A model generated the notes under the pieces. The model was not told where the DNA came from. It did no database searches and was given only the letters and a program-made list of their open reading frames with translations. The position numbers were made by a program, and so were the translations under genes. From NCBI GenBank assembly GCA_964655015.1, contig CAZZKR010000011.1, positions 21,444 through 85,443 on the forward strand: 64,000 bases of DNA, given 5' to 3'. Source of the DNA: an uncultured Nitrososphaeria archaeon (GTDB lineage Archaea > Thermoproteota > Nitrososphaeria_A > Caldarchaeales > Wolframiiraptoraceae). This document shows positions 1 through 64,000 of this stretch, in pieces (position 1 is the first letter of the stretch; the number at the start of each line of letters is the position of its first letter).

Positions 1-1
1 G

Positions 2-211
2 GCGACAAAGCTTGCTAAACCATCAGGTGCTATCGTGCATTTTTATGGTGCTACAGAAGATGAGAATGCGGTAGAGACGGTCAAGGCCAACGTCAGTTCT
101 ATCATACAATCACTAGGCTTCGATTCCAAATTCCTCTGGGCTAAAGAATTGAAGGAAGTAGCTCCGAGGAAAGTCGTAGTTGCGTTGGATATTGCCATAT
201 GTATGCGCTAA
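2..211 (+). CDS. 3' end (69 codons) of a gene truncated by the window edge; product unknown
   Basis: Open frame from the window edge to TAA at 209-211. No start codon in the window and no recognisable motif. Confidence 0.3.
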   Translation, partial: ATKLAKPSGAIVHFYGATEDENAVETVKANVSSIIQSLGFDSKFLWAKELKEVAPRKVVVALDIAICMR

Positions 212-247
212 AGCTATATTTATGGAAAAATCGTAGATTACCCAGCT

Positions 248-2302
248 ATGGGCCTTGCGAAGCTGGCTAAGATCTCCATAATCGCGCCGAAGGCAGAGGT
301 CGAGGACGTCATCAAGGAGCTTTTCAAATTTGGAGATTTCCATCCGGTAGAACAGGAACATGATTCCATTGATAAAAATTTGGAGGAAATGTTAGAGAGG
401 GTTAAGAAGATTGAGTTAGCACTTGACATGATAATTAATGATTTTGGAATAAAGTCAGAGATTGGTGTCATCGATTCAATAATAAAGGGGGTCAAGGTTG
501 AGCGGCATACAATCGAGGCTGAGGACGTGAAGGGACTTGTGGATGCGTTGGAGTCCGAAGCAGGACCAATCATATCGGAGCTTAGGGAACTCTCCTCAAA
601 AATTGATTTAATAACGAAAGAGATACAGAAGAATGAAACACTTCTTTCCGTCTTAAGACTTTTGAAAGATTTACGCATAGCGCCGTCAGCTCTTTCAACT
701 TTGAGGAGAACTTATGCAGTCTTTGCCGTAGTGCCGATTAGGGACCTTCAAGAGATAAAGAGGAGCCTTCCAGAGGCCGCAATACTTCACGTCACTCTAA
801 CCAAGACGTTGAGTGCCACCCTCTTTGTGGCATCTGCTGAGGATGCAGAAAGGGTCGAAAGAGTTCTTAAGGGCTTCGGTGTAAAACCATTCACACTCCC
901 AGAGTGGCTGCCTGGAACAATCCCTGAGGCATACGCGACCGTTGAATCTAAGTTGGTCGAACTCAACGCAGAGCTATCCGATGTTAAACAAAAGTTGAAT
1001 TCAATATTGGAAAACTCAAAGGAAAAGATCTTATCACTAAAGGAGGGTGCAAGTATTCTTAAAGAATCGTTAGAAAGGCTAAAGACTACGGGTAGGTTAA
1101 AGAGGTTCGCTACGATTGAGGGTTATGTACCCTATGAGAAAAGCGGCGAGCTTGCCAGAATGTTTAGCGGCAAATATCCCGTTTACGTTTCAAAAGTGGA
1201 AACACTGCACACGGGCGAGCATGGTGCAGCCCACACTGAAAGCCCGCCCACGCTGCTTCACAATAGAGGTATTGCAAAGGTCTTTGAGAATGTTACGAAC
1301 ATACAAGGGTTGCCCGGCCATGGCGAAATAGACCCAACACCCTTTGTCGCACTCTTTTTCTCCATCTTCTACGGAATAATGTTCGCAGACTTCGGCCAAG
1401 GACTCGTGTTAATGATTTTCGGACTCTTCATGAGGATGAGGACCAAAGGTAGATTGAGAGATTGGGGTACGCTTTTGGCTGTACTCGGTTTATCGTCCAG
1501 CATTGCAGGCTTCCTGTTAGGCGAATGCTTCGGCTTCAAACTGTCCAACTGGGGCATAGCTTCACCAGAACTTGTGCATTTGGTGGAGGAGCATGCCGGC
1601 GTTAAGGAGCTTAATTTGGCAGCGGTCCAGAAACTTCTACAATTTACGATAATGCTCGGGATTATGCACCTAACCCTCGGCTACTCCCTTAGCGCATATA
1701 GACACATTAGGAACCGGGAATATTTGGAGGCCTTAACATCCAAAATCCCGACGATACTCATGTACATCTTCGGTGTACTCTTCGCCCTTGCGTTCTTTGG
1801 CGCTGGGGGCATCTCACAGATGTTAACATCCCAGAACCCAGCACCCTTCATAGGCCTTCCATCCTCGCTTGTTGGAACGATTGGTATGGGGGGCGGTATC
1901 GCATGCATTTTCGTCTTAATTTTGGGAAGACCTATTGCGAACATGTTAACCCGAAAGGGCGGCTTTGTGGGTGCTGCTGGTATGGGTTTGCTCGAGGTCT
2001 TGGAGAACATAATCCACTTCCTATCAAACACGATATCTTACGCTAGGCTCACAATATTACTAATTGTACATGTAGCTCTCCTGATGCTATTGAACAACGT
2101 TTGGTACGCGCTCGGTTTGCTGTCCTTGCCGATACTCATAATAGGAAACTTGGGCATAATGGCCCTAGAGGGTCTGATAGTCTTCATACAATCCCTAAGG
2201 CTCCATCTTTACGAGTTCTTCACGAAGTTCTTCGAAGGCAATGGCAAGCCCTTTAAAGGTCTAAGGTCTGAGACGACATACGTCGACATAAAGATAAAGT
2301 AA
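248..2302 (+). CDS. atpI: A/V-type ATP synthase subunit I (a-subunit)
   Basis: 684 aa. Hydrophilic coiled-coil N-terminal half, then a multi-TM C-terminal half with the conserved a/I-subunit arginine motif (NTISYARLTILLIVHVAL). ATG at 248. Confidence 0.85.
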   Translation: MGLAKLAKISIIAPKAEVEDVIKELFKFGDFHPVEQEHDSIDKNLEEMLERVKKIELALDMIINDFGIKSEIGVIDSIIKGVKVERHTIEAEDVKGLVDALESEAGPIISELRELSSKIDLITKEIQKNETLLSVLRLLKDLRIAPSALSTLRRTYAVFAVVPIRDLQEIKRSLPEAAILHVTLTKTLSATLFVASAEDAERVERVLKGFGVKPFTLPEWLPGTIPEAYATVESKLVELNAELSDVKQKLNSILENSKEKILSLKEGASILKESLERLKTTGRLKRFATIEGYVPYEKSGELARMFSGKYPVYVSKVETLHTGEHGAAHTESPPTLLHNRGIAKVFENVTNIQGLPGHGEIDPTPFVALFFSIFYGIMFADFGQGLVLMIFGLFMRMRTKGRLRDWGTLLAVLGLSSSIAGFLLGECFGFKLSNWGIASPELVHLVEEHAGVKELNLAAVQKLLQFTIMLGIMHLTLGYSLSAYRHIRNREYLEALTSKIPTILMYIFGVLFALAFFGAGGISQMLTSQNPAPFIGLPSSLVGTIGMGGGIACIFVLILGRPIANMLTRKGGFVGAAGMGLLEVLENIIHFLSNTISYARLTILLIVHVALLMLLNNVWYALGLLSLPILIIGNLGIMALEGLIVFIQSLRLHLYEFFTKFFEGNGKPFKGLRSETTYVDIKIK

Positions 2303-2353
2303 GCTTCATGAATAACGTAAAAGGTACCTTGTGGCCTAAACTTGAGAGTAACC

Positions 2354-3106
2354 TCACAAAAATATTGTGTCGAGTATCATCATGACGATAAAACCTATGA
2401 GAAAGCCGAACGTGGCCTCCAATTCATGCCCCCGCCTGTGGCTTTCTGGAATCACCTCATCGCTTACTACGTAAACCATGGCGCCTGCTGCGAAAGCTAA
2501 GGCCAGTGGGAGGACCTGACTCATGAAGGTAACCGTCAGAACACCTATGATGCCTCCAATGGGCTCAGCTAGACCGCTAAGTAATGCATACAAAGATGCC
2601 TTTCCTTTCCTTAAACCTACACTTATTAACGGAAAAGCTATTGCCATGCCCTCGGGTATGTTCTGTAGTGCTATAGCTATGGCTATTGTCGTGGCCAGTG
2701 CTAGGTCCCCTGAACCGAAGCCAACGCCGACCGCAAGACCTTCTGGAAAATTATGTATAATTACCGCAAGCACCATGAGGCTCACCGTAGAAAGTGTGCT
2801 CACCGGCCCTTCCGCTCCCTTTATAATATGAGTGTGGGGTACGTATCTATCTAAGACATAGACAAACGCGCTCCCAAAAACAAAACCTATTACCGCAATG
2901 AATACGCCTCCCACTTCTATCGCAGGAACGAGTAAGCTGAAAACCGAAGCCGCTATCATAACGCCACCAGCAAAACCTAATGCCGAATCAGTTATCTTAT
3001 GCGATACGGTTTTAAAGAATAAAACTGGTATGGCGCCTATTCCAGTCGCTAAGCCAACGACGAGGCTTGCCAAAATTCCTAGCTGTATTAACTCTATTTG
3101 CATCAT
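2354..3106 (-). CDS. ZIP-family divalent metal (Zn/Fe) transporter
   Basis: 250 aa polytopic membrane protein with ZIP signatures HNFPEGLAVG and QNIPEGMAIAFP. Confidence 0.8.
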   Translation of the reverse strand: MMQIELIQLGILASLVVGLATGIGAIPVLFFKTVSHKITDSALGFAGGVMIAASVFSLLVPAIEVGGVFIAVIGFVFGSAFVYVLDRYVPHTHIIKGAEGPVSTLSTVSLMVLAVIIHNFPEGLAVGVGFGSGDLALATTIAIAIALQNIPEGMAIAFPLISVGLRKGKASLYALLSGLAEPIGGIIGVLTVTFMSQVLPLALAFAAGAMVYVVSDEVIPESHRRGHELEATFGFLIGFIVMMILDTIFL

Positions 3107-3137
3107 TATGCATCAACCGCTCGTACGTTGTCACACT

Positions 3138-4667
3138 CTAACCGAGACTTCGTCGGAGCTTAGCAGCCGTAACTAGCGCCTGTTTTGCCTCGTCCGTCTT
3201 TCCTTCAGAGAATAAAATTATGAAATCGTTCGTGTAGTTCTCATGTCTTTTTGTAACAGAGCTGCTTGGTCCTATCTTTAACCCCATGTTTTCCTCTGCT
3301 ACCTTAACGTCTTCAATTAATAACGGAAGTGCAAACTCTACGAACTCTTTATCAAACGCCTCACTTTCTCGAATAGCTTCTAAATTTCTCCATGAGAAAA
3401 ATTCTGCTGCAGTCCTTAAGTCTTCCTTTATGTTCTTATACGCATCCAAAAGCGCACATTGTTCCTCCTCTTTTAAAGTTCTAAAAACTCTCAAGCCTAT
3501 GAATTCAGGCGGCAGGCCCAAAGAGTATAAGGAAGCAGTAAATGGTATCGCCCTCGGTAGAATTACGTCGCCTATCATCCTATTGTAGCCAAATAAACCG
3601 ATATGCAACCTTCTGGCCCTTCTTGCTGGCACAAGCCTCGAGATACTTTCGATGACCTTCGCAGCATGTAGCAAAAACTCATAGTACGCGTCTTTAAACT
3701 TAGATGCAACGGATAGGAGCGTTTGCTCTATTTGCGAAAAATCTTCAGCCTCACCTTTCGGTAGATTTCTATTCAGATATTCTACAACAGCTTTCGCATC
3801 GCTTTCAGGATAGTCGTATTTGAGTCCGCATTGTACTGTGACTGTACTCACGCCCTTATACTCTCTAACGAAGTTCGTTAGATTATTCGGCGAAAGATGG
3901 CCTCTGAAGGGCAAACTACCGACGCCTATAATGGGATATATGTTCACACCTTCTTTTTTGACGAGTGCCCAGATTTTAGAAAGTGCGATTTTTACTAGAA
4001 TTACTGATGGCACGAGTCCGTAGTGGAGGGCGGGATCGGATCTAGCGAGAAATACGCGCAGATATTTTGGAGAAGTTGCCTCTAGGAGTTTAAAAAGCAA
4101 ACTGTCTAAGCTTACCAAGCATGTCCACTCTTCGAACAAAGGTATTACATTTATGGATTTTGGTTGAATTTCTCCTACCAGTTCTTGCAGTGTAACGTCT
4201 GGAAAGTCGATCTTTACTTTCTCTATGTTGACCACGGCCTCAGAATATGTCCTCAAAACCTTCACGACATCCCTGTGACTACTAGTGAAAGGTAGTATAA
4301 CCTCAAAGACGGGTGCGTATTCTCCGTTTCCATAAAATTGTTTGGCCACGTCAAAATGCTTGGGTATTGCTTGAAGGGTTTCTAGGAATACTTTTTTCTC
4401 CACTTTTTCCAGCATTGGGTTTGGGATCCTGTAAGTGAGAAATACATCCCTGCCGAGAATCTTTTCTTTAAAGAAATCAGGATAACTTGTCAAAAGTTTC
4501 CTGACAACATGCGGGTCTATGTCTTTTCCTTCAGAGTCCCACATAACCTCCTGACAACCTAGGTTGCTATAGGCGTAGTATGCTTCGTAGACCTCTTTTT
4601 CACCTTCTATTACGTCCGAGTCGCACCAAAGAGGAATGGAGGCGTTATCGGGGTGTTGCGTTGACAT
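3138..4667 (-). CDS. ppcA: archaeal-type phosphoenolpyruvate carboxylase
   Basis: About 510 aa with overall resemblance to the archaeal PEPC family (start MSTQHPDN...). The ORF-track start at 4787 is rejected because it runs into tRNA-Lys. ATG at 4667 is used. Confidence 0.75.
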   Translation of the reverse strand: MSTQHPDNASIPLWCDSDVIEGEKEVYEAYYAYSNLGCQEVMWDSEGKDIDPHVVRKLLTSYPDFFKEKILGRDVFLTYRIPNPMLEKVEKKVFLETLQAIPKHFDVAKQFYGNGEYAPVFEVILPFTSSHRDVVKVLRTYSEAVVNIEKVKIDFPDVTLQELVGEIQPKSINVIPLFEEWTCLVSLDSLLFKLLEATSPKYLRVFLARSDPALHYGLVPSVILVKIALSKIWALVKKEGVNIYPIIGVGSLPFRGHLSPNNLTNFVREYKGVSTVTVQCGLKYDYPESDAKAVVEYLNRNLPKGEAEDFSQIEQTLLSVASKFKDAYYEFLLHAAKVIESISRLVPARRARRLHIGLFGYNRMIGDVILPRAIPFTASLYSLGLPPEFIGLRVFRTLKEEEQCALLDAYKNIKEDLRTAAEFFSWRNLEAIRESEAFDKEFVEFALPLLIEDVKVAEENMGLKIGPSSSVTKRHENYTNDFIILFSEGKTDEAKQALVTAAKLRRSLG

Positions 4668-4759
4668 GGTTTTTGGTATCAACCTTTGTTCGCTCAAACC
4701 ATCCACTCCTCCATATTGTGTCCCCTTTTTAACATTACTCGATTTTAGGAAGGAATTGT

Positions 4760-4868
4760 TGGCGGGCCCGGTGGGATTCGAACCCACGACCTATGGGTTA
4801 CTCCGTTAAACAAACCTAAGAGCCCACCGCTCTAGGCGGAACCCCCTACCTGGCTGAGCTACGGGCCC
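4760..4868 (-). tRNA. tRNA-Lys(CUU), with an 18-nt canonical 37/38 intron, a 14-nt extra insertion in the D-loop and a genomically encoded CCA
   Basis: Reverse complement reads GGGCCCG-TA-GCTC-AGCCAGGTA[GGGGGTTCCGCCTA]-GAGC-G-GTGGG-CTCTTA[GGTTTGTTTAACGGAGTA]A-CCCAT-AGGTC-GTGGG-TTCGAAT-CCCAC-CGGGCCC-G-CCA. The anticodon-loop intron folds as a BHB (CUCU/GGAG central helix, bulges UAG and UAA). Confidence 0.85.
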
Positions 4869-4894
4869 CCAGCTTTGGTGTTTTAAACACCTCA

Positions 4895-4902
4895 ATTATA
4901 AA
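4895..4902 (-). promoter_or_regulatory. TATA box for tRNA-Lys
   Basis: TTTATAAT on the minus strand, 27-34 nt upstream of the tRNA 5' end. Confidence 0.45.
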
Positions 4903-5005
4903 CTTATCCGAGCATACGAATAAAAATCTAGATGTTGGCCCGTATTCAAATACCGGTCAACCCAAGATGTATATATCGCCCTCTTGACCTCATGACTGGG
5001 TGCGT

Positions 5006-5398
5006 ATGGTTTTAGTCTTAATCGAGTTTAAAGGACTCGGTAGCGTTAAGGCTGAATTTATTGAACCTTTGAACCCCAAGACAATCGCTGCTATATTGAA
5101 AAGATTGCCCATAGAATCCAAGGCAATGAGGTGGGGAGATGAGGTATATTTTGAGACGCCGGTATCCGTTGACGAAGAGAACACAAAAACTATCATGGAA
5201 GTTGGTGAGATAGCATACTGGCCACCAGGAAGGGCCATAGCGATATTCTTCGGTCCTACGCCCGTCAGTCAGTCTGGCGAGCCGCGTGCATACAGCCCAT
5301 GCAACCCTATAGGCAAAGTAGTTGAAGGGATTGAGATTCTTAAGATGGTAAAAAGCGGAACGCCAGTAAAAGTTATGATGCTGTGTGAGGATAGATGA
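5006..5398 (+). CDS. cyclophilin-like domain protein (TM1367/PF04126-like)
   Basis: Motifs WGDEVYFETPV and YWPPGRAIAIFFGPTP resemble the TM1367 cyclophilin-like family. A GTG at 5000 is an alternative start. Confidence 0.7.
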   Translation: MVLVLIEFKGLGSVKAEFIEPLNPKTIAAILKRLPIESKAMRWGDEVYFETPVSVDEENTKTIMEVGEIAYWPPGRAIAIFFGPTPVSQSGEPRAYSPCNPIGKVVEGIEILKMVKSGTPVKVMMLCEDR

Positions 5399-5934
5399 GC
5401 GACGAAGTCTATGAGAAGGTCATAGAAAGCAAACTCGTCTATAAAGGCAGACTGTTTAATGTAAGGGTTGATAAAGTATCCACATCGTGGGGCAGAGTAA
5501 CCACTAGAGAAATAGTCGAACATCCGGGCGCAGTCGTTATAATTCCATTATTTCACAACGACTCAGTCGTTTTAGTTAGCCAATATAGGCACGCAGTCGG
5601 GAAAGTTCTCTTGGAGTTGCCCGCTGGAACTTTGGAAGTTGGAGAATGTCCTGAAAGATGTGCGCATAGGGAGCTTGAGGAGGAGACGGGTTATGTTGCT
5701 GGCAAAATGGAGAAAATAACTACATTGTATCTAGCGCCCGGCTATAGCACGGAAAAAGTCCACATCTACGTGGCCTCCGGCCTGAAAAAGGTCGGCCAGA
5801 AGCTTGAACCCGATGAAAAAATAAAGACTGTAATCCTAAAGATAGACGAAGCCGTGGACATGATTATAAAAGGTGAAATAGAGGATGCAAAAACGGTTGC
5901 GGGCATTATGCTACTGAAGAGGCTTATTTCTTAA
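5395..5934 (+). CDS. NUDIX hydrolase (ADP-ribose pyrophosphatase-like)
   Basis: Nudix box GTLEVGECPERCAHRELEEETGY. ATGA start/stop overlap with the upstream gene. Confidence 0.8.
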   Translation: MSDEVYEKVIESKLVYKGRLFNVRVDKVSTSWGRVTTREIVEHPGAVVIIPLFHNDSVVLVSQYRHAVGKVLLELPAGTLEVGECPERCAHRELEEETGYVAGKMEKITTLYLAPGYSTEKVHIYVASGLKKVGQKLEPDEKIKTVILKIDEAVDMIIKGEIEDAKTVAGIMLLKRLIS

Positions 5935-6894
5935 AAAATGATCCCATCCTTTGTATTCGATCGATATGCGCCTCCCCTCCCAGATGGCAGTTATGCCCTC
6001 TGATCTGGGAACTACCCTACCAATCTCTATTAGTTCTCTATTGATCGAGTTTAATGCCTTCTTTACTACTTCAAGATCATCACGACTAACGGTAAATACT
6101 AATTCGTACTCTTCACCACCGTAGAATACTAGGTTGAAGATATCTAACCCGTGTTTTTCAGCAAACTTTTTTGCCGCCATGTCAACTGGAGGTGTAGTTA
6201 CCTCGAAACCTACGCCGCTTTGCTTTGCCAATTCGTGAAGTGATGTAGCTAACCCATCGCTCGAATCTATGCATGAGGTCACATACTTTGCTAAAATCGG
6301 CCCCTCCTTGGATCTGGCCATGGGTCTTAAAACTGCATGCTTTAATGATTCGTCAACATCTTCGATACCTTTGAGTAAAGCATTGAGACCTGCTGCAGAT
6401 CTACCGAATAACCCGGTCGTCGCCAAAACATCCCCGACGCGTGCACCGCCTCTCGGCACAACCCTTTCCGCGGAACCTATGCCGACGCAAGATACGATGA
6501 CCTCCCGAGCTTCATTAGTATCGCCCCCAGCTATCGTGCCACCGTAACAATGTGCAGCTTTTTCCAAACCGCTCCAAAATGCCTCAAATTGCTCAAGGGT
6601 CATATCTCTTGGAAGGCCGAGAGAAATTAGGTAAAGTATAGGTGTCGCACCTTTAGCCGCAAGGTCACTTGCTACCATCGTAAGGGCTTTCCAACCAACG
6701 CTCTCCATATCCATACCAGGCGGAACGTCTGTTGATTCCACCAGCATATCTGTAGATACAACAAGCTTTCCCGTGAACTCGACTGCTACGGCATCATCAC
6801 CTTTTGGGAGTATGTGGTGCGGGCCTAAAGTTATCCTCGAAAGTATCCGTTCAACAAGACTTTTTTCACCTATATCTTGAAGCGTTTTGGACAA
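5911..6894 (-). CDS. thiL: thiamine-monophosphate kinase
   Basis: 327 aa AIR-synthase-related protein with N-terminal GDDAVAV motif and ThiL-like length and organisation. Confidence 0.7.
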   Translation of the reverse strand: MSKTLQDIGEKSLVERILSRITLGPHHILPKGDDAVAVEFTGKLVVSTDMLVESTDVPPGMDMESVGWKALTMVASDLAAKGATPILYLISLGLPRDMTLEQFEAFWSGLEKAAHCYGGTIAGGDTNEAREVIVSCVGIGSAERVVPRGGARVGDVLATTGLFGRSAAGLNALLKGIEDVDESLKHAVLRPMARSKEGPILAKYVTSCIDSSDGLATSLHELAKQSGVGFEVTTPPVDMAAKKFAEKHGLDIFNLVFYGGEEYELVFTVSRDDLEVVKKALNSINRELIEIGRVVPRSEGITAIWEGRRISIEYKGWDHFLRNKPLQ

Positions 6895-6954
6895 GCTTTA
6901 ATCGACCATAAAAAAGCCTCATCAGCCTCGTTATATCTTTGATTTTAAGCTAAC

Positions 6955-7704
6955 TTAATCGGCCTTAAACATCCTCGCTAGCATAGTTTTAATGCACCAT
7001 TTGAAGAATTTCCAAAACTCAGCGATACCAAGCTTGGATTTCCCCCGAAGTCTCGGCATGAAAACAAAAGGACATTCTACAATCTTGAATCCGTTTTTTA
7101 CTAACTCATAAATTATCTGGACTTGAAAAACGTATCCAGGGTCCAAATCTTCAAGCTTGACACGCCTTAGCACATCAGCTCTATATACCCTATAACCAGA
7201 CGTCACATCTTTCAGCTTAACGCCTGTCGCCAACCTCGCTAGTAGATTAGCACCCTTACTTATTACAGTCCTACTAAGGGATTCCCATCCCCAACCCCCA
7301 CCCTCCACATATCTCGATGCTATGACACAATCAGCATGTTTCTCCACTAAGAAGTCGAGCATAAGGGGCAACTTTTCTGGTGGATGCGAGCCATCAGCAT
7401 CCATTTCTGCTACGTATTCGACTTTTAACTTTTCTAAAGCTAAAGTGAAACCGTCCTTGTAAGCAGAGCCAAGCCCTAACTTTTGCGGCCTTCTTATGAC
7501 TACGACTTTGCGGTATTTTTCTTTAAAAGATTCAGCAACATCTGCAGTACCGTCTGGACTGTTATCATCGACTACGATTACCCAAACGTCCATATTGCTA
7601 TTCGATGCTGACGTGAACACCGATTCTAAGACTGTGCCTATGTTTTCCACCTCATTATAGGTTGGTATGACTACCGCGACGTTTCGCCCTTTCAAGCCCA
7701 TCAC
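6955..7704 (-). CDS. GT2 polyprenyl(dolichyl)-phosphate hexosyltransferase (Dpm1-like)
   Basis: VVIPTYNEVENI and VVDDNSPDGT motifs. Soluble about 250 aa GT2 catalytic domain. Confidence 0.75.
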   Translation of the reverse strand: MMGLKGRNVAVVIPTYNEVENIGTVLESVFTSASNSNMDVWVIVVDDNSPDGTADVAESFKEKYRKVVVIRRPQKLGLGSAYKDGFTLALEKLKVEYVAEMDADGSHPPEKLPLMLDFLVEKHADCVIASRYVEGGGWGWESLSRTVISKGANLLARLATGVKLKDVTSGYRVYRADVLRRVKLEDLDPGYVFQVQIIYELVKNGFKIVECPFVFMPRLRGKSKLGIAEFWKFFKWCIKTMLARMFKAD

Positions 7705-7757
7705 GTTGCCTAAGCTTAAGTTTAAGAATATCCGTCTATTGTGAAAACACTGGTAAA

Positions 7758-7766
7758 TTAATAAGT
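7758..7766 (+). promoter_or_regulatory. TATA box for tRNA-Thr
   Basis: TTAATAAGT ends 25 nt upstream of the tRNA 5' end. Confidence 0.45.
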
Positions 7767-7790
7767 TTCCATGCTGGACTCATTAAACGG

Positions 7791-7865
7791 GCCCCGGTAG
7801 CTCAGCCCGGTCGGAGCGGCCGCCTCGTAAGCGGCATGTCGCGGGTTCGAATCCCGCCCGGGGCT
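7791..7865 (+). tRNA. tRNA-Thr(CGU), no intron, no encoded CCA
   Basis: GCCCCGG-TA-GCTC-AGCCCGGTCG-GAGC-G-GCCGC-CTCGTAA-GCGGC-ATGTC-GCGGG-TTCGAAT-CCCGC-CCGGGGC-T. Clean 75-nt cloverleaf. Confidence 0.9.
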
Positions 7866-7911
7866 TCTGTACAACATCGCTTAATCGGAACCGTCCAGAA
7901 TCTTTTGGTAC

Positions 7912-8328
7912 TCATATGTTTGATGCTATGACTTTCTTAGGTATGAGTTTTATTATAACAGACTCGCCCTCCTCTATAGGGGCCATCCTTTTATACTGTT
8001 TATACTTTCTATAAAGTAGACGTCTTGCATATGCAAATTCTTCACCACCCTCGCAAATCTCAGCGGTACCTTGAATCATGAGGCTTTTTAATCGATTCCA
8101 ATTCTCATAATACACATCAACGAGCAACGTAGCCGAAGGGCCCCTCTTCAAATTCTTAACCTTTTTAGAGTTAGCCTCCGTGCCTATGTATATTGTCTTT
8201 CCGTCGAAAGCATAACATATAGGAACTAAGTGAACCGTTCCGTCTTCGGATATCGTTCCCAACCTTCCGACCCTCTGTTTTTTAAGAAAGCTCGCATGTT
8301 TTCTTTTCAATTCTATCAAAGTTATCAA
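7912..8328 (-). CDS. pyridoxamine 5'-phosphate oxidase-family (split-barrel FMN/F420-binding) protein
   Basis: 138 aa. N-terminal pattern GRLGTISEDGTVHLVPICYAFDG is typical of PPOX-class small flavin-binding proteins. Confidence 0.55.
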   Translation of the reverse strand: MITLIELKRKHASFLKKQRVGRLGTISEDGTVHLVPICYAFDGKTIYIGTEANSKKVKNLKRGPSATLLVDVYYENWNRLKSLMIQGTAEICEGGEEFAYARRLLYRKYKQYKRMAPIEEGESVIIKLIPKKVIASNI

Positions 8329-8390
8329 CCCTCTCGTACGTAGTCGTAAAAATATTATATTTATAAAACCATCGTAGTAAAGAATCCAGC

Positions 8391-9122
8391 ATGGAGCTTA
8401 CGGAAAGGGAACTGGAAAGATACAACAGACAAATTAGGCTCTTTGGTACGGAAGGTCAAAGTAAGCTGAAAGCCGCGAAGGTACTTGTAGCAGGAGTCGG
8501 AGGTCTTGGTACTGCGGCAGCTCTTTACTTGGCGGCAGCAGGTGTGGGCAAGCTTGTGTTGGTTGACAAAGATGTAGTCGAACTCAGCAATTTGAACCGT
8601 CAAATCCTATACACTACAGAGGATTTGGGAAAACCAAAGGCGGAGGTCGCAGCCAAGAGATTGAACTCATTAAATCCTGATATATCGATAGAGGCTTTAA
8701 CGCTCGAGATAAACGAGGAGAATGCGTCTGAAATCGTAAAGGGATGTAATGTTGTAGTAGACGGTCAGGATAATTATAAAATTAGATATGCGCTAAACGA
8801 TGCATGCATCTTACATAGAATACCCTTTGTACATGCTTCCGTGCATGCATACGAAGGTAGGCTGATGACGATTCTACCGGGTAAAGGACCGTGCTATAGG
8901 TGTCTCATACCCGTACCGCCGCCAGAAGTTAAGGGTTTTCCGATACTTGGCACGGTTCCAGGAACTATCTCGACGCTACAAGCTACAGAAGTGATTAAAA
9001 TCGTACTTGGTATAGGAAAGCTTTGCATTGGAAGGATGCTTGTATACGATGCTCTTGATATGGCATTCTATGAGATAAAGATTGAAAGAAATCCCGAATG
9101 CCCTTCATGCAGACTGCTTTAA
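8391..9122 (+). CDS. ThiF/MoeB/UbaA-type E1-like adenylyltransferase
   Basis: RYNRQI start, Rossmann VAGVGGLG, and two CxxC pairs (CYRC, CPSC). Confidence 0.8.
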   Translation: MELTERELERYNRQIRLFGTEGQSKLKAAKVLVAGVGGLGTAAALYLAAAGVGKLVLVDKDVVELSNLNRQILYTTEDLGKPKAEVAAKRLNSLNPDISIEALTLEINEENASEIVKGCNVVVDGQDNYKIRYALNDACILHRIPFVHASVHAYEGRLMTILPGKGPCYRCLIPVPPPEVKGFPILGTVPGTISTLQATEVIKIVLGIGKLCIGRMLVYDALDMAFYEIKIERNPECPSCRLL

Positions 9123-9170
9123 AAAAACGTTTATAAACATCAAAACTGAAAAATTGTATTGTGATTAAGT

Positions 9171-9429
9171 ATGCCAAAAGCATTCGTCCTGGTGAACACT
9201 GAGATACCCCGATAAAATAAGGGGCTCAAGAGGTTCTGAAGAAGAAGTGGTTAAGGAGCTAAGAAAGATCGACGCGGTTAAGGAGGCATTTATTGTCTAT
9301 GGTGTTTACGATGTGATAGTAAAGGTTGAAGCAGATAGTATGGACAAGCTTAAGGAAATAGTTTCATGGAAAATAAGAAGGTTGGATAAGGTCAGAAGCA
9401 CGCTCACGATGCTTGTGATCAGCGAGTAA
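9171..9429 (+). CDS. stand-alone Lrp/AsnC-type RAM-domain protein, frame interrupted by a 25-nt BHB-like insertion (predicted join 9171..9205,9231..9429; 77 aa)
   Basis: ATG 9171 is preceded by GTGAT (9161-9165) and TTTATAAA (9130-9137). It encodes MPKAFVLVNTE and then stops at 9213. The rest of the domain (GSEEEVVKELRKIDAVKEAFIVYGVYDVIVKVEADS...TLTMLVISE) lies in the +1 frame. Removing 25 nt gives a collinear family-like protein. Confidence 0.6.
9206..9230 (+). other. candidate bulge-helix-bulge intron inside a protein-coding gene
   Basis: Central helix U9200-G9203 pairs with C9225-A9228. The 3-nt bulges are 9204-9206 and 9229-9231. Inner helix C9207-C9210 pairs with G9221-G9224 around a 10-nt loop. 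The outer helix is 9194-9197/9233-9236 plus 9199/9232. Confidence 0.45.
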
Positions 9430-9855
9430 CTCTAACTGCTTAAAATAATACTCAAAGCTTAATCGCATCGCCTTAAAAGGTCTTAGTTATTATAAGGGTT
9501 CACGGTAAAGCTGATGAGATGGGCGGCGTAAGGCACGCATAACTACAAATTTTTTAGACTTTGTTACGAATTCAAAGAATATGGGAGTTTATAAAAAACA
9601 CAACAAAACTTATGTCAGGACAATAATGGTTCTACTAGGTAAACCTCCGGAAAAGACAACTGTAGTTAGATGAATGTTTACGTAGGAGACAAATGATAGA
9701 CCTCAAAGTTAATAGCCCCCTCACAACTTCCACAAAATAGTCGTTTAGCAGGTGTAATACCCATAACCTGTTGTATATATTACTAAATATAATACAGGGG
9801 CTTTTGGCTGAGAAACGCTCTTTTACTGCCTCTGAACCACCATTATCGAGCGGAA

Positions 9856-10032
9856 ATGGCTAGAGAGCTCGTAATAGTTGAGTCGAAAGTAAGGCAGCTA
9901 CTACCGGAGGGCATAAGACTCGCATCGGATGCGCTTGAAGGACTCGATCAAGTGGTCAGAGAAATAATCAAAAAAGCAGTTGAAAGATGCCAGGCCAACG
10001 GTCGCAAGACATTAATAAAAGAGGACTTCTAA
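9856..10032 (+). CDS. small histone-fold-like protein (DUF1931-like, 58 aa)
   Basis: Not in the ORF track because it is under 60 aa. MARELVIVESKVRQLLPEGIRLASDALEGLDQVVREIIKKAVERCQANGRKTLIKEDF aligns with helix1-L1-helix2-L2 of archaeal histones (..RVSDDA...A..AGRKTIK.ED). Confidence 0.55.
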   Translation: MARELVIVESKVRQLLPEGIRLASDALEGLDQVVREIIKKAVERCQANGRKTLIKEDF

Positions 10033-10136
10033 ACGACAGAACACTCAACAACTTGCCGTAAAGTCAAAAAAAGTTAGCCTGCAATCTCCTCGCATTTTTT
10101 AATTAGTTAATTGCAGTTATCATTGTTGTTCTAAGC

Positions 10137-11261
10137 TTAATCCACTGCTTTGAACCTCGACTTCAGTCTCTCTAAGATTGACGGCAACGTTGTATACTCC
10201 ATCTCGGACTCTTGGAGTCTTGCCGGTTGGAATTCGCCCATCGTCCTAAGGTAAATAGCGATCTCTGACGCAAACCTTCGCGAGTAGTCAAAGAACGGAT
10301 CTTCAAAGAGATCCGCCGGCTCTTTTCCGTTGACCCCGACGAGTTTTCCATTAGAGATTTGCCATCCCATGGCTATCACTCTAGGTGGTCCATCAAAATA
10401 CGAGACAACGTTCTGTCCCTTCTTGAACGATACTGGCATGAGTGGTCCTACATGCGAGCCACGCATCCAACCGCTTACGAGTGTTGGGACTGCAAAGGCA
10501 CTGAGCACTTCGCCGACGGCAGGTAATCCTGCCTGACACCTAACTATCATAACGGGGTCGTCCTTACCTACATACCTGCCGGCAATAAGGCTTAGTTTTG
10601 TCGTGCTGGTCGCCGCTGCGGGCTCTCTGTCTTTTGCCCTTAAAACCCTTGCGATAACATAATGGTTTGTTGTTCCGATCAAACCTATCAAATCATACAA
10701 CTCTTCGGGCGTCTTTAGCTCAACGGACTTTGATTCAATGAGGTCCAATACTTCAAAGATAAACCCTTCGTGCATGGTTGGATCGATAACCAGACCTGCT
10801 GTATTGTCCGGTGATGCAAATATCCTATATAATGGTATATTCCAAGCACCGGGCTCTGTTTTATCTGCAGCGAAGACTATTATGGGCTCTGACTTTCTTT
10901 CTTCGAACTCCATCTCCGCAACTCCTGGGCCCAGACCTTTGATGTTTCCACTAAAGGCATCACTCAAAAGATCCTGTCCTGCAGCATACAATTTCATGGG
11001 TTTCGATATTTTCTCTGTTATTTCGCGGAATGTATCCCATGCAAGGCCATGTATCTTGGGATTGTTCGGGCCCTTGTTGTGCGTCATAACAAGTATTATG
11101 TCATCGCCGCAGTGATTTACGTAGCCACTATTTATCAACCCTTCTTCTTCTGCATTGGTGAGCTTTCGTTCTGCATACTCTATCATAGCAGTATGGGGCT
11201 TATAGTGGCCCACAACGCTTCCAATATCCGCCTTTATAACTGATATCGTTACCTTTGACAG
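10137..11261 (-). CDS. fbp: bifunctional fructose-1,6-bisphosphate aldolase/phosphatase (class V FBPase); 5' end by homology, apparent CTG start
   Basis: Near-collinear with the archaeal FBPA/P family (SVIKADIGS, YAAGQDLLSDAFSGN, GWMRGSH, MEYTTLP). The conserved N-terminal KVTISVIKADIGS lies upstream of the first canonical start (GTG 11213). Confidence 0.85.
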   Translation of the reverse strand: MSKVTISVIKADIGSVVGHYKPHTAMIEYAERKLTNAEEEGLINSGYVNHCGDDIILVMTHNKGPNNPKIHGLAWDTFREITEKISKPMKLYAAGQDLLSDAFSGNIKGLGPGVAEMEFEERKSEPIIVFAADKTEPGAWNIPLYRIFASPDNTAGLVIDPTMHEGFIFEVLDLIESKSVELKTPEELYDLIGLIGTTNHYVIARVLRAKDREPAAATSTTKLSLIAGRYVGKDDPVMIVRCQAGLPAVGEVLSAFAVPTLVSGWMRGSHVGPLMPVSFKKGQNVVSYFDGPPRVIAMGWQISNGKLVGVNGKEPADLFEDPFFDYSRRFASEIAIYLRTMGEFQPARLQESEMEYTTLPSILERLKSRFKAVD

Positions 11262-11314
11262 ATTACACCACCACGTTTCTTTAGAGTGTATGTGGAAGTA
11301 TTTATCGTCTTCTG

Positions 11315-12736
11315 TTAAATGCTAGAAAACTTTTGATGGATGTCGTCGTTGTATTCTCGGTATTTTAAGATGATGGGGCACCAATCCTTTTCTGGACAAT
11401 ACCCTAATAATTTGCACTTTTCGCCCATCATCGAACCTACAAGCTCGTTAGCTTTTAACACTGAAGCCCAAAGCCTATACGCTATACCCCTTTCCTCATG
11501 CTGGGCATAACTGCACGTCCTCGTTGCGACAAACCCGATTGGGTAAAGAAGGTTAAACCCATCGTATACCCTAATCACATAAATCTTCACGGCTTGGGGA
11601 ATGATGTATGCAGCAGATGCGGGCGATGCACCTGAAGCGATAAGTTCTGCATAAGTTTTTAAGGCCATGTTGATGGTATCCAAAAATCGCTTTCTTAGGT
11701 CGGAATTCCTATTGATGGTCGGTGGAACTACGGCCCATCTTTCGACATCCTTTGAAGCCCTCTGCACGGCCGCATATATAGACTCGACAACCGTAGGCAC
11801 TGTTCTATGTCTGATTGCTTGGTGGTATGCCACAAGCGACATGGGTTCCAACATGCTTGCATATATTAGATGAGCAATTTGTTCCAAGCTTCCCAACTTT
11901 ATGTACGAGAGAGTACGTTCGCCCCCTATTATTCTAAAGTCAAGCAATTTTGGCTCATATGGCAAGCCGTTTTCTTCTGCAATCTTAGTAATTATATCTT
12001 CATCCTTGAATGGGTTTGGCAAAGGGTACGCGACGGGTCCACCATTAAACTTCATCCTCGCTCTGAAGATTGCCGGAGATACTTTCTCAATCATGTTGCT
12101 TATTTTATTCGCAAGAATTGCAACCTCGTTTGGAATGAGTCTGGATGACTTACTCTCAAGACCGAGCCTGATTAGCGGAATCATAGATTCAAGTGTTGTG
12201 CTTACAAAAAGGGAGGTCTTTATACCGAGCGGTAAAACATAACGTGCATCCTCAATCGGTATGCCCTCATCGCAAAATCGTGAGTAAACTTCAAAGCACG
12301 TCTCAGCAGAATGCTGGTATACGTCCTCTAAGCCCTTTGCGTTTATCTCTTCAGGACATAAAAGGTAAGACGAATCGACTTTTTTCCTCCTTTGCGACTC
12401 CTGAAGATAAGATCCAAAGCGTGACGCCACGAGTAGCATAGAACCTATCCTGCTACATCCTCTAACCTCAAACTGAATGGATACGCTTGTCGATAGTGAC
12501 GCATGGCCTCTTCGTGTGGATTCGCTATGCATCTTTGAAGCGAACTTTTCCAAATCCTTTCCTTTCTCAAGAAAGCTTTGCAACCTTTCTTCAAGTGATA
12601 TGCCCTCAAAAGTTCCAGTTCCCTCCAATGCGATAAAAATATCTGGCTCCAAAGTTAAGGTTCTTTGACCTATCGATACTTCGCTTTTAGGTCCGTAAGA
12701 ATAGAGATAAACCTCTAGGTCTTCGGGTCTTTGCAA
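11315..12736 (-). CDS. ThyX-family (flavin-dependent thymidylate synthase)-like protein, tandem two-domain form
   Basis: 473 aa with two ThyX-like halves. Half 1 has HASL..FEVRGCSR..QESQRR and EDARYVLP but lacks RHR. Half 2 has AIRHRTV and AQHEERG but lacks the SxRY serine. Confidence 0.55.
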   Translation of the reverse strand: MQRPEDLEVYLYSYGPKSEVSIGQRTLTLEPDIFIALEGTGTFEGISLEERLQSFLEKGKDLEKFASKMHSESTRRGHASLSTSVSIQFEVRGCSRIGSMLLVASRFGSYLQESQRRKKVDSSYLLCPEEINAKGLEDVYQHSAETCFEVYSRFCDEGIPIEDARYVLPLGIKTSLFVSTTLESMIPLIRLGLESKSSRLIPNEVAILANKISNMIEKVSPAIFRARMKFNGGPVAYPLPNPFKDEDIITKIAEENGLPYEPKLLDFRIIGGERTLSYIKLGSLEQIAHLIYASMLEPMSLVAYHQAIRHRTVPTVVESIYAAVQRASKDVERWAVVPPTINRNSDLRKRFLDTINMALKTYAELIASGASPASAAYIIPQAVKIYVIRVYDGFNLLYPIGFVATRTCSYAQHEERGIAYRLWASVLKANELVGSMMGEKCKLLGYCPEKDWCPIILKYREYNDDIHQKFSSI

Positions 12737-12828
12737 CTTAACTCCCGTCTAATTCTACTCAAACCTGATAAAAAGCTTACTAAGTGTTATTAATGCATAT
12801 AATCTCCCATTAAAAGGTATAACATAGT

Positions 12829-13020
12829 ATGAGCGGAATAAGAAGGCCTGAGGATGTGTTACGTGAGAGGCTTGGGGATGTGCCGATACTTGGACAAATT
12901 CAGCCCAGACCAGTGCTTTCATCCGACATAGAGTTGCTCATAAAAGAAGTTCAGATGCTCAAGACTGAAATCATAAAGATAAAGGCTGCTTTGAAAAAGC
13001 ATGGTATAGACGTGGATTAG
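12829..13020 (+). CDS. hypothetical small protein (63 aa, C-terminal amphipathic helix)
   Basis: ORF only. Fills an otherwise empty gap. Confidence 0.3.
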   Translation: MSGIRRPEDVLRERLGDVPILGQIQPRPVLSSDIELLIKEVQMLKTEIIKIKAALKKHGIDVD

Positions 13021-13023
13021 ACA

Positions 13024-13587
13024 TCATATCGGTAATTCTGGCTTGAGTGCCTTAACTAGCGGTCTAAGCTTTAAGAATATTAAACGTAAGACATTCAGGT
13101 CGTCTTTACAGTGATTCTTTATCAGCCTAACTGCGGCTCTATCACCTCTCATCGCTTTAACATAAAGGGAGGGAACATCTTGACCCAACGTCGTAACGTC
13201 CTTTTTTATTCCGAGAAATTTTGACACATGAAATAAGTCTGTCCTGCTAAGCTTGAGATTATTCCTGACGAACTCTGCTATGTCAAGATGATAGATAGAA
13301 AGCAAAGGTTCCACTTTCAAATTATGTTTTATCGTCCTAGAGATCAGAAACGGTATGTCGAAACTTTTCCCGTTCCAAGTGATTACTATGTGGTATTGCT
13401 CAAGCTTTTCCAGCAATTCCTCTAACTTATCCTTTTCTAGCTCCGGTCTATTCACAGATATGTAGCTGAATTTCCCATCATCCTCCATAATACCGGCTCC
13501 AACCATCGTTCCTACATCTGCCTCCAATGATGTGGCTTCTATGTCAAGGAAACAGATCCTTGGTCCAGCTTTTTTATGCTTTTGCAA
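13024..13587 (-). CDS. RNase H-like DEDD 3'-5' exonuclease (YprB/PolB-exo-like)
   Basis: Motifs FLDIEATS (DxE), WNGKSFDIPF and HCKDDL. Confidence 0.6.
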   Translation of the reverse strand: MQKHKKAGPRICFLDIEATSLEADVGTMVGAGIMEDDGKFSYISVNRPELEKDKLEELLEKLEQYHIVITWNGKSFDIPFLISRTIKHNLKVEPLLSIYHLDIAEFVRNNLKLSRTDLFHVSKFLGIKKDVTTLGQDVPSLYVKAMRGDRAAVRLIKNHCKDDLNVLRLIFLKLRPLVKALKPELPI

Positions 13588-13629
13588 AGCATAACACCGG
13601 TAACAAATCTTGCATCAAGATTAAAAAAG

Positions 13630-14361
13630 TTATCCAAACAATGCGCCATCCTGGAAACCATGCCTCTGTTCGTACCATGCCGTCCTTAATGTGCCCATCC
13701 TAACGTCGGTAAATTTTCGTAACGTCTTCACAAGAATCATTGTCTTGCTTAACGGAGGCTCCGGAAGTTTATGCCCATAATTGTCATATCCAACGTACAC
13801 GAAAATCGGTCTTATGTCTATCAACGATTGTACGAAATGCTCGTCAAAGTCTATGATGGGCTCTATGACCACTCCTTTGTATGGATACTTTATTTCTTTC
13901 ATGACTTCAATTCTTTCGGAAGGTTTTGGGGCTCGTGATAATCCATAATCACGGTTAGATTCTATAGTCGCAGCCAATACAACATTCATTGGAAACTCTT
14001 TCTCAAACTGTAAATACCGGTTAGGATTCTTTGTAAGGAACATAAACCGTGCATATGGCTGTCCTCTAATCACGTCTATAATGCTCCGTATCCATTCCTC
14101 TGGAACCCAATCACCAAAAAGATCGCCCATATCGCATACGAATACCGTGGAGCCCCTTCTAAAACGCCTCTTAAGTCTTTGAGGGAGGAATGTGGGTCTA
14201 AATGCGTTGCTTAAATAAGGCTCCACACCCATCAACGCAAGCCTTCTTGCCAGTCTTACAGCCCAGCAATAGGTGCATTGATGGTTGCACCCTATGACCG
14301 GGTTCCATGTCTCAGTTATTTCGCCAAATACATTCTGAGACTCCGTGTTTATCGCAATCAC
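13630..14361 (-). CDS. Gp37/Gp68-family (COG4422/PF07505-like) protein with CX3CX2C cysteine triad
   Basis: N-terminus TWNPVIGCNHQCTYCWA matches the WNP..GC...C..C(Y/W)A family signature. 243 aa. Confidence 0.6.
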   Translation of the reverse strand: MIAINTESQNVFGEITETWNPVIGCNHQCTYCWAVRLARRLALMGVEPYLSNAFRPTFLPQRLKRRFRRGSTVFVCDMGDLFGDWVPEEWIRSIIDVIRGQPYARFMFLTKNPNRYLQFEKEFPMNVVLAATIESNRDYGLSRAPKPSERIEVMKEIKYPYKGVVIEPIIDFDEHFVQSLIDIRPIFVYVGYDNYGHKLPEPPLSKTMILVKTLRKFTDVRMGTLRTAWYEQRHGFQDGALFG

Positions 14362-14459
14362 TACGCAGTCTCATAATCCAAGAAGTTAGACGTGCTTTTA
14401 TCGTTTACTTGTTTGATGCAAGAGAGTAGTGTAAAAGTATAAGTAGTGATAACGATTGT

Positions 14460-15170
14460 ATGCCTATGGCGAAGAGTTTGCCGAAAGTGCTTGAATTTCC
14501 AGTCATAGTCATCAATTTCAAAACGTATATCGAGTCGTTAGGTAACAGTGGTATGAAGATCGCAAAGGAAGCAGAACGTGTTTCTAATGAAACTGGCGTA
14601 TGCATATGTGTAGCACCACAGTTTACAGATCTTAAAAGTATAGCCAATGCAGTCAGCATTCCAGTCTTTGCCCAGCATGTTGATCCATATCCACCAGGCA
14701 GTTACACGGGTTCAATATCCGTTGAGGCACTCAAGGATGCGGGTGCGGTTGGTTCAATCCTCAACCATTCTGAAAAGAAACTACAATTAACAAGTATATT
14801 TACCGCTGTAAAAATGCTAAAGAATGCAGGTCTGCTATCTTTAGTATGCGCCGACGACGTCGAGCCAGCAATGGCTATAGCCGCATTAAACCCGACGATG
14901 CTTGCAGTTGAACCTCCTGAACTTATTGGGACCGGTATACCTGTCTCGAAAGCAAAGCCCGAAATAATATCAGAGAGTGTTCGGCGAATACGTAGCATTA
15001 ATAGGGACGTAAAAATTCTCTGCGGAGCCGGTATAACTAGGGGGGATGACGTGTATAGGGCAATCGAATTGGGCTCCGATGGTGTTCTATTGGCTAGTGG
15101 TGTCGTAAAAGCGAAGGACCCAGGAGCCGTAATAAGAGAAATGGCTGAGGCAATACTCAGCCTCCGCTAA
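14460..15170 (+). CDS. tpiA: triosephosphate isomerase (archaeal type)
   Basis: VIVINFKTY, NHSE (catalytic His region) and VEPPELIGTG (catalytic Glu). Confidence 0.85.
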   Translation: MPMAKSLPKVLEFPVIVINFKTYIESLGNSGMKIAKEAERVSNETGVCICVAPQFTDLKSIANAVSIPVFAQHVDPYPPGSYTGSISVEALKDAGAVGSILNHSEKKLQLTSIFTAVKMLKNAGLLSLVCADDVEPAMAIAALNPTMLAVEPPELIGTGIPVSKAKPEIISESVRRIRSINRDVKILCGAGITRGDDVYRAIELGSDGVLLASGVVKAKDPGAVIREMAEAILSLR

Positions 15171-15546
15171 CGTCTACGACCACTTGTAGAGGCTCACCCT
15201 TGCTGTTATATGCGACAATGTGTTTCTCGTTCAAGTATGGTGCCACAACTATAACTAGAACTCTGCCTATCATGTTGTTAAGGTCATCAACCGAAGGTGT
15301 TGGTATACCGGATGGATGGGAATGAGCTACACCGATTATAGAGAAGTCGATGGGTAACATATCCAGACGGAACTCGGAGAATCCTCTACCATACACCGAT
15401 GCGGGTGCCAGCAGGATTTCTTCTAGAATAATTTCCTGTTTGGTTTCCTTGCCCCTAAGGAGGACTATAACCTCGTTTGGATGGAGGTGTCTAGAAAGCT
15501 CCAAAAGGGCAACCAAAACGTCCTTTTTAAGTAATACCCTCTTCAT
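15157..15546 (-). CDS. JAB1/MPN/JAMM metalloprotease (desampylase-like)
   Basis: JAMM motif HSHPSGIPTPSVDD with an upstream Glu. 129 aa single domain. C-terminus ends ..VSGG. Confidence 0.8.
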   Translation of the reverse strand: MKRVLLKKDVLVALLELSRHLHPNEVIVLLRGKETKQEIILEEILLAPASVYGRGFSEFRLDMLPIDFSIIGVAHSHPSGIPTPSVDDLNNMIGRVLVIVVAPYLNEKHIVAYNSKGEPLQVVVDVSGG

Positions 15547-15625
15547 GGACCGCTAGCTTTATAGGTTAAAGGATTTTTAAAATCCTTAACCCTCATGCAT
15601 AAGCCTGGAGTTGGAGGAAGCCGGT

Positions 15626-17065
15626 ATGTCTGTCGTAGCGACCGCGATTAATAAGTTCACAAACTTCAGCAGTTGGTTTGATGATTTGATATTTCGGGCG
15701 AGAATCGCTGACAGTAGGTTCCCAGTTAAGGGCTTCATAGTCTACCTCGAGAACGGCATGTTCATCCTTGAAATGATAAGAAGAAGGTTGGAAGAGCTCC
15801 TTGTTGAGACTGGACACAAGACCATGATGTTTCCACTTGTAACTACTGATGAACTTTTTGCTAAAGAGGCGGAGCACATAAAGGGCTTCTCTTCCGAAGT
15901 TTTTGTTATAGAGAAAGCTGGCAATAAGCCGTTGGAGAGGAAGTTGATAGTGCGTCCCACATCCGAGACAATAATGTATCCTATGTTTAAATTATGGATA
16001 CGCTCACATGCAGACCTTCCGTTCAAAGTTCATCAAACAGTAAACGTTTATAGGTATGAAACAAAAGCAACGCGACCCTTGTATAGAGCGAGAGAGTTTC
16101 CATGGAATGAAGCCCACACCGCGCATGCTACTGCTGCAGATGCCGAGGAACAGGTGAGGGAGGCGATAGACATATACTCCCGAGTTCTTAAGGAGCTTGG
16201 TATAAGTTATCTTCTGCTGAAGAGGCCAGATTTTGATAAATTTGCTGGTGCGAAGTACTCAATAGCTTTCGATGCTTGGAATCCAGATGGTAAGGTCAAT
16301 CAAGTAGCCACTGTTCATAACCTTGGTAGGAATTTCTCGAAGGTATTTGAGATAGAGTTTGAACAAAAGGATGGTAGCAGGGCATTGGTATATCAACTCT
16401 GCTATGGCTTCGGTCTCAGCAGGGTTCTGGCAGCTGTTATTGCACAGCATGGTGACGATAGAGGCTGCGTATTTCCTCCCAGCATCGCACCAGTTCAAGT
16501 AGTTATAGTGCCGATACCATTCAAAGGTTATGAGGAACACATAATGTCATATTGTAAGAAAATTCATGAAAGGTTGGCGCGGACCTACCGATGTGTAATG
16601 GATGACAGGGAGGATGTTACGCCTGGTGAAAAGTTCTATCACTGGGAAATGCTCGGTGTTCCGGTAAGAGTTGAAATAGGTCCGAAGGAAGTTTCAAGTG
16701 ACAAGGTTACACTCTTCAGGAGGGATACCTTAGAGAGAATTGAAGTAGATTTGAATGAGGTCGAGGCACGTGTCGAGGAACTCATGACAAAAATTTTCAC
16801 GTCGTTGAAAGAAAGGAGCGCTAGGATAATGGAGCAGATGATAGTTGACGCCCATAGTCCGGATGAGGTAAAAAAAGCCCTATCAGAAAGAAAAATAGCA
16901 AGGATTGAATGGTGCGGTAAAGAAGAGTGTGCCCTAAAACTAAAAGAAAATGCTGGTGGCGAGATAAGAGGCAGCAGGTTTGATATAGTCGAGGTACCAC
17001 AAGGAAATTGTATAGTTTGTGGCGAAAAGGCCCAAGAAGTTGTCTACGTGGCCAAAGCCTATTGA
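15626..17065 (+). CDS. proS: prolyl-tRNA synthetase (archaeal/eukaryal type)
   Basis: FSSWFDDLI..ADSRFPVKG start, class II core, zinc-containing C-terminal domain ending ..VYVAKAY. ATG at 15626 is preferred over TTG at 15611. Confidence 0.9.
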   Translation: MSVVATAINKFTNFSSWFDDLIFRARIADSRFPVKGFIVYLENGMFILEMIRRRLEELLVETGHKTMMFPLVTTDELFAKEAEHIKGFSSEVFVIEKAGNKPLERKLIVRPTSETIMYPMFKLWIRSHADLPFKVHQTVNVYRYETKATRPLYRAREFPWNEAHTAHATAADAEEQVREAIDIYSRVLKELGISYLLLKRPDFDKFAGAKYSIAFDAWNPDGKVNQVATVHNLGRNFSKVFEIEFEQKDGSRALVYQLCYGFGLSRVLAAVIAQHGDDRGCVFPPSIAPVQVVIVPIPFKGYEEHIMSYCKKIHERLARTYRCVMDDREDVTPGEKFYHWEMLGVPVRVEIGPKEVSSDKVTLFRRDTLERIEVDLNEVEARVEELMTKIFTSLKERSARIMEQMIVDAHSPDEVKKALSERKIARIEWCGKEECALKLKENAGGEIRGSRFDIVEVPQGNCIVCGEKAQEVVYVAKAY

Positions 17066-17067
17066 CA

Positions 17068-18051
17068 TCAGGTTACGTAGGCATCTAAATGACGAAGCCT
17101 CTTAGCAGGGTGCGGATGAGTGCTGAATAATTCCATCAAAATACTTGGTTTTTCTGCTTTAATCCGTTCTACGAGTGCATCTACATCATCGTAACCTCTA
17201 ACGGTAACCTCAGGGTCCGTGATGAACAACGCCTTTAATTGCGTGTAAGATGCGATTTTTTCCTTACGAACCCTTCTTGTTGCACTCATTATTCTAACTA
17301 AGCCCCTCTGTAGATTCCTTGCACCGTTTTGCACGGAAATCGCAGCATGCGAGTCAGCATAGTACTCTCTTAACCGGCTAAAGTAGAATACAAAAAGGTT
17401 AAAGACGAAACTCAGAAGTATCAGTCCTACCCCGATGAGTACAAGGAGCGCACCACCGCCTCTCTGGTCCCTATATGTGCTACCAAGCCAGCCGGAGTAG
17501 TAAAGTATGTGCCCAATATAGTAAATAAGCGCGGGTATTATGCTTATGATCATCATGAACATGACATCCTTATGCTTTATATGGCCTAGTTCATGCCCGA
17601 CAACTGCCTCGACTTCTTCACGAGGTAATGTGGATAGGAGACCCCTAGTGACCGCCACGAAGTTGCCCGTAATCGGGTTACCGTAAGCAAAAGCGTTGGG
17701 CAAATCTATCTCCGCTAGCATAAGCTTTGGTTTTGTATTAAGTCCACTCGTTGCTGAGATTCTTGATATGGCTTCATGAAGCCAAGGATATTCATGCGCT
17801 TGAAGGGGCCTGACCCTATATATGGCGTTAATGATGTATGGTGCGATCAACCACTGCAATATATGGAACGCGACCACTATACCAAGTATCGTATATATGC
17901 CAAATGGGACTCCAAGCCAACTTAATATCACCGTCAAGACAAGCGTTGCTAAGCCGATTATTGCAGCCAGTGTACCTAGCATTGCGAACCTCAGTCGTAT
18001 AAGTGAAACTCTTGCCTTGGGTGGCATAGAAGACCCCTCTGTTTTAAGCAA
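17068..18051 (-). CDS. htpX: HtpX-like M48 zinc metalloprotease (membrane)
   Basis: HELGHIKHKD zinc motif flanked by TM helices. Confidence 0.8.
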   Translation of the reverse strand: MLKTEGSSMPPKARVSLIRLRFAMLGTLAAIIGLATLVLTVILSWLGVPFGIYTILGIVVAFHILQWLIAPYIINAIYRVRPLQAHEYPWLHEAISRISATSGLNTKPKLMLAEIDLPNAFAYGNPITGNFVAVTRGLLSTLPREEVEAVVGHELGHIKHKDVMFMMIISIIPALIYYIGHILYYSGWLGSTYRDQRGGGALLVLIGVGLILLSFVFNLFVFYFSRLREYYADSHAAISVQNGARNLQRGLVRIMSATRRVRKEKIASYTQLKALFITDPEVTVRGYDDVDALVERIKAEKPSILMELFSTHPHPAKRLRHLDAYVT

Positions 18052-18170
18052 AATAATGTGATTTAAAAACCTTCTTCATGCTTTTATGAAAACTTTTCAT
18101 ATTGTCTCGTCCCTATTCACAAATACCGGAATCGTGATTTAAAACTGCTGAGAAATAATAGTGAGACTGG

Positions 18171-18449
18171 TTAAGGGGTAACTTTCCTTTCTTCCCTTGC
18201 CCTTACCTTCAAGATGCCGTAGTGTATTGCACAACTTATGCAAAGGTTTTTCGTTATTACGTTCTCGGCGAGGTATGCGCCCTGTTGCTTTAACTCTTTT
18301 GCAAGATCTTTGCTTACAAGCGAGACCCTTCTCGTAACCTTTTGAATCTTGCTCCTAGGCACGTAGGCACCGCAGTTGTCGCATTGCACCATCGGTTCTT
18401 TGCCCTTTGCACCCTTGGCCCTACCTCTGCTCTTTCGCTTGAACGGCAT
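18171..18449 (-). CDS. rps26e: 30S ribosomal protein eS26
   Basis: Basic N-terminus, CDNCGAYVPRSK ... CISCAIH zinc-ribbon pattern, 92 aa. Confidence 0.85.
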   Translation of the reverse strand: MPFKRKSRGRAKGAKGKEPMVQCDNCGAYVPRSKIQKVTRRVSLVSKDLAKELKQQGAYLAENVITKNLCISCAIHYGILKVRAREERKVTP

Positions 18450-18646
18450 AACCCAGCCCTCACAGTATTGGACGTTTGCGGTTATATAAAATGTTAATCA
18501 TGCTCGAACCCGCCTTTTATTTCCATTCTCTAACGACTGTCTATGCAAAAGTAAACGTTTTAACCCTCCATTAACCACTTTTCTAAGCTAATATAACGGG
18601 TAGACGGAAGGCTGAATATCGTTGAAAATCAGGAGAGATCAATGGT

Positions 18647-19165
18647 ATGCCAATTAGTTTGAAGGAAAGGATAGAGATGCTCAGGCAAGGCATACTCCAC
18701 CGTTACGTGATACCTGCCTTAGAAGAAAGGGGTTTCATGGTTAGTGATTGGAAAAGACCACGAAGTCTCGAGGACATGGTGCTAAGGGATGAGGGCTGGA
18801 TCCCTTTGTACACACAGTTCACGACATGGGAGACATATTCTAGGGATAGCCCGTTATATGTTTATTTCAATACTTTTTATGGAGATGTTTATGAAAAAGC
18901 GTACAGGATTTGCTTTGTTGAATTCATAATAAATGTACTCAATTTCCCTCTTAAGAAGAGTCTTGTTGGAACTTTTACGAGGCTTAACGTAAAAGATGGC
19001 TACTACTGGAAGACTAGAATGCCTATAGACCTCTCATTTCCTGAGGCTTGCGTCAGCGAAATAGATGGCAAATACGACGAATTAACGCTACTTATGTCTC
19101 GTGAGGGCGTTATAGATGAACTCATAAATCTTAATAACTCAAAAGTGTGGCGTAGGGTTACCTAA
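18647..19165 (+). CDS. hypothetical protein (172 aa)
   Basis: ORF with coding-like composition. No motif recognised. Confidence 0.4.
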   Translation: MPISLKERIEMLRQGILHRYVIPALEERGFMVSDWKRPRSLEDMVLRDEGWIPLYTQFTTWETYSRDSPLYVYFNTFYGDVYEKAYRICFVEFIINVLNFPLKKSLVGTFTRLNVKDGYYWKTRMPIDLSFPEACVSEIDGKYDELTLLMSREGVIDELINLNNSKVWRRVT

Positions 19166-19571
19166 CGACTCTGAGCACCAAAACGGTGTTCGTGTTCTTC
19201 ACACCCTCTATCTTTCTTATTTCCTCGATGCACTTGTTTAATCCGGCTACGCTGTTTGCGGAGACTATGGCGGCCACATCATATTCGCCAGTCAACTCAT
19301 AAACACCTTCAACACCATCTAACGTAGCGAGCTTCTCGCTTACAGAGGGTGTGGGTACTCCAGGATCTATCGTGATAAAAGTTATCGCCCTTACGGAATG
19401 CCCTTTCTCGACTTCTATAGTGAACCTAGTTATCACGTTATTTTTAATCAAGTTTTTTACACGTCGCCTGACGGCACCTTCCGAAAGCCCGAGCTCCTTC
19501 CCTATTTCCACAAAAGGCTTCCTTGCATCTTTTTTCAATATCTCGATTATTTTATTATCAATTTCGTCCAT
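19158..19571 (-). CDS. Lrp/AsnC-family transcriptional regulator (HTH + RAM)
   Basis: N-terminal HTH (ARKPFVEIGKELGLSEGAVRRRVKNL) and a C-terminal RAM domain. Confidence 0.8.
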   Translation of the reverse strand: MDEIDNKIIEILKKDARKPFVEIGKELGLSEGAVRRRVKNLIKNNVITRFTIEVEKGHSVRAITFITIDPGVPTPSVSEKLATLDGVEGVYELTGEYDVAAIVSANSVAGLNKCIEEIRKIEGVKNTNTVLVLRVVR

Positions 19572-19574
19572 AGC

Positions 19575-19608
19575 AAGTATTTTTCTTAACGGCGTTCGTT
19601 AAATACTT
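19575..19608. promoter_or_regulatory. nested imperfect palindrome in the divergent lrp/argG intergenic region (candidate Lrp operator)
   Basis: AAGTATTT...AAATACTT outer arms and TTAACG-n5-CGTTAA inner arms, starting 4 nt upstream of the lrp ATG. Confidence 0.25.
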
Positions 19609-19710
19609 TACGGAAACCATTACTAAAAATCTTGAAAATTACCTAAAAACATTAAAAATATTCTAAACAGTCTTTTTATAGGAGGCATTTTTTCTTTTAA
19701 AGGACGTGCC

Positions 19711-20901
19711 ATGAAGGTGGCATTAGCTTATAGCGGCGGTCTTGATACAACTGTGATAATTAAATGGCTCCAAGAGAAGTACGGTGCAGAAGTCATAACC
19801 GTAACAGTAGACGTTGGCCAAGAGGAGGATTTTGACGCGATAGCGGAACGTGCAAAGCTGAGTGGTGCATCGAAACATTATTACGTGGATGCAAAAGAGA
19901 GGTTTGCAAAAGAGTTCGTGGCGAGGGCTATCAAGGCTAATGCTCTTTACGAAGGGGAGTATCCACTAACTGCCGCCCTCAGCAGGCCCTTGATAGCTGA
20001 AGAAACAGTTAAGGTGGCGTTAAAGGAGAACGCTGACGCTGTAGCTCATGGATGTACTGGAAAGGGTAACGACCAGATAAGGTTCGAAGTAACATTCGCG
20101 GCACTAGCGCCCGGAATAAAGATACTTGCACCCGTAAGAGAGTGGAACATGAGCAGAGACGAGGAGATAGAGTATGCACTCTCCAGAAAGTTACCAATAC
20201 ATCCTAAGAAGAGCAGGTTCAGCATTGACGAGAATCTGTGGGGTAGATCGATAGAAGCGGCAGAGTTAGAAGACCCTTGGGTAGAACCTCCACAAGAGGC
20301 CTTTAAGCTTGTTGCGCCTTTAGAGAACACTCCGGACGAAGCAGAAGAGGTCACGATAGGTTTCGAAAAAGGCATGCCCGTCTCACTAAACGGTGAAGAA
20401 TTGCCTTTACTCGAGATAATAAAGCGTCTGAACAAAATTGGTGGAAAACACGGATTCGGTATAATAGACCATGTAGAAGATAGAGTTGTAGGGATAAAGT
20501 CAAGGGAGGTTTACGAAGCTCCGGCCGCACTCATGCTAATCAAAGCTCATGCCGACCTAGAGAAGATGACTCTCGGTGGAAGACACCTAATGTTTAAGCA
20601 ATTAATCGATAGACAATGGTGTTATATGGTCTATGCTGGTTTATGGGTTGACCCTCTGATGGACTCGCTCAATGCCTTCATAGATGCATCACAAGAGAAT
20701 GTCACTGGCGAGGTAAGAATAAAGCTATACAAGGGCTCTGCTAGGATAGTCGGTAGGAGAGCGGAAAGACCTGTATACTCAATGCTCATGGCAACATATT
20801 CGCGTGAGAGTGCTTTCGATCAAAAGATGGCCGAAGGCTTCGTGAGGATATGGGGTCTAGAAACGGTCCTAGGCCGAGCAGCACTAAGAAGGAAGGAGTA
20901 A
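19711..20901 (+). CDS. argG: argininosuccinate synthase
   Basis: AYSGGLDTT ATP-pyrophosphatase motif. Collinear 396 aa. Confidence 0.9.
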   Translation: MKVALAYSGGLDTTVIIKWLQEKYGAEVITVTVDVGQEEDFDAIAERAKLSGASKHYYVDAKERFAKEFVARAIKANALYEGEYPLTAALSRPLIAEETVKVALKENADAVAHGCTGKGNDQIRFEVTFAALAPGIKILAPVREWNMSRDEEIEYALSRKLPIHPKKSRFSIDENLWGRSIEAAELEDPWVEPPQEAFKLVAPLENTPDEAEEVTIGFEKGMPVSLNGEELPLLEIIKRLNKIGGKHGFGIIDHVEDRVVGIKSREVYEAPAALMLIKAHADLEKMTLGGRHLMFKQLIDRQWCYMVYAGLWVDPLMDSLNAFIDASQENVTGEVRIKLYKGSARIVGRRAERPVYSMLMATYSRESAFDQKMAEGFVRIWGLETVLGRAALRRKE

Positions 20902-20954
20902 AATCAGATTAAGCTAACACAAAACGTATCCCTCAACAATATGGACGTGATAAT

Positions 20955-22187
20955 CTACATATTAGCGGACATCCCTTCTAAACGTTCAATTAAATTTTGC
21001 GTAATCTTGCTCAATGTAAATTCTGAAGCCCTTTTTGCTGCGTTCTTCCCCATTTCGCTTGCAAGATCTTCATCATTTACCAGTTTCAAAACGGCCTCTG
21101 TTGCACCTTTTATGTCTTCTGGACCGTTGACATGGATGCCGTCGATTCCATTCCTGATTAGCCAACGCTGGCCGCCAATTGCCGAAGTGATTACTGGTTT
21201 TCCGGCATACATGAATTCTAACTGCGTGAGTCCTAGAGCCTCCATTTTGCTCATGATTATGTTGGCGTATGATGCTTTTATCAGTGATATTTTCTCGTCA
21301 TCGCTAATCTCACCAATGTATTTAAAATTTGGGAGAGTTTTAGTGGCTTTAATTAGAATATCGGCTTGATCGGATGGTGAACCTGCCGCAACAAATATTA
21401 TATCTTTTCTGTTGCGCAGGTTAGTAGCTACTTTTACTATGGCAGCAGGATTCTTTCGCTTTTCTATAGTTCCTATATATGCTATAATTTTGACGTCTCT
21501 AGGTATGTTAAACCTTGAATACACATCCACTCCGCCTAGATTTTTGAACGCTTCTTCGTCAATCCCTCCAGGATAAAGGTGACACTTTCTAGCATCTGCG
21601 CCCAATTCGACCATTTGGTCAATCTCAATGGGTGTTGTGCAAAGTATCAAATTCGCCGTCTTGAAAATTGTAGGAAATACTGTGACATTCCATGCCTCCC
21701 TATACAACCTTTCAATCGGTGCATAGTGTATAGGACTCGGAGGTTGGTAGTGGGGCATAAAACAAGCTATCACCCCCCTATCCTTTAACCCCTCCCTAAC
21801 CATCATGTCGTTCCATAATTTAAAACGGGCAAGTTCTTCTGGACCATTCCATAATGTGCTATGAGCTATGAAGCATTCTACTCCTAGGTCTTCAACGATG
21901 TGTCTGAAGATTGATTGTGCATCCCTAAGCATTATTCTCCTCGGAGGCCAACTAGATACGTACCCATCCATCCTTATCACAGGAACACCAAATTCTTCCT
22001 TAATCACATAGCCCCTCACACTCTTTAGCACTTGTTCATACCAAGGAACGGGTTTTCCGTCGTGGAATAAAGTGGATAAAAGAAAGGCATCCTTTCCTTG
22101 CTTACGCAGTTCTTTCGTCATTCGAAGAGCGACAAGTTCCTGACCCTTAGTCAAGCTAGTCTGGTACATCAGTACGGCAATTTTCAA
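20955..22187 (-). CDS. GT4-family (GT-B) glycosyltransferase
   Basis: C-terminal EX7E-type motif (SKMEALGLTQLEFMYAGKPVITS). 410 aa. Confidence 0.75.
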   Translation of the reverse strand: MKIAVLMYQTSLTKGQELVALRMTKELRKQGKDAFLLSTLFHDGKPVPWYEQVLKSVRGYVIKEEFGVPVIRMDGYVSSWPPRRIMLRDAQSIFRHIVEDLGVECFIAHSTLWNGPEELARFKLWNDMMVREGLKDRGVIACFMPHYQPPSPIHYAPIERLYREAWNVTVFPTIFKTANLILCTTPIEIDQMVELGADARKCHLYPGGIDEEAFKNLGGVDVYSRFNIPRDVKIIAYIGTIEKRKNPAAIVKVATNLRNRKDIIFVAAGSPSDQADILIKATKTLPNFKYIGEISDDEKISLIKASYANIIMSKMEALGLTQLEFMYAGKPVITSAIGGQRWLIRNGIDGIHVNGPEDIKGATEAVLKLVNDEDLASEMGKNAAKRASEFTLSKITQNLIERLEGMSANM

Positions 22188-22199
22188 TACTTACACCCT

Positions 22200-22958
22200 C
22201 TAAACTCTACAGAGCAATCGATTATTTGGTTCAAAATTCAACTCATGCTTAGCGAGCTCAGAAAAGAGTTTTGGCACGTCCTCAAAATTAATAAAATATT
22301 GACATTCCAGTTCCGGAAAATTGTCCTCATGGATCACACCCACGGACACATCAGCAATCCTGAAAGCGGGATTGTCCATTTTGCCATCGCCTATGTACAT
22401 TATGGGACCATTTATACCAAGAGCCTCTTTAATAAAAGATGCCGCAACTCCCTTATCTGGTCTGATTGGGAAGATATCTAAGAATGGCTCGTATTCGCAT
22501 CCTTCAACATAAAGCCCAAGCCTTCTCGCGCTTTCTTTAATCCTTTCCATAAACTGCTTTGCAGGAACCCTTCCATAACGCCAGTCGATGCACAAACCAG
22601 CAACTTTCTTATTCCTTAAGGCCTTTATCTCAAAAACGATATCGGAATCTATGGTCATCTGAATCAAAACATCCAATAACTTACCAATTACTCTAAGCTT
22701 TTGCGTTATATCTTTTCTTATCCAAGCTCTGTCTCCTATGACGACTTCTATTCCACCTATGCACCCGAACGCATCAACATTCGACAATCTGCTTGCGAGA
22801 AACCAGTAGTCCTTCGTACTTATGACAACGAACTTTCCGTACTTTTTTATAGTATCAATACTCTCTTCAATTCCTTCTAAGGGTTTCGACTCTATACGTG
22901 TAACGTTTTTCGGGGCCAGCGTCCCGTCATAATCTGCGAATATTCCGAACAATTTCAT
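22200..22958 (-). CDS. HAD-superfamily sugar-phosphate phosphatase (trehalose-phosphatase-like)
   Basis: Motif I FADYDGTLAP, cap region, KG and GDGKMDNPAF motifs. Confidence 0.7.
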   Translation of the reverse strand: MKLFGIFADYDGTLAPKNVTRIESKPLEGIEESIDTIKKYGKFVVISTKDYWFLASRLSNVDAFGCIGGIEVVIGDRAWIRKDITQKLRVIGKLLDVLIQMTIDSDIVFEIKALRNKKVAGLCIDWRYGRVPAKQFMERIKESARRLGLYVEGCEYEPFLDIFPIRPDKGVAASFIKEALGINGPIMYIGDGKMDNPAFRIADVSVGVIHEDNFPELECQYFINFEDVPKLFSELAKHELNFEPNNRLLCRV

Positions 22959-23626
22959 CGTTTTTCACCTCTCTTAAGCATACCCTCAATAATTTCTTTA
23001 ACCCTGTCTTTTAGAGCCCAGCCAACGACGATCCCGAGTATTATTGCTATGGCCCATGCTATAGGCGTAGCAAATATGTAAATTATTGTAATATCGATAC
23101 GCATGTTTGCAAGTGCTACTGTAATTACGATAAAGTACAAGAACACTCTTATGACATCCGAAGCCAAGGTTGATAACTCATTCTTGGGCTGACCTTGCTT
23201 AACGAGTTCGGCAGTCCAATCAGCGAGTATCAACCCCGCAATGAGGATTATTATGCCAGCAAAAAGACTTGGAAGGTATGTGAGTATTTGTGAAACCCCT
23301 GCAGATAGTTCTGGTATATTCAATGTGTAGAGTGAATAAAGTATGGCAATAAAGTAAACTAACCACTTAACGATAGATGCTGAGAATGTGCCTGCAGTGT
23401 AACCTGAACTAAGTATTGCTCTACCAATCACTGTCTTACGCATATAATGCTCCCAGCCTAACTTTCCAACGATTCTTGAGACAAGAGCATAAAGTAACCT
23501 GCCGACTATCCAACCAATTAGCAATATGAGCACGAGACTTAATAACCTAGGCGCCCACTCGAAAAATCCAGCGGTTAATGTTTTAAGAAACTCTACAGGA
23601 TCAAACACATAAGTTGTGCTACTCAT
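22955..23626 (-). CDS. membrane protein with conserved-TM-helix repeats (MscS-N-terminal-like)
   Basis: Several TM helices with short amphipathic linkers. ATG at 23626 is preferred, since the track start 23698 overlaps the divergent GT2 remnant. ATGA overlap with the HAD gene. Confidence 0.5.
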   Translation of the reverse strand: MSSTTYVFDPVEFLKTLTAGFFEWAPRLLSLVLILLIGWIVGRLLYALVSRIVGKLGWEHYMRKTVIGRAILSSGYTAGTFSASIVKWLVYFIAILYSLYTLNIPELSAGVSQILTYLPSLFAGIIILIAGLILADWTAELVKQGQPKNELSTLASDVIRVFLYFIVITVALANMRIDITIIYIFATPIAWAIAIILGIVVGWALKDRVKEIIEGMLKRGEKR

Positions 23627-23690
23627 GACTTTTAACAACTCTACAAAAAGTTGTGCGTTATTTAAGTTTTTAATTTGGTGATCAAAAACT

Positions 23691-23936
23691 ATGAACATCT
23701 CATGCTCTGTTATGATTATTGTAAGAGATGCCGAAAAGAATATATCAGGCTATCTCTCTTCATTACTAAATCACGACATTCAAGCCTATAGAAATTATAG
23801 CCGTTGATAATTGCTCTACAAGATTCACGGCAAAGAGTGTCGCAAATTTTGATGCGAAAGTGGTTTATGAATTATCTGTAGGAGGGTCAAAGGCTTAGGA
23901 ATAAACCAGCTATTTGAGAATGTGTCAAAAACATAA
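23691..23936 (+). pseudogene. decayed N-terminal remnant of a GT2 glycosyltransferase (three frame-shifted pieces, C-terminal half missing)
   Basis: Piece 1 (23691-23807): ISCSVMIIVRDAEKNISGYLSSLLNHD. Piece 2 (23779-23898): FKPIEIIAVDNCSTRFTAKSVANFDAKVVYEL. Piece 3 (23886-23936): KGLGINQLFENV. The order follows a GT2 N-terminus but uses three frames, each ending in a stop. Confidence 0.45.
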
Positions 23937-24033
23937 ATGGCTTGAGTTATGCGAGATTTACAAAAGTATAAAAGGCTTTAAGAAAGAAGAGTATAATAAC
24001 CCTCGTTAGAGGTTAAGCTTAGTCACGGTAGGG

Positions 24034-25659
24034 TTGGACTTGAGGAAGCTGGTAGCCGTTACGATCTTAATCATACTTGTCTGTACGGCATTAGCGCAGT
24101 TTGCCGTGGCATCCTCTGAAGAAGTCTATGAAGTTATCAGGAACGTTGAGGTAAGGGATGGTGGGTTGATATACGTTTCAGACAATCTTTACATTGGTCC
24201 GGGTAAGACGGCAGTAGTCGGGTTTGATATGGCTTTGAAGGATAAGCTAGTTACCTTTTATGTTGAACAAGCTACAATCGAGGCAAGATACGTGGAAGAG
24301 CCACCTTATCTATTCTTCATAGAGATGAAGAATACTGGTGAACAAACCGTCAGGGCGAATCTAGTAACTGTTTTCAAAAACTTGGTAACTGAGGAAACTT
24401 CTAAAACTTTCGTGGCAAATGTTCCGGTGCTGCCCGTACTCAAGAAGACGGTAGCATCTTTCTACATGGCAGCACACTTTCCGGAAGGGAGCAAGGTAGA
24501 GCTTCCTGAAAGACCTGGTTTCAACTACACTGCCGCGATGGATGGCATATTCATGGAAGCTAAAGATATTGACCTGCTTACGCCCATGAGTGTTTCTGTG
24601 AGGTTTAAGAACGATTACTTTTCAATACTCTTCGTCGAGAGGGCTGAAGTTACGGTTTCTATCGGAAATCAGAAAGAAATATCTTTCTACCTCAAGATAA
24701 CTAACCATGGCAAATCTTCTATGAATGAAATTAAGTTGTTGTTACCAAAAAATGCAACTTTACTTAATGTTAAGGATAGCCTCGGGACGTTATCGTATAG
24801 TTACACACAGGAAAATGGTGTTTTGAAAGTTAAGACAAGGTGGGAAGTCAAAGGTGGTGAGAAGGTGTCGTTCACGGTCGAGTACCTTGAGCCTTATACC
24901 CAAGAACTAGGGAATACGTTCGTTTTGAGCTACCCGTCTCTACTGGATGTAGCATATGGTGAATATATCTTAAAAGTTATTTTACCACCTGGCTACGAAT
25001 TCAAAGAATCTTCACCAGAACCTGAAGAGTTCGTTAAGGACCAGAGCGGTACCACGACACTCACCTATATTAGCAGAAGTGTGGCATCCCTCCAACCAAA
25101 ATCTACTATAAGTATTAATTACATCGTAGGTATGAGCTTCGTACAATATCTTCCGTACTTATGGATAGTAACAGTTGGGGTGCTTTTAACAACGGTCATA
25201 ACTTACAAACTTTCTCGTAAACCAAAGATGCCCGCCCCCTCGGAGGAACTAAAAGAAACACTCAAGACGTTGACCTCCGATGTGCTTGGAATTATAAGGA
25301 CATGCGAAAAGTTAGCCTCTTCGATTCCTTTAGATAAAAAATCATTAAGCAAGTGGTCAAGAAGCGTTTACGAAAGCGAACTTGTGAGTATGAAAAGGGA
25401 TGCGGACAGGATTGGCGCATTAAGGAAGAGACTTGGAGGTTTTCCGGAGATTACGTCAAAACTTAGCTCTCTTGAAGTGCACATTACGGAATTATTGGGC
25501 ATCATGACGGCGCTTGGCAGGACGGTAGAAGACTTCAGATTGGGAAGAATAGGGAAAGCGGCATATGAAAGAATAACAAAAGAGTATACAAAGGACGTTT
25601 CGACATTCGCATCCCGAATAATAGATACGATAAGGGATATAGAAGCATCCTTAAAATAA
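24034..25659 (+). CDS. membrane-anchored protein: signal peptide, large beta-rich ectodomain, one TM, helical cytoplasmic tail
   Basis: 541 aa. TTG start, with no ATG available. N-terminal signal peptide-like segment KLVAVTILIILVCTALAQFAVASS. TM segment YLWIVTVGVLLTTVITY. Confidence 0.5.
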   Translation: MDLRKLVAVTILIILVCTALAQFAVASSEEVYEVIRNVEVRDGGLIYVSDNLYIGPGKTAVVGFDMALKDKLVTFYVEQATIEARYVEEPPYLFFIEMKNTGEQTVRANLVTVFKNLVTEETSKTFVANVPVLPVLKKTVASFYMAAHFPEGSKVELPERPGFNYTAAMDGIFMEAKDIDLLTPMSVSVRFKNDYFSILFVERAEVTVSIGNQKEISFYLKITNHGKSSMNEIKLLLPKNATLLNVKDSLGTLSYSYTQENGVLKVKTRWEVKGGEKVSFTVEYLEPYTQELGNTFVLSYPSLLDVAYGEYILKVILPPGYEFKESSPEPEEFVKDQSGTTTLTYISRSVASLQPKSTISINYIVGMSFVQYLPYLWIVTVGVLLTTVITYKLSRKPKMPAPSEELKETLKTLTSDVLGIIRTCEKLASSIPLDKKSLSKWSRSVYESELVSMKRDADRIGALRKRLGGFPEITSKLSSLEVHITELLGIMTALGRTVEDFRLGRIGKAAYERITKEYTKDVSTFASRIIDTIRDIEASLK

Positions 25660-26733
25660 TTATCGCGCGCTACTTTTGGATAGTGCTTTTTTTAACCATT
25701 CAGCCACAACTTTTGCAGGGTTAACCATCCTTCGCTTAAGTCTATTAGCAAGTTTCATTTGATTATCCCTAACATCCTCAGCGTGCTTTAGTACTTTTGA
25801 GATTTCTTTCAGTGCGCTCTGCCAACTCTTAAAGTGCTTTAGAGCGCCAACGTCTATAAGGTAACGGTGGACGGCAGGGAGCCTTCCCGGATAGACCGAT
25901 ATAGTAGGCACGCCCATCAATACGGCCTCTTGCGTCATAGTTCCGCCACCGCCAACGAAAAGTGATGCGTAATATACTATGCTGTGATCCGATACCGGTC
26001 TCTCAAATATAATGGCGTTTTTGCCCAAACTTTTTAGCTGTATTGCCTGTTCACCGTACCTTGGTAATATGACAAGCTTGACGCCGCTAAGATTTGATGC
26101 TAATTTCTCCACCAGTCTCATTACATATTCTGTATTAATTCCTATAAGGTATGATGCTTGTGTTTCAGGCATTCTTAGGAGGACATAGTTGAACTCATCA
26201 ATACCAAACTCGTACAGTATTCGCTTGCTTGGTCTGAAACCGTCCAACCAAGCCACGGGATCCAAAGCTCTATACTTTAATACTTTGCGACCGCTTATCC
26301 CATACTTTACCCACTCGTCCTTTGGAATTATCCACGGTGTGAAAACATAATTTGAAAGTGGGACACAGTATCTGTTAACCGGAGATTCCGGAGTGTCTGA
26401 CAGAAGAATATGTGGAATACCCAGACCGAAGGATATTCTTGTCATATCAAGCGAACCGCTTGATACACAGATATCGGGCGAATGCTCTTCGATAATATCA
26501 ACAAGCTCTACAGTCCTCTTAACACTTGTCTTAAGCTTTCCAAGAAGAGACCCACCACCAAATTCTCCAACGATGATAATGTCTCTACGACCAACATCCT
26601 CCAGTATTGGTGTAAGCTGTTCGTATCTTCTAGAGGTAAGCAACACTTCTATGCCATACTCCCTTAATACTTTCTCTATTGATGTAAAAAACCAAAACTG
26701 CTTGGGCGTTAGTATATCAAACCATGCCTTCAA
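25660..26733 (-). CDS. DUF354-family protein (GT-B/epimerase-like fold)
   Basis: N-terminus MKAWFDILTPKQFWFF...GIEVLLTSRRYEQ resembles the DUF354 family as I recall it. Confidence 0.6.
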   Translation of the reverse strand: MKAWFDILTPKQFWFFTSIEKVLREYGIEVLLTSRRYEQLTPILEDVGRRDIIIVGEFGGGSLLGKLKTSVKRTVELVDIIEEHSPDICVSSGSLDMTRISFGLGIPHILLSDTPESPVNRYCVPLSNYVFTPWIIPKDEWVKYGISGRKVLKYRALDPVAWLDGFRPSKRILYEFGIDEFNYVLLRMPETQASYLIGINTEYVMRLVEKLASNLSGVKLVILPRYGEQAIQLKSLGKNAIIFERPVSDHSIVYYASLFVGGGGTMTQEAVLMGVPTISVYPGRLPAVHRYLIDVGALKHFKSWQSALKEISKVLKHAEDVRDNQMKLANRLKRRMVNPAKVVAEWLKKALSKSSAR

Positions 26734-26826
26734 GAATTTTCATCCCCAATCATCCAAAAATGCGTGAAACGTGAGTAATAACGCTTATTCGATAATAAGG
26801 AAAAAATTAATAGGTTAGGGAACAGA

Positions 26827-27828
26827 ATGAACAATCACATGTACACCACAGTGTTGCTGCTGTTTATTTCGTTTATTCTGTCTGCCCTCCTATCTTACGC
26901 ATTAGTGCCTTTTGTAAAGAATTTGGCCAAAAAGGCTAATCTATTCGGTGTTGACGTTCACAAAAGTTGGAGACCATTAATTCCGAAGATAGGAGGCATA
27001 GCGATTTTTGTTGGTGTTACAGTATCTATTCTGATAACGTCTTTTTTGTTTAACATGGTTGATAATAGGGTTTTAGCATTCATCATATCGACGGAATTGG
27101 CAGCAATTGTGGGTCTATGGGAGGATTTTAGGGAACTGAATCCGGTTTTAAAGCCAGTATTATTAGCGTTAGTAGGACTCCCGATAGTTTTTATGGGCGC
27201 TTACTACCCGTACCCGAATCTACCGTTTGTCGGTAAGAGAACGCTGACAATACTCTATCCGATACTCGTGCCCATAGCCTTCACGATAGTGACCAACGCC
27301 ATCAACAGTATGGATGTACTTAATGGCTCTATGACCTTCACATCACTTGTAGCTGCATCTACTATTTTTCTAATAACCTTGATTAAGGGTAACGTTCTTA
27401 CAGCTTATTTATGTGCTGCACTCCTAGGTTCCTTAACGGTCTTCGCATATTATAACAAGTATCCGGCAAAACTTTTCCCTGGAAACATAGGTAGCTTATA
27501 CGTTGGTGCCAGTTTAATATCCATAGCAATAATCGGCAGTGTTGAGATAGCTTTACTCGTAACAATACTTCCACAGATAACGAATGAGTTTCACATAATA
27601 TATTCTATGAGAGGTTTTAGGTCCGCAAAGAATTTATCCGAAAGACCCGTTTTTGTAGAAAACGATATGTTAACCGCAAACCCCTCAAAAAAAGCTCCTT
27701 TGACACTTGTAAGGATGCTTACATCCAAATGTAGTTTATCAGAAAGTGAAGCGGTAAATATGCTTGTTATCATTTCAATATTTTCTGCAATTCTCGCACT
27801 TATCACAGAGTTTTTCTTCATAAAGTGA
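26827..27828 (+). CDS. MraY/WecA-family polyprenyl-phosphate HexNAc-1-phosphate transferase (AglH-like)
   Basis: About 10 TM helices with NAINSMDVLNG motif. Confidence 0.75.
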   Translation: MNNHMYTTVLLLFISFILSALLSYALVPFVKNLAKKANLFGVDVHKSWRPLIPKIGGIAIFVGVTVSILITSFLFNMVDNRVLAFIISTELAAIVGLWEDFRELNPVLKPVLLALVGLPIVFMGAYYPYPNLPFVGKRTLTILYPILVPIAFTIVTNAINSMDVLNGSMTFTSLVAASTIFLITLIKGNVLTAYLCAALLGSLTVFAYYNKYPAKLFPGNIGSLYVGASLISIAIIGSVEIALLVTILPQITNEFHIIYSMRGFRSAKNLSERPVFVENDMLTANPSKKAPLTLVRMLTSKCSLSESEAVNMLVIISIFSAILALITEFFFIK

Positions 27829-27829
27829 G

Positions 27830-28129
27830 ATGAGCACCATGTCGAATATGAAAGATAAAATCTTCACGATATGCATGCTCACCACCTTCCTACTTATCGT
27901 GTGGGGTATGTTCCTTTGCGTACTTTATTTGATGTCAGTTTTTGTAATCCCGCTGAGCGTACCGCACCACGAACCTCTACTAATTTCGATATACAGGATT
28001 GGTATGGCTTTCCTAGTCCTTATAGCTTGGGTCGTTATATGGCATAGGCTTGCGATATTCTGGTTATATAGGATTTTGAGGAGGAGTAACGGACATGGTG
28101 TGTCTAGACAGAACGATAGTTCAAGTTGA
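27830..28129 (+). CDS. small membrane protein (99 aa, 2-3 TM)
   Basis: Hydrophobic ORF starting one nucleotide after the upstream gene's last base. Confidence 0.4.
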   Translation: MSTMSNMKDKIFTICMLTTFLLIVWGMFLCVLYLMSVFVIPLSVPHHEPLLISIYRIGMAFLVLIAWVVIWHRLAIFWLYRILRRSNGHGVSRQNDSSS

Positions 28130-29261
28130 TGTTTCCGTTAATGGTATACCGACAGCCGTCAAGATGGCAAACTCGGGATATAAGGTGACTTTAGCTACAA
28201 CTAGTGATTATGTCGCATCCCAGTTGAGGGAGTACCGACCGTCATTACATAGAGTACCCAAGCCGATTTTCACGAAACTCTTATTAGAAGGAGCACTTAC
28301 AGTAACGACAGATTTAGAAAACGCCTTAGCATCATCAAAAACCGTACTTGTAACGACTCATGCACTGGGAAGTGAAGAGAAAATAAAAAATGTAATAAAT
28401 CTCTTTAAGCAAATAGCGCCCTATATACTACCAAACTCTTTACTAATTTACGGCGGGCTAGCTCCTCCAGGAACAATGGAAGAAATTGTAAACATACTTG
28501 ATAAATATTCGCGATTCGACGTGAAGAAGGAAATTAACGTAACCCTAGTTACACCTTTGGATGCCCAAACAGAAGCATACATAATATGCTCGCCTAACTT
28601 TGAAGCGGCCAACCTCACGAAGGAATTCATGTCAATTTTTATCCCATTGGACATGATAAGGTTGTGTAACAGATTTAGGGAGGCAGAGATAGCTAATTTG
28701 CTACTTGTAGCAAAACGGACAATCACGAAGGCACTATCATCTTACGCTTTGTTGATGTTTAAACAAATGGATATTGACATCAAAAATGCTTTGAACTTTT
28801 CTGGATGTAAAGCGGCAACGGCAATAGGAGACGATCCAGTGTCCGAAATGGTGATAAATTATTTGATGTCTGAAGAGAGAAGATTGCCACAAAGATTGAC
28901 GTTCATGCGTAATATTACTCGGATGAGAAGGTTGTTGTTGGAAGCAATCGCTACGAACCTTAAGCGGGAAATTAAGTCAGCATCAAAAAAGAGTAAAGAT
29001 TTAAGGATTGCATGCGTTTTTGAACGGGAATCCGATAAGGAGCTAGTAAATATCATATTACCAAAAAAGGGAGTTAAAGTTCATTTTTATAGCGTAGACG
29101 AGATTGAATCAAGAGTTAATGCAAGTATAGAGAAAGTAATTCCGTTTAACGCAAATCTAATAATTTTAGCGGCACGGCCACAAAGCATCTCAGAGCAGAT
29201 GGTGCATAAGTTGGAGGAAGAAGCCAAACTCATAAATTTAGGTTGCATCGTTTCCATTTAA
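28095..29261 (+). CDS. UDP-sugar (UDP-Glc/ManNAc) dehydrogenase-like protein with degenerate NAD and catalytic motifs
   Basis: Collinear with the family (GIPTAVKMANSGYKV; REAEIANLLLVAKR like the AE..K...N motif). The GxGxxG is replaced by VSVNGI, and no GGxCxxKD catalytic cysteine motif is present. Start uncertain. Confidence 0.5.
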   Translation: MVCLDRTIVQVDVSVNGIPTAVKMANSGYKVTLATTSDYVASQLREYRPSLHRVPKPIFTKLLLEGALTVTTDLENALASSKTVLVTTHALGSEEKIKNVINLFKQIAPYILPNSLLIYGGLAPPGTMEEIVNILDKYSRFDVKKEINVTLVTPLDAQTEAYIICSPNFEAANLTKEFMSIFIPLDMIRLCNRFREAEIANLLLVAKRTITKALSSYALLMFKQMDIDIKNALNFSGCKAATAIGDDPVSEMVINYLMSEERRLPQRLTFMRNITRMRRLLLEAIATNLKREIKSASKKSKDLRIACVFERESDKELVNIILPKKGVKVHFYSVDEIESRVNASIEKVIPFNANLIILAARPQSISEQMVHKLEEEAKLINLGCIVSI

Positions 29262-29339
29262 GCTATTCTAGAAACGTAGAATGCATCTTCTACTTTTCGA
29301 ATGAATAACACTTAAAAAGCAATCGCACGGAAGAGTGAT

Positions 29340-30329
29340 ATGTCCGTGGGAATGCGAGAGATTAATGTTGCAATAATTGGTGCAGGTTTTTGGGGCAGAA
29401 ATCATGCGAGGGTACTTAAAGAGATATCTGGTGTTAAGTTAACCCACGTTTGCGATATAGATATAAACAGAGCAAAGGAATTGGCGTTGAGGTACGGGAT
29501 TCCAAAATACACGACAAACTATAAGGAAGTTCTATCCGACGACGTCGATGCGGTTATTATATGTACACCATCAACCACTCATGCTGAGATAGCTCTTGCG
29601 GTTATAAGGGAAGAAAAGCATGTTTTAATAGAGAAACCTATGGCTACCACGATAAGGCAGGCGGAGGACATAGTCGCTGAAGCAAGACGTAATAAGAGTA
29701 TGGTGATGGTCGGTTTCATAGAAAGGTTTAATCCAGCAGTCGAGTTAGGAAAGGAACTAATAGAAAACGGCGAGATAGGCCGTATCATACTCTCCTATAG
29801 CAAGAGAATAGGTAGCTGGCCTGAAAGGATAGGTGACATAGGTGTCGTGAAAGATACGGCTATACATGACATAGACTTGGCAATGTATATATTTAATGCT
29901 GAACCAATCAGTGTATATGCTAAGGGAGGCTCCATAAAGCATAAACTCGAGGACCATGTTCAAGCCGTTTTATCATTTGAGGGTAACAAGAGCGCATTGA
30001 TAGAGGCCAATTGGCTTACGCCTAGGAAGAAGCGTGAAATGCATATAACCGGCGAGGATGGTGTTATTAGCATACAGTTCATTTTAAGAGAGATTGTCGT
30101 GGAAAAGGCTGAAGGTAGCAGATCCCCGATGGTGAAGCAGGTTGAACCCCTAATGGCAGAGGTGCAGTATTTTATAAACTGTATCAGAAACGATGAGAAA
30201 CCGTTAGTCAGTGAAGTTGAAGGATTAAAGGCTACACTCGTTGCAGAGGCTATACTCGAGTCCATGAAGACGGGAGCTGTTGTGAACCTAGAAGAGTTTA
30301 AAGATAGGGAGTTGACTATAACAATCTAA
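29340..30329 (+). CDS. Gfo/Idh/MocA-family NAD(P)-dependent sugar oxidoreductase
   Basis: IIGAGFWGRNHA Rossmann motif and VLIEKPMA motif. Confidence 0.8.
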   Translation: MSVGMREINVAIIGAGFWGRNHARVLKEISGVKLTHVCDIDINRAKELALRYGIPKYTTNYKEVLSDDVDAVIICTPSTTHAEIALAVIREEKHVLIEKPMATTIRQAEDIVAEARRNKSMVMVGFIERFNPAVELGKELIENGEIGRIILSYSKRIGSWPERIGDIGVVKDTAIHDIDLAMYIFNAEPISVYAKGGSIKHKLEDHVQAVLSFEGNKSALIEANWLTPRKKREMHITGEDGVISIQFILREIVVEKAEGSRSPMVKQVEPLMAEVQYFINCIRNDEKPLVSEVEGLKATLVAEAILESMKTGAVVNLEEFKDRELTITI

Positions 30330-30358
30330 AGTTTATACGTGAACATGAAGGTGGTTTT

Positions 30359-31402
30359 ATGTCTAAGGAATTACGGACAGTTTTTTGGAAAGGTACGCAG
30401 GTCAAGCTCATAGACCAAAGAAAACTTCCATCAAAGTTGGTCTACATCAGTTGCAGGAACTACAGAGAAGTCGCCGCTGCTATTAAAAACATGACGGTCA
30501 GGGGTGCTCCGGCTATAGGTGTAGCCGCGGCAATGGGTATGGCATTGGCGGCTAAGAGTAGCAAAGGTAAGAGTATGGAGAAGCTCATGTCAGAGCTGGA
30601 GAAAGCAAAAAACGTCCTAGCATCAACAAGACCTACGGCCATAAACCTTTACTGGGCACTCGAAAGAATCATGAAAGTCGCTAGGGAAGCAGCTAAGAGT
30701 GGAGATACCGAAAAAGTCATCTTGAGTGTGCTGGAAGAAGCTAAGAAGATGGCGGATGAGGATGTAGAAACAAATAAGGCTATAGGAAAACACGGCTCTA
30801 CGTTAATAAAAGATGGTGATACTATACTAACGCATTGTAATGCTGGCTCCCTTGCAACTGTCGGTTATGGAACGGCCCTCGGTGTAATAAGAGCCGCATT
30901 CGAGGAAGGGAAATCTATCTCAGTCATAGCTACCGAGACTAGGCCTAAGTTACAAGGTGCAAGGCTGACTGCCTTTGAACTAAAAATGATGGGAATTCCG
31001 TTCAAACTCATCACGGATGGTATGGTGGGTTATGTTATGCAACAGGGTTTAGTAAATAAAGTTGTGGTCGGAGCCGACAGGATTCTAGCAAGAAGCGGTC
31101 ATGTTGTAAATAAAATAGGCACCCTCACGATAGCCATAGTAGCCAAACACTTTGGCATACCGTTCTATGTCGCCGCGCCTACCTCCACAATAGACTTTGA
31201 GAGTAAGCCAGAGGACGTTGTCATAGAGTTTAGGGACGAGAACGAAGTGCACTATATTGGTAGGGCAAGAATAACACCAAAAGGTGTAAGGGCCATAAAC
31301 CCAGCTTTCGACATGACACCACCTGAACTCATTACAGCAGTTATCACCGAGAAGGGAATATATGAACCATCTCGCCTTATGGAGCTTTACCACAATGCTT
31401 AG
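30359..31402 (+). CDS. eIF-2B alpha/beta/delta-family isomerase (methylthioribose-1-phosphate / ribose-1,5-bisphosphate isomerase)
   Basis: LIDQRKLP...VRGAPAIGVAAAMG pattern. 347 aa. Confidence 0.8.
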   Translation: MSKELRTVFWKGTQVKLIDQRKLPSKLVYISCRNYREVAAAIKNMTVRGAPAIGVAAAMGMALAAKSSKGKSMEKLMSELEKAKNVLASTRPTAINLYWALERIMKVAREAAKSGDTEKVILSVLEEAKKMADEDVETNKAIGKHGSTLIKDGDTILTHCNAGSLATVGYGTALGVIRAAFEEGKSISVIATETRPKLQGARLTAFELKMMGIPFKLITDGMVGYVMQQGLVNKVVVGADRILARSGHVVNKIGTLTIAIVAKHFGIPFYVAAPTSTIDFESKPEDVVIEFRDENEVHYIGRARITPKGVRAINPAFDMTPPELITAVITEKGIYEPSRLMELYHNA

Positions 31403-31533
31403 AATTAGTATAAAAAAAGATTGAGCGAGTAACCTCCAATTTAAGTGAGCCGAGGGTAGGCATATAAAATACGCAAGTGTCCAAACGAGCTTAATAAGTA
31501 AAACCTTTATCGCACAAAGAATTCTTTTTATTT

Positions 31534-31862
31534 GGTGGCGGCAGGTAGGGCCGGGGAGCTAGCCCTTCCCCCTTAGCTCGAAACGGGCTACATGCGAGGG
31601 CCAGATAACCTAGCGGGGTGTGGAGGGTTTGACAGGAGTGCAGGCCGGAAGGGGATATGAAGGTGCGCCTACGCGGGGTCCCGGAGGGATGCAGCCCCTC
31701 CGTAGGGAGGGGATAGGCATCCCTTGTGCGCCGAACCGTGTCAGGCTCGGGAGAGAGCAGCACTAAGGCGCAACGGCGCCGCTGCGTAGTACCGTACCTG
31801 ATTCTGCTTCCGGCAAATGCGCCTGTTGGGCCCTCTGCTACCCGCTGGGGGCTGCCGCCACC
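31534..31862 (+). ncRNA. signal recognition particle (7S) RNA
   Basis: Sharp GC-rich island. An 11-bp terminal helix is formed by GGTGGCGGCAG and CTGCCGCCACC. A helix-8-like motif GTCAGGCTCGGGAGAGAGCAGC lies about two thirds into the molecule on the plus strand. No RNase P motifs are present. Confidence 0.75.
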
Positions 31863-32078
31863 TATAAGCATTCGCTAAAAGTTTTACTTTTGCAGAGATT
31901 CTTAACTCGTCAGTTTAGCTTAGGGATATATAGAATGAAGGTGATTTGAACTAATGTCAGAAATTCACTGTAAACGCGTACTCTAACAAGAACCTGATCA
32001 ACTAATCGAACTCTAAAAACATAGAATACGTGTTCCAACTCCTTGAAATAAAAAAATATTTTAGCCACTCGCTGGGTA

Positions 32079-32447
32079 TTGATTTTGAAGATGAACGGTT
32101 TTCGTGACCTTATGAGAATAGGCATCCTTTTAATAGGTATATCGGCTATAATCATGGCATCGCTCGCCACGCATGTCTATTTGACACATTTCGTCAGACA
32201 GCAACCGCCTTTAACAGTCTACTGCTCTGATATGGCGATAATCATCACGGCAGGAAAGGAGTTAAGGGACGTCAGGATATTAGATAACAGGTCGTCAACA
32301 CTGCATACGTTTCCAAGAATACCTGCCGGATCCCAAGAGTTTTTCATCGTCCCCTCACAGGGCGTTTATGCTGTCCAAGCTAATGACTACAAAGTCGTAG
32401 TCCACTGCGTAAAACCACAGGTAATGCCACCACCAATGTATGATTAA
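32079..32447 (+). CDS. hypothetical membrane-anchored protein (122 aa)
   Basis: N-terminal TM followed by a small domain. ORF only. Confidence 0.3.
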   Translation: MILKMNGFRDLMRIGILLIGISAIIMASLATHVYLTHFVRQQPPLTVYCSDMAIIITAGKELRDVRILDNRSSTLHTFPRIPAGSQEFFIVPSQGVYAVQANDYKVVVHCVKPQVMPPPMYD

Positions 32448-32537
32448 AAACGTTTGGAGCAAATTCTTTCTCTGCCCCCTCTAAATTATTGATAGGACGT
32501 TCGAATGTTTAGAAATATAGGTGAGCTTTTGTAGTAT

Positions 32538-33152
32538 GTGGATAGGTGTTTGGTGTTGAAGGGTATTTGGAAAGCAATGTTTCCGGTAATCGTCATGGCG
32601 ACGGCAGTCATGCTATATGTGGTCGGTGCCTTACCGATTCAATTGTTCGAAAATCCACAAACGATTACTGAACTCAAGCCGCAACTAAACTACAGCGTTA
32701 TTTCAGCATGTTGTCCTACATTGTATGAAGGTGTTGAGACTGATCAGGTCTCACTAGATGTTAAGGAAGGCTATATCCGCTTGGAGCACACCATACTTTA
32801 CCCCTGTTGCGCGGAGTTTAGTGTCGTTCTTGACGAAAAATCTCTTGAACAGGGTGTAATAGTAATCAAAGAGAAGAACGTGGGTGAGATATGCAGATGC
32901 ATATGCCAATACGTTATTGACATTCAAGTTGGGCCATTGTCAAAAGGAAAGTACCTCATTCAGATATGGGGAGTAGAGTTCCAAGACCAAGAACCATTCT
33001 TACGATGGACTGGAGAGGCGTTTATTGGAAGCGAAAAAGTTTGTAAGAATATGTGCGGCGACGGTGTTTGTCAAGAGGTCGTTTGCATGGCCGTCGGTTG
33101 CCCTTGCCCAGAAACTCCAGATACTTGTCCCATAGATTGCAAAAAAGGATGA
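32538..33152 (+). CDS. secreted/membrane-anchored cysteine-rich protein
   Basis: N-terminal hydrophobic anchor and many Cys residues. C-terminal CGDGVCQE..C..GCPCPETPDTCPIDC motif. Confidence 0.4.
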   Translation: MDRCLVLKGIWKAMFPVIVMATAVMLYVVGALPIQLFENPQTITELKPQLNYSVISACCPTLYEGVETDQVSLDVKEGYIRLEHTILYPCCAEFSVVLDEKSLEQGVIVIKEKNVGEICRCICQYVIDIQVGPLSKGKYLIQIWGVEFQDQEPFLRWTGEAFIGSEKVCKNMCGDGVCQEVVCMAVGCPCPETPDTCPIDCKKG

Positions 33153-33216
33153 GAATCCATAAAAACCTTTAAAGAAAGTATAAATTGACAAAACATAAAG
33201 ATTGTTAGAAAGAAAG

Positions 33217-33708
33217 ATGTCCGAAGATGCATCAAAAGAATTAGAATTTCTTAGAGAGAAGCTGGAGACACTTGAGAAGGAGAATGAAAAATTAAGAAAC
33301 GATTATCTATACTTGGCGGCAGAACTTGACAACCTTAGGAAGTACATGGTAAAGGAGATAGAAAGAACGAGGAGAATTGCTGTTGAGGGAATACTCATAA
33401 AGTTGATAAATGTTTATGAAGCAATAGAGAGGGCTACAGAATCTTGTAACGAACAACAATCGCCCTTGCTTGAAGGGTTAAAACTCATCGGCAAGGATGT
33501 TCTGAAAATTCTAGAAGAAGCAGGCGTAAAGAGAATGGAAGTTATCGGAAAGAAGTTTGACCCATTTCTTCACGAGGCGATAGAGCAAGTCGAGACGGAC
33601 AATGTAGAAGATGGTACAATTATAGAAGAGGTTACGAAAGGTTATATGCTTGATGATAAAGTTTTGAGACCCCCTAAAGTAAAGGTAGCTAAGAGTAAGA
33701 AAGCGTGA
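33217..33708 (+). CDS. grpE: nucleotide exchange factor GrpE
   Basis: Long N-terminal coiled coil (LRNDYLYLAAELDNLRK) and a C-terminal beta domain. ATG at 33217 is preferred over TTG at 33202. Confidence 0.85.
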   Translation: MSEDASKELEFLREKLETLEKENEKLRNDYLYLAAELDNLRKYMVKEIERTRRIAVEGILIKLINVYEAIERATESCNEQQSPLLEGLKLIGKDVLKILEEAGVKRMEVIGKKFDPFLHEAIEQVETDNVEDGTIIEEVTKGYMLDDKVLRPPKVKVAKSKKA

Positions 33709-33715
33709 AAATGGT

Positions 33716-34075
33716 ATGCCGATATTCGTCGTTCATGAACATCATGCGAAGAGAGCAGGTCTCCACTATGACTTAAGGCTGGAGATGGATGGTGTTCTGA
33801 AGTCTTGGGCATTCAGGAAGGAACTTCCGACAGAAAAGGGTGTGAAAAGGCTTGGTATACAGCAGGAAGATCATGAGCTTGAGTATGCCTCATTCGAAGG
33901 AGAAATATTAGAGGGATACGGTGCCGGGAAGGTGTTAATATGGGATAAAGGTCACTATGAAATCTTAGAACACATTCCGGATGAGAAGATCGTTTGCATG
34001 TTAAATGGTTCCAAACTTAAGGGCAAATACGTTTTGTTGAAAATAAAAACGGGATGGTTGTTTTTTAAGGTTTAA
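33716..34075 (+). CDS. stand-alone LigD-type 3'-phosphoesterase domain protein
   Basis: FVVHEHHAKRAGLHYDLRLE signature. 119 aa, with no ligase or polymerase domain. Confidence 0.75.
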   Translation: MPIFVVHEHHAKRAGLHYDLRLEMDGVLKSWAFRKELPTEKGVKRLGIQQEDHELEYASFEGEILEGYGAGKVLIWDKGHYEILEHIPDEKIVCMLNGSKLKGKYVLLKIKTGWLFFKV

Positions 34076-34113
34076 CGAATGCTTATTAGTTCTTTAATAG
34101 GTATTAAAAGTGC

Positions 34114-34911
34114 ATGAGTGGGTTGATACGTGAACTTGTTGAAGTTTTATCTGCTAAGTTTCAGAATGAGTGTTTAGAAGACGTAAGGGTCGGAATATTT
34201 TATACTGGCGTGAAGCTTAGCACGGGCCACGGCGGTGTATCCTACACCATGATTAGGAACCTCACAAAGAGTGTATGTTGCCCAGAAATTTCTATGGCTG
34301 GTGAGATTGCTGGTATGAGGGTTAGCGATGCCATTAAATTAGCAGAAGAAGGGGATACAATATCATCAGCAATCGGTATAGCTACAATAAATGCTGCATC
34401 TCAGTCATTAATATTCGGTGAAATGAAAAATCGCTACAACATCGTCATTGGTCGTGATGCTCTGGACCTAATCAGTATAAAACCCTCTGATAAAGTCGTC
34501 ATGATAGGAGCCTTTCCACCATACGTCAAAAAGTTAATGCAGAATGTAAGAAGCTTAACAGTTTTTGATGATAATAAGTCGGCCTTGATGGAGTTAGGTT
34601 TACCAACAGATCCTGGAGTAACTCTTGAAAGTTCATTGAAAGATGCATCCGTCGCTATAATTACCGGTTCAGCATTTGTGAACAAGACGATAGAGGGACT
34701 TCTCGACCTCACAAGCAACGCGAGGGAGGTCTTGGTAATCGGTCCGACGGCTAGCATGCTGCCAGACCCGCTTTTCAAGCGCGGTGTAACCGCAGTCGGT
34801 GGCATTAAGATAACGGACGTCGGAAAGATGCTAAGGATCGTAAGCGAGGCCGGAGGGACTCGGGCGCTTTTTAAAACTTGCGCCGAGAAGTACACAATAT
34901 TAAAGGGTTGA
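34114..34911 (+). CDS. DUF4213/DUF364-family protein (putative chelatase-like Rossmann domain)
   Basis: Pattern VRVGIFYTGVKLSTGHGGVSYT and the C-terminal Rossmann-like half resemble the family as I recall it. Confidence 0.6.
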   Translation: MSGLIRELVEVLSAKFQNECLEDVRVGIFYTGVKLSTGHGGVSYTMIRNLTKSVCCPEISMAGEIAGMRVSDAIKLAEEGDTISSAIGIATINAASQSLIFGEMKNRYNIVIGRDALDLISIKPSDKVVMIGAFPPYVKKLMQNVRSLTVFDDNKSALMELGLPTDPGVTLESSLKDASVAIITGSAFVNKTIEGLLDLTSNAREVLVIGPTASMLPDPLFKRGVTAVGGIKITDVGKMLRIVSEAGGTRALFKTCAEKYTILKG

Positions 34912-34914
34912 AGC

Positions 34915-35352
34915 ATGTCCGAGAAGAATGCTGAATATCAGCTTAAGGGAAAGACCGCCCAAGTTTACATGTTTTTGATAAAACACACAGGAATGCCAAT
35001 AGGTGTCAGGGAGGTCCAGAGAGCTTTAGGCTTCAGCAGTCCGAGCATAGCCCATTACCATCTAGAAAAGCTAGTTAGTATGGGACTCGTGAGAAGGACC
35101 GAAAGGGGCGAGTACGAAGTTGTCGAAGTCGTTAAGGTTGGTATGCTAAAGAACTTCGTCAGAATAGGTAGGCTCCTGATGCCTAGGTATGTATTCTATT
35201 CTGTTCTCTTGACCACGATGCTCTTCATTTATGTCTTGTTATATCCGCAGAATTTTTCAAGTCACAACATCATAGCCCTGACATTCGGCATAGTCAGCTG
35301 CTTAATACTTTGGTATGAAACATTTAGGGTTTGGAAGGAGTCTGAGTTGTAA
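34915..35352 (+). CDS. winged-helix DNA-binding protein with C-terminal TM helices
   Basis: wHTH (VREVQRALGFSSPSIAHYHLEKLVSMGLV) followed by two hydrophobic helices. Confidence 0.55.
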   Translation: MSEKNAEYQLKGKTAQVYMFLIKHTGMPIGVREVQRALGFSSPSIAHYHLEKLVSMGLVRRTERGEYEVVEVVKVGMLKNFVRIGRLLMPRYVFYSVLLTTMLFIYVLLYPQNFSSHNIIALTFGIVSCLILWYETFRVWKESEL

Positions 35353-35411
35353 ATGCTGAGCGTTCTAACTAATAGAATTATATTCAAAGAATTAATAGGG
35401 GTTGATGTGGA

Positions 35412-35663
35412 ATGAACGTCCTGGTAACTAAGATTGTGACGTTGGCGTTCTTGGCCGTAGCTTTAGGTGTTATGCTAACGTTATTACCATTAATCGTCCC
35501 AAAAAACGATATGGCTGTGAAATCTTTTGGCGAAGCGGAGCCGACGAGAGGATCCGTGGAACATCCAGGACCATCGGTCATAATTACGGCTACTTCGATA
35601 ATTGTTCCGGGGCTGATAGCAGGGTTTTTAGCCTTTATTTTGACGAAAAGATTCAGCCATTAA
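35412..35663 (+). CDS. small membrane protein (83 aa)
   Basis: Two hydrophobic helices. ORF only. Confidence 0.35.
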   Translation: MNVLVTKIVTLAFLAVALGVMLTLLPLIVPKNDMAVKSFGEAEPTRGSVEHPGPSVIITATSIIVPGLIAGFLAFILTKRFSH

Positions 35664-35755
35664 CTCTCTCTAGCGTAAGGTTTAATTTTTGCCTTTGATA
35701 CTCGCTACATTGGTCTTAGTAAATAACGCTTATCCTTTGTTTGGGGTGATGTATC

Positions 35756-37585
35756 ATGCCAGAAAAGATAATAGGTATAGATTTGGGAACGAGCAACTCG
35801 GCTGCGGCGGTTGTCATAGGTGGAAGACCAGTAATTATACCGAGTGCAGAAGGTGTGACGCTTTACGGCAAAGCATTCCCATCCTATGTGGCCATTACGA
35901 AAGATGGGCAACTATTAGTCGGCGAGCCAGCCAGACGTCAAGCAGTAATGAATCCAGAAGGGACCGTGACTGCCTTCAAACGAAAGATGGGTACTGATTA
36001 TAAGTATGTGCTACATGGTAAGGAATTCACGCCGCAGCAGCTTTCCGCATTCTTACTTCAGAAAATTAAGAGAGATGCGGAAGCTTTCTTGGGGGAGCCT
36101 GTGAAGAAAGCGGTCATAACAGTTCCGGCATATTTCAACGATAATCAGCGACAGGCTACAAAGGATGCTGGCACGATAGCTGGCCTTGAGGTCGTTAGGA
36201 TAATAAATGAGCCAACCGCCGCCAGCCTTGCGTATGGTCTTGACAAGCAGGATAAAGAGATGAGAATAATGGTTTTTGACCTTGGCGGTGGAACACTTGA
36301 CGTGACCATACTTGAGTTTGGTGGTGGTGTGTTTGAAGTAAAAGCAACTTCTGGTGACACGCAGCTGGGAGGTACAGACATGGATAAAGTCTTAGTAGAT
36401 TATATCGTCAATAAGTTCAAGCAAGACACGGGTATTGACCTCACAAGGGATCCGATGGCGATGAATAGAGTGAGGGAGGCTGCCGAGAAGGCTAAGATAG
36501 AGCTATCGACGGTCTACGAGACCGAGATAAACCTTCCGTTCATAGCTCAAGATTCTTCAGGACCTAAGCATTTAACGATGACACTTACAAGGGCAAAGTT
36601 GGAAGAGCTTGTAAGACCGATAGTCGAAAGATGTGCGGGTCCGATGCGACAGGCACTCGCTGACGCAAAGCTTAGACCAGAAGACATAGATAAGATAATC
36701 TTAGTCGGCGGTCCAACTAGGATGCCGATTGTTAGGGAGTTTGTCAAGAATTTCATGGGGAAAGAGCCGGAGCGCGGTATAGATCCGATGGAGTGCGTTG
36801 CTATGGGCGCAGCGATACAAGGAGCAATAATAGCGGGTGAGATAAAGGATGTGCTTCTGTTAGATGTAACACCGCTCTCATTAGGTATAGAAACCTTAGG
36901 CGGCATATTCACGAAAATCATAGAGAGGAATACAACAATACCTGTCAGGAGAAGTCAGATATTTACAACAGCTGCCGACTTCCAGACGAGCGTTGAGATA
37001 CACGTCCTCCAAGGCGAGAGACCGATGGCGGCAGATAACATTTCACTTGGCAGGTTTGTGCTTGATGGTATACCTCCTGCACCAAGAGGTGTACCGAGGA
37101 TTGAGGTAACGTTTGACATAGATGTAAACGGAATACTTACGGTCACGGCAAAAGATCTAGGCACAGGTAGGGACGTCAGCGTAAAGATAACTGCACCACA
37201 TAGGCTCTCAAAGGAAGAAATAGAGAGGATGATAAAGGAAGCTGAAATGTACGCCGAGCAGGATAGGAAGAGAAAAGAGGAAGCAGAACTTAGGAATGAA
37301 GCAGAATCGCTAATTTACACAGTCGAAAAAGCTCTTAAAGATTTTGGAGATAAACTTCCGAACAATGTCAAGTCAAGAGTAGAGGAATCATTAAAGAAAC
37401 TAAAGAATGCTTTAACAGAGAAAGATATTCAAGAAATAAAGAACAGGATGGAGGAGTTGAGGAAAGTAGCGCAGGAAATGGGGATGGTGATATATCAACA
37501 ATCCGCACAGCAAAGCTCCAGCAGCTCAAGCTCGAAGACGGTTGATGCCGATTACAAAGTTGTTGATGATAGCAAAAAGAACTAA
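35756..37585 (+). CDS. dnaK: chaperone DnaK (Hsp70)
   Basis: [24 protein letters not shown] and a full substrate-binding domain. GGGGTGAT Shine-Dalgarno-like sequence upstream. Confidence 0.95.
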
Positions 37586-37642
37586 AATAATATCTTAATC
37601 GTAGTAGGTTGATATATTTCGGACACTTACAGTTTTTGGAAC

Positions 37643-38752
37643 ATGTCGAGTAGGGAGAAGAAAGACTATTACGAAATATTGGGAGTGCCTAGGAATGCGA
37701 CAAAAGAAGAGATAAAAAGAGCATACAGGAGGCTTGCGCTACAGTATCATCCTGACAGGAATAAATCGCCGGATGCTGAGGAGAAGTTCAAGGAGATAAG
37801 CGAGGCCTATGCCGTCCTTTCTGACGATGAAAAGCGAAGAATATATGACATGTATGGACACGCTGGCTTAAGCGGAACCTATACCCAGGAAGACATATTC
37901 AGAACGAGCACGTTCGACTTCGACGAGATATTCAGAGACCTTGGTTTCGACCTTGACTCGATATTCGAAAGATTCTTCGGCATCAGGAGGGGCCCACCAA
38001 AGGGGAGGGATGTCGTAATGGACTTAGAAGTGTCCCTTGAAGAAGCTTTTAATGGTGCTGAGAAGATCGTTAGTGTGCCAGTATCTGAAATTTGTAGCGC
38101 ATGTGGGGGCTCCGGAGCAGCACCTGGCGGTCTTAAGACATGCAAAGTATGCGGCGGAACAGGTCAAAAGGTTGACCGTAGAGAGACAATATTCGGTTTC
38201 TTTACTTCTGTTACAACATGTCCAGCATGTGGAGGTTCCGGAAAGTTCATCGAGAAGAAATGTCCAACGTGTAAAGGTTCTGGTCAAATTAAGGTCATGA
38301 AGAATATATCCGTAAAGATACCGAGGGGTGCTGACGATGAGTTGGTGCTAAGAATTCCTGAAATGGGCGAAAGATATGCGGGAGGCAAGCCCGGTGACCT
38401 TCTTTTGGTTGTAAGACTTAAACCCCATAAACTCTTTACACGAAAAGGTGACGATCTTTATTTAGACCTTCCTGTATCGATATCGGAGCTAGCTCTTGGC
38501 TCAAGGATCATGATACCAACACTCGATGGTAAGGTAGAGATAAACATACCTAGCGGAACCCCGCCTGGACATATTCTCACGATTAAGGGTAAAGGAATGC
38601 CTAGCATGCGAGGTGGCAGAGGGGACCTGAAGGTAAGACTCAAAGTAGTTATGCCAAAAAAGTTATCGCATGAGCATAGGAGATTATATGAACAACTATA
38701 CGATCTGGAGAGACCTTTTGTAGAGGAGGAAAGGAGATTGCTTAAAGATTAA
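37643..38752 (+). CDS. dnaJ: co-chaperone DnaJ (type I Hsp40)
   Basis: J domain with HPD. Four CxxCxGxG repeats ([32 protein letters not shown]). Confidence 0.95.
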
Positions 38753-39171
38753 GCTATTTCCGAGATATACATAAGAGGATAATTCCCGAGAGATTTTACA
38801 GCCTTCATGCATGCTTTAACCCTTGCTTTACCATACTTAACGTAAACTTCAACATCCATCATGTCGGGGCTTAGTATTCTATAATCAAATTGATGACGTT
38901 TTTGAGCACTTAAGCTATGTGTTTTTATTCTTACCTTTGCGTTTACCTTATATGGTTGGAGCTTTATTGCATCCTCAATCACCCTTTCAAGCCTTCTAAG
39001 GTTTTGCAAATTACCCGTTACTGGTATGCCTATGAATTGATGAGCGATTGCACCAAGAGCTATGCCTGCCTCGAAAGCGCACCTCTCTCTATCCGTTACA
39101 TCTTTGGAGAAGAATCTTTCAGCGATTTGTTCTGATTTGCTAAGATTACGCGTTTTTCGCATAAAGCTCAT
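38749..39171 (-). CDS. mptD: archaeal dihydroneopterin aldolase (MptD-like)
   Basis: [19 protein letters not shown] and LQPYKV patterns match the MptD family as I recall it. The ATG at 39171 overlaps the upstream TGA (ATGA). Confidence 0.6.
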
Positions 39172-40274
39172 CTCTTTCCAAGATACTTTTCTTTTATGTC
39201 GCTTACATAAATATAATCCAAAACCGTACCACAAGAACGATGTATCTCCATATGTTCTACGAGTTCACGCATCCTGCCGCCAGCTAAACCGTCAGCTATA
39301 AGCGCCGCTCCTTGTGCAGCTTCTTTTACAATTTTAGCGAAGCCCTGTACTTTGTCGACGGGCGCTATGACGGATAGTCTTTTCTCGAGCTCCTCGTATA
39401 TGCCCGGAACTCTGCTAAGCCTTCCTGACAACATTATGGCTTGCGGTTTTCTTATAATCGTTTTCATAGACCAGACACATTTTTCGATACCTTCCATGAA
39501 AGCCTCCCAAGCAAGCGCAATCCTTCTATCCTTTTTGGCTTTTTCAGGAAACTCCTCTGGCATGAGTAATTCGTCACCAACGATAGACCTTACACCTCCC
39601 CTGAATAGGTCCGCTTTGCTTATGTTGCCGACCAAATATGCAACCTCACCGTCCCATGCACCGGACGTTAAGAAACCAGGCCCCGCTCTCGTACCCCCTA
39701 TTCCGTCAACAACCTTTCCAGATTCGATTGCTATTATAGCGTTATAGCCAAAGCCGACTTCGACCAGTATAAATGTGCACTCCTCGTACGGGACCTTGTA
39801 TCTTGATGAATAATCATGTATAGCGAGGACCGCGCAACAGAGCTTATCAGCAGTTCCCATGTCAACCGTATTGAACTTTCTATATTCTGGAACCGTCGGA
39901 AGATGTATGACACCTGGTAGGAAATACACTTTCAGAGGAGAATTTTTGAGACGTCTAACGGCTTCGGCAAGCCCCGTGAGAACCGGTATCTTTTCGTCTT
40001 CTTTTTTGTGAAGGACCATAAGGAAGATGTGCTCTTCTGTTAAATCATCTAAGCTAACGAGTGGCAGACCATAACCAGACGGGCCAGCGATCAGGTCGAG
40101 GGGTTCAGCCTCCTTAAGCGTCTCGAGCAGGATCTCAGGTCGCTTGGCTACGGCTTCCGATGGTATTGACTTCTCATAGAAAATGTTGAGGTCTTCTAAG
40201 CCGCAGAAATCAAAGCTTTTCGTTCCAGGGTCAACACCAACAACCCTTACCAATCCTATCACACCATCAGCCAT
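39168..40274 (-). CDS. DUF1464-family ASKHA (actin/sugar-kinase-like) ATPase
   Basis: VVGVDPGTKSFD phosphate-1-like motif. 368 aa. Confidence 0.55.
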   Translation of the reverse strand: MADGVIGLVRVVGVDPGTKSFDFCGLEDLNIFYEKSIPSEAVAKRPEILLETLKEAEPLDLIAGPSGYGLPLVSLDDLTEEHIFLMVLHKKEDEKIPVLTGLAEAVRRLKNSPLKVYFLPGVIHLPTVPEYRKFNTVDMGTADKLCCAVLAIHDYSSRYKVPYEECTFILVEVGFGYNAIIAIESGKVVDGIGGTRAGPGFLTSGAWDGEVAYLVGNISKADLFRGGVRSIVGDELLMPEEFPEKAKKDRRIALAWEAFMEGIEKCVWSMKTIIRKPQAIMLSGRLSRVPGIYEELEKRLSVIAPVDKVQGFAKIVKEAAQGAALIADGLAGGRMRELVEHMEIHRSCGTVLDYIYVSDIKEKYLGKR

Positions 40275-40513
40275 ACAAATTAATGTATAAGATTTTCAAT
40301 ACAGTTGGACAAGAATTCACCCTCTTGCTTTTTGAAAATCTTAGCAAAAGACACCCTTCGCACTACCTTTCCAGTCTACAAGCGTACCGTAACAATCGAA
40401 TGTTAATCTCTCGAACCTGAACACATAACGCGTTATGCTTTTTTAGAATTTAAAATAATTGCCGCTCAGGAAACGTTTATTTTAATCTCTTAGAGTTTAT
40501 AAACGTAAACCGG

Positions 40514-41911
40514 GTGAACAACTTGCAGAAATTATTAAAACCGACGGCTTACATTGGCGCAGTTATACTCGCAGGAATACTGTCTTCGGCTCTTGGTATG
40601 TCATTGGCACAGACCATATCATTAGTTGTGTTCTCAGGCATAATCATAGGTACGTTGTTCTATTGGAGGATGAGGTTAGCTTTTGCTCTAACAGGATTAA
40701 GTATACTTTTTGTTACCGGTGTAATGAATTTACAACATTTCATTGAGTTTGCTAGCTTAGACATAATAGTATTTCTAATTGGAATGATGATCGTTATAGG
40801 ATTTCTTGAGGAGAGGCGATTCTTCGAAGCATTGCTCGAACGTATCATGGGGTTTGCAAAGGGGAGTGCAGTAAAGACGATATCTTTGCTCATGCTAATG
40901 GCTGCACTATCCGCAGCCCTCGTTGACGAAGTAACATCTATCCTATTCATTATGGCAACAGCAATTCACCTTGCGGCATGTCTCAACCTTTCGATAGTTC
41001 CTTTAATGATGATGCTAGTTTTTGCAACAAACATAGGAAGTAGCGCAACCGTTGTCGGTAACCCCGTCGGTATCATGATAGCGATGAAGGCAAAACTTAC
41101 TTTCATGGACTTCATAAGGTGGGCGACACCTATTGCGATAATAGGTCTGGGTCTTTCTGTACTCCTGTCCTTTGCTTATTTTAAAGGCTATATAAAGAGT
41201 ATGAGTGACGCTATGGTTAATACAAGGCAGCAGATGGCTAAAGTTCAGGAGAGCACCAAGACAAAATTTGATGTAACTTCTGTCCTTCTATTTGTAGGGA
41301 CTTTATTGGGTCTAGTGTTGCACGGTCAGATAGAGTATTATCTTAAATTGGAAAAAAACACGATGCTCATAGGTGTTGCGGTAATCTCTGCGGCCATTGC
41401 GCTTTTATTAATGAAGGACAAGGCTAGGGAGCTTGTTGAGAGGCGGGTAGATTGGTGGACATTGGTCTTCTTCTTGACATTCTTTTCATCTGTTGGCACG
41501 CTTAAATATACTGGTGTGATAACGAAAATTTCTAACGCCTTGTTGGAATTCACAGGTGGGGATCAACTTTTGATATTTTTTATGTTTAGTGTAATCGTTG
41601 GTCTGGTATCAGCTTTTATGGATAACGTTCTAGCAGTAGCTACCTTTATTCCAATAGTCTCCGATATTGGTAGTGCTGGTGTTAACGTTTTCCCAATTTG
41701 GTGGGGTATGTTATTCGGTGCTACTTGGATGGGAAATCTGACGATAATTGGAAGCACTGCTAACATAGTGGCAGTAGGTATGATCGAAAGACAAAGGCTT
41801 GGACATGTTGCCTTTCGCGAATGGATAGTGCCTGGTGCCGTAGTATCTCTGGTAACTTTTCCCGTTGCTCTCTTGTTACTATACATTCAGCTACCGTTTA
41901 TGCCCAGCTAA
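40514..41911 (+). CDS. ArsB/NhaD-superfamily (citrate-transporter-like) permease
   Basis: 465 aa with about 11-12 TM helices in two halves and a central hydrophilic loop. GTG start. Confidence 0.65.
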   Translation: MNNLQKLLKPTAYIGAVILAGILSSALGMSLAQTISLVVFSGIIIGTLFYWRMRLAFALTGLSILFVTGVMNLQHFIEFASLDIIVFLIGMMIVIGFLEERRFFEALLERIMGFAKGSAVKTISLLMLMAALSAALVDEVTSILFIMATAIHLAACLNLSIVPLMMMLVFATNIGSSATVVGNPVGIMIAMKAKLTFMDFIRWATPIAIIGLGLSVLLSFAYFKGYIKSMSDAMVNTRQQMAKVQESTKTKFDVTSVLLFVGTLLGLVLHGQIEYYLKLEKNTMLIGVAVISAAIALLLMKDKARELVERRVDWWTLVFFLTFFSSVGTLKYTGVITKISNALLEFTGGDQLLIFFMFSVIVGLVSAFMDNVLAVATFIPIVSDIGSAGVNVFPIWWGMLFGATWMGNLTIIGSTANIVAVGMIERQRLGHVAFREWIVPGAVVSLVTFPVALLLLYIQLPFMPS

Positions 41912-42156
41912 TCCGTTTTCGGCTTCGATACAATAATTAACTTCTCCCCATTCATATCAACCCATACTTCATGTCCCAGTCTAAGCAACAACCTGAACAC
42001 ATCGGCCCATGGGAACTTCATATGATTAAGAACCTCTATTCGGTAACCGCCGTATTCTTCCATCACATTCCCGTGATCTTCTACGATGTCCTCTAGGATC
42101 ACTCGTGGATCAGCACATTTCTCACCATCAGACTTGCCTTTTTTGTTACTCAACAC
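41908..42156 (-). CDS. hypothetical protein (82 aa)
   Basis: ORF only. Confidence 0.3.
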   Translation of the reverse strand: MLSNKKGKSDGEKCADPRVILEDIVEDHGNVMEEYGGYRIEVLNHMKFPWADVFRLLLRLGHEVWVDMNGEKLIIVSKPKTD

Positions 42157-42274
42157 TTTTATCTCCGCCCAAATTGATATGTTTATCGTTTTTTAAGTTA
42201 ATCCCAAAATAAATATATAGGTTTTCTATCGGCTTAAAAATATTTATCTAAGTCCCTATTTTGCAGAAAGGTAA

Positions 42275-43612
42275 ATGTCATCCGAGAAAGACAACCTGAT
42301 CTACGCTAAAGCGGCGTATGAGCGTATTCTTAACCTTTTGGAAGAGCATCATCGTTTCATCAAAGATTCAATACCTTTGATAGCTAGCGAGAACGTACCG
42401 AGTCCAGCCGTGAGAGAGGCCTTGGCATCGGACTTCGGTAATAGATATGCAGAAGGATGGCCTGGTGAGAGGATATATGCTGGTTGCAAATACATAGATG
42501 AAGTCGAGCTTTTGGCAATAGAGCTCGGTAAGAAGTTATTCAAAGCAGAGTTCGTTGACGTTAGGCCAATATCAGGTGTTGTCGCAAATTTGATAGCATA
42601 CACTGCTTTCACGGAACCGGGTGATGTCATGATGTCTTTAGCCATACAGCACGGCGGCCATATAAGTCATAATAAGCGGAGCTGGGGAGGGACAGCAGGT
42701 GTTGTTAGGGGTTTGGTCGTTGAACATTATGAGTTTGACGAATACAACTACGAAATTGATTTAGATGCAACTTATAAAAAGCTCAAATCTTTAACGTCTG
42801 AGGGAAAGAAGCCTAAACTCTTCATGTTAGGAGCAAGCGTTTTTCTCTTTCCGCATCCAGTAAGGGAAATAGCTGAAATGGCTAAAGAATTCGATGCCCA
42901 CGTAGTTTATGACGCTGCGCATGTTGCGGGTCTAATTGCTGGTGGAATTTTCCAAGACCCGTTACGAGAAGGTGCTGATGTAATGACAATGAGCACGCAT
43001 AAGACCCTCGCAGGCCCACAACACGGGATGCTTTGTTCGTGGAACAAATACGAAGAAGCCCTAAAGAAAGCTGCTTTTCCGGGCATGCTGAGCAACCATC
43101 ACCTTCATGCCGTAGCCGGTGTAGCAATTTGTCTCGCGGAAGCCATAGCATTCTATAAGGATTACGCTAAACAGATTGTGAGAAATTCTAAAGCTCTCGC
43201 TCAAGCCCTTTACGAGAGGGGTATTGACGTCTTATATGAGCATAGAGGTTTTACGGAATCTCATACGATAGTGGCCGACGTAAGTAAGTATATGAACGGT
43301 AAGCAGGCAGAGGAAAAATTAGAGCAAGCTAAAATAATAATTAACAGGAACCTTATCCCGAAAGATTATAGACTTAAGACTGACTATAGAACGCCAAGCG
43401 GGATACGTCTTGGAACACAGGAAGTTACAAGGCTAGGTATGAGGGAGAGTGAGATGGAGTGGATAGCAGAACTCATAGCCAAGGTAATAGTTAAGGGTGA
43501 GGACCCCTCGAAGGTTGCACTGGAGGTCTCTGAGCTTAAGAGACCCTTCAACAAGGTTCACTACTGTTTTTCTTCAAAAACTGAAGCATACGCCTATATA
43601 CAAATAAGATAG
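42275..43612 (+). CDS. glyA: serine hydroxymethyltransferase
   Basis: PLP-lysine motif TMSTHKTLAGPQ. Collinear 445 aa. Confidence 0.9.
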   Translation: MSSEKDNLIYAKAAYERILNLLEEHHRFIKDSIPLIASENVPSPAVREALASDFGNRYAEGWPGERIYAGCKYIDEVELLAIELGKKLFKAEFVDVRPISGVVANLIAYTAFTEPGDVMMSLAIQHGGHISHNKRSWGGTAGVVRGLVVEHYEFDEYNYEIDLDATYKKLKSLTSEGKKPKLFMLGASVFLFPHPVREIAEMAKEFDAHVVYDAAHVAGLIAGGIFQDPLREGADVMTMSTHKTLAGPQHGMLCSWNKYEEALKKAAFPGMLSNHHLHAVAGVAICLAEAIAFYKDYAKQIVRNSKALAQALYERGIDVLYEHRGFTESHTIVADVSKYMNGKQAEEKLEQAKIIINRNLIPKDYRLKTDYRTPSGIRLGTQEVTRLGMRESEMEWIAELIAKVIVKGEDPSKVALEVSELKRPFNKVHYCFSSKTEAYAYIQIR

Positions 43613-43617
43613 CCAAA

Positions 43618-44901
43618 TTATTCCTTCTTAGGTCTTAAGACTTCTATACCATCCATGTAAGGTCGCAAAACTTCTGGTATGATTACAGAACCATCCTTTT
43701 GCTGGTAATTTTCAAGTATAGCGGCAATTGTCCTCTCAGTTGCTATCGCCGTACTGTTCAATGTATGTACATATTTCGTTCTTTCCTCATGCGGCATTTC
43801 TCTGTATCTGATGTTAAGCCTTCTTGCTTGATAATCAGTACAGTTGCTACACGAAACTATTTCCCTGTACCTCTTTTGCGCTGGCATCCATACCTCTATA
43901 TCGTATTTTTTCGCGGCAACAACTCCTAATTCACCCAAACATATGTTGACAACTCTGTAAGGAAGACCGAGTTTTTGATAAATTTCTTCAGCATTTGATA
44001 GCAAGAACTCATGCTCCTCCCAAGACTGCTCCGGTTTACAGAATACGAATTGCTCGACCTTTTCGAATTGATGAACCCTAAATATTCCTTTCGTATCCTT
44101 TCCATGCGCACCAGCTTCTTTCCTAAAGCATGGACTTATCCCGGCATATCTTAGGGGCAAACGTCTTCCATCGAGCACTTCATTAGCATGAAGGGCGGCG
44201 AGTGAATGCTCCGAAGTTGCGATAAGATAAAGGTCTTCCCCTTCGATTTTGTATATCATATCCTCAAAGTCCTGCAGACTCGTAACACCTTCAATAACCC
44301 ATCTCCTTAGCATGTACGGCGTCTGGTAGATTTCAAAACCCTTTTTTGCAAGTAAGTCCAAAGCGAACCTTATTAAAGCTAGATTGAGTTTGACGAGTTC
44401 GTTTTTGAGGTAATAAAATCTCGCCCCAGAAGCTTTACTAGCCCTTTCTATCTCCAATAAGCCGAGACCTATGGCGATTTCGTCGTGATCCTTCACCTCA
44501 AAGTCAAACTCTGGTATTTTACCCCACCTCCTAACCTCAACATTATCTTCCTCGCTAGTGCCAGGCGGAACCGATTCATGAGGTATGTTGGGTATTCTCA
44601 TCATCACGTAATTTATTTTGTTCTCAAGCTCAGCTATTCTATCCTCCAGTCTTGCTATCTCGTCCGTAAGAGTTTTCATTTCCTGCATAAGAGCCGTCGG
44701 ATCTCTCCCCTCTTTTTTCATATTAGCTATCTCAAGTGATACAATGTTTTTTCTATGACGTAGGTTCTGTACCTCTATCGTGAGCCTCCTCTTTTCTTTA
44801 TCCCATTCTAAGAGTTCATCAATTGGTAAATTTAGGCCTCTTTTCATCAGCATGTCCTTAATAAATCCCGGATTATCCCTGATTATCTTGATGTCTATCA
44901 T
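43618..44901 (-). CDS. serS: seryl-tRNA synthetase
   Basis: N-terminal coiled-coil arm and class II core (RVHQFEKVEQF). Confidence 0.9.
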   Translation of the reverse strand: MIDIKIIRDNPGFIKDMLMKRGLNLPIDELLEWDKEKRRLTIEVQNLRHRKNIVSLEIANMKKEGRDPTALMQEMKTLTDEIARLEDRIAELENKINYVMMRIPNIPHESVPPGTSEEDNVEVRRWGKIPEFDFEVKDHDEIAIGLGLLEIERASKASGARFYYLKNELVKLNLALIRFALDLLAKKGFEIYQTPYMLRRWVIEGVTSLQDFEDMIYKIEGEDLYLIATSEHSLAALHANEVLDGRRLPLRYAGISPCFRKEAGAHGKDTKGIFRVHQFEKVEQFVFCKPEQSWEEHEFLLSNAEEIYQKLGLPYRVVNICLGELGVVAAKKYDIEVWMPAQKRYREIVSCSNCTDYQARRLNIRYREMPHEERTKYVHTLNSTAIATERTIAAILENYQQKDGSVIIPEVLRPYMDGIEVLRPKKE

Positions 44902-45037
44902 GGCATTTTACAGCAAACCAGAACGTCTCACTCTATATACTTTTTGATATGACGCTGATAGTTAGTGCCATATATGTAACGGTCGTTATGATATAGGGAG
45001 AAATTCATCAAAACTTTTTAATTACCAGTCATATCTT

Positions 45038-46285
45038 TTGAAATACGAAGGGTTGCTTGGTGAGAGTAAAGTGCCCATAAAAATTGGTCTTATAGGTAAG
45101 ACGAATACCGGCAAGACGACGTTTTTTAACGCTGCTACGCTCCAGTCGGCTGAAGTTTCTACGTATCCCTTCACAACAAAGCGTCCGAATTACGGAATAG
45201 CAAATGCCATAACTCTCTGCGTATGTAGGGAGTTTAATGTGAAAGATAATCCTAAAAATTCAAGATGTGTTGATGGTTGGAGACACATACCGATTGAGTT
45301 AATAGATTTACCTGGCCTAATAAAAGGTGCTTGGGCAGGAAAAGGGCTTGGAAACCAATTTTTAGCGGTAGCATCGGAGGCTGACGCCCTTCTACATGTT
45401 GTTGACGTATCCGGTAGTGTTGACGAAGAAGGTAGGTTAACAGAACCGGGTCAAGGAAATCCGATAGCTGATGTTTACGACGTCGAAGAAGAGTTGGTTA
45501 TGTGGTTCCTTAAACTTCTAGATAAATCCGAGAGTAGGATACTCAAGGACATAAAGTCTGGAAAATCGTTAGAAGAGAGTATAGCAGACATTTTGAGAGG
45601 GGCAAAAATAACAGTCGAGCATGTAAGAATTGCACTAAAGCAAAGTGGTTTAGAGAATAAAGATTTTGAGAACTGGACTGGTATGGATGATAAAAAATTT
45701 GCGGAGAAATTGAGAGAAGTTTCGAAACCTACCATAATAGTTGCCAACAAAATAGACATAGAGACGGCATCCAAAAACTTTAGGCTATTGGTAGATCAAT
45801 TTTCTGATAAGATAGTTGTTCCATGCAGTGCTGAAGCGGAGTTGTTGTTAAGGAGGGCTGAACAAAAGGGTTACATAAAGTATATACCAGGTGAGGAAAC
45901 TTTCGAGATAATTCAGGAAAGTTCACTAACGGATAAACAGCGCTGGGCCCTGGACTTTGTCAGGGATAAAGTCTTAAAGGAATATATGAGAACGGGCGTT
46001 CAGTTTGCAATAAACGTAGCAGTCTTTAAACTATTGAGAATGAATACGATCTACCCCGTATATGATGTAACAAAATTGACAGATAGGCATGGAAACATCT
46101 TACCCGACGCATACTTACTCCCAAGTGGTTCCACCGTGGCGGACTTAGCAAAAGAGATACATAGCGAACTGGCAAAGGGACTCTTGTATGCAATAGACGC
46201 TAGAACTGGTCTAAGGTTACCTGCCGACTATCAACTTAAAGATAGGGACGTTCTATCAATAGTGTCAACTACTAAGAGAGGCTAG
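45038..46285 (+). CDS. Obg-like (YchF/Drg-type) GTPase with C-terminal TGS domain
   Basis: G1 GKTNTGKTT, G3 DLPGLIKGA, G4 ANKID. Exact start uncertain (TTG 45038 or a downstream GTG). Confidence 0.8.
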   Translation: MKYEGLLGESKVPIKIGLIGKTNTGKTTFFNAATLQSAEVSTYPFTTKRPNYGIANAITLCVCREFNVKDNPKNSRCVDGWRHIPIELIDLPGLIKGAWAGKGLGNQFLAVASEADALLHVVDVSGSVDEEGRLTEPGQGNPIADVYDVEEELVMWFLKLLDKSESRILKDIKSGKSLEESIADILRGAKITVEHVRIALKQSGLENKDFENWTGMDDKKFAEKLREVSKPTIIVANKIDIETASKNFRLLVDQFSDKIVVPCSAEAELLLRRAEQKGYIKYIPGEETFEIIQESSLTDKQRWALDFVRDKVLKEYMRTGVQFAINVAVFKLLRMNTIYPVYDVTKLTDRHGNILPDAYLLPSGSTVADLAKEIHSELAKGLLYAIDARTGLRLPADYQLKDRDVLSIVSTTKRG

Positions 46286-46336
46286 GGATTTTGTTAAGAC
46301 TTTAAGAAACTTCATCATCACTTTAGGGAACGTCTC

Positions 46337-47017
46337 ATGAACGTCAAAGGTAAGCAACTTCGTACGAAAGCAGTAATTTTCGACCTAGATGGTACATTGA
46401 TTGAGTTCAAGCTTAGGTTTAATGATGCAAAGCTTGAAATAATCTCAAGGTTAAGAGAGTTGGGGATTGATCCCGGGAACTTATCACCAGAAGACTCGAT
46501 ACAAACTATAATTTCAAAGGTAATGAGCATGAATGAGGCTGCAAATAAGGAGTTTAATGAACGTGTTAGGTCCGAAATTTTTAAGATTATGGAAAAGTAC
46601 GAACTTGAGGCAGCATCAAACCCATCGCCTAAAGATGATGCGCTAAAAGTTCTTAAGAACCTAAGGTCTATGAACATTATGGTGGCAGTAGCGACAAACA
46701 GTTGCAGGAAAGCCTCATTGTTGACACTCCAAAAATGTGGCATGCTCGATTACATCAACGTCGTGATAACTAGGGATGATGTTGAAAGAATTAAGCCAGC
46801 AAACGACTTGCTAAAGAGGGCGTTGGACCTGCTTGGAGTATCTCCAGAAGAGGCGGTTTATGTTGGCGATACCGTATATGATATAGAGGCCGCAAAGAGT
46901 ATGGGTATGAAATCCGTATCCGTCTTAGGAGGAGCTCACTCGGAGAGCATGCTGGTCGAGAAGAAGCCGGATTTTATTATAAAGTCCTTATCTGAACTTC
47001 TAAACATTCTCCAATAA
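46337..47017 (+). CDS. HAD-superfamily hydrolase (phosphoglycolate phosphatase-like)
   Basis: VIFDLDGTL motif I and VGDTVYDIEAA motif. Confidence 0.75.
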   Translation: MNVKGKQLRTKAVIFDLDGTLIEFKLRFNDAKLEIISRLRELGIDPGNLSPEDSIQTIISKVMSMNEAANKEFNERVRSEIFKIMEKYELEAASNPSPKDDALKVLKNLRSMNIMVAVATNSCRKASLLTLQKCGMLDYINVVITRDDVERIKPANDLLKRALDLLGVSPEEAVYVGDTVYDIEAAKSMGMKSVSVLGGAHSESMLVEKKPDFIIKSLSELLNILQ

Positions 47018-47022
47018 TAGCT

Positions 47023-47490
47023 CTAAGTCTTTACACAATCAATGTTCGATTGCACGGTATCACCGACCCTTATGCACTTGGTCTCGGAGATTATGTGAAT
47101 GACTTCATAACCGTTTTCGAGCAACTTTTCAGCTATGAATCGACGGTGACAGCTTGACGGTTCCACTTCAAGGCACATAATACACACTCTGCCTTTTTTT
47201 GCAAGCTCCATTAAAATCCCCAGCCCCTCTTTAAACGCCTCGCTCTCGGTGTAAGCTTGATAACCGCCCTTCCTATACCCACCGAGGCGGTCGCCTAGCC
47301 ATATATATTCTATTCCCATTTTCGGCAACCATTCCTTAAGATATTCAAGCTTAAAGTGCTCCGTTTTTGAGGTCGGCCAACGCCTGACATCGACCAGAAT
47401 TTGGATAGTGTGTTTCTTGAGAAGGTTTATGAATGACTCTTTGTTCCTGTTGCTATGACCTATCGTATATATCATCAACCTCCCGCTCAT
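47023..47490 (-). CDS. DUF488-family protein
   Basis: MIYTIGHSNR start and VDVRRWP motif. Confidence 0.7.
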   Translation of the reverse strand: MSGRLMIYTIGHSNRNKESFINLLKKHTIQILVDVRRWPTSKTEHFKLEYLKEWLPKMGIEYIWLGDRLGGYRKGGYQAYTESEAFKEGLGILMELAKKGRVCIMCLEVEPSSCHRRFIAEKLLENGYEVIHIISETKCIRVGDTVQSNIDCVKT

Positions 47491-47570
47491 GGTGAACGAC
47501 TCCCAAAAAATCTTAGTCGACTCAAATATATATTGCCCCCTAAGGTTTTTCCAAATAGAGAGACGTGTGT

Positions 47571-49361
47571 ATGAAAATCGTGCCGGATACTAGCGTAGTG
47601 ATAAATGGTAAGCTTACAGAATATCTTCAGTCAGAAGAGTTGAAGGAATGCGAGCTGATAATTCCCCTCGCGGTTGTTGACGAACTTCAGGCTCAAGCAT
47701 CAAAAAAACGCGAGCCTGGCTTCATTGGCCTCAACGAGCTTAAAAGAATTAGGGAAATTTGTGCAGAGAAAAATATACCCATAAAATTTTCTGGCGAAAG
47801 GCCTTCGCTAGAGGATATAAAGCTAGCAAGGAGTGGCAGGATAGACGCATTAATAAGGGATGTTGCTAAAAATGAAGGTGCGACACTCTTTACGTCAGAT
47901 TATGTGCAAGCTTTAGTGGCCGAGGCTGAAGGAATACCAGTACGCTACATACCTGTCGAGCCAAAGAAGCTTGAACTTTTGTTTGAAAAATACTTCACGC
48001 CCGATACGCTAAGTCTTCACCTTAAGGAAGGTGCACCACCAATGGCTAAAGTAGGAAAACCGGGAAACTTAACGCTGGTTAAGCTTAGGGATGAGCCGTG
48101 CACCCAGCAAGAAATATCCGAGATAATAAACGGGATAATCGAAGCGGCCAGGTCGAGGGAAGATGGTAGTATAGAAATAGTTAGGAGTGGTGCCCTCGTC
48201 ATACAACTAGGGCCTTATAGGATAGCAATAGCAAGACCACCGTTCTCTGACGGTCTCGAAGTGACGATAGTTCGTCCAATTGTGAAACTTAGGTTAGAAG
48301 ACTATCATCTTTCTCAGCGGCTTATGGAAAGACTGAAAAGCAGGGCTGAAGGTATACTCATAGCAGGCCAGCCTGGTAGCGGAAAGACGACTTTCGCCTC
48401 TAGCCTTGCAGAATTCTATGCAAGACAAGGAAAAATAGTAAAGACACTCGAATCACCAAGGGACCTGCAAGTAGGACCCGAGATTACCCAATATGGACCA
48501 TTAGAAGGTGACTTCGAGAAGACAGCAGAGATATTATTACTCGTAAGGCCAGACTATACGGTCTTTGACGAAATTAGAAAGGAAAAGGACTTCCAGATAT
48601 TTGCTGATATGAGATTAGCTGGTGTTGGTATGATAGGTGTCGTTCATGCTAGCAACACGGTTGATGCCATACAACGTTTCATAGGAAGGGTTGAGTTGGG
48701 AATGATTCCGCATATAATTGATACCGTAATATTTTTGAAAGATGGTGAAGTGAAGCAAGTCTACGAGTTGAGCCTCACAGTCAAGGTTCCGACAGGTATG
48801 GTCGAAGCAGACTTGGCGAGACCAGTGGTTGAGGTAAGAGACTTCGAGACTGGAAAGCTAGAGTATGAGATTTACACATTTGGTGATGAGAATGTTATAG
48901 TTGCCGTATCAGACGTTAAAAGAAGGCTGAACAATATAAAGGATAGAATATTGGCAGCCGTAAGCCGTTTTGACCCAGACGCCCAAGTGGAAGTTATATC
49001 AACAGATAGGGCTATAGTGAGGGTAAGTAGCGAGAATATACCAAGACTTATAGGAAGGAGAGGCGAAACTATTAAAAGATTAGAAGAAGAGCTTGGCATA
49101 AGGCTGGATGTGGAACCGCTTACTCCAACGATGGGTGAGGAGGTTCAATTTAGAGTTGTCGAATCTGGAAAGACTGTTGATATACTTTTTGATGAGAATA
49201 TAATAGGCAAGACCGTAAACATTTACGTAGATGGTGAACACATACTAACCGCCATCGTAGGTAAAAAGGGTAAGGTAAAGATTTCGAAGCATAGCAGTAG
49301 TGGTAAGGCCTTGATAAGCGCCTTGGCAACTGGGAAGAAGATAAAAGTATTCAAGATGTAG
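47571..49361 (+). CDS. PIN-domain / PilT-like P-loop ATPase / KH-domain fusion protein (COG1855-type)
   Basis: N-terminal PIN (IVPDTSVVING), Walker A GQPGSGKTT, C-terminal KH GxxG (IGRRGETIKRLEEELG). Confidence 0.75.
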   Translation: MKIVPDTSVVINGKLTEYLQSEELKECELIIPLAVVDELQAQASKKREPGFIGLNELKRIREICAEKNIPIKFSGERPSLEDIKLARSGRIDALIRDVAKNEGATLFTSDYVQALVAEAEGIPVRYIPVEPKKLELLFEKYFTPDTLSLHLKEGAPPMAKVGKPGNLTLVKLRDEPCTQQEISEIINGIIEAARSREDGSIEIVRSGALVIQLGPYRIAIARPPFSDGLEVTIVRPIVKLRLEDYHLSQRLMERLKSRAEGILIAGQPGSGKTTFASSLAEFYARQGKIVKTLESPRDLQVGPEITQYGPLEGDFEKTAEILLLVRPDYTVFDEIRKEKDFQIFADMRLAGVGMIGVVHASNTVDAIQRFIGRVELGMIPHIIDTVIFLKDGEVKQVYELSLTVKVPTGMVEADLARPVVEVRDFETGKLEYEIYTFGDENVIVAVSDVKRRLNNIKDRILAAVSRFDPDAQVEVISTDRAIVRVSSENIPRLIGRRGETIKRLEEELGIRLDVEPLTPTMGEEVQFRVVESGKTVDILFDENIIGKTVNIYVDGEHILTAIVGKKGKVKISKHSSSGKALISALATGKKIKVFKM

Positions 49362-49366
49362 ACGTT

Positions 49367-49618
49367 TTACTTAGATTTGAGCCTGAATTCTGTACCAGCA
49401 CAGTGAACTTCACCTTTTACTCTCCTTATGAATGAAACACATGCAAAACAATCCAAAAAAGGCACGTAACGACCGACGACTGGACAGTTGACACGTTCTT
49501 TCTTCATGTTGGACAACATCTTCCTACTAATTGCTCCTTTCAGAAGTTCTAGGCTTTCTTTGGAAGGCTTCGGGGGTTTTTCCGTTTGCTCAACCTTTAC
49601 TAAGTATTTTGTCTCCAA
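49367..49618 (-). CDS. hypothetical small Cys-containing protein (83 aa)
   Basis: ORF with four Cys (C..CFAC..C). No family recognised. Confidence 0.3.
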   Translation of the reverse strand: METKYLVKVEQTEKPPKPSKESLELLKGAISRKMLSNMKKERVNCPVVGRYVPFLDCFACVSFIRRVKGEVHCAGTEFRLKSK

Positions 49619-49755
49619 ACATGCACACCATTTACTACGAGGTTTGCTAAGGCTTTAAAATGAATGCTTTTTTAATATACTTTTACGTTTGGATGAATCT
49701 TAACTGAATCAAACCTAGCAGGACGAGAATGGGAGGGAGGCAGCATCTGTTATAA

Positions 49756-50637
49756 TCATGAGGTTGTCTCTTTTGAGACAAGGAATATTCCGAGAATAGT
49801 AGCGATTGCTCCAACGACAAAAATCGGGTGGGGCACTTCTGAGAACAGCAAGGCTGCAAGGGAGGATGCGACCACAGGCTCGAGTAAGGCACTCGTAGCC
49901 GCTTGGGAGGGTGTTAGACCCTTCAAGGAGTAAAAATGTAGAGTGTGACCTAACGCTGTGGGAAGAAGTGCTAAAGCCACCAACACAGTAAACTCGGATA
50001 GGCCGGGTATGTAAAGATTGTTGCCAGATACACAAATAACCAGAAACATGAGTCCGGCAGCAACAATGTATATGAATGGCAAATAGACTTTTTCTCTCAA
50101 AGGTTTTCCTAAGTTCAAATAGAGCGCCCAAAAGAAGGCGGCAACCAATGCCTCCAAATCACCTCTTAGGTTTCCGGGAATTAAGGAGGCAGTTGATAAC
50201 GCTATCAAGAATGTTCCAGCGAAGCTGACGAATAAGCCGACTAGTGCTGTAAAAGTTGGTCTTATACCGAAGAACGCCAAGCTTATGATCATAGCGAATA
50301 TGGGCGTCGTGTTCACTAAAGTTGTTGCATTCATTACCGTTGTATTCTTAACAGCTGATATAAAGAAAATGAAGTGAAGACCCAGAAGTATGCCTAGCGG
50401 CACAGAATGTTTAAGGTGCGATAGGAGTTCTAAGGTATTGGGTCTAAAGAGTACGTAGTTGATTACTGCTAAGAAGGCGGCCGCCATCATTAATCGGTAA
50501 AAGCCTATAGTGGCCGCATCGAGCATGGGGAGAAATCTTATGAATATAGAGGCTGTGCCAAATAGCGCACCACCCGATAATGCCTTCACCAACGAGGCTC
50601 CTTTAGCCCCTTTGAGCCGAAAATGCCACGAATCCAT
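49756..50637 (-). CDS. EamA/DMT-superfamily transporter
   Basis: About 10 TM helices in a two-repeat organisation. Confidence 0.75.
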   Translation of the reverse strand: MDSWHFRLKGAKGASLVKALSGGALFGTASIFIRFLPMLDAATIGFYRLMMAAAFLAVINYVLFRPNTLELLSHLKHSVPLGILLGLHFIFFISAVKNTTVMNATTLVNTTPIFAMIISLAFFGIRPTFTALVGLFVSFAGTFLIALSTASLIPGNLRGDLEALVAAFFWALYLNLGKPLREKVYLPFIYIVAAGLMFLVICVSGNNLYIPGLSEFTVLVALALLPTALGHTLHFYSLKGLTPSQAATSALLEPVVASSLAALLFSEVPHPIFVVGAIATILGIFLVSKETTS

Positions 50638-50732
50638 ACCCGCACTTTTCGAGTAGTATGTACTAAAACATTTTATTTATGTAAAAAGTAAAAAATAAAA
50701 ATGGTAAAAAATTGAGCGTTGTTATGCGCGGG

Positions 50733-51053
<321 letters not shown>

Positions 51054-51244
51054 TCACTTAAAACAAATTAAAAAATAAGCAATATTTAAATTGTTTTTTA
51101 TGAGTAGACTTGTTGTTTGGGCCTTATTTCCTGCTTAAGGCAATTGTATTGCCAGATGCATGTTACGTCCAAAGAACAAGCCTCCTTAAAAGATAAACAA
51201 AATTGTAGGGAATTTCGAAGAAACGACAGCTGTGCCTAGACGCA

Positions 51245-52033
51245 TTAGGTTTGTGGTCCGATGACATATGTTACTTGAACACTTACAGACACAGGAGTTA
51301 CACCAGGTACGATCGCGCTCCCTTTGGTTGGCGTTAAGTACTCCACTCTATAGATTGGTTCGTACCACTCGACTATGGAAGCCGTCTTGACCCTTATGAT
51401 CTTAAGACCGAGCGGCCCAAGAAGGGCATCAGCTTTAGCCCTAGCATCTTCCACTGCACTTTCTACGAGTTCAAGCTTAATTTGCTTTGCCTTCTGCTCA
51501 GAAAGATAAAAGTTCAAACTGTATATTCGATTGGCTCCAGCTTCTATGGATTCATCAATAATTTTTTCAGCTATGTCCAACTTATTGGTAGTGACGGTCA
51601 ACATGTTGATTACCCTGAAACCTATAACATCCACGCCCTTTTCATCATATACAGGGTATATGTTATACATTGACGTTGAAACCTCATCATCTGCCAGACC
51701 CATGGCTTTTAATGTGGATATTACATCACCCATCATCTTAGCATTCTCCTTGGCAGCATCCGTGGCGGTTTTTGCAAAAGTTTCAACACCAAGTGTAACG
51801 GTGAACATATCTGGCGCTACGTAAATCTTAGCAGAACCTGTGAGTGTTATAGTATCCTCCTCTTTTTGCTGAATAGATACTTCTCCACCGCCCGTTATGA
51901 CAAGTACGTTTGTTACAATTGCAATAATTGCAACGGTAGCTAGCAGACCTAAGATTGTGTAAATGATAGCATCTCGTGTACCGGCCTTTACGTCCACATC
52001 ATTCACCTCAAGATTTATTACATTAAGAAGCAT
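51245..52033 (-). CDS. SIMPL/DUF541-domain protein, membrane anchored
   Basis: N-terminal TM followed by a SIMPL-like domain of about 220 aa, from recalled family resemblance. Confidence 0.55.
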   Translation of the reverse strand: MLLNVINLEVNDVDVKAGTRDAIIYTILGLLATVAIIAIVTNVLVITGGGEVSIQQKEEDTITLTGSAKIYVAPDMFTVTLGVETFAKTATDAAKENAKMMGDVISTLKAMGLADDEVSTSMYNIYPVYDEKGVDVIGFRVINMLTVTTNKLDIAEKIIDESIEAGANRIYSLNFYLSEQKAKQIKLELVESAVEDARAKADALLGPLGLKIIRVKTASIVEWYEPIYRVEYLTPTKGSAIVPGVTPVSVSVQVTYVIGPQT

Positions 52034-52055
52034 TTATTTCTAGAAATCAGAACAC

Positions 52056-52673
52056 TCACGTCCTATCGTTTCGATCCTTTATTTTCTCATTTGGCAAATT
52101 TTTCCTTATTATGTCGGTGTTCGGAACTAATTTTTTAAGTTCCTCAAAAGTTTTAGAAATTCCCAGCCTCGGAACCATGTCTGATATCATGTTCCTGACG
52201 AACTCATTAATGCTCCAAGGATAAACTATCCAAGCGTTGACATTTTCAACATAAAAATCAGGAATGAAGGAAGTATGAGGTTTGATATGTAATGTTGCAG
52301 TCCTGACTTTCTTTGGTTCAAACCCTTTAACATATTGGACTATATGCTTCATAGTATCGCCAGTATCGGCTACATCGTCAACCACGAGAACATCTCTATC
52401 CAACAGAGAATTTAATGAAAGGGGTTGATATATCACGATCGTCTCCCTTTCTCCAACTCCTGTGTAGGATCTGCAACCTATTGTGTAGACTTCGCGCATA
52501 TCTAAGACGTCAGAGAGCATGCTAGCTACTATCGCTCCCCCTCTAAGAATCCCTATAAGCATATTTGGCTCGTATATGGAAGAGATTTGCTCAGCCAGTT
52601 TGTGAACGAGCATTTCTATATCGGACCAGTTTAGAGTCAGGTATCGACGGCCGTCAACTACCCTTAAATCCAT
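52056..52673 (-). CDS. purine phosphoribosyltransferase
   Basis: PRPP-binding motif VLVVDDVADTGDT. Confidence 0.7.
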   Translation of the reverse strand: MDLRVVDGRRYLTLNWSDIEMLVHKLAEQISSIYEPNMLIGILRGGAIVASMLSDVLDMREVYTIGCRSYTGVGERETIVIYQPLSLNSLLDRDVLVVDDVADTGDTMKHIVQYVKGFEPKKVRTATLHIKPHTSFIPDFYVENVNAWIVYPWSINEFVRNMISDMVPRLGISKTFEELKKLVPNTDIIRKNLPNEKIKDRNDRT

Positions 52674-52805
52674 GGAAAAACTTCTTCAGCCTTAAATGTA
52701 AACATATCGCTAGACTTTTAAATCTTATAATAAATTTTTCCCTTAGCTCAAACTCTATTACCTAGTAAACACACCATTTAAATTTAAGCAACCTCCTATG
52801 ATGGG

Positions 52806-53552
52806 ATGGTGAGTTTCATTATGGATTTTGCCGTGGAGGTCTCAGAAGTCACAAAAATCTTCGGTAATCTTCGTGCTTTGGACGGGCTAAGTTTTGAAGT
52901 GAAGTGTGGAGAGATATTTGGACTCATAGGTCCTAACGGAGCAGGAAAAACAACGGCTTTACGGATAATTTCAACACTTCTTCTACCTACTTATGGCACT
53001 GTAAGAATTTTTGGACTGGACGTTGTAAAAAATGCTGCCGCGATTCGTAAAATCATTTCTTACCTTCCGGAGGAAGCTGGTGCTTACAGATACTTGTCGG
53101 GCTGGGAGTACTTGGAATTCATGGCTAAGTTTTACACGAAGGATGATGAAAAGGTACGTGAAATGGTTAATGAGGCCGCCAGAATATCTGGGTTAGGTGA
53201 GAGGTTGAAAGACAAAACGAGCACTTATAGCAAAGGTATGAAGCGCCGCCTTCTAGTGGCAAGGGCACTTATGAACAAGCCGAAGCTGGCTATTCTTGAC
53301 GAACCCACTAGTGGTTTGGACGTCATTCATTCCTACCATGTTAGGGAAATAATAAAGAAATATGCTAAAGATTACGGAGTAACTGTCATTCTCTCAAGCC
53401 ACAATATGCTTGAGGTTGAACATGTTTGTGATAAAGTTGCCTTGATAAATAAGGGCAAGGTGGTCGCCGAGGGGACACCGCGAGAACTCAAAGAAAAATT
53501 TGAAAGTGAAAACTTGGAGGAAGTCTTCGCTAAGGTGGTCAAGCTTGCTTAA
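52806..53552 (+). CDS. ABC transporter ATP-binding protein (ABC-2 type)
   Basis: Walker A GPNGAGKTT, signature YSKGMKRRL, Walker B LAILDEPTSGLD. Confidence 0.85.
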   Translation: MVSFIMDFAVEVSEVTKIFGNLRALDGLSFEVKCGEIFGLIGPNGAGKTTALRIISTLLLPTYGTVRIFGLDVVKNAAAIRKIISYLPEEAGAYRYLSGWEYLEFMAKFYTKDDEKVREMVNEAARISGLGERLKDKTSTYSKGMKRRLLVARALMNKPKLAILDEPTSGLDVIHSYHVREIIKKYAKDYGVTVILSSHNMLEVEHVCDKVALINKGKVVAEGTPRELKEKFESENLEEVFAKVVKLA

Positions 53553-54834
53553 AGGATTTAGAAACTTTTTGCTTAAGGAACTTAAGGAATTTGTCAGAGA
53601 TCCGAAAATACTCCTAGGAATAGTTGTAGTCCCTCTCATATTGTTTTCAGTTTTAGGCGGATTAATGAGTTATGCCATACAGTCCGCAGAGGAGAGTGCA
53701 ATAAGATCGAACTTTGTTATTATAAATAACGATTGCGAGGATTGGTCTTACACTTTCATAAAATTCCTTTCAAGTTCAGGGTCTAAAGTCTTTGTCGAAG
53801 AAAATGTTGAGTTAAACGATGAGAAACTCGTAGAACTTTTATCAAAGTACAACGTAACCCAAGCTTTAGAGATCCCAAAAGGCTTCAGTGCGAATATAAC
53901 GGCACATACTAAAAATCCCAACATAACGGCTTTCGTTAAATTCTACGTTCATATCACAACCACAAATATTTTCGATGTTACTAGATACTTGCCGATAGAT
54001 GCTATAATTTCACAATTTAACAGGGCGCTAGCACCCGACATTCTTAACATTCAAAAGTCAACGATTATCAAAGGAGAGATCAAACATAACGTTGATCCTG
54101 CCATGGTGTCAGGATTGATGGTGTCTCAGTCAGTTTTCATGCCCATCGCCATAATGATCCTGCTCTTTTATTCTATACAATTAGCAGCAACGTCTGTGGC
54201 AATCGAGAAAGAAGAAAAAACTTTAGAAACCCTATTGACGTTGCCGATAGATCGTCTCACGATACTGTTCGGTAAACTTGTGGGTTCTATGATAATTGCT
54301 GCGATCGGTGCGATAACATACATAGCGGGTTATGCATATTTTATGCAATCGTTAATCAGCAGAACCACTCCAAATTTTGTTATGGATTTAGTCTCGCTAG
54401 GTTTGGTCCCTTCCTTTTTGGGTTATGTGCTTCTGGGTGTATCGCTTTTTGTTACAATACTTTCAGCTTTAGCTTTAGCCGTTATTCTTTCAGCTTTCGC
54501 AGGTGATGTTAGGGGCGCCCAATCGCTTGTCGGTTTCATCTACCCCATAATCTTCCTTCCAACCTTTGCTTTGATGTACATAGATGTTGGTGCATTGCCC
54601 TATGCACTTAGGCTGATCCTGTACGCGATTCCCTTTAGCCATCCAATAATAGTTTCGAAAGCAGTGATAATGGGGAATTATATAACGCCAGCCCTTAGCA
54701 TACTTTATGTCTCATTCTTTACACTGGCCCTCATGTATGCGGCCTCCCGGCTTTTTGCTACTGAGAAAATCTTGACTGCAAAATTGAAACTCAAATGGTT
54801 TACAAAATATGGCAAAACTGCCGGAGAACTTTAA
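53545..54834 (+). CDS. ABC-2-type transporter permease
   Basis: N-terminal TM, large extracytoplasmic loop, then five C-terminal TM helices. TTG at 53545 is preferred over the track start 53500, which overlaps the ATPase gene by 53 nt. Confidence 0.7.
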   Translation: MLKGFRNFLLKELKEFVRDPKILLGIVVVPLILFSVLGGLMSYAIQSAEESAIRSNFVIINNDCEDWSYTFIKFLSSSGSKVFVEENVELNDEKLVELLSKYNVTQALEIPKGFSANITAHTKNPNITAFVKFYVHITTTNIFDVTRYLPIDAIISQFNRALAPDILNIQKSTIIKGEIKHNVDPAMVSGLMVSQSVFMPIAIMILLFYSIQLAATSVAIEKEEKTLETLLTLPIDRLTILFGKLVGSMIIAAIGAITYIAGYAYFMQSLISRTTPNFVMDLVSLGLVPSFLGYVLLGVSLFVTILSALALAVILSAFAGDVRGAQSLVGFIYPIIFLPTFALMYIDVGALPYALRLILYAIPFSHPIIVSKAVIMGNYITPALSILYVSFFTLALMYAASRLFATEKILTAKLKLKWFTKYGKTAGEL

Positions 54835-54852
54835 GAACAGTTTATGTAAAAG

Positions 54853-54956
54853 TGGGGCCGCTGGGATTCGAACCCAGGATTTCCAGCGCCCCAGGCTGGA
54901 GTGTTCTACCCCGCAGAATTACTGCGGAGTCATAGACCATGCTAGACCACGGCCCC
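54853..54956 (-). tRNA. tRNA-Pro(GGG) with a 26-28-nt non-canonical intron between the D-arm and the anticodon stem
   Basis: Reverse complement reads GGGGCCG-TG-GTCT-AGCATGGTCTA-TGAC-T[CCGCAGTAATTCTGCGGGGTAGAACACT]CCAGC-CTGGGGC-GCTGG-AAATC-CTGGG-TTCGAAT-CCCAG-CGGCCCC-A. No encoded CCA. Confidence 0.85.
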
Positions 54957-54978
54957 TCAATGCCATAGTTCTTTGCAG

Positions 54979-54986
54979 CTATATTT
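54979..54986 (-). promoter_or_regulatory. TATA box for tRNA-Pro
   Basis: AAATATAG on the minus strand, 23-30 nt upstream of the tRNA 5' end. Confidence 0.4.
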
Positions 54987-55001
54987 CAAATTTTTTATGA
55001 G

Positions 55002-55988
55002 TTAAGGAGTCTTAAAAACGGATTTGGGTGGTGGATCCATCGCCGCCAATACTGCTCCTATAAGGGGTGCATCATGGCCCAATGGTGTGGGAACAATATC
55101 TGGAACCCTGTTAATTGCATATTGTTCCACGAACGGCTTAAGTTTCTCCACCACGAGGTCGACATTGTTAAGGGCTACGCTACCGCCTATCGATATCACG
55201 GATGGATCGAATGTGTCTACAACATTTGCAACACCAGCTCCGTTTATTTCAGCAATGGTGTTAATGAATATGAGTGCAAATTCATCACCAGCCCTCGCGT
55301 AATTAAATATGTCTTTAGCCGAAACGGTATGTGTACTCTCCCTTAACTTACGAGCGAGTGTCGAATTCACGTTATCGTATTTACTTTCTGCAAGAAACTT
55401 AGCGAACTTAGGCATAGAATTTCCACCACAATAGGCCTCCCAATGTCCCTTTTTTCCACAACCGCATACCATTCCCATACTCATATCTACAACCGTATGC
55501 CCTATCTCAGCCGCATTACCATCCTTTCCTAAGAGGAGTCTGCCGTCTAACACTACGCCGCCACCAATCCCGGAGCTCATGGTGATGTAAACAACATCAT
55601 CAACGTTCTTTCCGGCTCCAATACGTTTTTCGGCAATCGCAGCCGCATTACAATCATTCAGAATAATGAGCGTGGCATCAAAGTAATCGCGAAGAACATC
55701 CGCTATGGGAACCATATCGTATGGCATGTTAGCGGGCCGGATTATCGCTCCTTTTGTCATATCCAAAGGACCTATGGCCGCAATAGATACTTTAGATATT
55801 AAACGTCTACCTCCATGTTTAGCAGATAATGCGTCGCAAAGCTCAAGCACCTTCATAGGAACTGCTTTGGCGTCGGAGGCTTTCGGAACAGGTGTGCTTG
55901 CCTTTTCGAGTATGCGACCCTGCGAGTCAGCAATAGCTACTCGTATCAACGTACCGCCGATGTCTGCAGCCAAGATAAGTTCTCTCAT
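55002..55988 (-). CDS. ROK-family glucokinase
   Basis: N-terminal ADIGGT ATP motif and ROK zinc motif CGCGKKGHWEAYC. Confidence 0.8.
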   Translation of the reverse strand: MRELILAADIGGTLIRVAIADSQGRILEKASTPVPKASDAKAVPMKVLELCDALSAKHGGRRLISKVSIAAIGPLDMTKGAIIRPANMPYDMVPIADVLRDYFDATLIILNDCNAAAIAEKRIGAGKNVDDVVYITMSSGIGGGVVLDGRLLLGKDGNAAEIGHTVVDMSMGMVCGCGKKGHWEAYCGGNSMPKFAKFLAESKYDNVNSTLARKLRESTHTVSAKDIFNYARAGDEFALIFINTIAEINGAGVANVVDTFDPSVISIGGSVALNNVDLVVEKLKPFVEQYAINRVPDIVPTPLGHDAPLIGAVLAAMDPPPKSVFKTP

Positions 55989-55989
55989 C

Positions 55990-56718
55990 TTAAGCCCGTC
56001 TCCTATCTTTTAAAAGCTGTTGTAGGATAGGTATTTCCTTTACTTTTTCAGCAGGCAAATCCTCCCAGTATATGCCGCTGGGTTTTACCTTACGTGGTTT
56101 AACCTCATAAAAACTGTTTCTGGTTACTATGTAGTCAACTGGTACATCATAGCGGTCATGCGGTATGTAGTCAACGATTTGGAGTTCATGTACGGTTGTT
56201 GCAACAGGAACGTTATCATCAACTTTTCCGAACTCCCTTAATATAGCATATTCTATTTCGCCATATCCCTCACCTTTACCGAGCCTCCAACCTTCTCGGG
56301 ATACGGCTACAGAACCCAGAACGATTAAGTCTATACTGGGAACCTCAGACGGCGAGACTGCTCTACCAAATTTGAAGCTGCCCCTTATAGTAGCAGCTTC
56401 ATCCACGCTATTGCCGGGTATCTTTTTAGGGTCTAACAACAAAAAACCGGAACTTAACCTCGGAGTCGGCATCAAAAGCACCTTTCCGTCTCTCAATGCT
56501 ACACGTCTGACCTCAAGCTGGGGCGAATCTGGATTTACCTTTACTGTCTCGGCTTTTCTGTATATAGACGCGCGACATAACATGCGCGCAGCCTCTTCGG
56601 CACCCACAAAATTTGGTATTCTTCCAAATATGGGCTTTGGAAACCTTGCTACACCCCTCTCCTCAAGTAATTTCCATACAGTTTTTCTTATTTCGTCTTT
56701 TGATGCACTCGTGCACAT
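55990..56718 (-). CDS. 5-formyltetrahydrofolate cyclo-ligase-family protein
   Basis: N-terminal KDEIRKTVW pattern and size fit the archaeal COG0212 family. Separated from the glucokinase gene by 1 nt. Confidence 0.65.
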   Translation of the reverse strand: MCTSASKDEIRKTVWKLLEERGVARFPKPIFGRIPNFVGAEEAARMLCRASIYRKAETVKVNPDSPQLEVRRVALRDGKVLLMPTPRLSSGFLLLDPKKIPGNSVDEAATIRGSFKFGRAVSPSEVPSIDLIVLGSVAVSREGWRLGKGEGYGEIEYAILREFGKVDDNVPVATTVHELQIVDYIPHDRYDVPVDYIVTRNSFYEVKPRKVKPSGIYWEDLPAEKVKEIPILQQLLKDRRRA

Positions 56719-56913
56719 TTGATACCGCTCCTATAATACTTCGCCCTTAATTAAGACAAAATGTTTACGCCAAGTACTCCTAACATCCTTTTGTTACTTC
56801 TGTCTTTTTTGAACCGTAGCTTAGGTACACATCTTTAGCATTATTCAACTATTATTCGAATGTTACACTCTATCTACATCGCTTGACGTTAAGCGGTTGC
56901 AAATTATCAAATT

Positions 56914-57279
56914 TCATTCCAACTTTATCGTCTTTAAGTTTTCACGCTTAGGTATGACGCATATGAACTCGGCATCTTCAGGTCCGGGATTCGAGTACCA
57001 ATGTGGTACGTTTGGTGGTATGAATATAACATCACCAGGTTTAACGTTATATGTCGCATCACCTATGCCCACCAAATAGCTTCCTTTTAGGACGTATTGC
57101 TCATGCTCCATGTCTGGGTGCATATGCTTTGGAATCCTTCCCCCGGCTTTTATCACAAACTTTCTCATCTCAAAATTTTCAGCACCGTCATGTCTGCTTA
57201 TCAACCACTTCATCTCAGTTTTTACAGCGTCGGGAACACTTTCCCATTTTATACTATCGCTACTTTTGACGGACATCAT
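56914..57279 (-). CDS. cupin-domain protein
   Basis: HMHPDMEHEQYVLKG and PPNVPHW cupin motifs. Confidence 0.7.
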   Translation of the reverse strand: MMSVKSSDSIKWESVPDAVKTEMKWLISRHDGAENFEMRKFVIKAGGRIPKHMHPDMEHEQYVLKGSYLVGIGDATYNVKPGDVIFIPPNVPHWYSNPGPEDAEFICVIPKRENLKTIKLE

Positions 57280-57314
57280 TAATGCGTTGTAATAGTGCGG
57301 CTAATAAATGTTAT

Positions 57315-58031
57315 TCACAACCCGAGACTTTTCATTATATTGTTAAAATTTTCGTCTGAAATATGCCTCTTATACGTTTTCACAACATGTATGTCGTGCG
57401 CCTTTATTCCTAAAATTTGTCTGATAGTTGATGCAACTTTACCGTACATTATATAGCTGAAGAATGACGTAACGTTCGACACCCTCCTAGTAGTGCTAGC
57501 ATTGCTGAAATCTATAATAACGGGCTTAAGCCCCTCATCGATTATCACATGCTTGGACGCATCAGAAAGCTCACCATGGTCTAGACCTATGCAGTCAAGT
57601 TTGTAACAGTCTTCGAAACATGCCCTAAGGACCTTTCTTAACTTTTCAGAAGATTTGATATCCAAAGAAGAAATCCATGAGCTTATCTCAGAACCATGAA
57701 TATACTCCATAATTATAAAATCCCTTGTGTAAGAAAAAATACGGGGTCCGACGTTAACGCTATTGGCAATCTTAAGCATTCTTGCCTCATATTCCATAGA
57801 TTTAGCGGGCGAATCGCTTCTCCGCATTTTTATAGCAACTAGCTTACCTTCTGATGTACCAACAAGGACTATGCTCCTGAAACCCTTTCCAGCAAGTAGC
57901 AGTCCGTTTTCAGTCACCATTAACGAGTCTATGCCTAAAGATTCTAACATTTTGACCCTTTTCATACTTTCTTCCAAATTGCACGAAGGATAATGTAAAA
58001 TAGATATAAAATGAATATGTTCTCTGACCAA
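57315..58031 (-). CDS. atypical Ser/Thr protein kinase-like protein (COG2112-type)
   Basis: LVAIKMRR (VAIK Lys), HGELS (catalytic loop) and IIDFS (DFG-like). Confidence 0.55.
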   Translation of the reverse strand: MVREHIHFISILHYPSCNLEESMKRVKMLESLGIDSLMVTENGLLLAGKGFRSIVLVGTSEGKLVAIKMRRSDSPAKSMEYEARMLKIANSVNVGPRIFSYTRDFIIMEYIHGSEISSWISSLDIKSSEKLRKVLRACFEDCYKLDCIGLDHGELSDASKHVIIDEGLKPVIIDFSNASTTRRVSNVTSFFSYIMYGKVASTIRQILGIKAHDIHVVKTYKRHISDENFNNIMKSLGL

Positions 58032-58042
58032 TTGTTCTAGAC

Positions 58043-59464
58043 TTATTGGATGTGCTTGGCTAAGAATGATGGCCTCGCCTCCAAGAATTCAAAAAGAAAC
58101 TTACGAAAACTAATATTTTTTGAAGCAAGTTTAGCAAGCTCCTCATTAGATTTGCATATCTTGGCATGCTTAACGGCCTCCATAAGTCCGGCCGATACGC
58201 TTACGTCACCCTTTGCCAACCTCATCTTAATTATATCTTTTACCGAAGTCTTAGTTCTTGATTTAAGCACGTAAAGTCTCAAGCCGTTAACCCATGGACC
58301 AGCAACCGTATCTTGTGCTCCGGAGTGCTTTTTGATGAAATCCAATGCATTAGGGAGATACGTTGGTGGACCGTGATGAACGTAGCAGGCAGGCAAATTT
58401 AATTCTTGAAGTTCAAAAAGCATGATGCATGTGTTACCTTCAGACCATGCATCATATCTGAACGTCTTAAAGCCTTCGTATTCTAAAGCCCTACAAATTC
58501 CCTTTAGCGTATGTTTTATCTCACCCCAAAGAACATCTGGTGGTTTCTGCTGGACTTTCAACTTCAGCCCTAGTATACATCTGCCCCTTAGCGCTCTCCT
58601 TATTTCCGTCATCGTTATGTGTCCATCGGTGCGCTCGGGAGTGTAAAAAAACTTCTCACTCGGTGAATCGAAAAACAATTTCGATGCAAGAATGAATTCT
58701 GACAACTTTGTATCGGTTACAGCAGCAGCAACGTTTCTTTTTTTGTCAACAGGATCGATAACTAAGATGTGCGGTCTACCAAAAACCTCTAAAGCCTCCC
58801 TTTTATCGGCATAATGTCCCTCTATGTCTACATATATAGGAGGTCTCCAATTTGAAACGGCTTTGATAGCGTTGAAGAAGCTACCATAATTTATCGTGAG
58901 AAGTTCTGCGAGGTAGCCGCTGAAACCACCAATTCTTATCTCTGCTCCGTAGACACCGCAACCAAGCATGAACGACTTCATCAATCTAATTTCGTCAGCG
59001 AGCGCTCCAGTAAGTTTTGATTTGATGTATTCTGTATGATAAGGTGTTCTATCAACGGCACTCAACCACATACCGTGCTCAACTTTATAGCATGCAACAA
59101 TGTTAACCCTCACACCATTGACTGTTCCCTCCACGTAAGGATGCTCAGCATACCTGACCTCCGTTTTTCCACCAAACTTCTTAATAACAGCGTTACCTAT
59201 CTCTAGGATTGTCCTCTCTAACTTGTCCTTATTTACATCTTTCGAGAACTGAACGAATACATCCACTTCCTCCCTGCCTCTTATCCATGTTCCTTTTGCC
59301 ACCGAACCTTCGAGTCTAGCGTCAAGTATTCCTTCATAATTTTTTGATACGTCCTTTACGGCATTCAGTAATTCATTAGCTAGCCGCATAAGCCTCTCTG
59401 ATTCTATGAGTGAAGGTCTTATCTTCTGCAGAACCTCTGCCGTAACTTCCTCTACATTCTTCAA
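58043..59464 (-). CDS. cca: CCA-adding enzyme (class I tRNA nucleotidyltransferase)
   Basis: LEGSVAKGTWIRGREEVDVFV nucleotidyltransferase motif. 473 aa archaeal architecture. Confidence 0.85.
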   Translation of the reverse strand: MKNVEEVTAEVLQKIRPSLIESERLMRLANELLNAVKDVSKNYEGILDARLEGSVAKGTWIRGREEVDVFVQFSKDVNKDKLERTILEIGNAVIKKFGGKTEVRYAEHPYVEGTVNGVRVNIVACYKVEHGMWLSAVDRTPYHTEYIKSKLTGALADEIRLMKSFMLGCGVYGAEIRIGGFSGYLAELLTINYGSFFNAIKAVSNWRPPIYVDIEGHYADKREALEVFGRPHILVIDPVDKKRNVAAAVTDTKLSEFILASKLFFDSPSEKFFYTPERTDGHITMTEIRRALRGRCILGLKLKVQQKPPDVLWGEIKHTLKGICRALEYEGFKTFRYDAWSEGNTCIMLFELQELNLPACYVHHGPPTYLPNALDFIKKHSGAQDTVAGPWVNGLRLYVLKSRTKTSVKDIIKMRLAKGDVSVSAGLMEAVKHAKICKSNEELAKLASKNISFRKFLFEFLEARPSFLAKHIQ

Positions 59465-59467
59465 ACC

Positions 59468-60040
59468 TTATCCACCTTCAACTACCAAGAGGTTGCTGTA
59501 GATGGGGCCTTTTGGTGTCAAGACGCTTCTTTTAAGGAAGAGTTTATCTACAGATTGTACTCCGAAATCTAGATACGCCAAATCTTTGATGAGTGACAGA
59601 AGCTTCGTCTTATCCTTTACAGATTTGACTCTACCTATCGTAAGATGCGGCGTAAATTCTCTCTCCTCAGGTCTGAAACCTATTGGTTCCAACAACTTCA
59701 CGAGTTGTAAGTGTATAGACCTTAACGTATCAGTTGGATCCTCCACACCTACCCATATTACGTTGATTCTTCCACCTCCAGGAAAGTATCCCAAGCCCTT
59801 CAACTTTATGCTAGACTTACTAAATTTTACTTTCTTTACTACGTCCATAACCTGCCGAAGCTTTTGTTCCGTTATCTCTCCTAAGAACCAAAGCGTTAAA
59901 TGAAGGTTATGTGGTTCAACGAACTTAATGTCAGCGCCAGCACTTTCTATTTTAGATTGGACATTCAGTATCTTTTCAACGATTGTAGGGTCGTTTACCT
60001 CAACTGCTATGAAGCATCTGATCAAGTCCTGCAAATTCAT
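59468..60040 (-). CDS. thpR: RNA 2',3'-cyclic phosphodiesterase (2H family, ThpR/LigT)
   Basis: Two HxTx motifs (HLTLWF, HLTIGR). The internal ATG at 60040 is preferred, avoiding overlap with the upstream gene. Confidence 0.8.
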   Translation of the reverse strand: MNLQDLIRCFIAVEVNDPTIVEKILNVQSKIESAGADIKFVEPHNLHLTLWFLGEITEQKLRQVMDVVKKVKFSKSSIKLKGLGYFPGGGRINVIWVGVEDPTDTLRSIHLQLVKLLEPIGFRPEEREFTPHLTIGRVKSVKDKTKLLSLIKDLAYLDFGVQSVDKLFLKRSVLTPKGPIYSNLLVVEGG

Positions 60041-60050
60041 TATGCATACC

Positions 60051-60740
60051 TCACGCCATACTTTCACGCAACTCTATTAATTTATCCGCTAGTAATATAG
60101 CGTTCTCCTTAAGCTTATTTTCTGCGTTATTAACCCAAATAGCCTTTATGGATCCCCTTTCCATTAATAACTTATAGAGCTCTCTCACTTCTTCTTGCAA
60201 GCGTGAATCAAGCTCATAAGAGAGGTCGGCCAAATGTGACCTACTGGATTTTGATAGAACACGTCTTAACCTCACCTCTTCTTCTACGTCAACAATTATA
60301 TAGATGTCTGGCCTAACAAATATATCCTGACCTAAATTCTCAAACAACTTGAGAAGTTTTTCAACATCTTCAAAATTTGTTATCTTTCCATGCCTAGTTT
60401 TTAAGATAGCAATTCCATACACTATTGAGCATAGGTAATATCTGTCTATAAACTCGAAATGTGGCCTAAAATTATCTATCTGCGTTCTTATGAGCTTAGA
60501 ATCGTCGGCTGTGTTAGCGACAAAGAGAAGCATCCTGGTAAACCCATCAACCCCTTGCATGTTTCCGTATTCTAAAGCAAACTTACCAGTTTGAGTATTT
60601 CCTGGCGTCTTATAAGTCTCGACACGGTAGCCTTTTTTTGAGAGTATTTCCTTTACGGCCAACATCAAACTTGTCTTTCCAGAACCATCAGTACCTTCCC
60701 AAACCACGATTAAGGTTTCTTTAGACAAACCGCTCTTCAC
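60051..60740 (-). CDS. thymidylate-kinase-like P-loop kinase (divergent)
   Basis: P-loop WEGTDGSGKTS, LLFVANTADD in place of LLFAADR, and IDRYYLCSIVYG like DRY..S..AYQ. Confidence 0.6.
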   Translation of the reverse strand: MKSGLSKETLIVVWEGTDGSGKTSLMLAVKEILSKKGYRVETYKTPGNTQTGKFALEYGNMQGVDGFTRMLLFVANTADDSKLIRTQIDNFRPHFEFIDRYYLCSIVYGIAILKTRHGKITNFEDVEKLLKLFENLGQDIFVRPDIYIIVDVEEEVRLRRVLSKSSRSHLADLSYELDSRLQEEVRELYKLLMERGSIKAIWVNNAENKLKENAILLADKLIELRESMA

Positions 60741-60871
60741 CGTCTAAACGGGGCCTTTCTTCGCAATCCTCGTACACGCTATATAAGCTTACTTAGCAAA
60801 AAAATTTAATGGGTTGAAAGTTAGAAACATTTATCGAGAACCGCCTTTTAAGACATTGCAGGCGATGGATA

Positions 60872-61063
60872 ATGTCCGAGCAACGTATATTATATGAATG
60901 TGTCTGGTGTAGGAGGATATTCGAGAAGGACAAGTTATCGAAGGTCTCCGAGACGAGATGTCCGTATTGCGGCTTTAATGTCATCAAAAAATCGAAGGCC
61001 GGAAGGACGAAGCTTATAGAAACCTCAAAAATAGATATGGAGAGCAAAGGCCTCATCAGCTAG
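60872..61063 (+). CDS. rpoP: DNA-directed RNA polymerase subunit Rpo12/RpoP-like zinc-ribbon protein
   Basis: YECVWCRRIFEKDKL....TRCPYCGFNVIKK matches the Y.C..C...F......RCPYCG..I pattern. The C-terminal extension is longer than usual. Confidence 0.55.
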   Translation: MSEQRILYECVWCRRIFEKDKLSKVSETRCPYCGFNVIKKSKAGRTKLIETSKIDMESKGLIS

Positions 61064-61743
61064 CTGATGAGGGGGTAAACCTCTTCGAATATACACTGTA
61101 TGAAATCTTCCTCCGGCATCTTAGTAAACGAGGTTACAACACAGTTCCGTGTCAATCCCATCACTGCATTGTTCCTTCTGCTTGTAAAAACTATGTACCA
61201 TATCTTCCCGTGTGCTAGATATTCTTCGTATAGAGGCGAATTCTTGAGCGCATCACCATAAAGCGCAAGCTTGTTCACAGAAGGTATGTCAATGTTGTCA
61301 AAGTATATGACCTTCGTTCCCTCCGGATTTCTTTCATGAAACTCTTGAAGTGTTTCGGGTTTAATGTTTGCCTCCACGATTGCCTTATAAGATAAGAATA
61401 GTAGTTGGCTAAGCATGGATGCTATCGCATTAGCGAAATGCTTCTCTTGAACCACCGTAAGTAGCAATTTATCCTTAAGCTTGCTGAAAATTATCCTAGC
61501 ATCTACAGTCTTCAGTACAGGTCTAAGTTTACCGCGCTGGTTGACGTAGATTAGCTTATCTTTGCTCATTATGCCTGATAAATGTTCACCCTCAATTTTG
61601 AGGTCTCTCACTTCTACTAATAGCTCGAATTCTTCCTCACCCTCTTTCTGAATTTCAACGGATCTATAATCCCTTAATTTATCTGCTAACTCCTCCAAAG
61701 ACGTGTCGACTTTAATCTTGAATATCTTGGCAGCTAGCGGCAT
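61060..61743 (-). CDS. hypothetical protein (227 aa)
   Basis: Long ORF with coding-like composition. No motif recognised. Confidence 0.4.
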   Translation of the reverse strand: MPLAAKIFKIKVDTSLEELADKLRDYRSVEIQKEGEEEFELLVEVRDLKIEGEHLSGIMSKDKLIYVNQRGKLRPVLKTVDARIIFSKLKDKLLLTVVQEKHFANAIASMLSQLLFLSYKAIVEANIKPETLQEFHERNPEGTKVIYFDNIDIPSVNKLALYGDALKNSPLYEEYLAHGKIWYIVFTSRRNNAVMGLTRNCVVTSFTKMPEEDFIQCIFEEVYPLIS

Positions 61744-61899
61744 CGCAAACAGCCGAGAACTTTAAGAATCCATAGCCTATTTTACCTTTAATCATTTGAC
61801 GAGCGCGTGTTTATATTAACGGCTGATTCAATAGGCCGCCTTCATCGTTGTATTTTATGGGTACGTAAAAGAGGACTCTAGAAATTAATCTAGGTAAAC

Positions 61900-62166
61900 C
61901 TAAGGAGTGGTGTACTCTATTAACTTAGCTTCCTTAAGCTTACCGATTAATTCTGAGAGCGCCTCCCTTACTTCCCCTGTATCTCTGTTCACAGCTTCTG
62001 CAATCTCTTTGGTAAGCTCGTCGAATGTCTTACCATCACATACATTCCAAATGTATACGACGATTTCACTTGCAATATAGGCTTCATTGTCTTCATTAAC
62101 TAGTAGTAGTTTTCCTTCTTCATCCCTTAATGCTGTACCCTTCCGGGTTATCCTGATACTTTCCAT
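61900..62166 (-). CDS. PqqD-family (RiPP-recognition-element-like) small protein
   Basis: 88 aa. The pattern LLVNEDNEAYIASEIVVYIWNVCDGKTFDELTKEIAE...VREALSELIGKLKEAKLI is typical of PqqD/RRE domains. Confidence 0.6.
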   Translation of the reverse strand: MESIRITRKGTALRDEEGKLLLVNEDNEAYIASEIVVYIWNVCDGKTFDELTKEIAEAVNRDTGEVREALSELIGKLKEAKLIEYTTP

Positions 62167-62679
62167 GAACTTTCTATAAAATCATACTATTTAAAGCATT
62201 CCTTCCGATTGAATGTACAAAATACCGCACATATGACCTTCTTTTCGAACGATTTTCCCAAAACTAATAGGACATGCCACTAAGAATTTCAATTTCGTGA
62301 AAGTTATGTTATAAAAATTCGAGAAGTGTCCTAATAACTTCCGCCTAGGATGTTAGAAGGGTCCAAGTAAGTTTTGTCTCCTAAAGACACTGGACATTAA
62401 CGTAAAAGTCTTTTTAACGAAAGAAAGCACACTCAAAAGGTCAACACGCTGTGTTGGCCTACTTTAAGAAACGTTTCAATAATGCAGCCAAAGTCTTACC
62501 TGTAAGGTTGACGACCGCCGCATGCCTCATGGTAGGGTGTGCGGAAAGTATGGCATTTATATGTCTAATTGACGAAAAAATTGAACATTTAATTTAAAAA
62601 ACCGGCAAAATGATGCGTATTTTGTATAAATGCTTAATAACAGGCTGCTTTATTGACACAATAACAAAGGGATAGCATC

Positions 62680-63669
62680 ATGGAAAAGCTAACGTTCGCC
62701 GAATTGGAAAAATTGGAGAAGTCCTACCTTCTTGTTAGAACTCCGAAAATGAAGACCGTGCTGAAGGTGCAGGCTGAGATATTTAAGGGAATAAGAGATT
62801 ATTTAGATTCGGAAGGCTTTACGGAACTCCTGCCACCGATAATAGGTCCAGTTACGGATCCGGGCATAAGGGGGGCTAAGCAGGTTACAATAGACTTTTA
62901 CGGCAGAGAGTACAAAGTGATGAGTAGTGCGATACTGTACAAACAGATGATGGCAACGGCTCTAGGAAAAATATACTTCTTCTCACCTAACGTTAGGCTC
63001 GAACCACCTGAAACGGCTTATACTGGTAGGCACCTTGTGGAGTTTGTTCAAGTGGATGTTGAAGAGGCATATGTTGATTATTATGGTGCGATGAAGACGG
63101 CCGAGAGACTATTGGCACACACCCTTGGATATGTTAAGGATACGTGCTCCAGACAACTTGAGGAGCTAGGTAGGGACTTAAAAGTATACAAACCACCATA
63201 TCCTAAGCTAACCTATTCCGAAGCTTTAGAAATACTCGCTAAGAATGGGCATTATATTAAATATGGTGCTGAGATACCTTGGGAAGCGGAAGAACTGTTA
63301 TCGAAGCTGATGTCCGAGCCTTTCTTCATAATGGAATACCCAAAAGGTTCAAGAGGTTTCTACGATATGGAAGACCCTGCGAGACCTGGGATACTTAGGG
63401 ACTTTGACTTGCTTTATCCTGAAGGTTATGGTGAAGCAGTTTCTGGAGCTGAACGTGAATACACTTACGAGAAAGTAATAGAGAGAATGTACGAGAACGG
63501 TGAGGATCCAGCTAAGTATGGTTGGTATCTTGAAATGCTTCGAGAAGGCATAGTGCCTACGTCTGGGTTTGGAATAGGAGTAGAAAGGCTCACTAGATTT
63601 ATATGCGGTCTGAGAACTGTTTGGGAAGCAAGACCTTACCCGAAAGTGGCAGGAATATACTCGCCGTAA
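62680..63669 (+). CDS. AsnRS-related class II core protein lacking an anticodon-binding domain (archaeal asparagine synthetase A-like)
   Basis: Class II catalytic core only (329 aa). Motif 3 GFGIGVERLTRF. Confidence 0.7.
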   Translation: MEKLTFAELEKLEKSYLLVRTPKMKTVLKVQAEIFKGIRDYLDSEGFTELLPPIIGPVTDPGIRGAKQVTIDFYGREYKVMSSAILYKQMMATALGKIYFFSPNVRLEPPETAYTGRHLVEFVQVDVEEAYVDYYGAMKTAERLLAHTLGYVKDTCSRQLEELGRDLKVYKPPYPKLTYSEALEILAKNGHYIKYGAEIPWEAEELLSKLMSEPFFIMEYPKGSRGFYDMEDPARPGILRDFDLLYPEGYGEAVSGAEREYTYEKVIERMYENGEDPAKYGWYLEMLREGIVPTSGFGIGVERLTRFICGLRTVWEARPYPKVAGIYSP

Positions 63670-63717
63670 TGCAAAAAAGTATATTTTATATACTGTGCAA
63701 CCTAACAGTCGACGAGC

Positions 63718-64000
63718 ATGGTATCTGCTACCGAAATCTTAAAGATTAATGCGAGTGAGACCAAAGCATTAATTCTTGAATTTTTAAGGAAATTAATTGA
63801 AGAATCTGGAGCTGATGGTTACGTCTTGGGTCTGAGTGGCGGTGTTGACTCTTCGGTTGTGGCGAAACTTTGTGTTGAAGCTGTTGGACGGAAAAAGGTC
63901 TTAGGTCTTTTTATGCCCTCCGATACGACACCCCAAGAGGACGCGCTGGATGCGGAACGTTTTGCATCTATGCTGGGTATAGAATATGAAGTTATAGACA
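63718..64000 (+). CDS. nadE: NH3-dependent NAD+ synthetase, 5' part (truncated by window end)
   Basis: ATG at 63718. GLSGGVDSS PP-loop motif. Confidence 0.85.
   Translation, partial: MVSATEILKINASETKALILEFLRKLIEESGADGYVLGLSGGVDSSVVAKLCVEAVGRKKVLGLFMPSDTTPQEDALDAERFASMLGIEYEVID

Follow-up and report, generated by a model that had tools for sequence, protein, structure and literature searches.

Canonical and non-canonical introns of archaeal tRNAs were reportedly set out by Marck and Grosjean in 2003, together with the hBHBh' and the relaxed HBh' forms of a motif called bulge-helix-bulge (BHB). An intron of the cbf5 pre-mRNA is also said to have been described by Watanabe et al. in 2002 and by Yoshinari et al. 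in 2006. The cbf5 intron, which occurs in Desulfurococcales and Sulfolobales, is the only confirmed intron within an archaeal coding sequence, others having merely been predicted (Yokobori et al. 2009, PMC2738675). Its representatives have a length of 16-44 nt and their motifs are frequently relaxed (PMC2738675). Outside coding sequences, a BHB intron was reported in the 5'-UTR of the Haloferax volcanii HVO_1309 mRNA, with cbf5 as the sole other mRNA case (Schwarz et al. 2020, PMC7714728). The reviews and structural studies of more recent date that we found mention no mRNA case apart from these two. The first-pass annotation of the DNA studied here had stated that endonuclease-spliced mRNA introns of archaea are documented essentially only for cbf5; this matches the literature that we found, to which the 5'-UTR intron of HVO_1309 has to be added. 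A search for published introns in genes of the Lrp/AsnC or RAM type, and in aigarchaeal protein genes of whatever kind, returned none from the accessible literature, in which subscription journals are incompletely covered.

Here we describe a locus within a window of 64,000 nt, by which we mean the whole stretch of DNA that was analyzed. The region 9171-9429 on its forward strand is best explained as a gene probably encoding a stand-alone RAM-domain protein (Lrp/AsnC ligand-binding) of 77 aa. Its reading frame is interrupted by 25 nt that probably constitute a BHB intron; this intron would lie in the codon of Ile12, be removed by the tRNA splicing endonuclease and join a class for which cbf5 is so far the only other example within coding sequence. 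That a BHB intron splits a stand-alone RAM gene had been the core of the first-pass annotation, and the reading has gained support from the repair of the frame, from conservation, from the consensus fold and from the pattern of variation.

The similarities to cbf5 are manifold. In both cases a short BHB intron resides within the coding sequence (16-44 nt in cbf5, 25 nt in the RAM gene), the motif being often relaxed; the splicing endonuclease of the host is hetero-oligomeric, as predicted from its lineage in the case of the RAM gene; the intron is restricted to a lineage with intron-less relatives; and annotation pipelines miss it or call it a frameshift. The two differ in the gene family and in the lineage, which is Caldarchaeales within Nitrososphaerota for the RAM gene and Thermoprotei for cbf5. 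Moreover, the RAM intron is situated only 12 codons from the start, leaving a tiny 5' exon, and it is known from sequence alone, whereas splicing of cbf5 has been confirmed experimentally. Like HVO_1309, the RAM gene would supply the tRNA splicing endonuclease with a substrate that is mRNA and neither tRNA nor rRNA. However, the Haloferax intron lies in an untranslated leader where no reading frame is interrupted, and the enzyme of its euryarchaeal host is homodimeric. Archaeal tRNA introns resemble the RAM element in their two 3-nt bulges, the 4-bp helix, the cuts after the second bulge base and the size range; unlike theirs, the exons of the RAM gene are mRNA, and its outer helix is built from codons 8-10 and 13-14 and contains an unpaired A. 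We suggest that the RAM element works like the cbf5 intron while standing outside that gene-specific class, and that it conforms to the structural definition of a BHB with a slightly relaxed 3' side.

If this reading is true, a second protein family is known with a BHB intron inside its coding sequence. Coming from another gene family and from another lineage at the level of phyla, this second case would imply that the reach of the endonuclease into mRNAs is no one-off, and it would provide a second system for studying the origin of such introns and the reasons for their persistence. It would also flag a systematic annotation error, as the gene calls at these loci are all truncated to 60 aa.

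Organization of the RAM-domain gene

A TATA-box-like element TTTATAAA is located at 9130-9137 (+) and is preceded by an A-rich, BRE-like stretch; it may serve as promoter of the RAM gene. Its core CGTTTATAAA was the same in all haplotypes aligned. Since the element ends 34 nt before the ATG, the transcription start would fall just upstream of exon 1. A Shine-Dalgarno-like sequence GTGAT (9161-9165, +), which reads GTGAG in relatives, precedes the start codon by 5 nt and may function in translation initiation. Its GTGA was kept in all haplotypes, in which the TATA box and the ATG were likewise conserved. A scan of the window for sigma-70 promoters and terminators was uninformative for an archaeon.

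Frame 0, beginning with the ATG at 9171, encodes MPKAFVLVNTEIPR and ends at the TAA at 9213-9215, an in-frame stop inside the predicted intron. The +1 frame is open from 9196; it encodes GSEEEVV...LVISE (GSEEEVVKELRK...TLTMLVISE) from 9232 on, with a stop at 9427-9429. ORF calling reported only a 60-aa ORF starting at GTG 9247. Re-reading of the sequence confirmed the positions of the TATA-like box, the GTGAT, the ATG, the TAA and the +1 frame exactly as they had been annotated.

When the spliced protein was used as tblastn query, residues 1-12 aligned to 9171-9206 and residues 13-77 to 9232-9426. We therefore assign exon 1 to 9171-9205 (+), comprising M1-E11 and the AT with which the Ile12 codon begins, an assignment that the match of the N-terminus and the variation pattern also favor. 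The predicted intron of 25 nt extends from 9206 to 9230 (+) if each bulge is cut behind its second base; its excision, which would restore the frame and E-I-G, is proposed. Exon 2 (9231-9429, +) consists of the third base of the Ile12 codon, the codons of G13-E77 and the stop codon; in addition to tblastn, the PF01037 match and the third-position variation speak for it. The same tblastn search disclosed no second copy of the RAM gene in the 64,000-nt window, and further copies of the 28-nt element were not found in the window either.

Properties of the predicted spliced product

Removal of nucleotides 9206-9230 (25 nt) yields a protein of 77 aa. As proposed in the first-pass annotation, this product is typical of the family: it restores the sequence ...NTE-I-GSEEE... 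and spans the profile PF01037 completely (positions 1-73 of 73, E 8e-16, 58.1 bits with a curated cut-off of 25). The 60-aa ORF extends only over positions 16-73 of the profile, so that strand 1 of the RAM fold is missing from it. The best 120 uninterrupted proteins (75-116 aa, most of them 77-81 aa) showed 75-83% identity to the spliced protein over 97-100% of the length; the named sources among them were Aigarchaeota/Caldarchaeales, Nitrososphaerota and Bathyarchaeia. The spliced product itself was absent from the protein collection, where the best full-length match was 83% identical.

Exon 1 fits the N-terminus MPxAFVLINTEIG of the orthologues residue for residue. An alignment with 16 uninterrupted orthologues (74-82% identical) showed no variation at the amino acids around the junction, E11, I12 and G13. 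The alignment with PDB 2zbc, the nearest solved structure, is free of gaps across the junction (residues 1-75, E 6.6e-24). Like other stand-alone RAM proteins (PF01037; for instance PDB 2zbc, 2cvi, 2e1a), the spliced product covers the whole Pfam domain; unlike the genes of other lineages, which were free of introns in the approximately 160 loci listed, the present one is split by the predicted intron. Four symmetric cut registers are possible, of which cuts after base 0 or 1 of the bulges give Arg at the junction; the required Ile results from the canonical cut, behind base 2, and from a cut behind base 3.

These data also bear on the question of whether only the 60-aa ORF from GTG 9247, or a similarly truncated product, is made, with the upstream ORF of 14 codons being a leader peptide or a remnant. 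Every gene caller annotates the 60-aa ORF, yet the first RAM strand is absent from it, exon 1 matches the N-terminus of the family and five of its six variable sites are synonymous, and the putative promoter and the Shine-Dalgarno-like element stand before exon 1 and not before GTG 9247. We regard a truncated product as highly improbable.

Bulge-helix-bulge fold of the predicted intron

The BHB motif of the RAM gene occupies positions 9194-9236 (+) and was deduced from the RNAalifold consensus, from pairing counts and from the z-score of its core. In the outer helix (h), nucleotides 9194-9197 pair with 9233-9236 and C9199 pairs with G9232, A9198 being unpaired. The central helix is formed by UGAG (9200-9203, +) and CUCA (9225-9228) with four Watson-Crick pairs. 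The inner helix (h') consists of CCCC (9207-9210, +) and GGGG (9221-9224) and is closed by a loop of 10 nt. Two 3-nt bulges on opposite strands are thus separated by a 4-bp helix and flanked by a helix on either side. Of the bulges drawn in the first-pass annotation, AUA (9204-9206, +) is clean, while AGA (9229-9231, +; AGA or AAA among relatives) gives a clean bulge only when C9199 and G9232, which stand isolated, are paired. Without this pair, the 3' side becomes a 2x4 internal loop, which corresponds to a slightly relaxed motif. Symmetric cuts in the bulges lead in silico to a mature RNA in which the frame, the PF01037 match and E-I-G are restored.

The RNAalifold consensus of eight distinct 61-nt sequences contained the outer, central and inner helices and the 3-nt bulge 9204-9206, confirming the helices as they had been assigned. 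Over the eight sequences, the annotated structure was paired in 99% of the cells, compared to at most 61% with slid partners. All 13 pairs were invariant save for one mismatch in h (locus L194). Compensatory substitutions in the helices were not detected among the aligned sequences, so that the fold is supported by conservation and not by covariation. Folding of the RNA had been recommended as a check. The comparative consensus is a BHB; the single-sequence MFE preferred a slightly different register with the pair C9199-G9230, a pair that four of the eight sequences lack. The fold energy had a z-score of -1.1 for 61 nt, and for the core of 47 nt the values lay between -2.5 and -3.0. By themselves, the single-sequence folding statistics are unconvincing.

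To estimate how often such motifs arise by chance, we scanned both strands of the window for a strict BHB (4-bp Watson-Crick center, two 3-nt bulges, a minimum of 4 bp in the inner helix and of 5 bp in the outer one, where one bulged base was allowed). Only two hits were obtained, the element in the RAM gene and a BHB-like motif at 12344-12413 (-). The latter lies inside an intact Thy1 ORF of 473 aa and agrees with the chance expectation; dinucleotide shuffles gave a mean of approximately 1.7 strict hits per window (both strands), and the motif alone is therefore not significant. It is the location that is improbable: the lone strict hit outside an intact gene resides at the frame break of a conserved gene, and the canonical cuts in it rebuild an invariant motif. 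This position is significant, the chance of a strict motif at any one position of a strand being approximately 1.3e-5. When we scanned for relaxed BHB motifs and merged the ORFs on either side, about 930 motif hits and about 95 apparent repairs emerged, which was too noisy for use. The most striking of these repairs, at 30311-30330, merely fuses two unrelated adjacent genes.

The window also contains a gene for tRNA-Lys(CUU) at 4763-4868 (-), 106 nt in length and with two insertions, which was identified by Rfam; the anticodon was read from the sequence. The anticodon arm and an intron of 18 nt fold as a canonical BHB. A mature anticodon loop requires that both bulges of this intron are cut behind their second base (UA|G, UA|A), which is the cut register that the first-pass annotation had carried over from tRNA-Lys to the RAM gene. 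A second insertion of approximately 14-16 nt is located in the D-loop, a non-canonical position. Non-canonical positions of tRNA introns are characteristic of hosts with broad-specificity endonucleases. BHB splicing substrates, in the form of tRNA introns, are active in the same genome. An (alpha-beta)2 EndA has been assigned to Aigarchaeota, and enzymes of this type accept relaxed motifs in non-tRNA contexts (PMC5829648).

Proposed splicing pathway

We infer the promoter, the cleavage, the ligation and the enzymes involved from the features described above. Transcription would proceed from the TATA box at 9130. In the folded pre-mRNA, the exon bases 9194-9203 would pair with the intron bases 9225-9228 and the exon 2 bases 9232-9236. 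The tRNA splicing endonuclease of the host, which should be of the (alpha-beta)2 type in Aigarchaeota, would cleave either 3-nt bulge behind its second base, and a ligase of the RtcB type would join ...ACUGAGAU to AGGUUCU..., giving the predicted junction ...AACACUGAGAU|AGGUUCUGAA.... The released intron would be the 25-nt ACCCCGAUAAAAUAAGGGGCUCAAG, either linear or circular. Translation of the joined mRNA would result in MPKAFVLVNTEIGSEEEVV...LVISE, with AFVLVNTEIGSEEEVVK as the tryptic peptide spanning the junction, while the unspliced mRNA would yield only a peptide of 14 aa. Relatives from the Wolframiiraptoraceae grow in enrichment culture (PMC9246946). With such cultures and with a specific junction, a 25-nt intron and a junction peptide to look for, the case is experimentally reachable.

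Most likely, the intron is constitutive and tolerated, rather than a proven regulator. A splicing-dependent expression switch, as considered in the first-pass annotation, is pure speculation. A somewhat more specific version, to which we give a low probability, is that the intron acts as a kinetic gate at which the first ribosome and the endonuclease compete for the same RNA. Such a competition is suggested by the position of the intron, 12 codons into the gene, and by the fact that the helices are built from codons 8-14. If a gate of this kind exists, the yield of RAM protein would depend on endonuclease activity, on temperature or on the coupling of translation and transcription, and it would be an archaeal counterpart of regulated unconventional splicing of the HAC1/XBP1 type.

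Occurrence of the insertion in related archaea

Relatives were collected by a protein search with the 60-aa ORF and by exact look-ups of this ORF and of six 60-aa proteins that are 97-98% identical. The look-ups led to dozens of contigs from independent ENA, JGI, Logan and NCBI assemblies, originating from several continents. According to the record names, metagenomes from Great Boiling Spring are among the carriers, as are several named MAG assemblies; GCA_023252755.1, GCA_023268355.1 and GCA_023268235.1 are examples of MAGs with the gene. All contigs retrieved possess the insertion and the same ThiF-RAM arrangement. They represent 11 distinct haplotypes that form six groups, with a nucleotide identity of 79-94% in the neighboring ThiF genes. 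The names borne by mates of the neighboring ThiF protein in a 90%-identity cluster point to Ca. Terraquivivens yellowstonensis (Wolframiiraptoraceae, Caldarchaeales); the DNA of the window thus comes from a member of the Caldarchaeales (Aigarchaeota) close to Ca. Terraquivivens, and the carriers of the insertion are archaea of hot springs.

As the same insertion is present in 11 haplotypes of six groups and in dozens of assemblies, an artefact is excluded, and so is a lesion of recent date in one strain. Assembly errors may arise at short hairpins, and an assembly artefact had been named beforehand as a finding that would overturn the intron; it is contradicted by the identical insertion in dozens of independent assemblies made with different pipelines. 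Translational bypass from ATA 9204 to ATA 9217 would be another way to skip the inserted sequence. The window does offer the matching ATA downstream, but this landing codon is ACG or GCG in the loci L195 and L196, and without its conservation a bypass from ATA to ATA fails. The probability that an assembly or sequencing artefact or a bypass accounts for the locus is close to nil.

Beyond these carriers, a genome collection was scanned with the spliced protein and metagenomes with exon 2; the matches listed were uninterrupted homologues of greater distance. Among the matches listed, none of the approximately 160 more distant loci of other lineages contained the intron, and their N-terminus was contiguous. 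Ca. Geocrenenecus huangii, a member of the same family, is one of them. The comparison of orthologous loci for presence or absence of the insertion, which had been called for, thereby separates 11 haplotypes that carry it from these distant loci that do not. The protein P0165 (63 aa, locus L193), which stems from a separate look-up and lies outside these loci, was considered as a second truncated lineage and was rejected, since it is due to a 1-nt frameshift in ATGCCAAGT(C)GCC... and its gene has no intron. A paralogue, L089, also among the matches listed, is frameshifted as well and is unrelated to the intron.

In other Caldarchaeales, the uninterrupted gene adjoins tiaS and the reverse gyrase gene, not ThiF; hence the intron-bearing gene is also in a new position. 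One uninterrupted, TiaS-linked copy (P0014) co-occurs with the intron in one metagenome. Its GC content of 38%, compared to 43-44% at the intron loci, suggests that it probably belongs to another organism than the intron carriers. The intron was probably gained in the lineage that includes Ca. Terraquivivens.

Sequence variation and selection

In the spliced frame, the 11 haplotypes differed at 6 of 78 first, 2 of 78 second and 39 of 78 third codon positions, third positions thus making up 39 of the 47 variable exon sites. Thirty-six codons varied only synonymously and six exhibited conservative amino acid changes. Neither further indels nor stops were found in the exons of the 11 haplotypes, and the spliced protein was at least 95% identical across the six groups. 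In exon 1, five of six variable sites were synonymous (binomial p of approximately 0.005 by our own estimate, with a rough neutral expectation of one quarter synonymous). All synonymous variation of exon 1 fell into codons 4-7, just upstream of the BHB. Both exons are thus under purifying selection in the spliced frame, as their codons reveal, and the pattern is the signature of a RAM gene that is translated and functional and whose product would include exon 1.

A pseudogene in decay is contradicted by this pattern of selection, which also speaks against a product of 60 aa on its own. Inactivation by a 25-nt insertion followed by drift would account for the broken frame and for the stop after 14 codons, and the uninterrupted TiaS-adjacent member of other Caldarchaeales means that a spare copy might exist. 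It is hardly credible, however, for six groups whose neighbor gene has diverged to 79-94% nucleotide identity without any other indel or stop in the RAM gene, for an excess of third-position changes as large as that described, for a protein so well preserved, and for an insertion whose helices are more conserved than synonymous sites.

The only serious rival of the intron is a programmed +1 ribosomal frameshift, a status that it owes to the rarity of the codon CGA. The ribosome would slip on CCC-C (9207-9210), with the rare CGA, which UAA follows, in the A site. The product would be MPKAFVLVNTEIP-DKIRGSR-GSEEE..., a RAM protein with eight additional residues in the beta1-alpha1 loop and with the peptide AFVLVNTEIPDK. 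The sequence CCC-CGA-UAA resembles slip-plus-hungry-codon sites, which are known from the prfB and Ty1 types. The +1 frame is open from 9196 on, and CGA accounts for 6% of the Arg codons in the long ORFs of the window. The introns of cbf5 themselves were formerly taken for frameshifts (PMC2738675). Although a slippery sequence and a slow codon are thus available, the evolution of the inserted region is unlike that of coding sequence. Four of its six variable sites are at position 1 or 2 of the +1 frame, where they lead to amino acid replacements (K>R, I>T, I>A, R>K), whereas the exons have 8 such first- or second-position sites and 39 third-position sites. Extra residues in the loop occurred in none of the 16 aligned orthologues and in none of the approximately 160 distant loci listed. 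A frameshift also leaves unexplained the exact complementarity of CUCA and UGAG, the two 3-nt bulges 4 bp apart and the rebuilding of E-I-G by a deletion of exactly 25 nt. For these reasons we consider it very unlikely.

The variation within the insertion follows the predicted structure of the intron. None of the 12 bases that the intron contributes to the inner and central helices varied, compared to 6 of the 13 bases in its loop or bulges (Fisher p 0.015); the helix bases also differed from the third positions of the exons, of which 39 of 78 were variable (p 0.0009). Five of the six varying bases belong to the loop, and the sixth is the central one of the 3' bulge (AGA>AAA). Even the third-position bases of the exons that take part in the BHB helices (9194, 9197, 9200, 9203 and 9234) were invariant in all five cases.

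Gene neighbourhood of the RAM gene

The surroundings of the RAM gene, which harbors the predicted 25-nt intron, were compared using positions 8391-11213 of the window and homologous loci retrieved from other assemblies (L014, L017 and L209-L218). In the intron-bearing lineage, the gene is preceded by ThiF and followed by a 58-aa gene and FBP aldolase/phosphatase (8391-11213 in the window), whereas other Caldarchaeales possess an uninterrupted family member located between reverse gyrase and tiaS. Thus, since the neighbourhood of the interrupted gene differs from that of its uninterrupted counterparts, the intron and a relocation (or paralogy) of the RAM gene go together. A 480-482-aa metallo-beta-lactamase/beta-CASP-like gene (Lactamase_B, RMMBL) is inserted immediately downstream of the RAM gene in several of the lineages that have the intron (entries at loci L179, L180, L182, L189-L192, L194 and L206); the window's own arrangement is without this gene.

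The 58-aa ORF (9856-10032, + strand) is recorded as "hypothetical protein" in the source records and matches the histone fold (PF00808) only marginally, at 21.6 bits with a cut-off of 21.4. It is kept at an identity of at least 90% across many Nitrososphaerota contigs and, within the intron-bearing lineage, was found near the RAM gene in every case.

Repeat at the intron/exon 2 border

The final 11 nt ahead of exon 2 proper, GGGGCTCAAGA (9221-9231, + strand), and the 11 nt following them, GGTTCTGAAGA (9232-9242), share 8 of 11 bases and so form an imperfect tandem repeat (9221-9242, + strand), which might be a trace of an origin of the intron by local duplication or might have arisen by chance.

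Look-alikes without an intron

A strict BHB-like motif with an 8-bp inner helix and a predicted 65-nt 'intron' was detected at 12344-12413 on the minus strand. It was rejected as an intron, as its host ORF (473 aa, Thy1-domain) is intact and approximately 1.7 such motifs per window are given by chance. The orthologue at locus L193 (about 2440-2700 on a 402-kb contig, whose name suggests a long-read assembly), called as 63 aa, was likewise discarded because one extra base truncates the gene, ATGCCAAGT[C]GCCTTC...; the extra base is probably due to an error in sequencing or to a genuine frameshift. Hence, a short gene call alone is insufficient evidence of an intron in the RAM family.

tRNA-Lys(CUU) and a tRNA-like sequence

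The tRNA-Lys(CUU) gene (4763-4868, minus strand; 106 nt), which was not called by ARAGORN, contains two insertions. One is a canonical 18-nt intron 3' of position 37, folding into a textbook BHB; the other comprises 14-16 additional nt in the D-loop, AGCCAGGUA[GGGGGUUCCGCCUA]GAGC, and looks like a non-canonical intron.

At 54853-54912 on the minus strand lies a sequence of 60 nt that resembles a tRNA (33.5 bits with the Rfam tRNA model) and was also not called by ARAGORN. Acceptor, anticodon-like and T arms are present, and the D arm is nearly missing (3 nt versus approximately 15 expected). It may represent a tRNA that has degenerated, the remnant of an integration site or a tRNA-like element.
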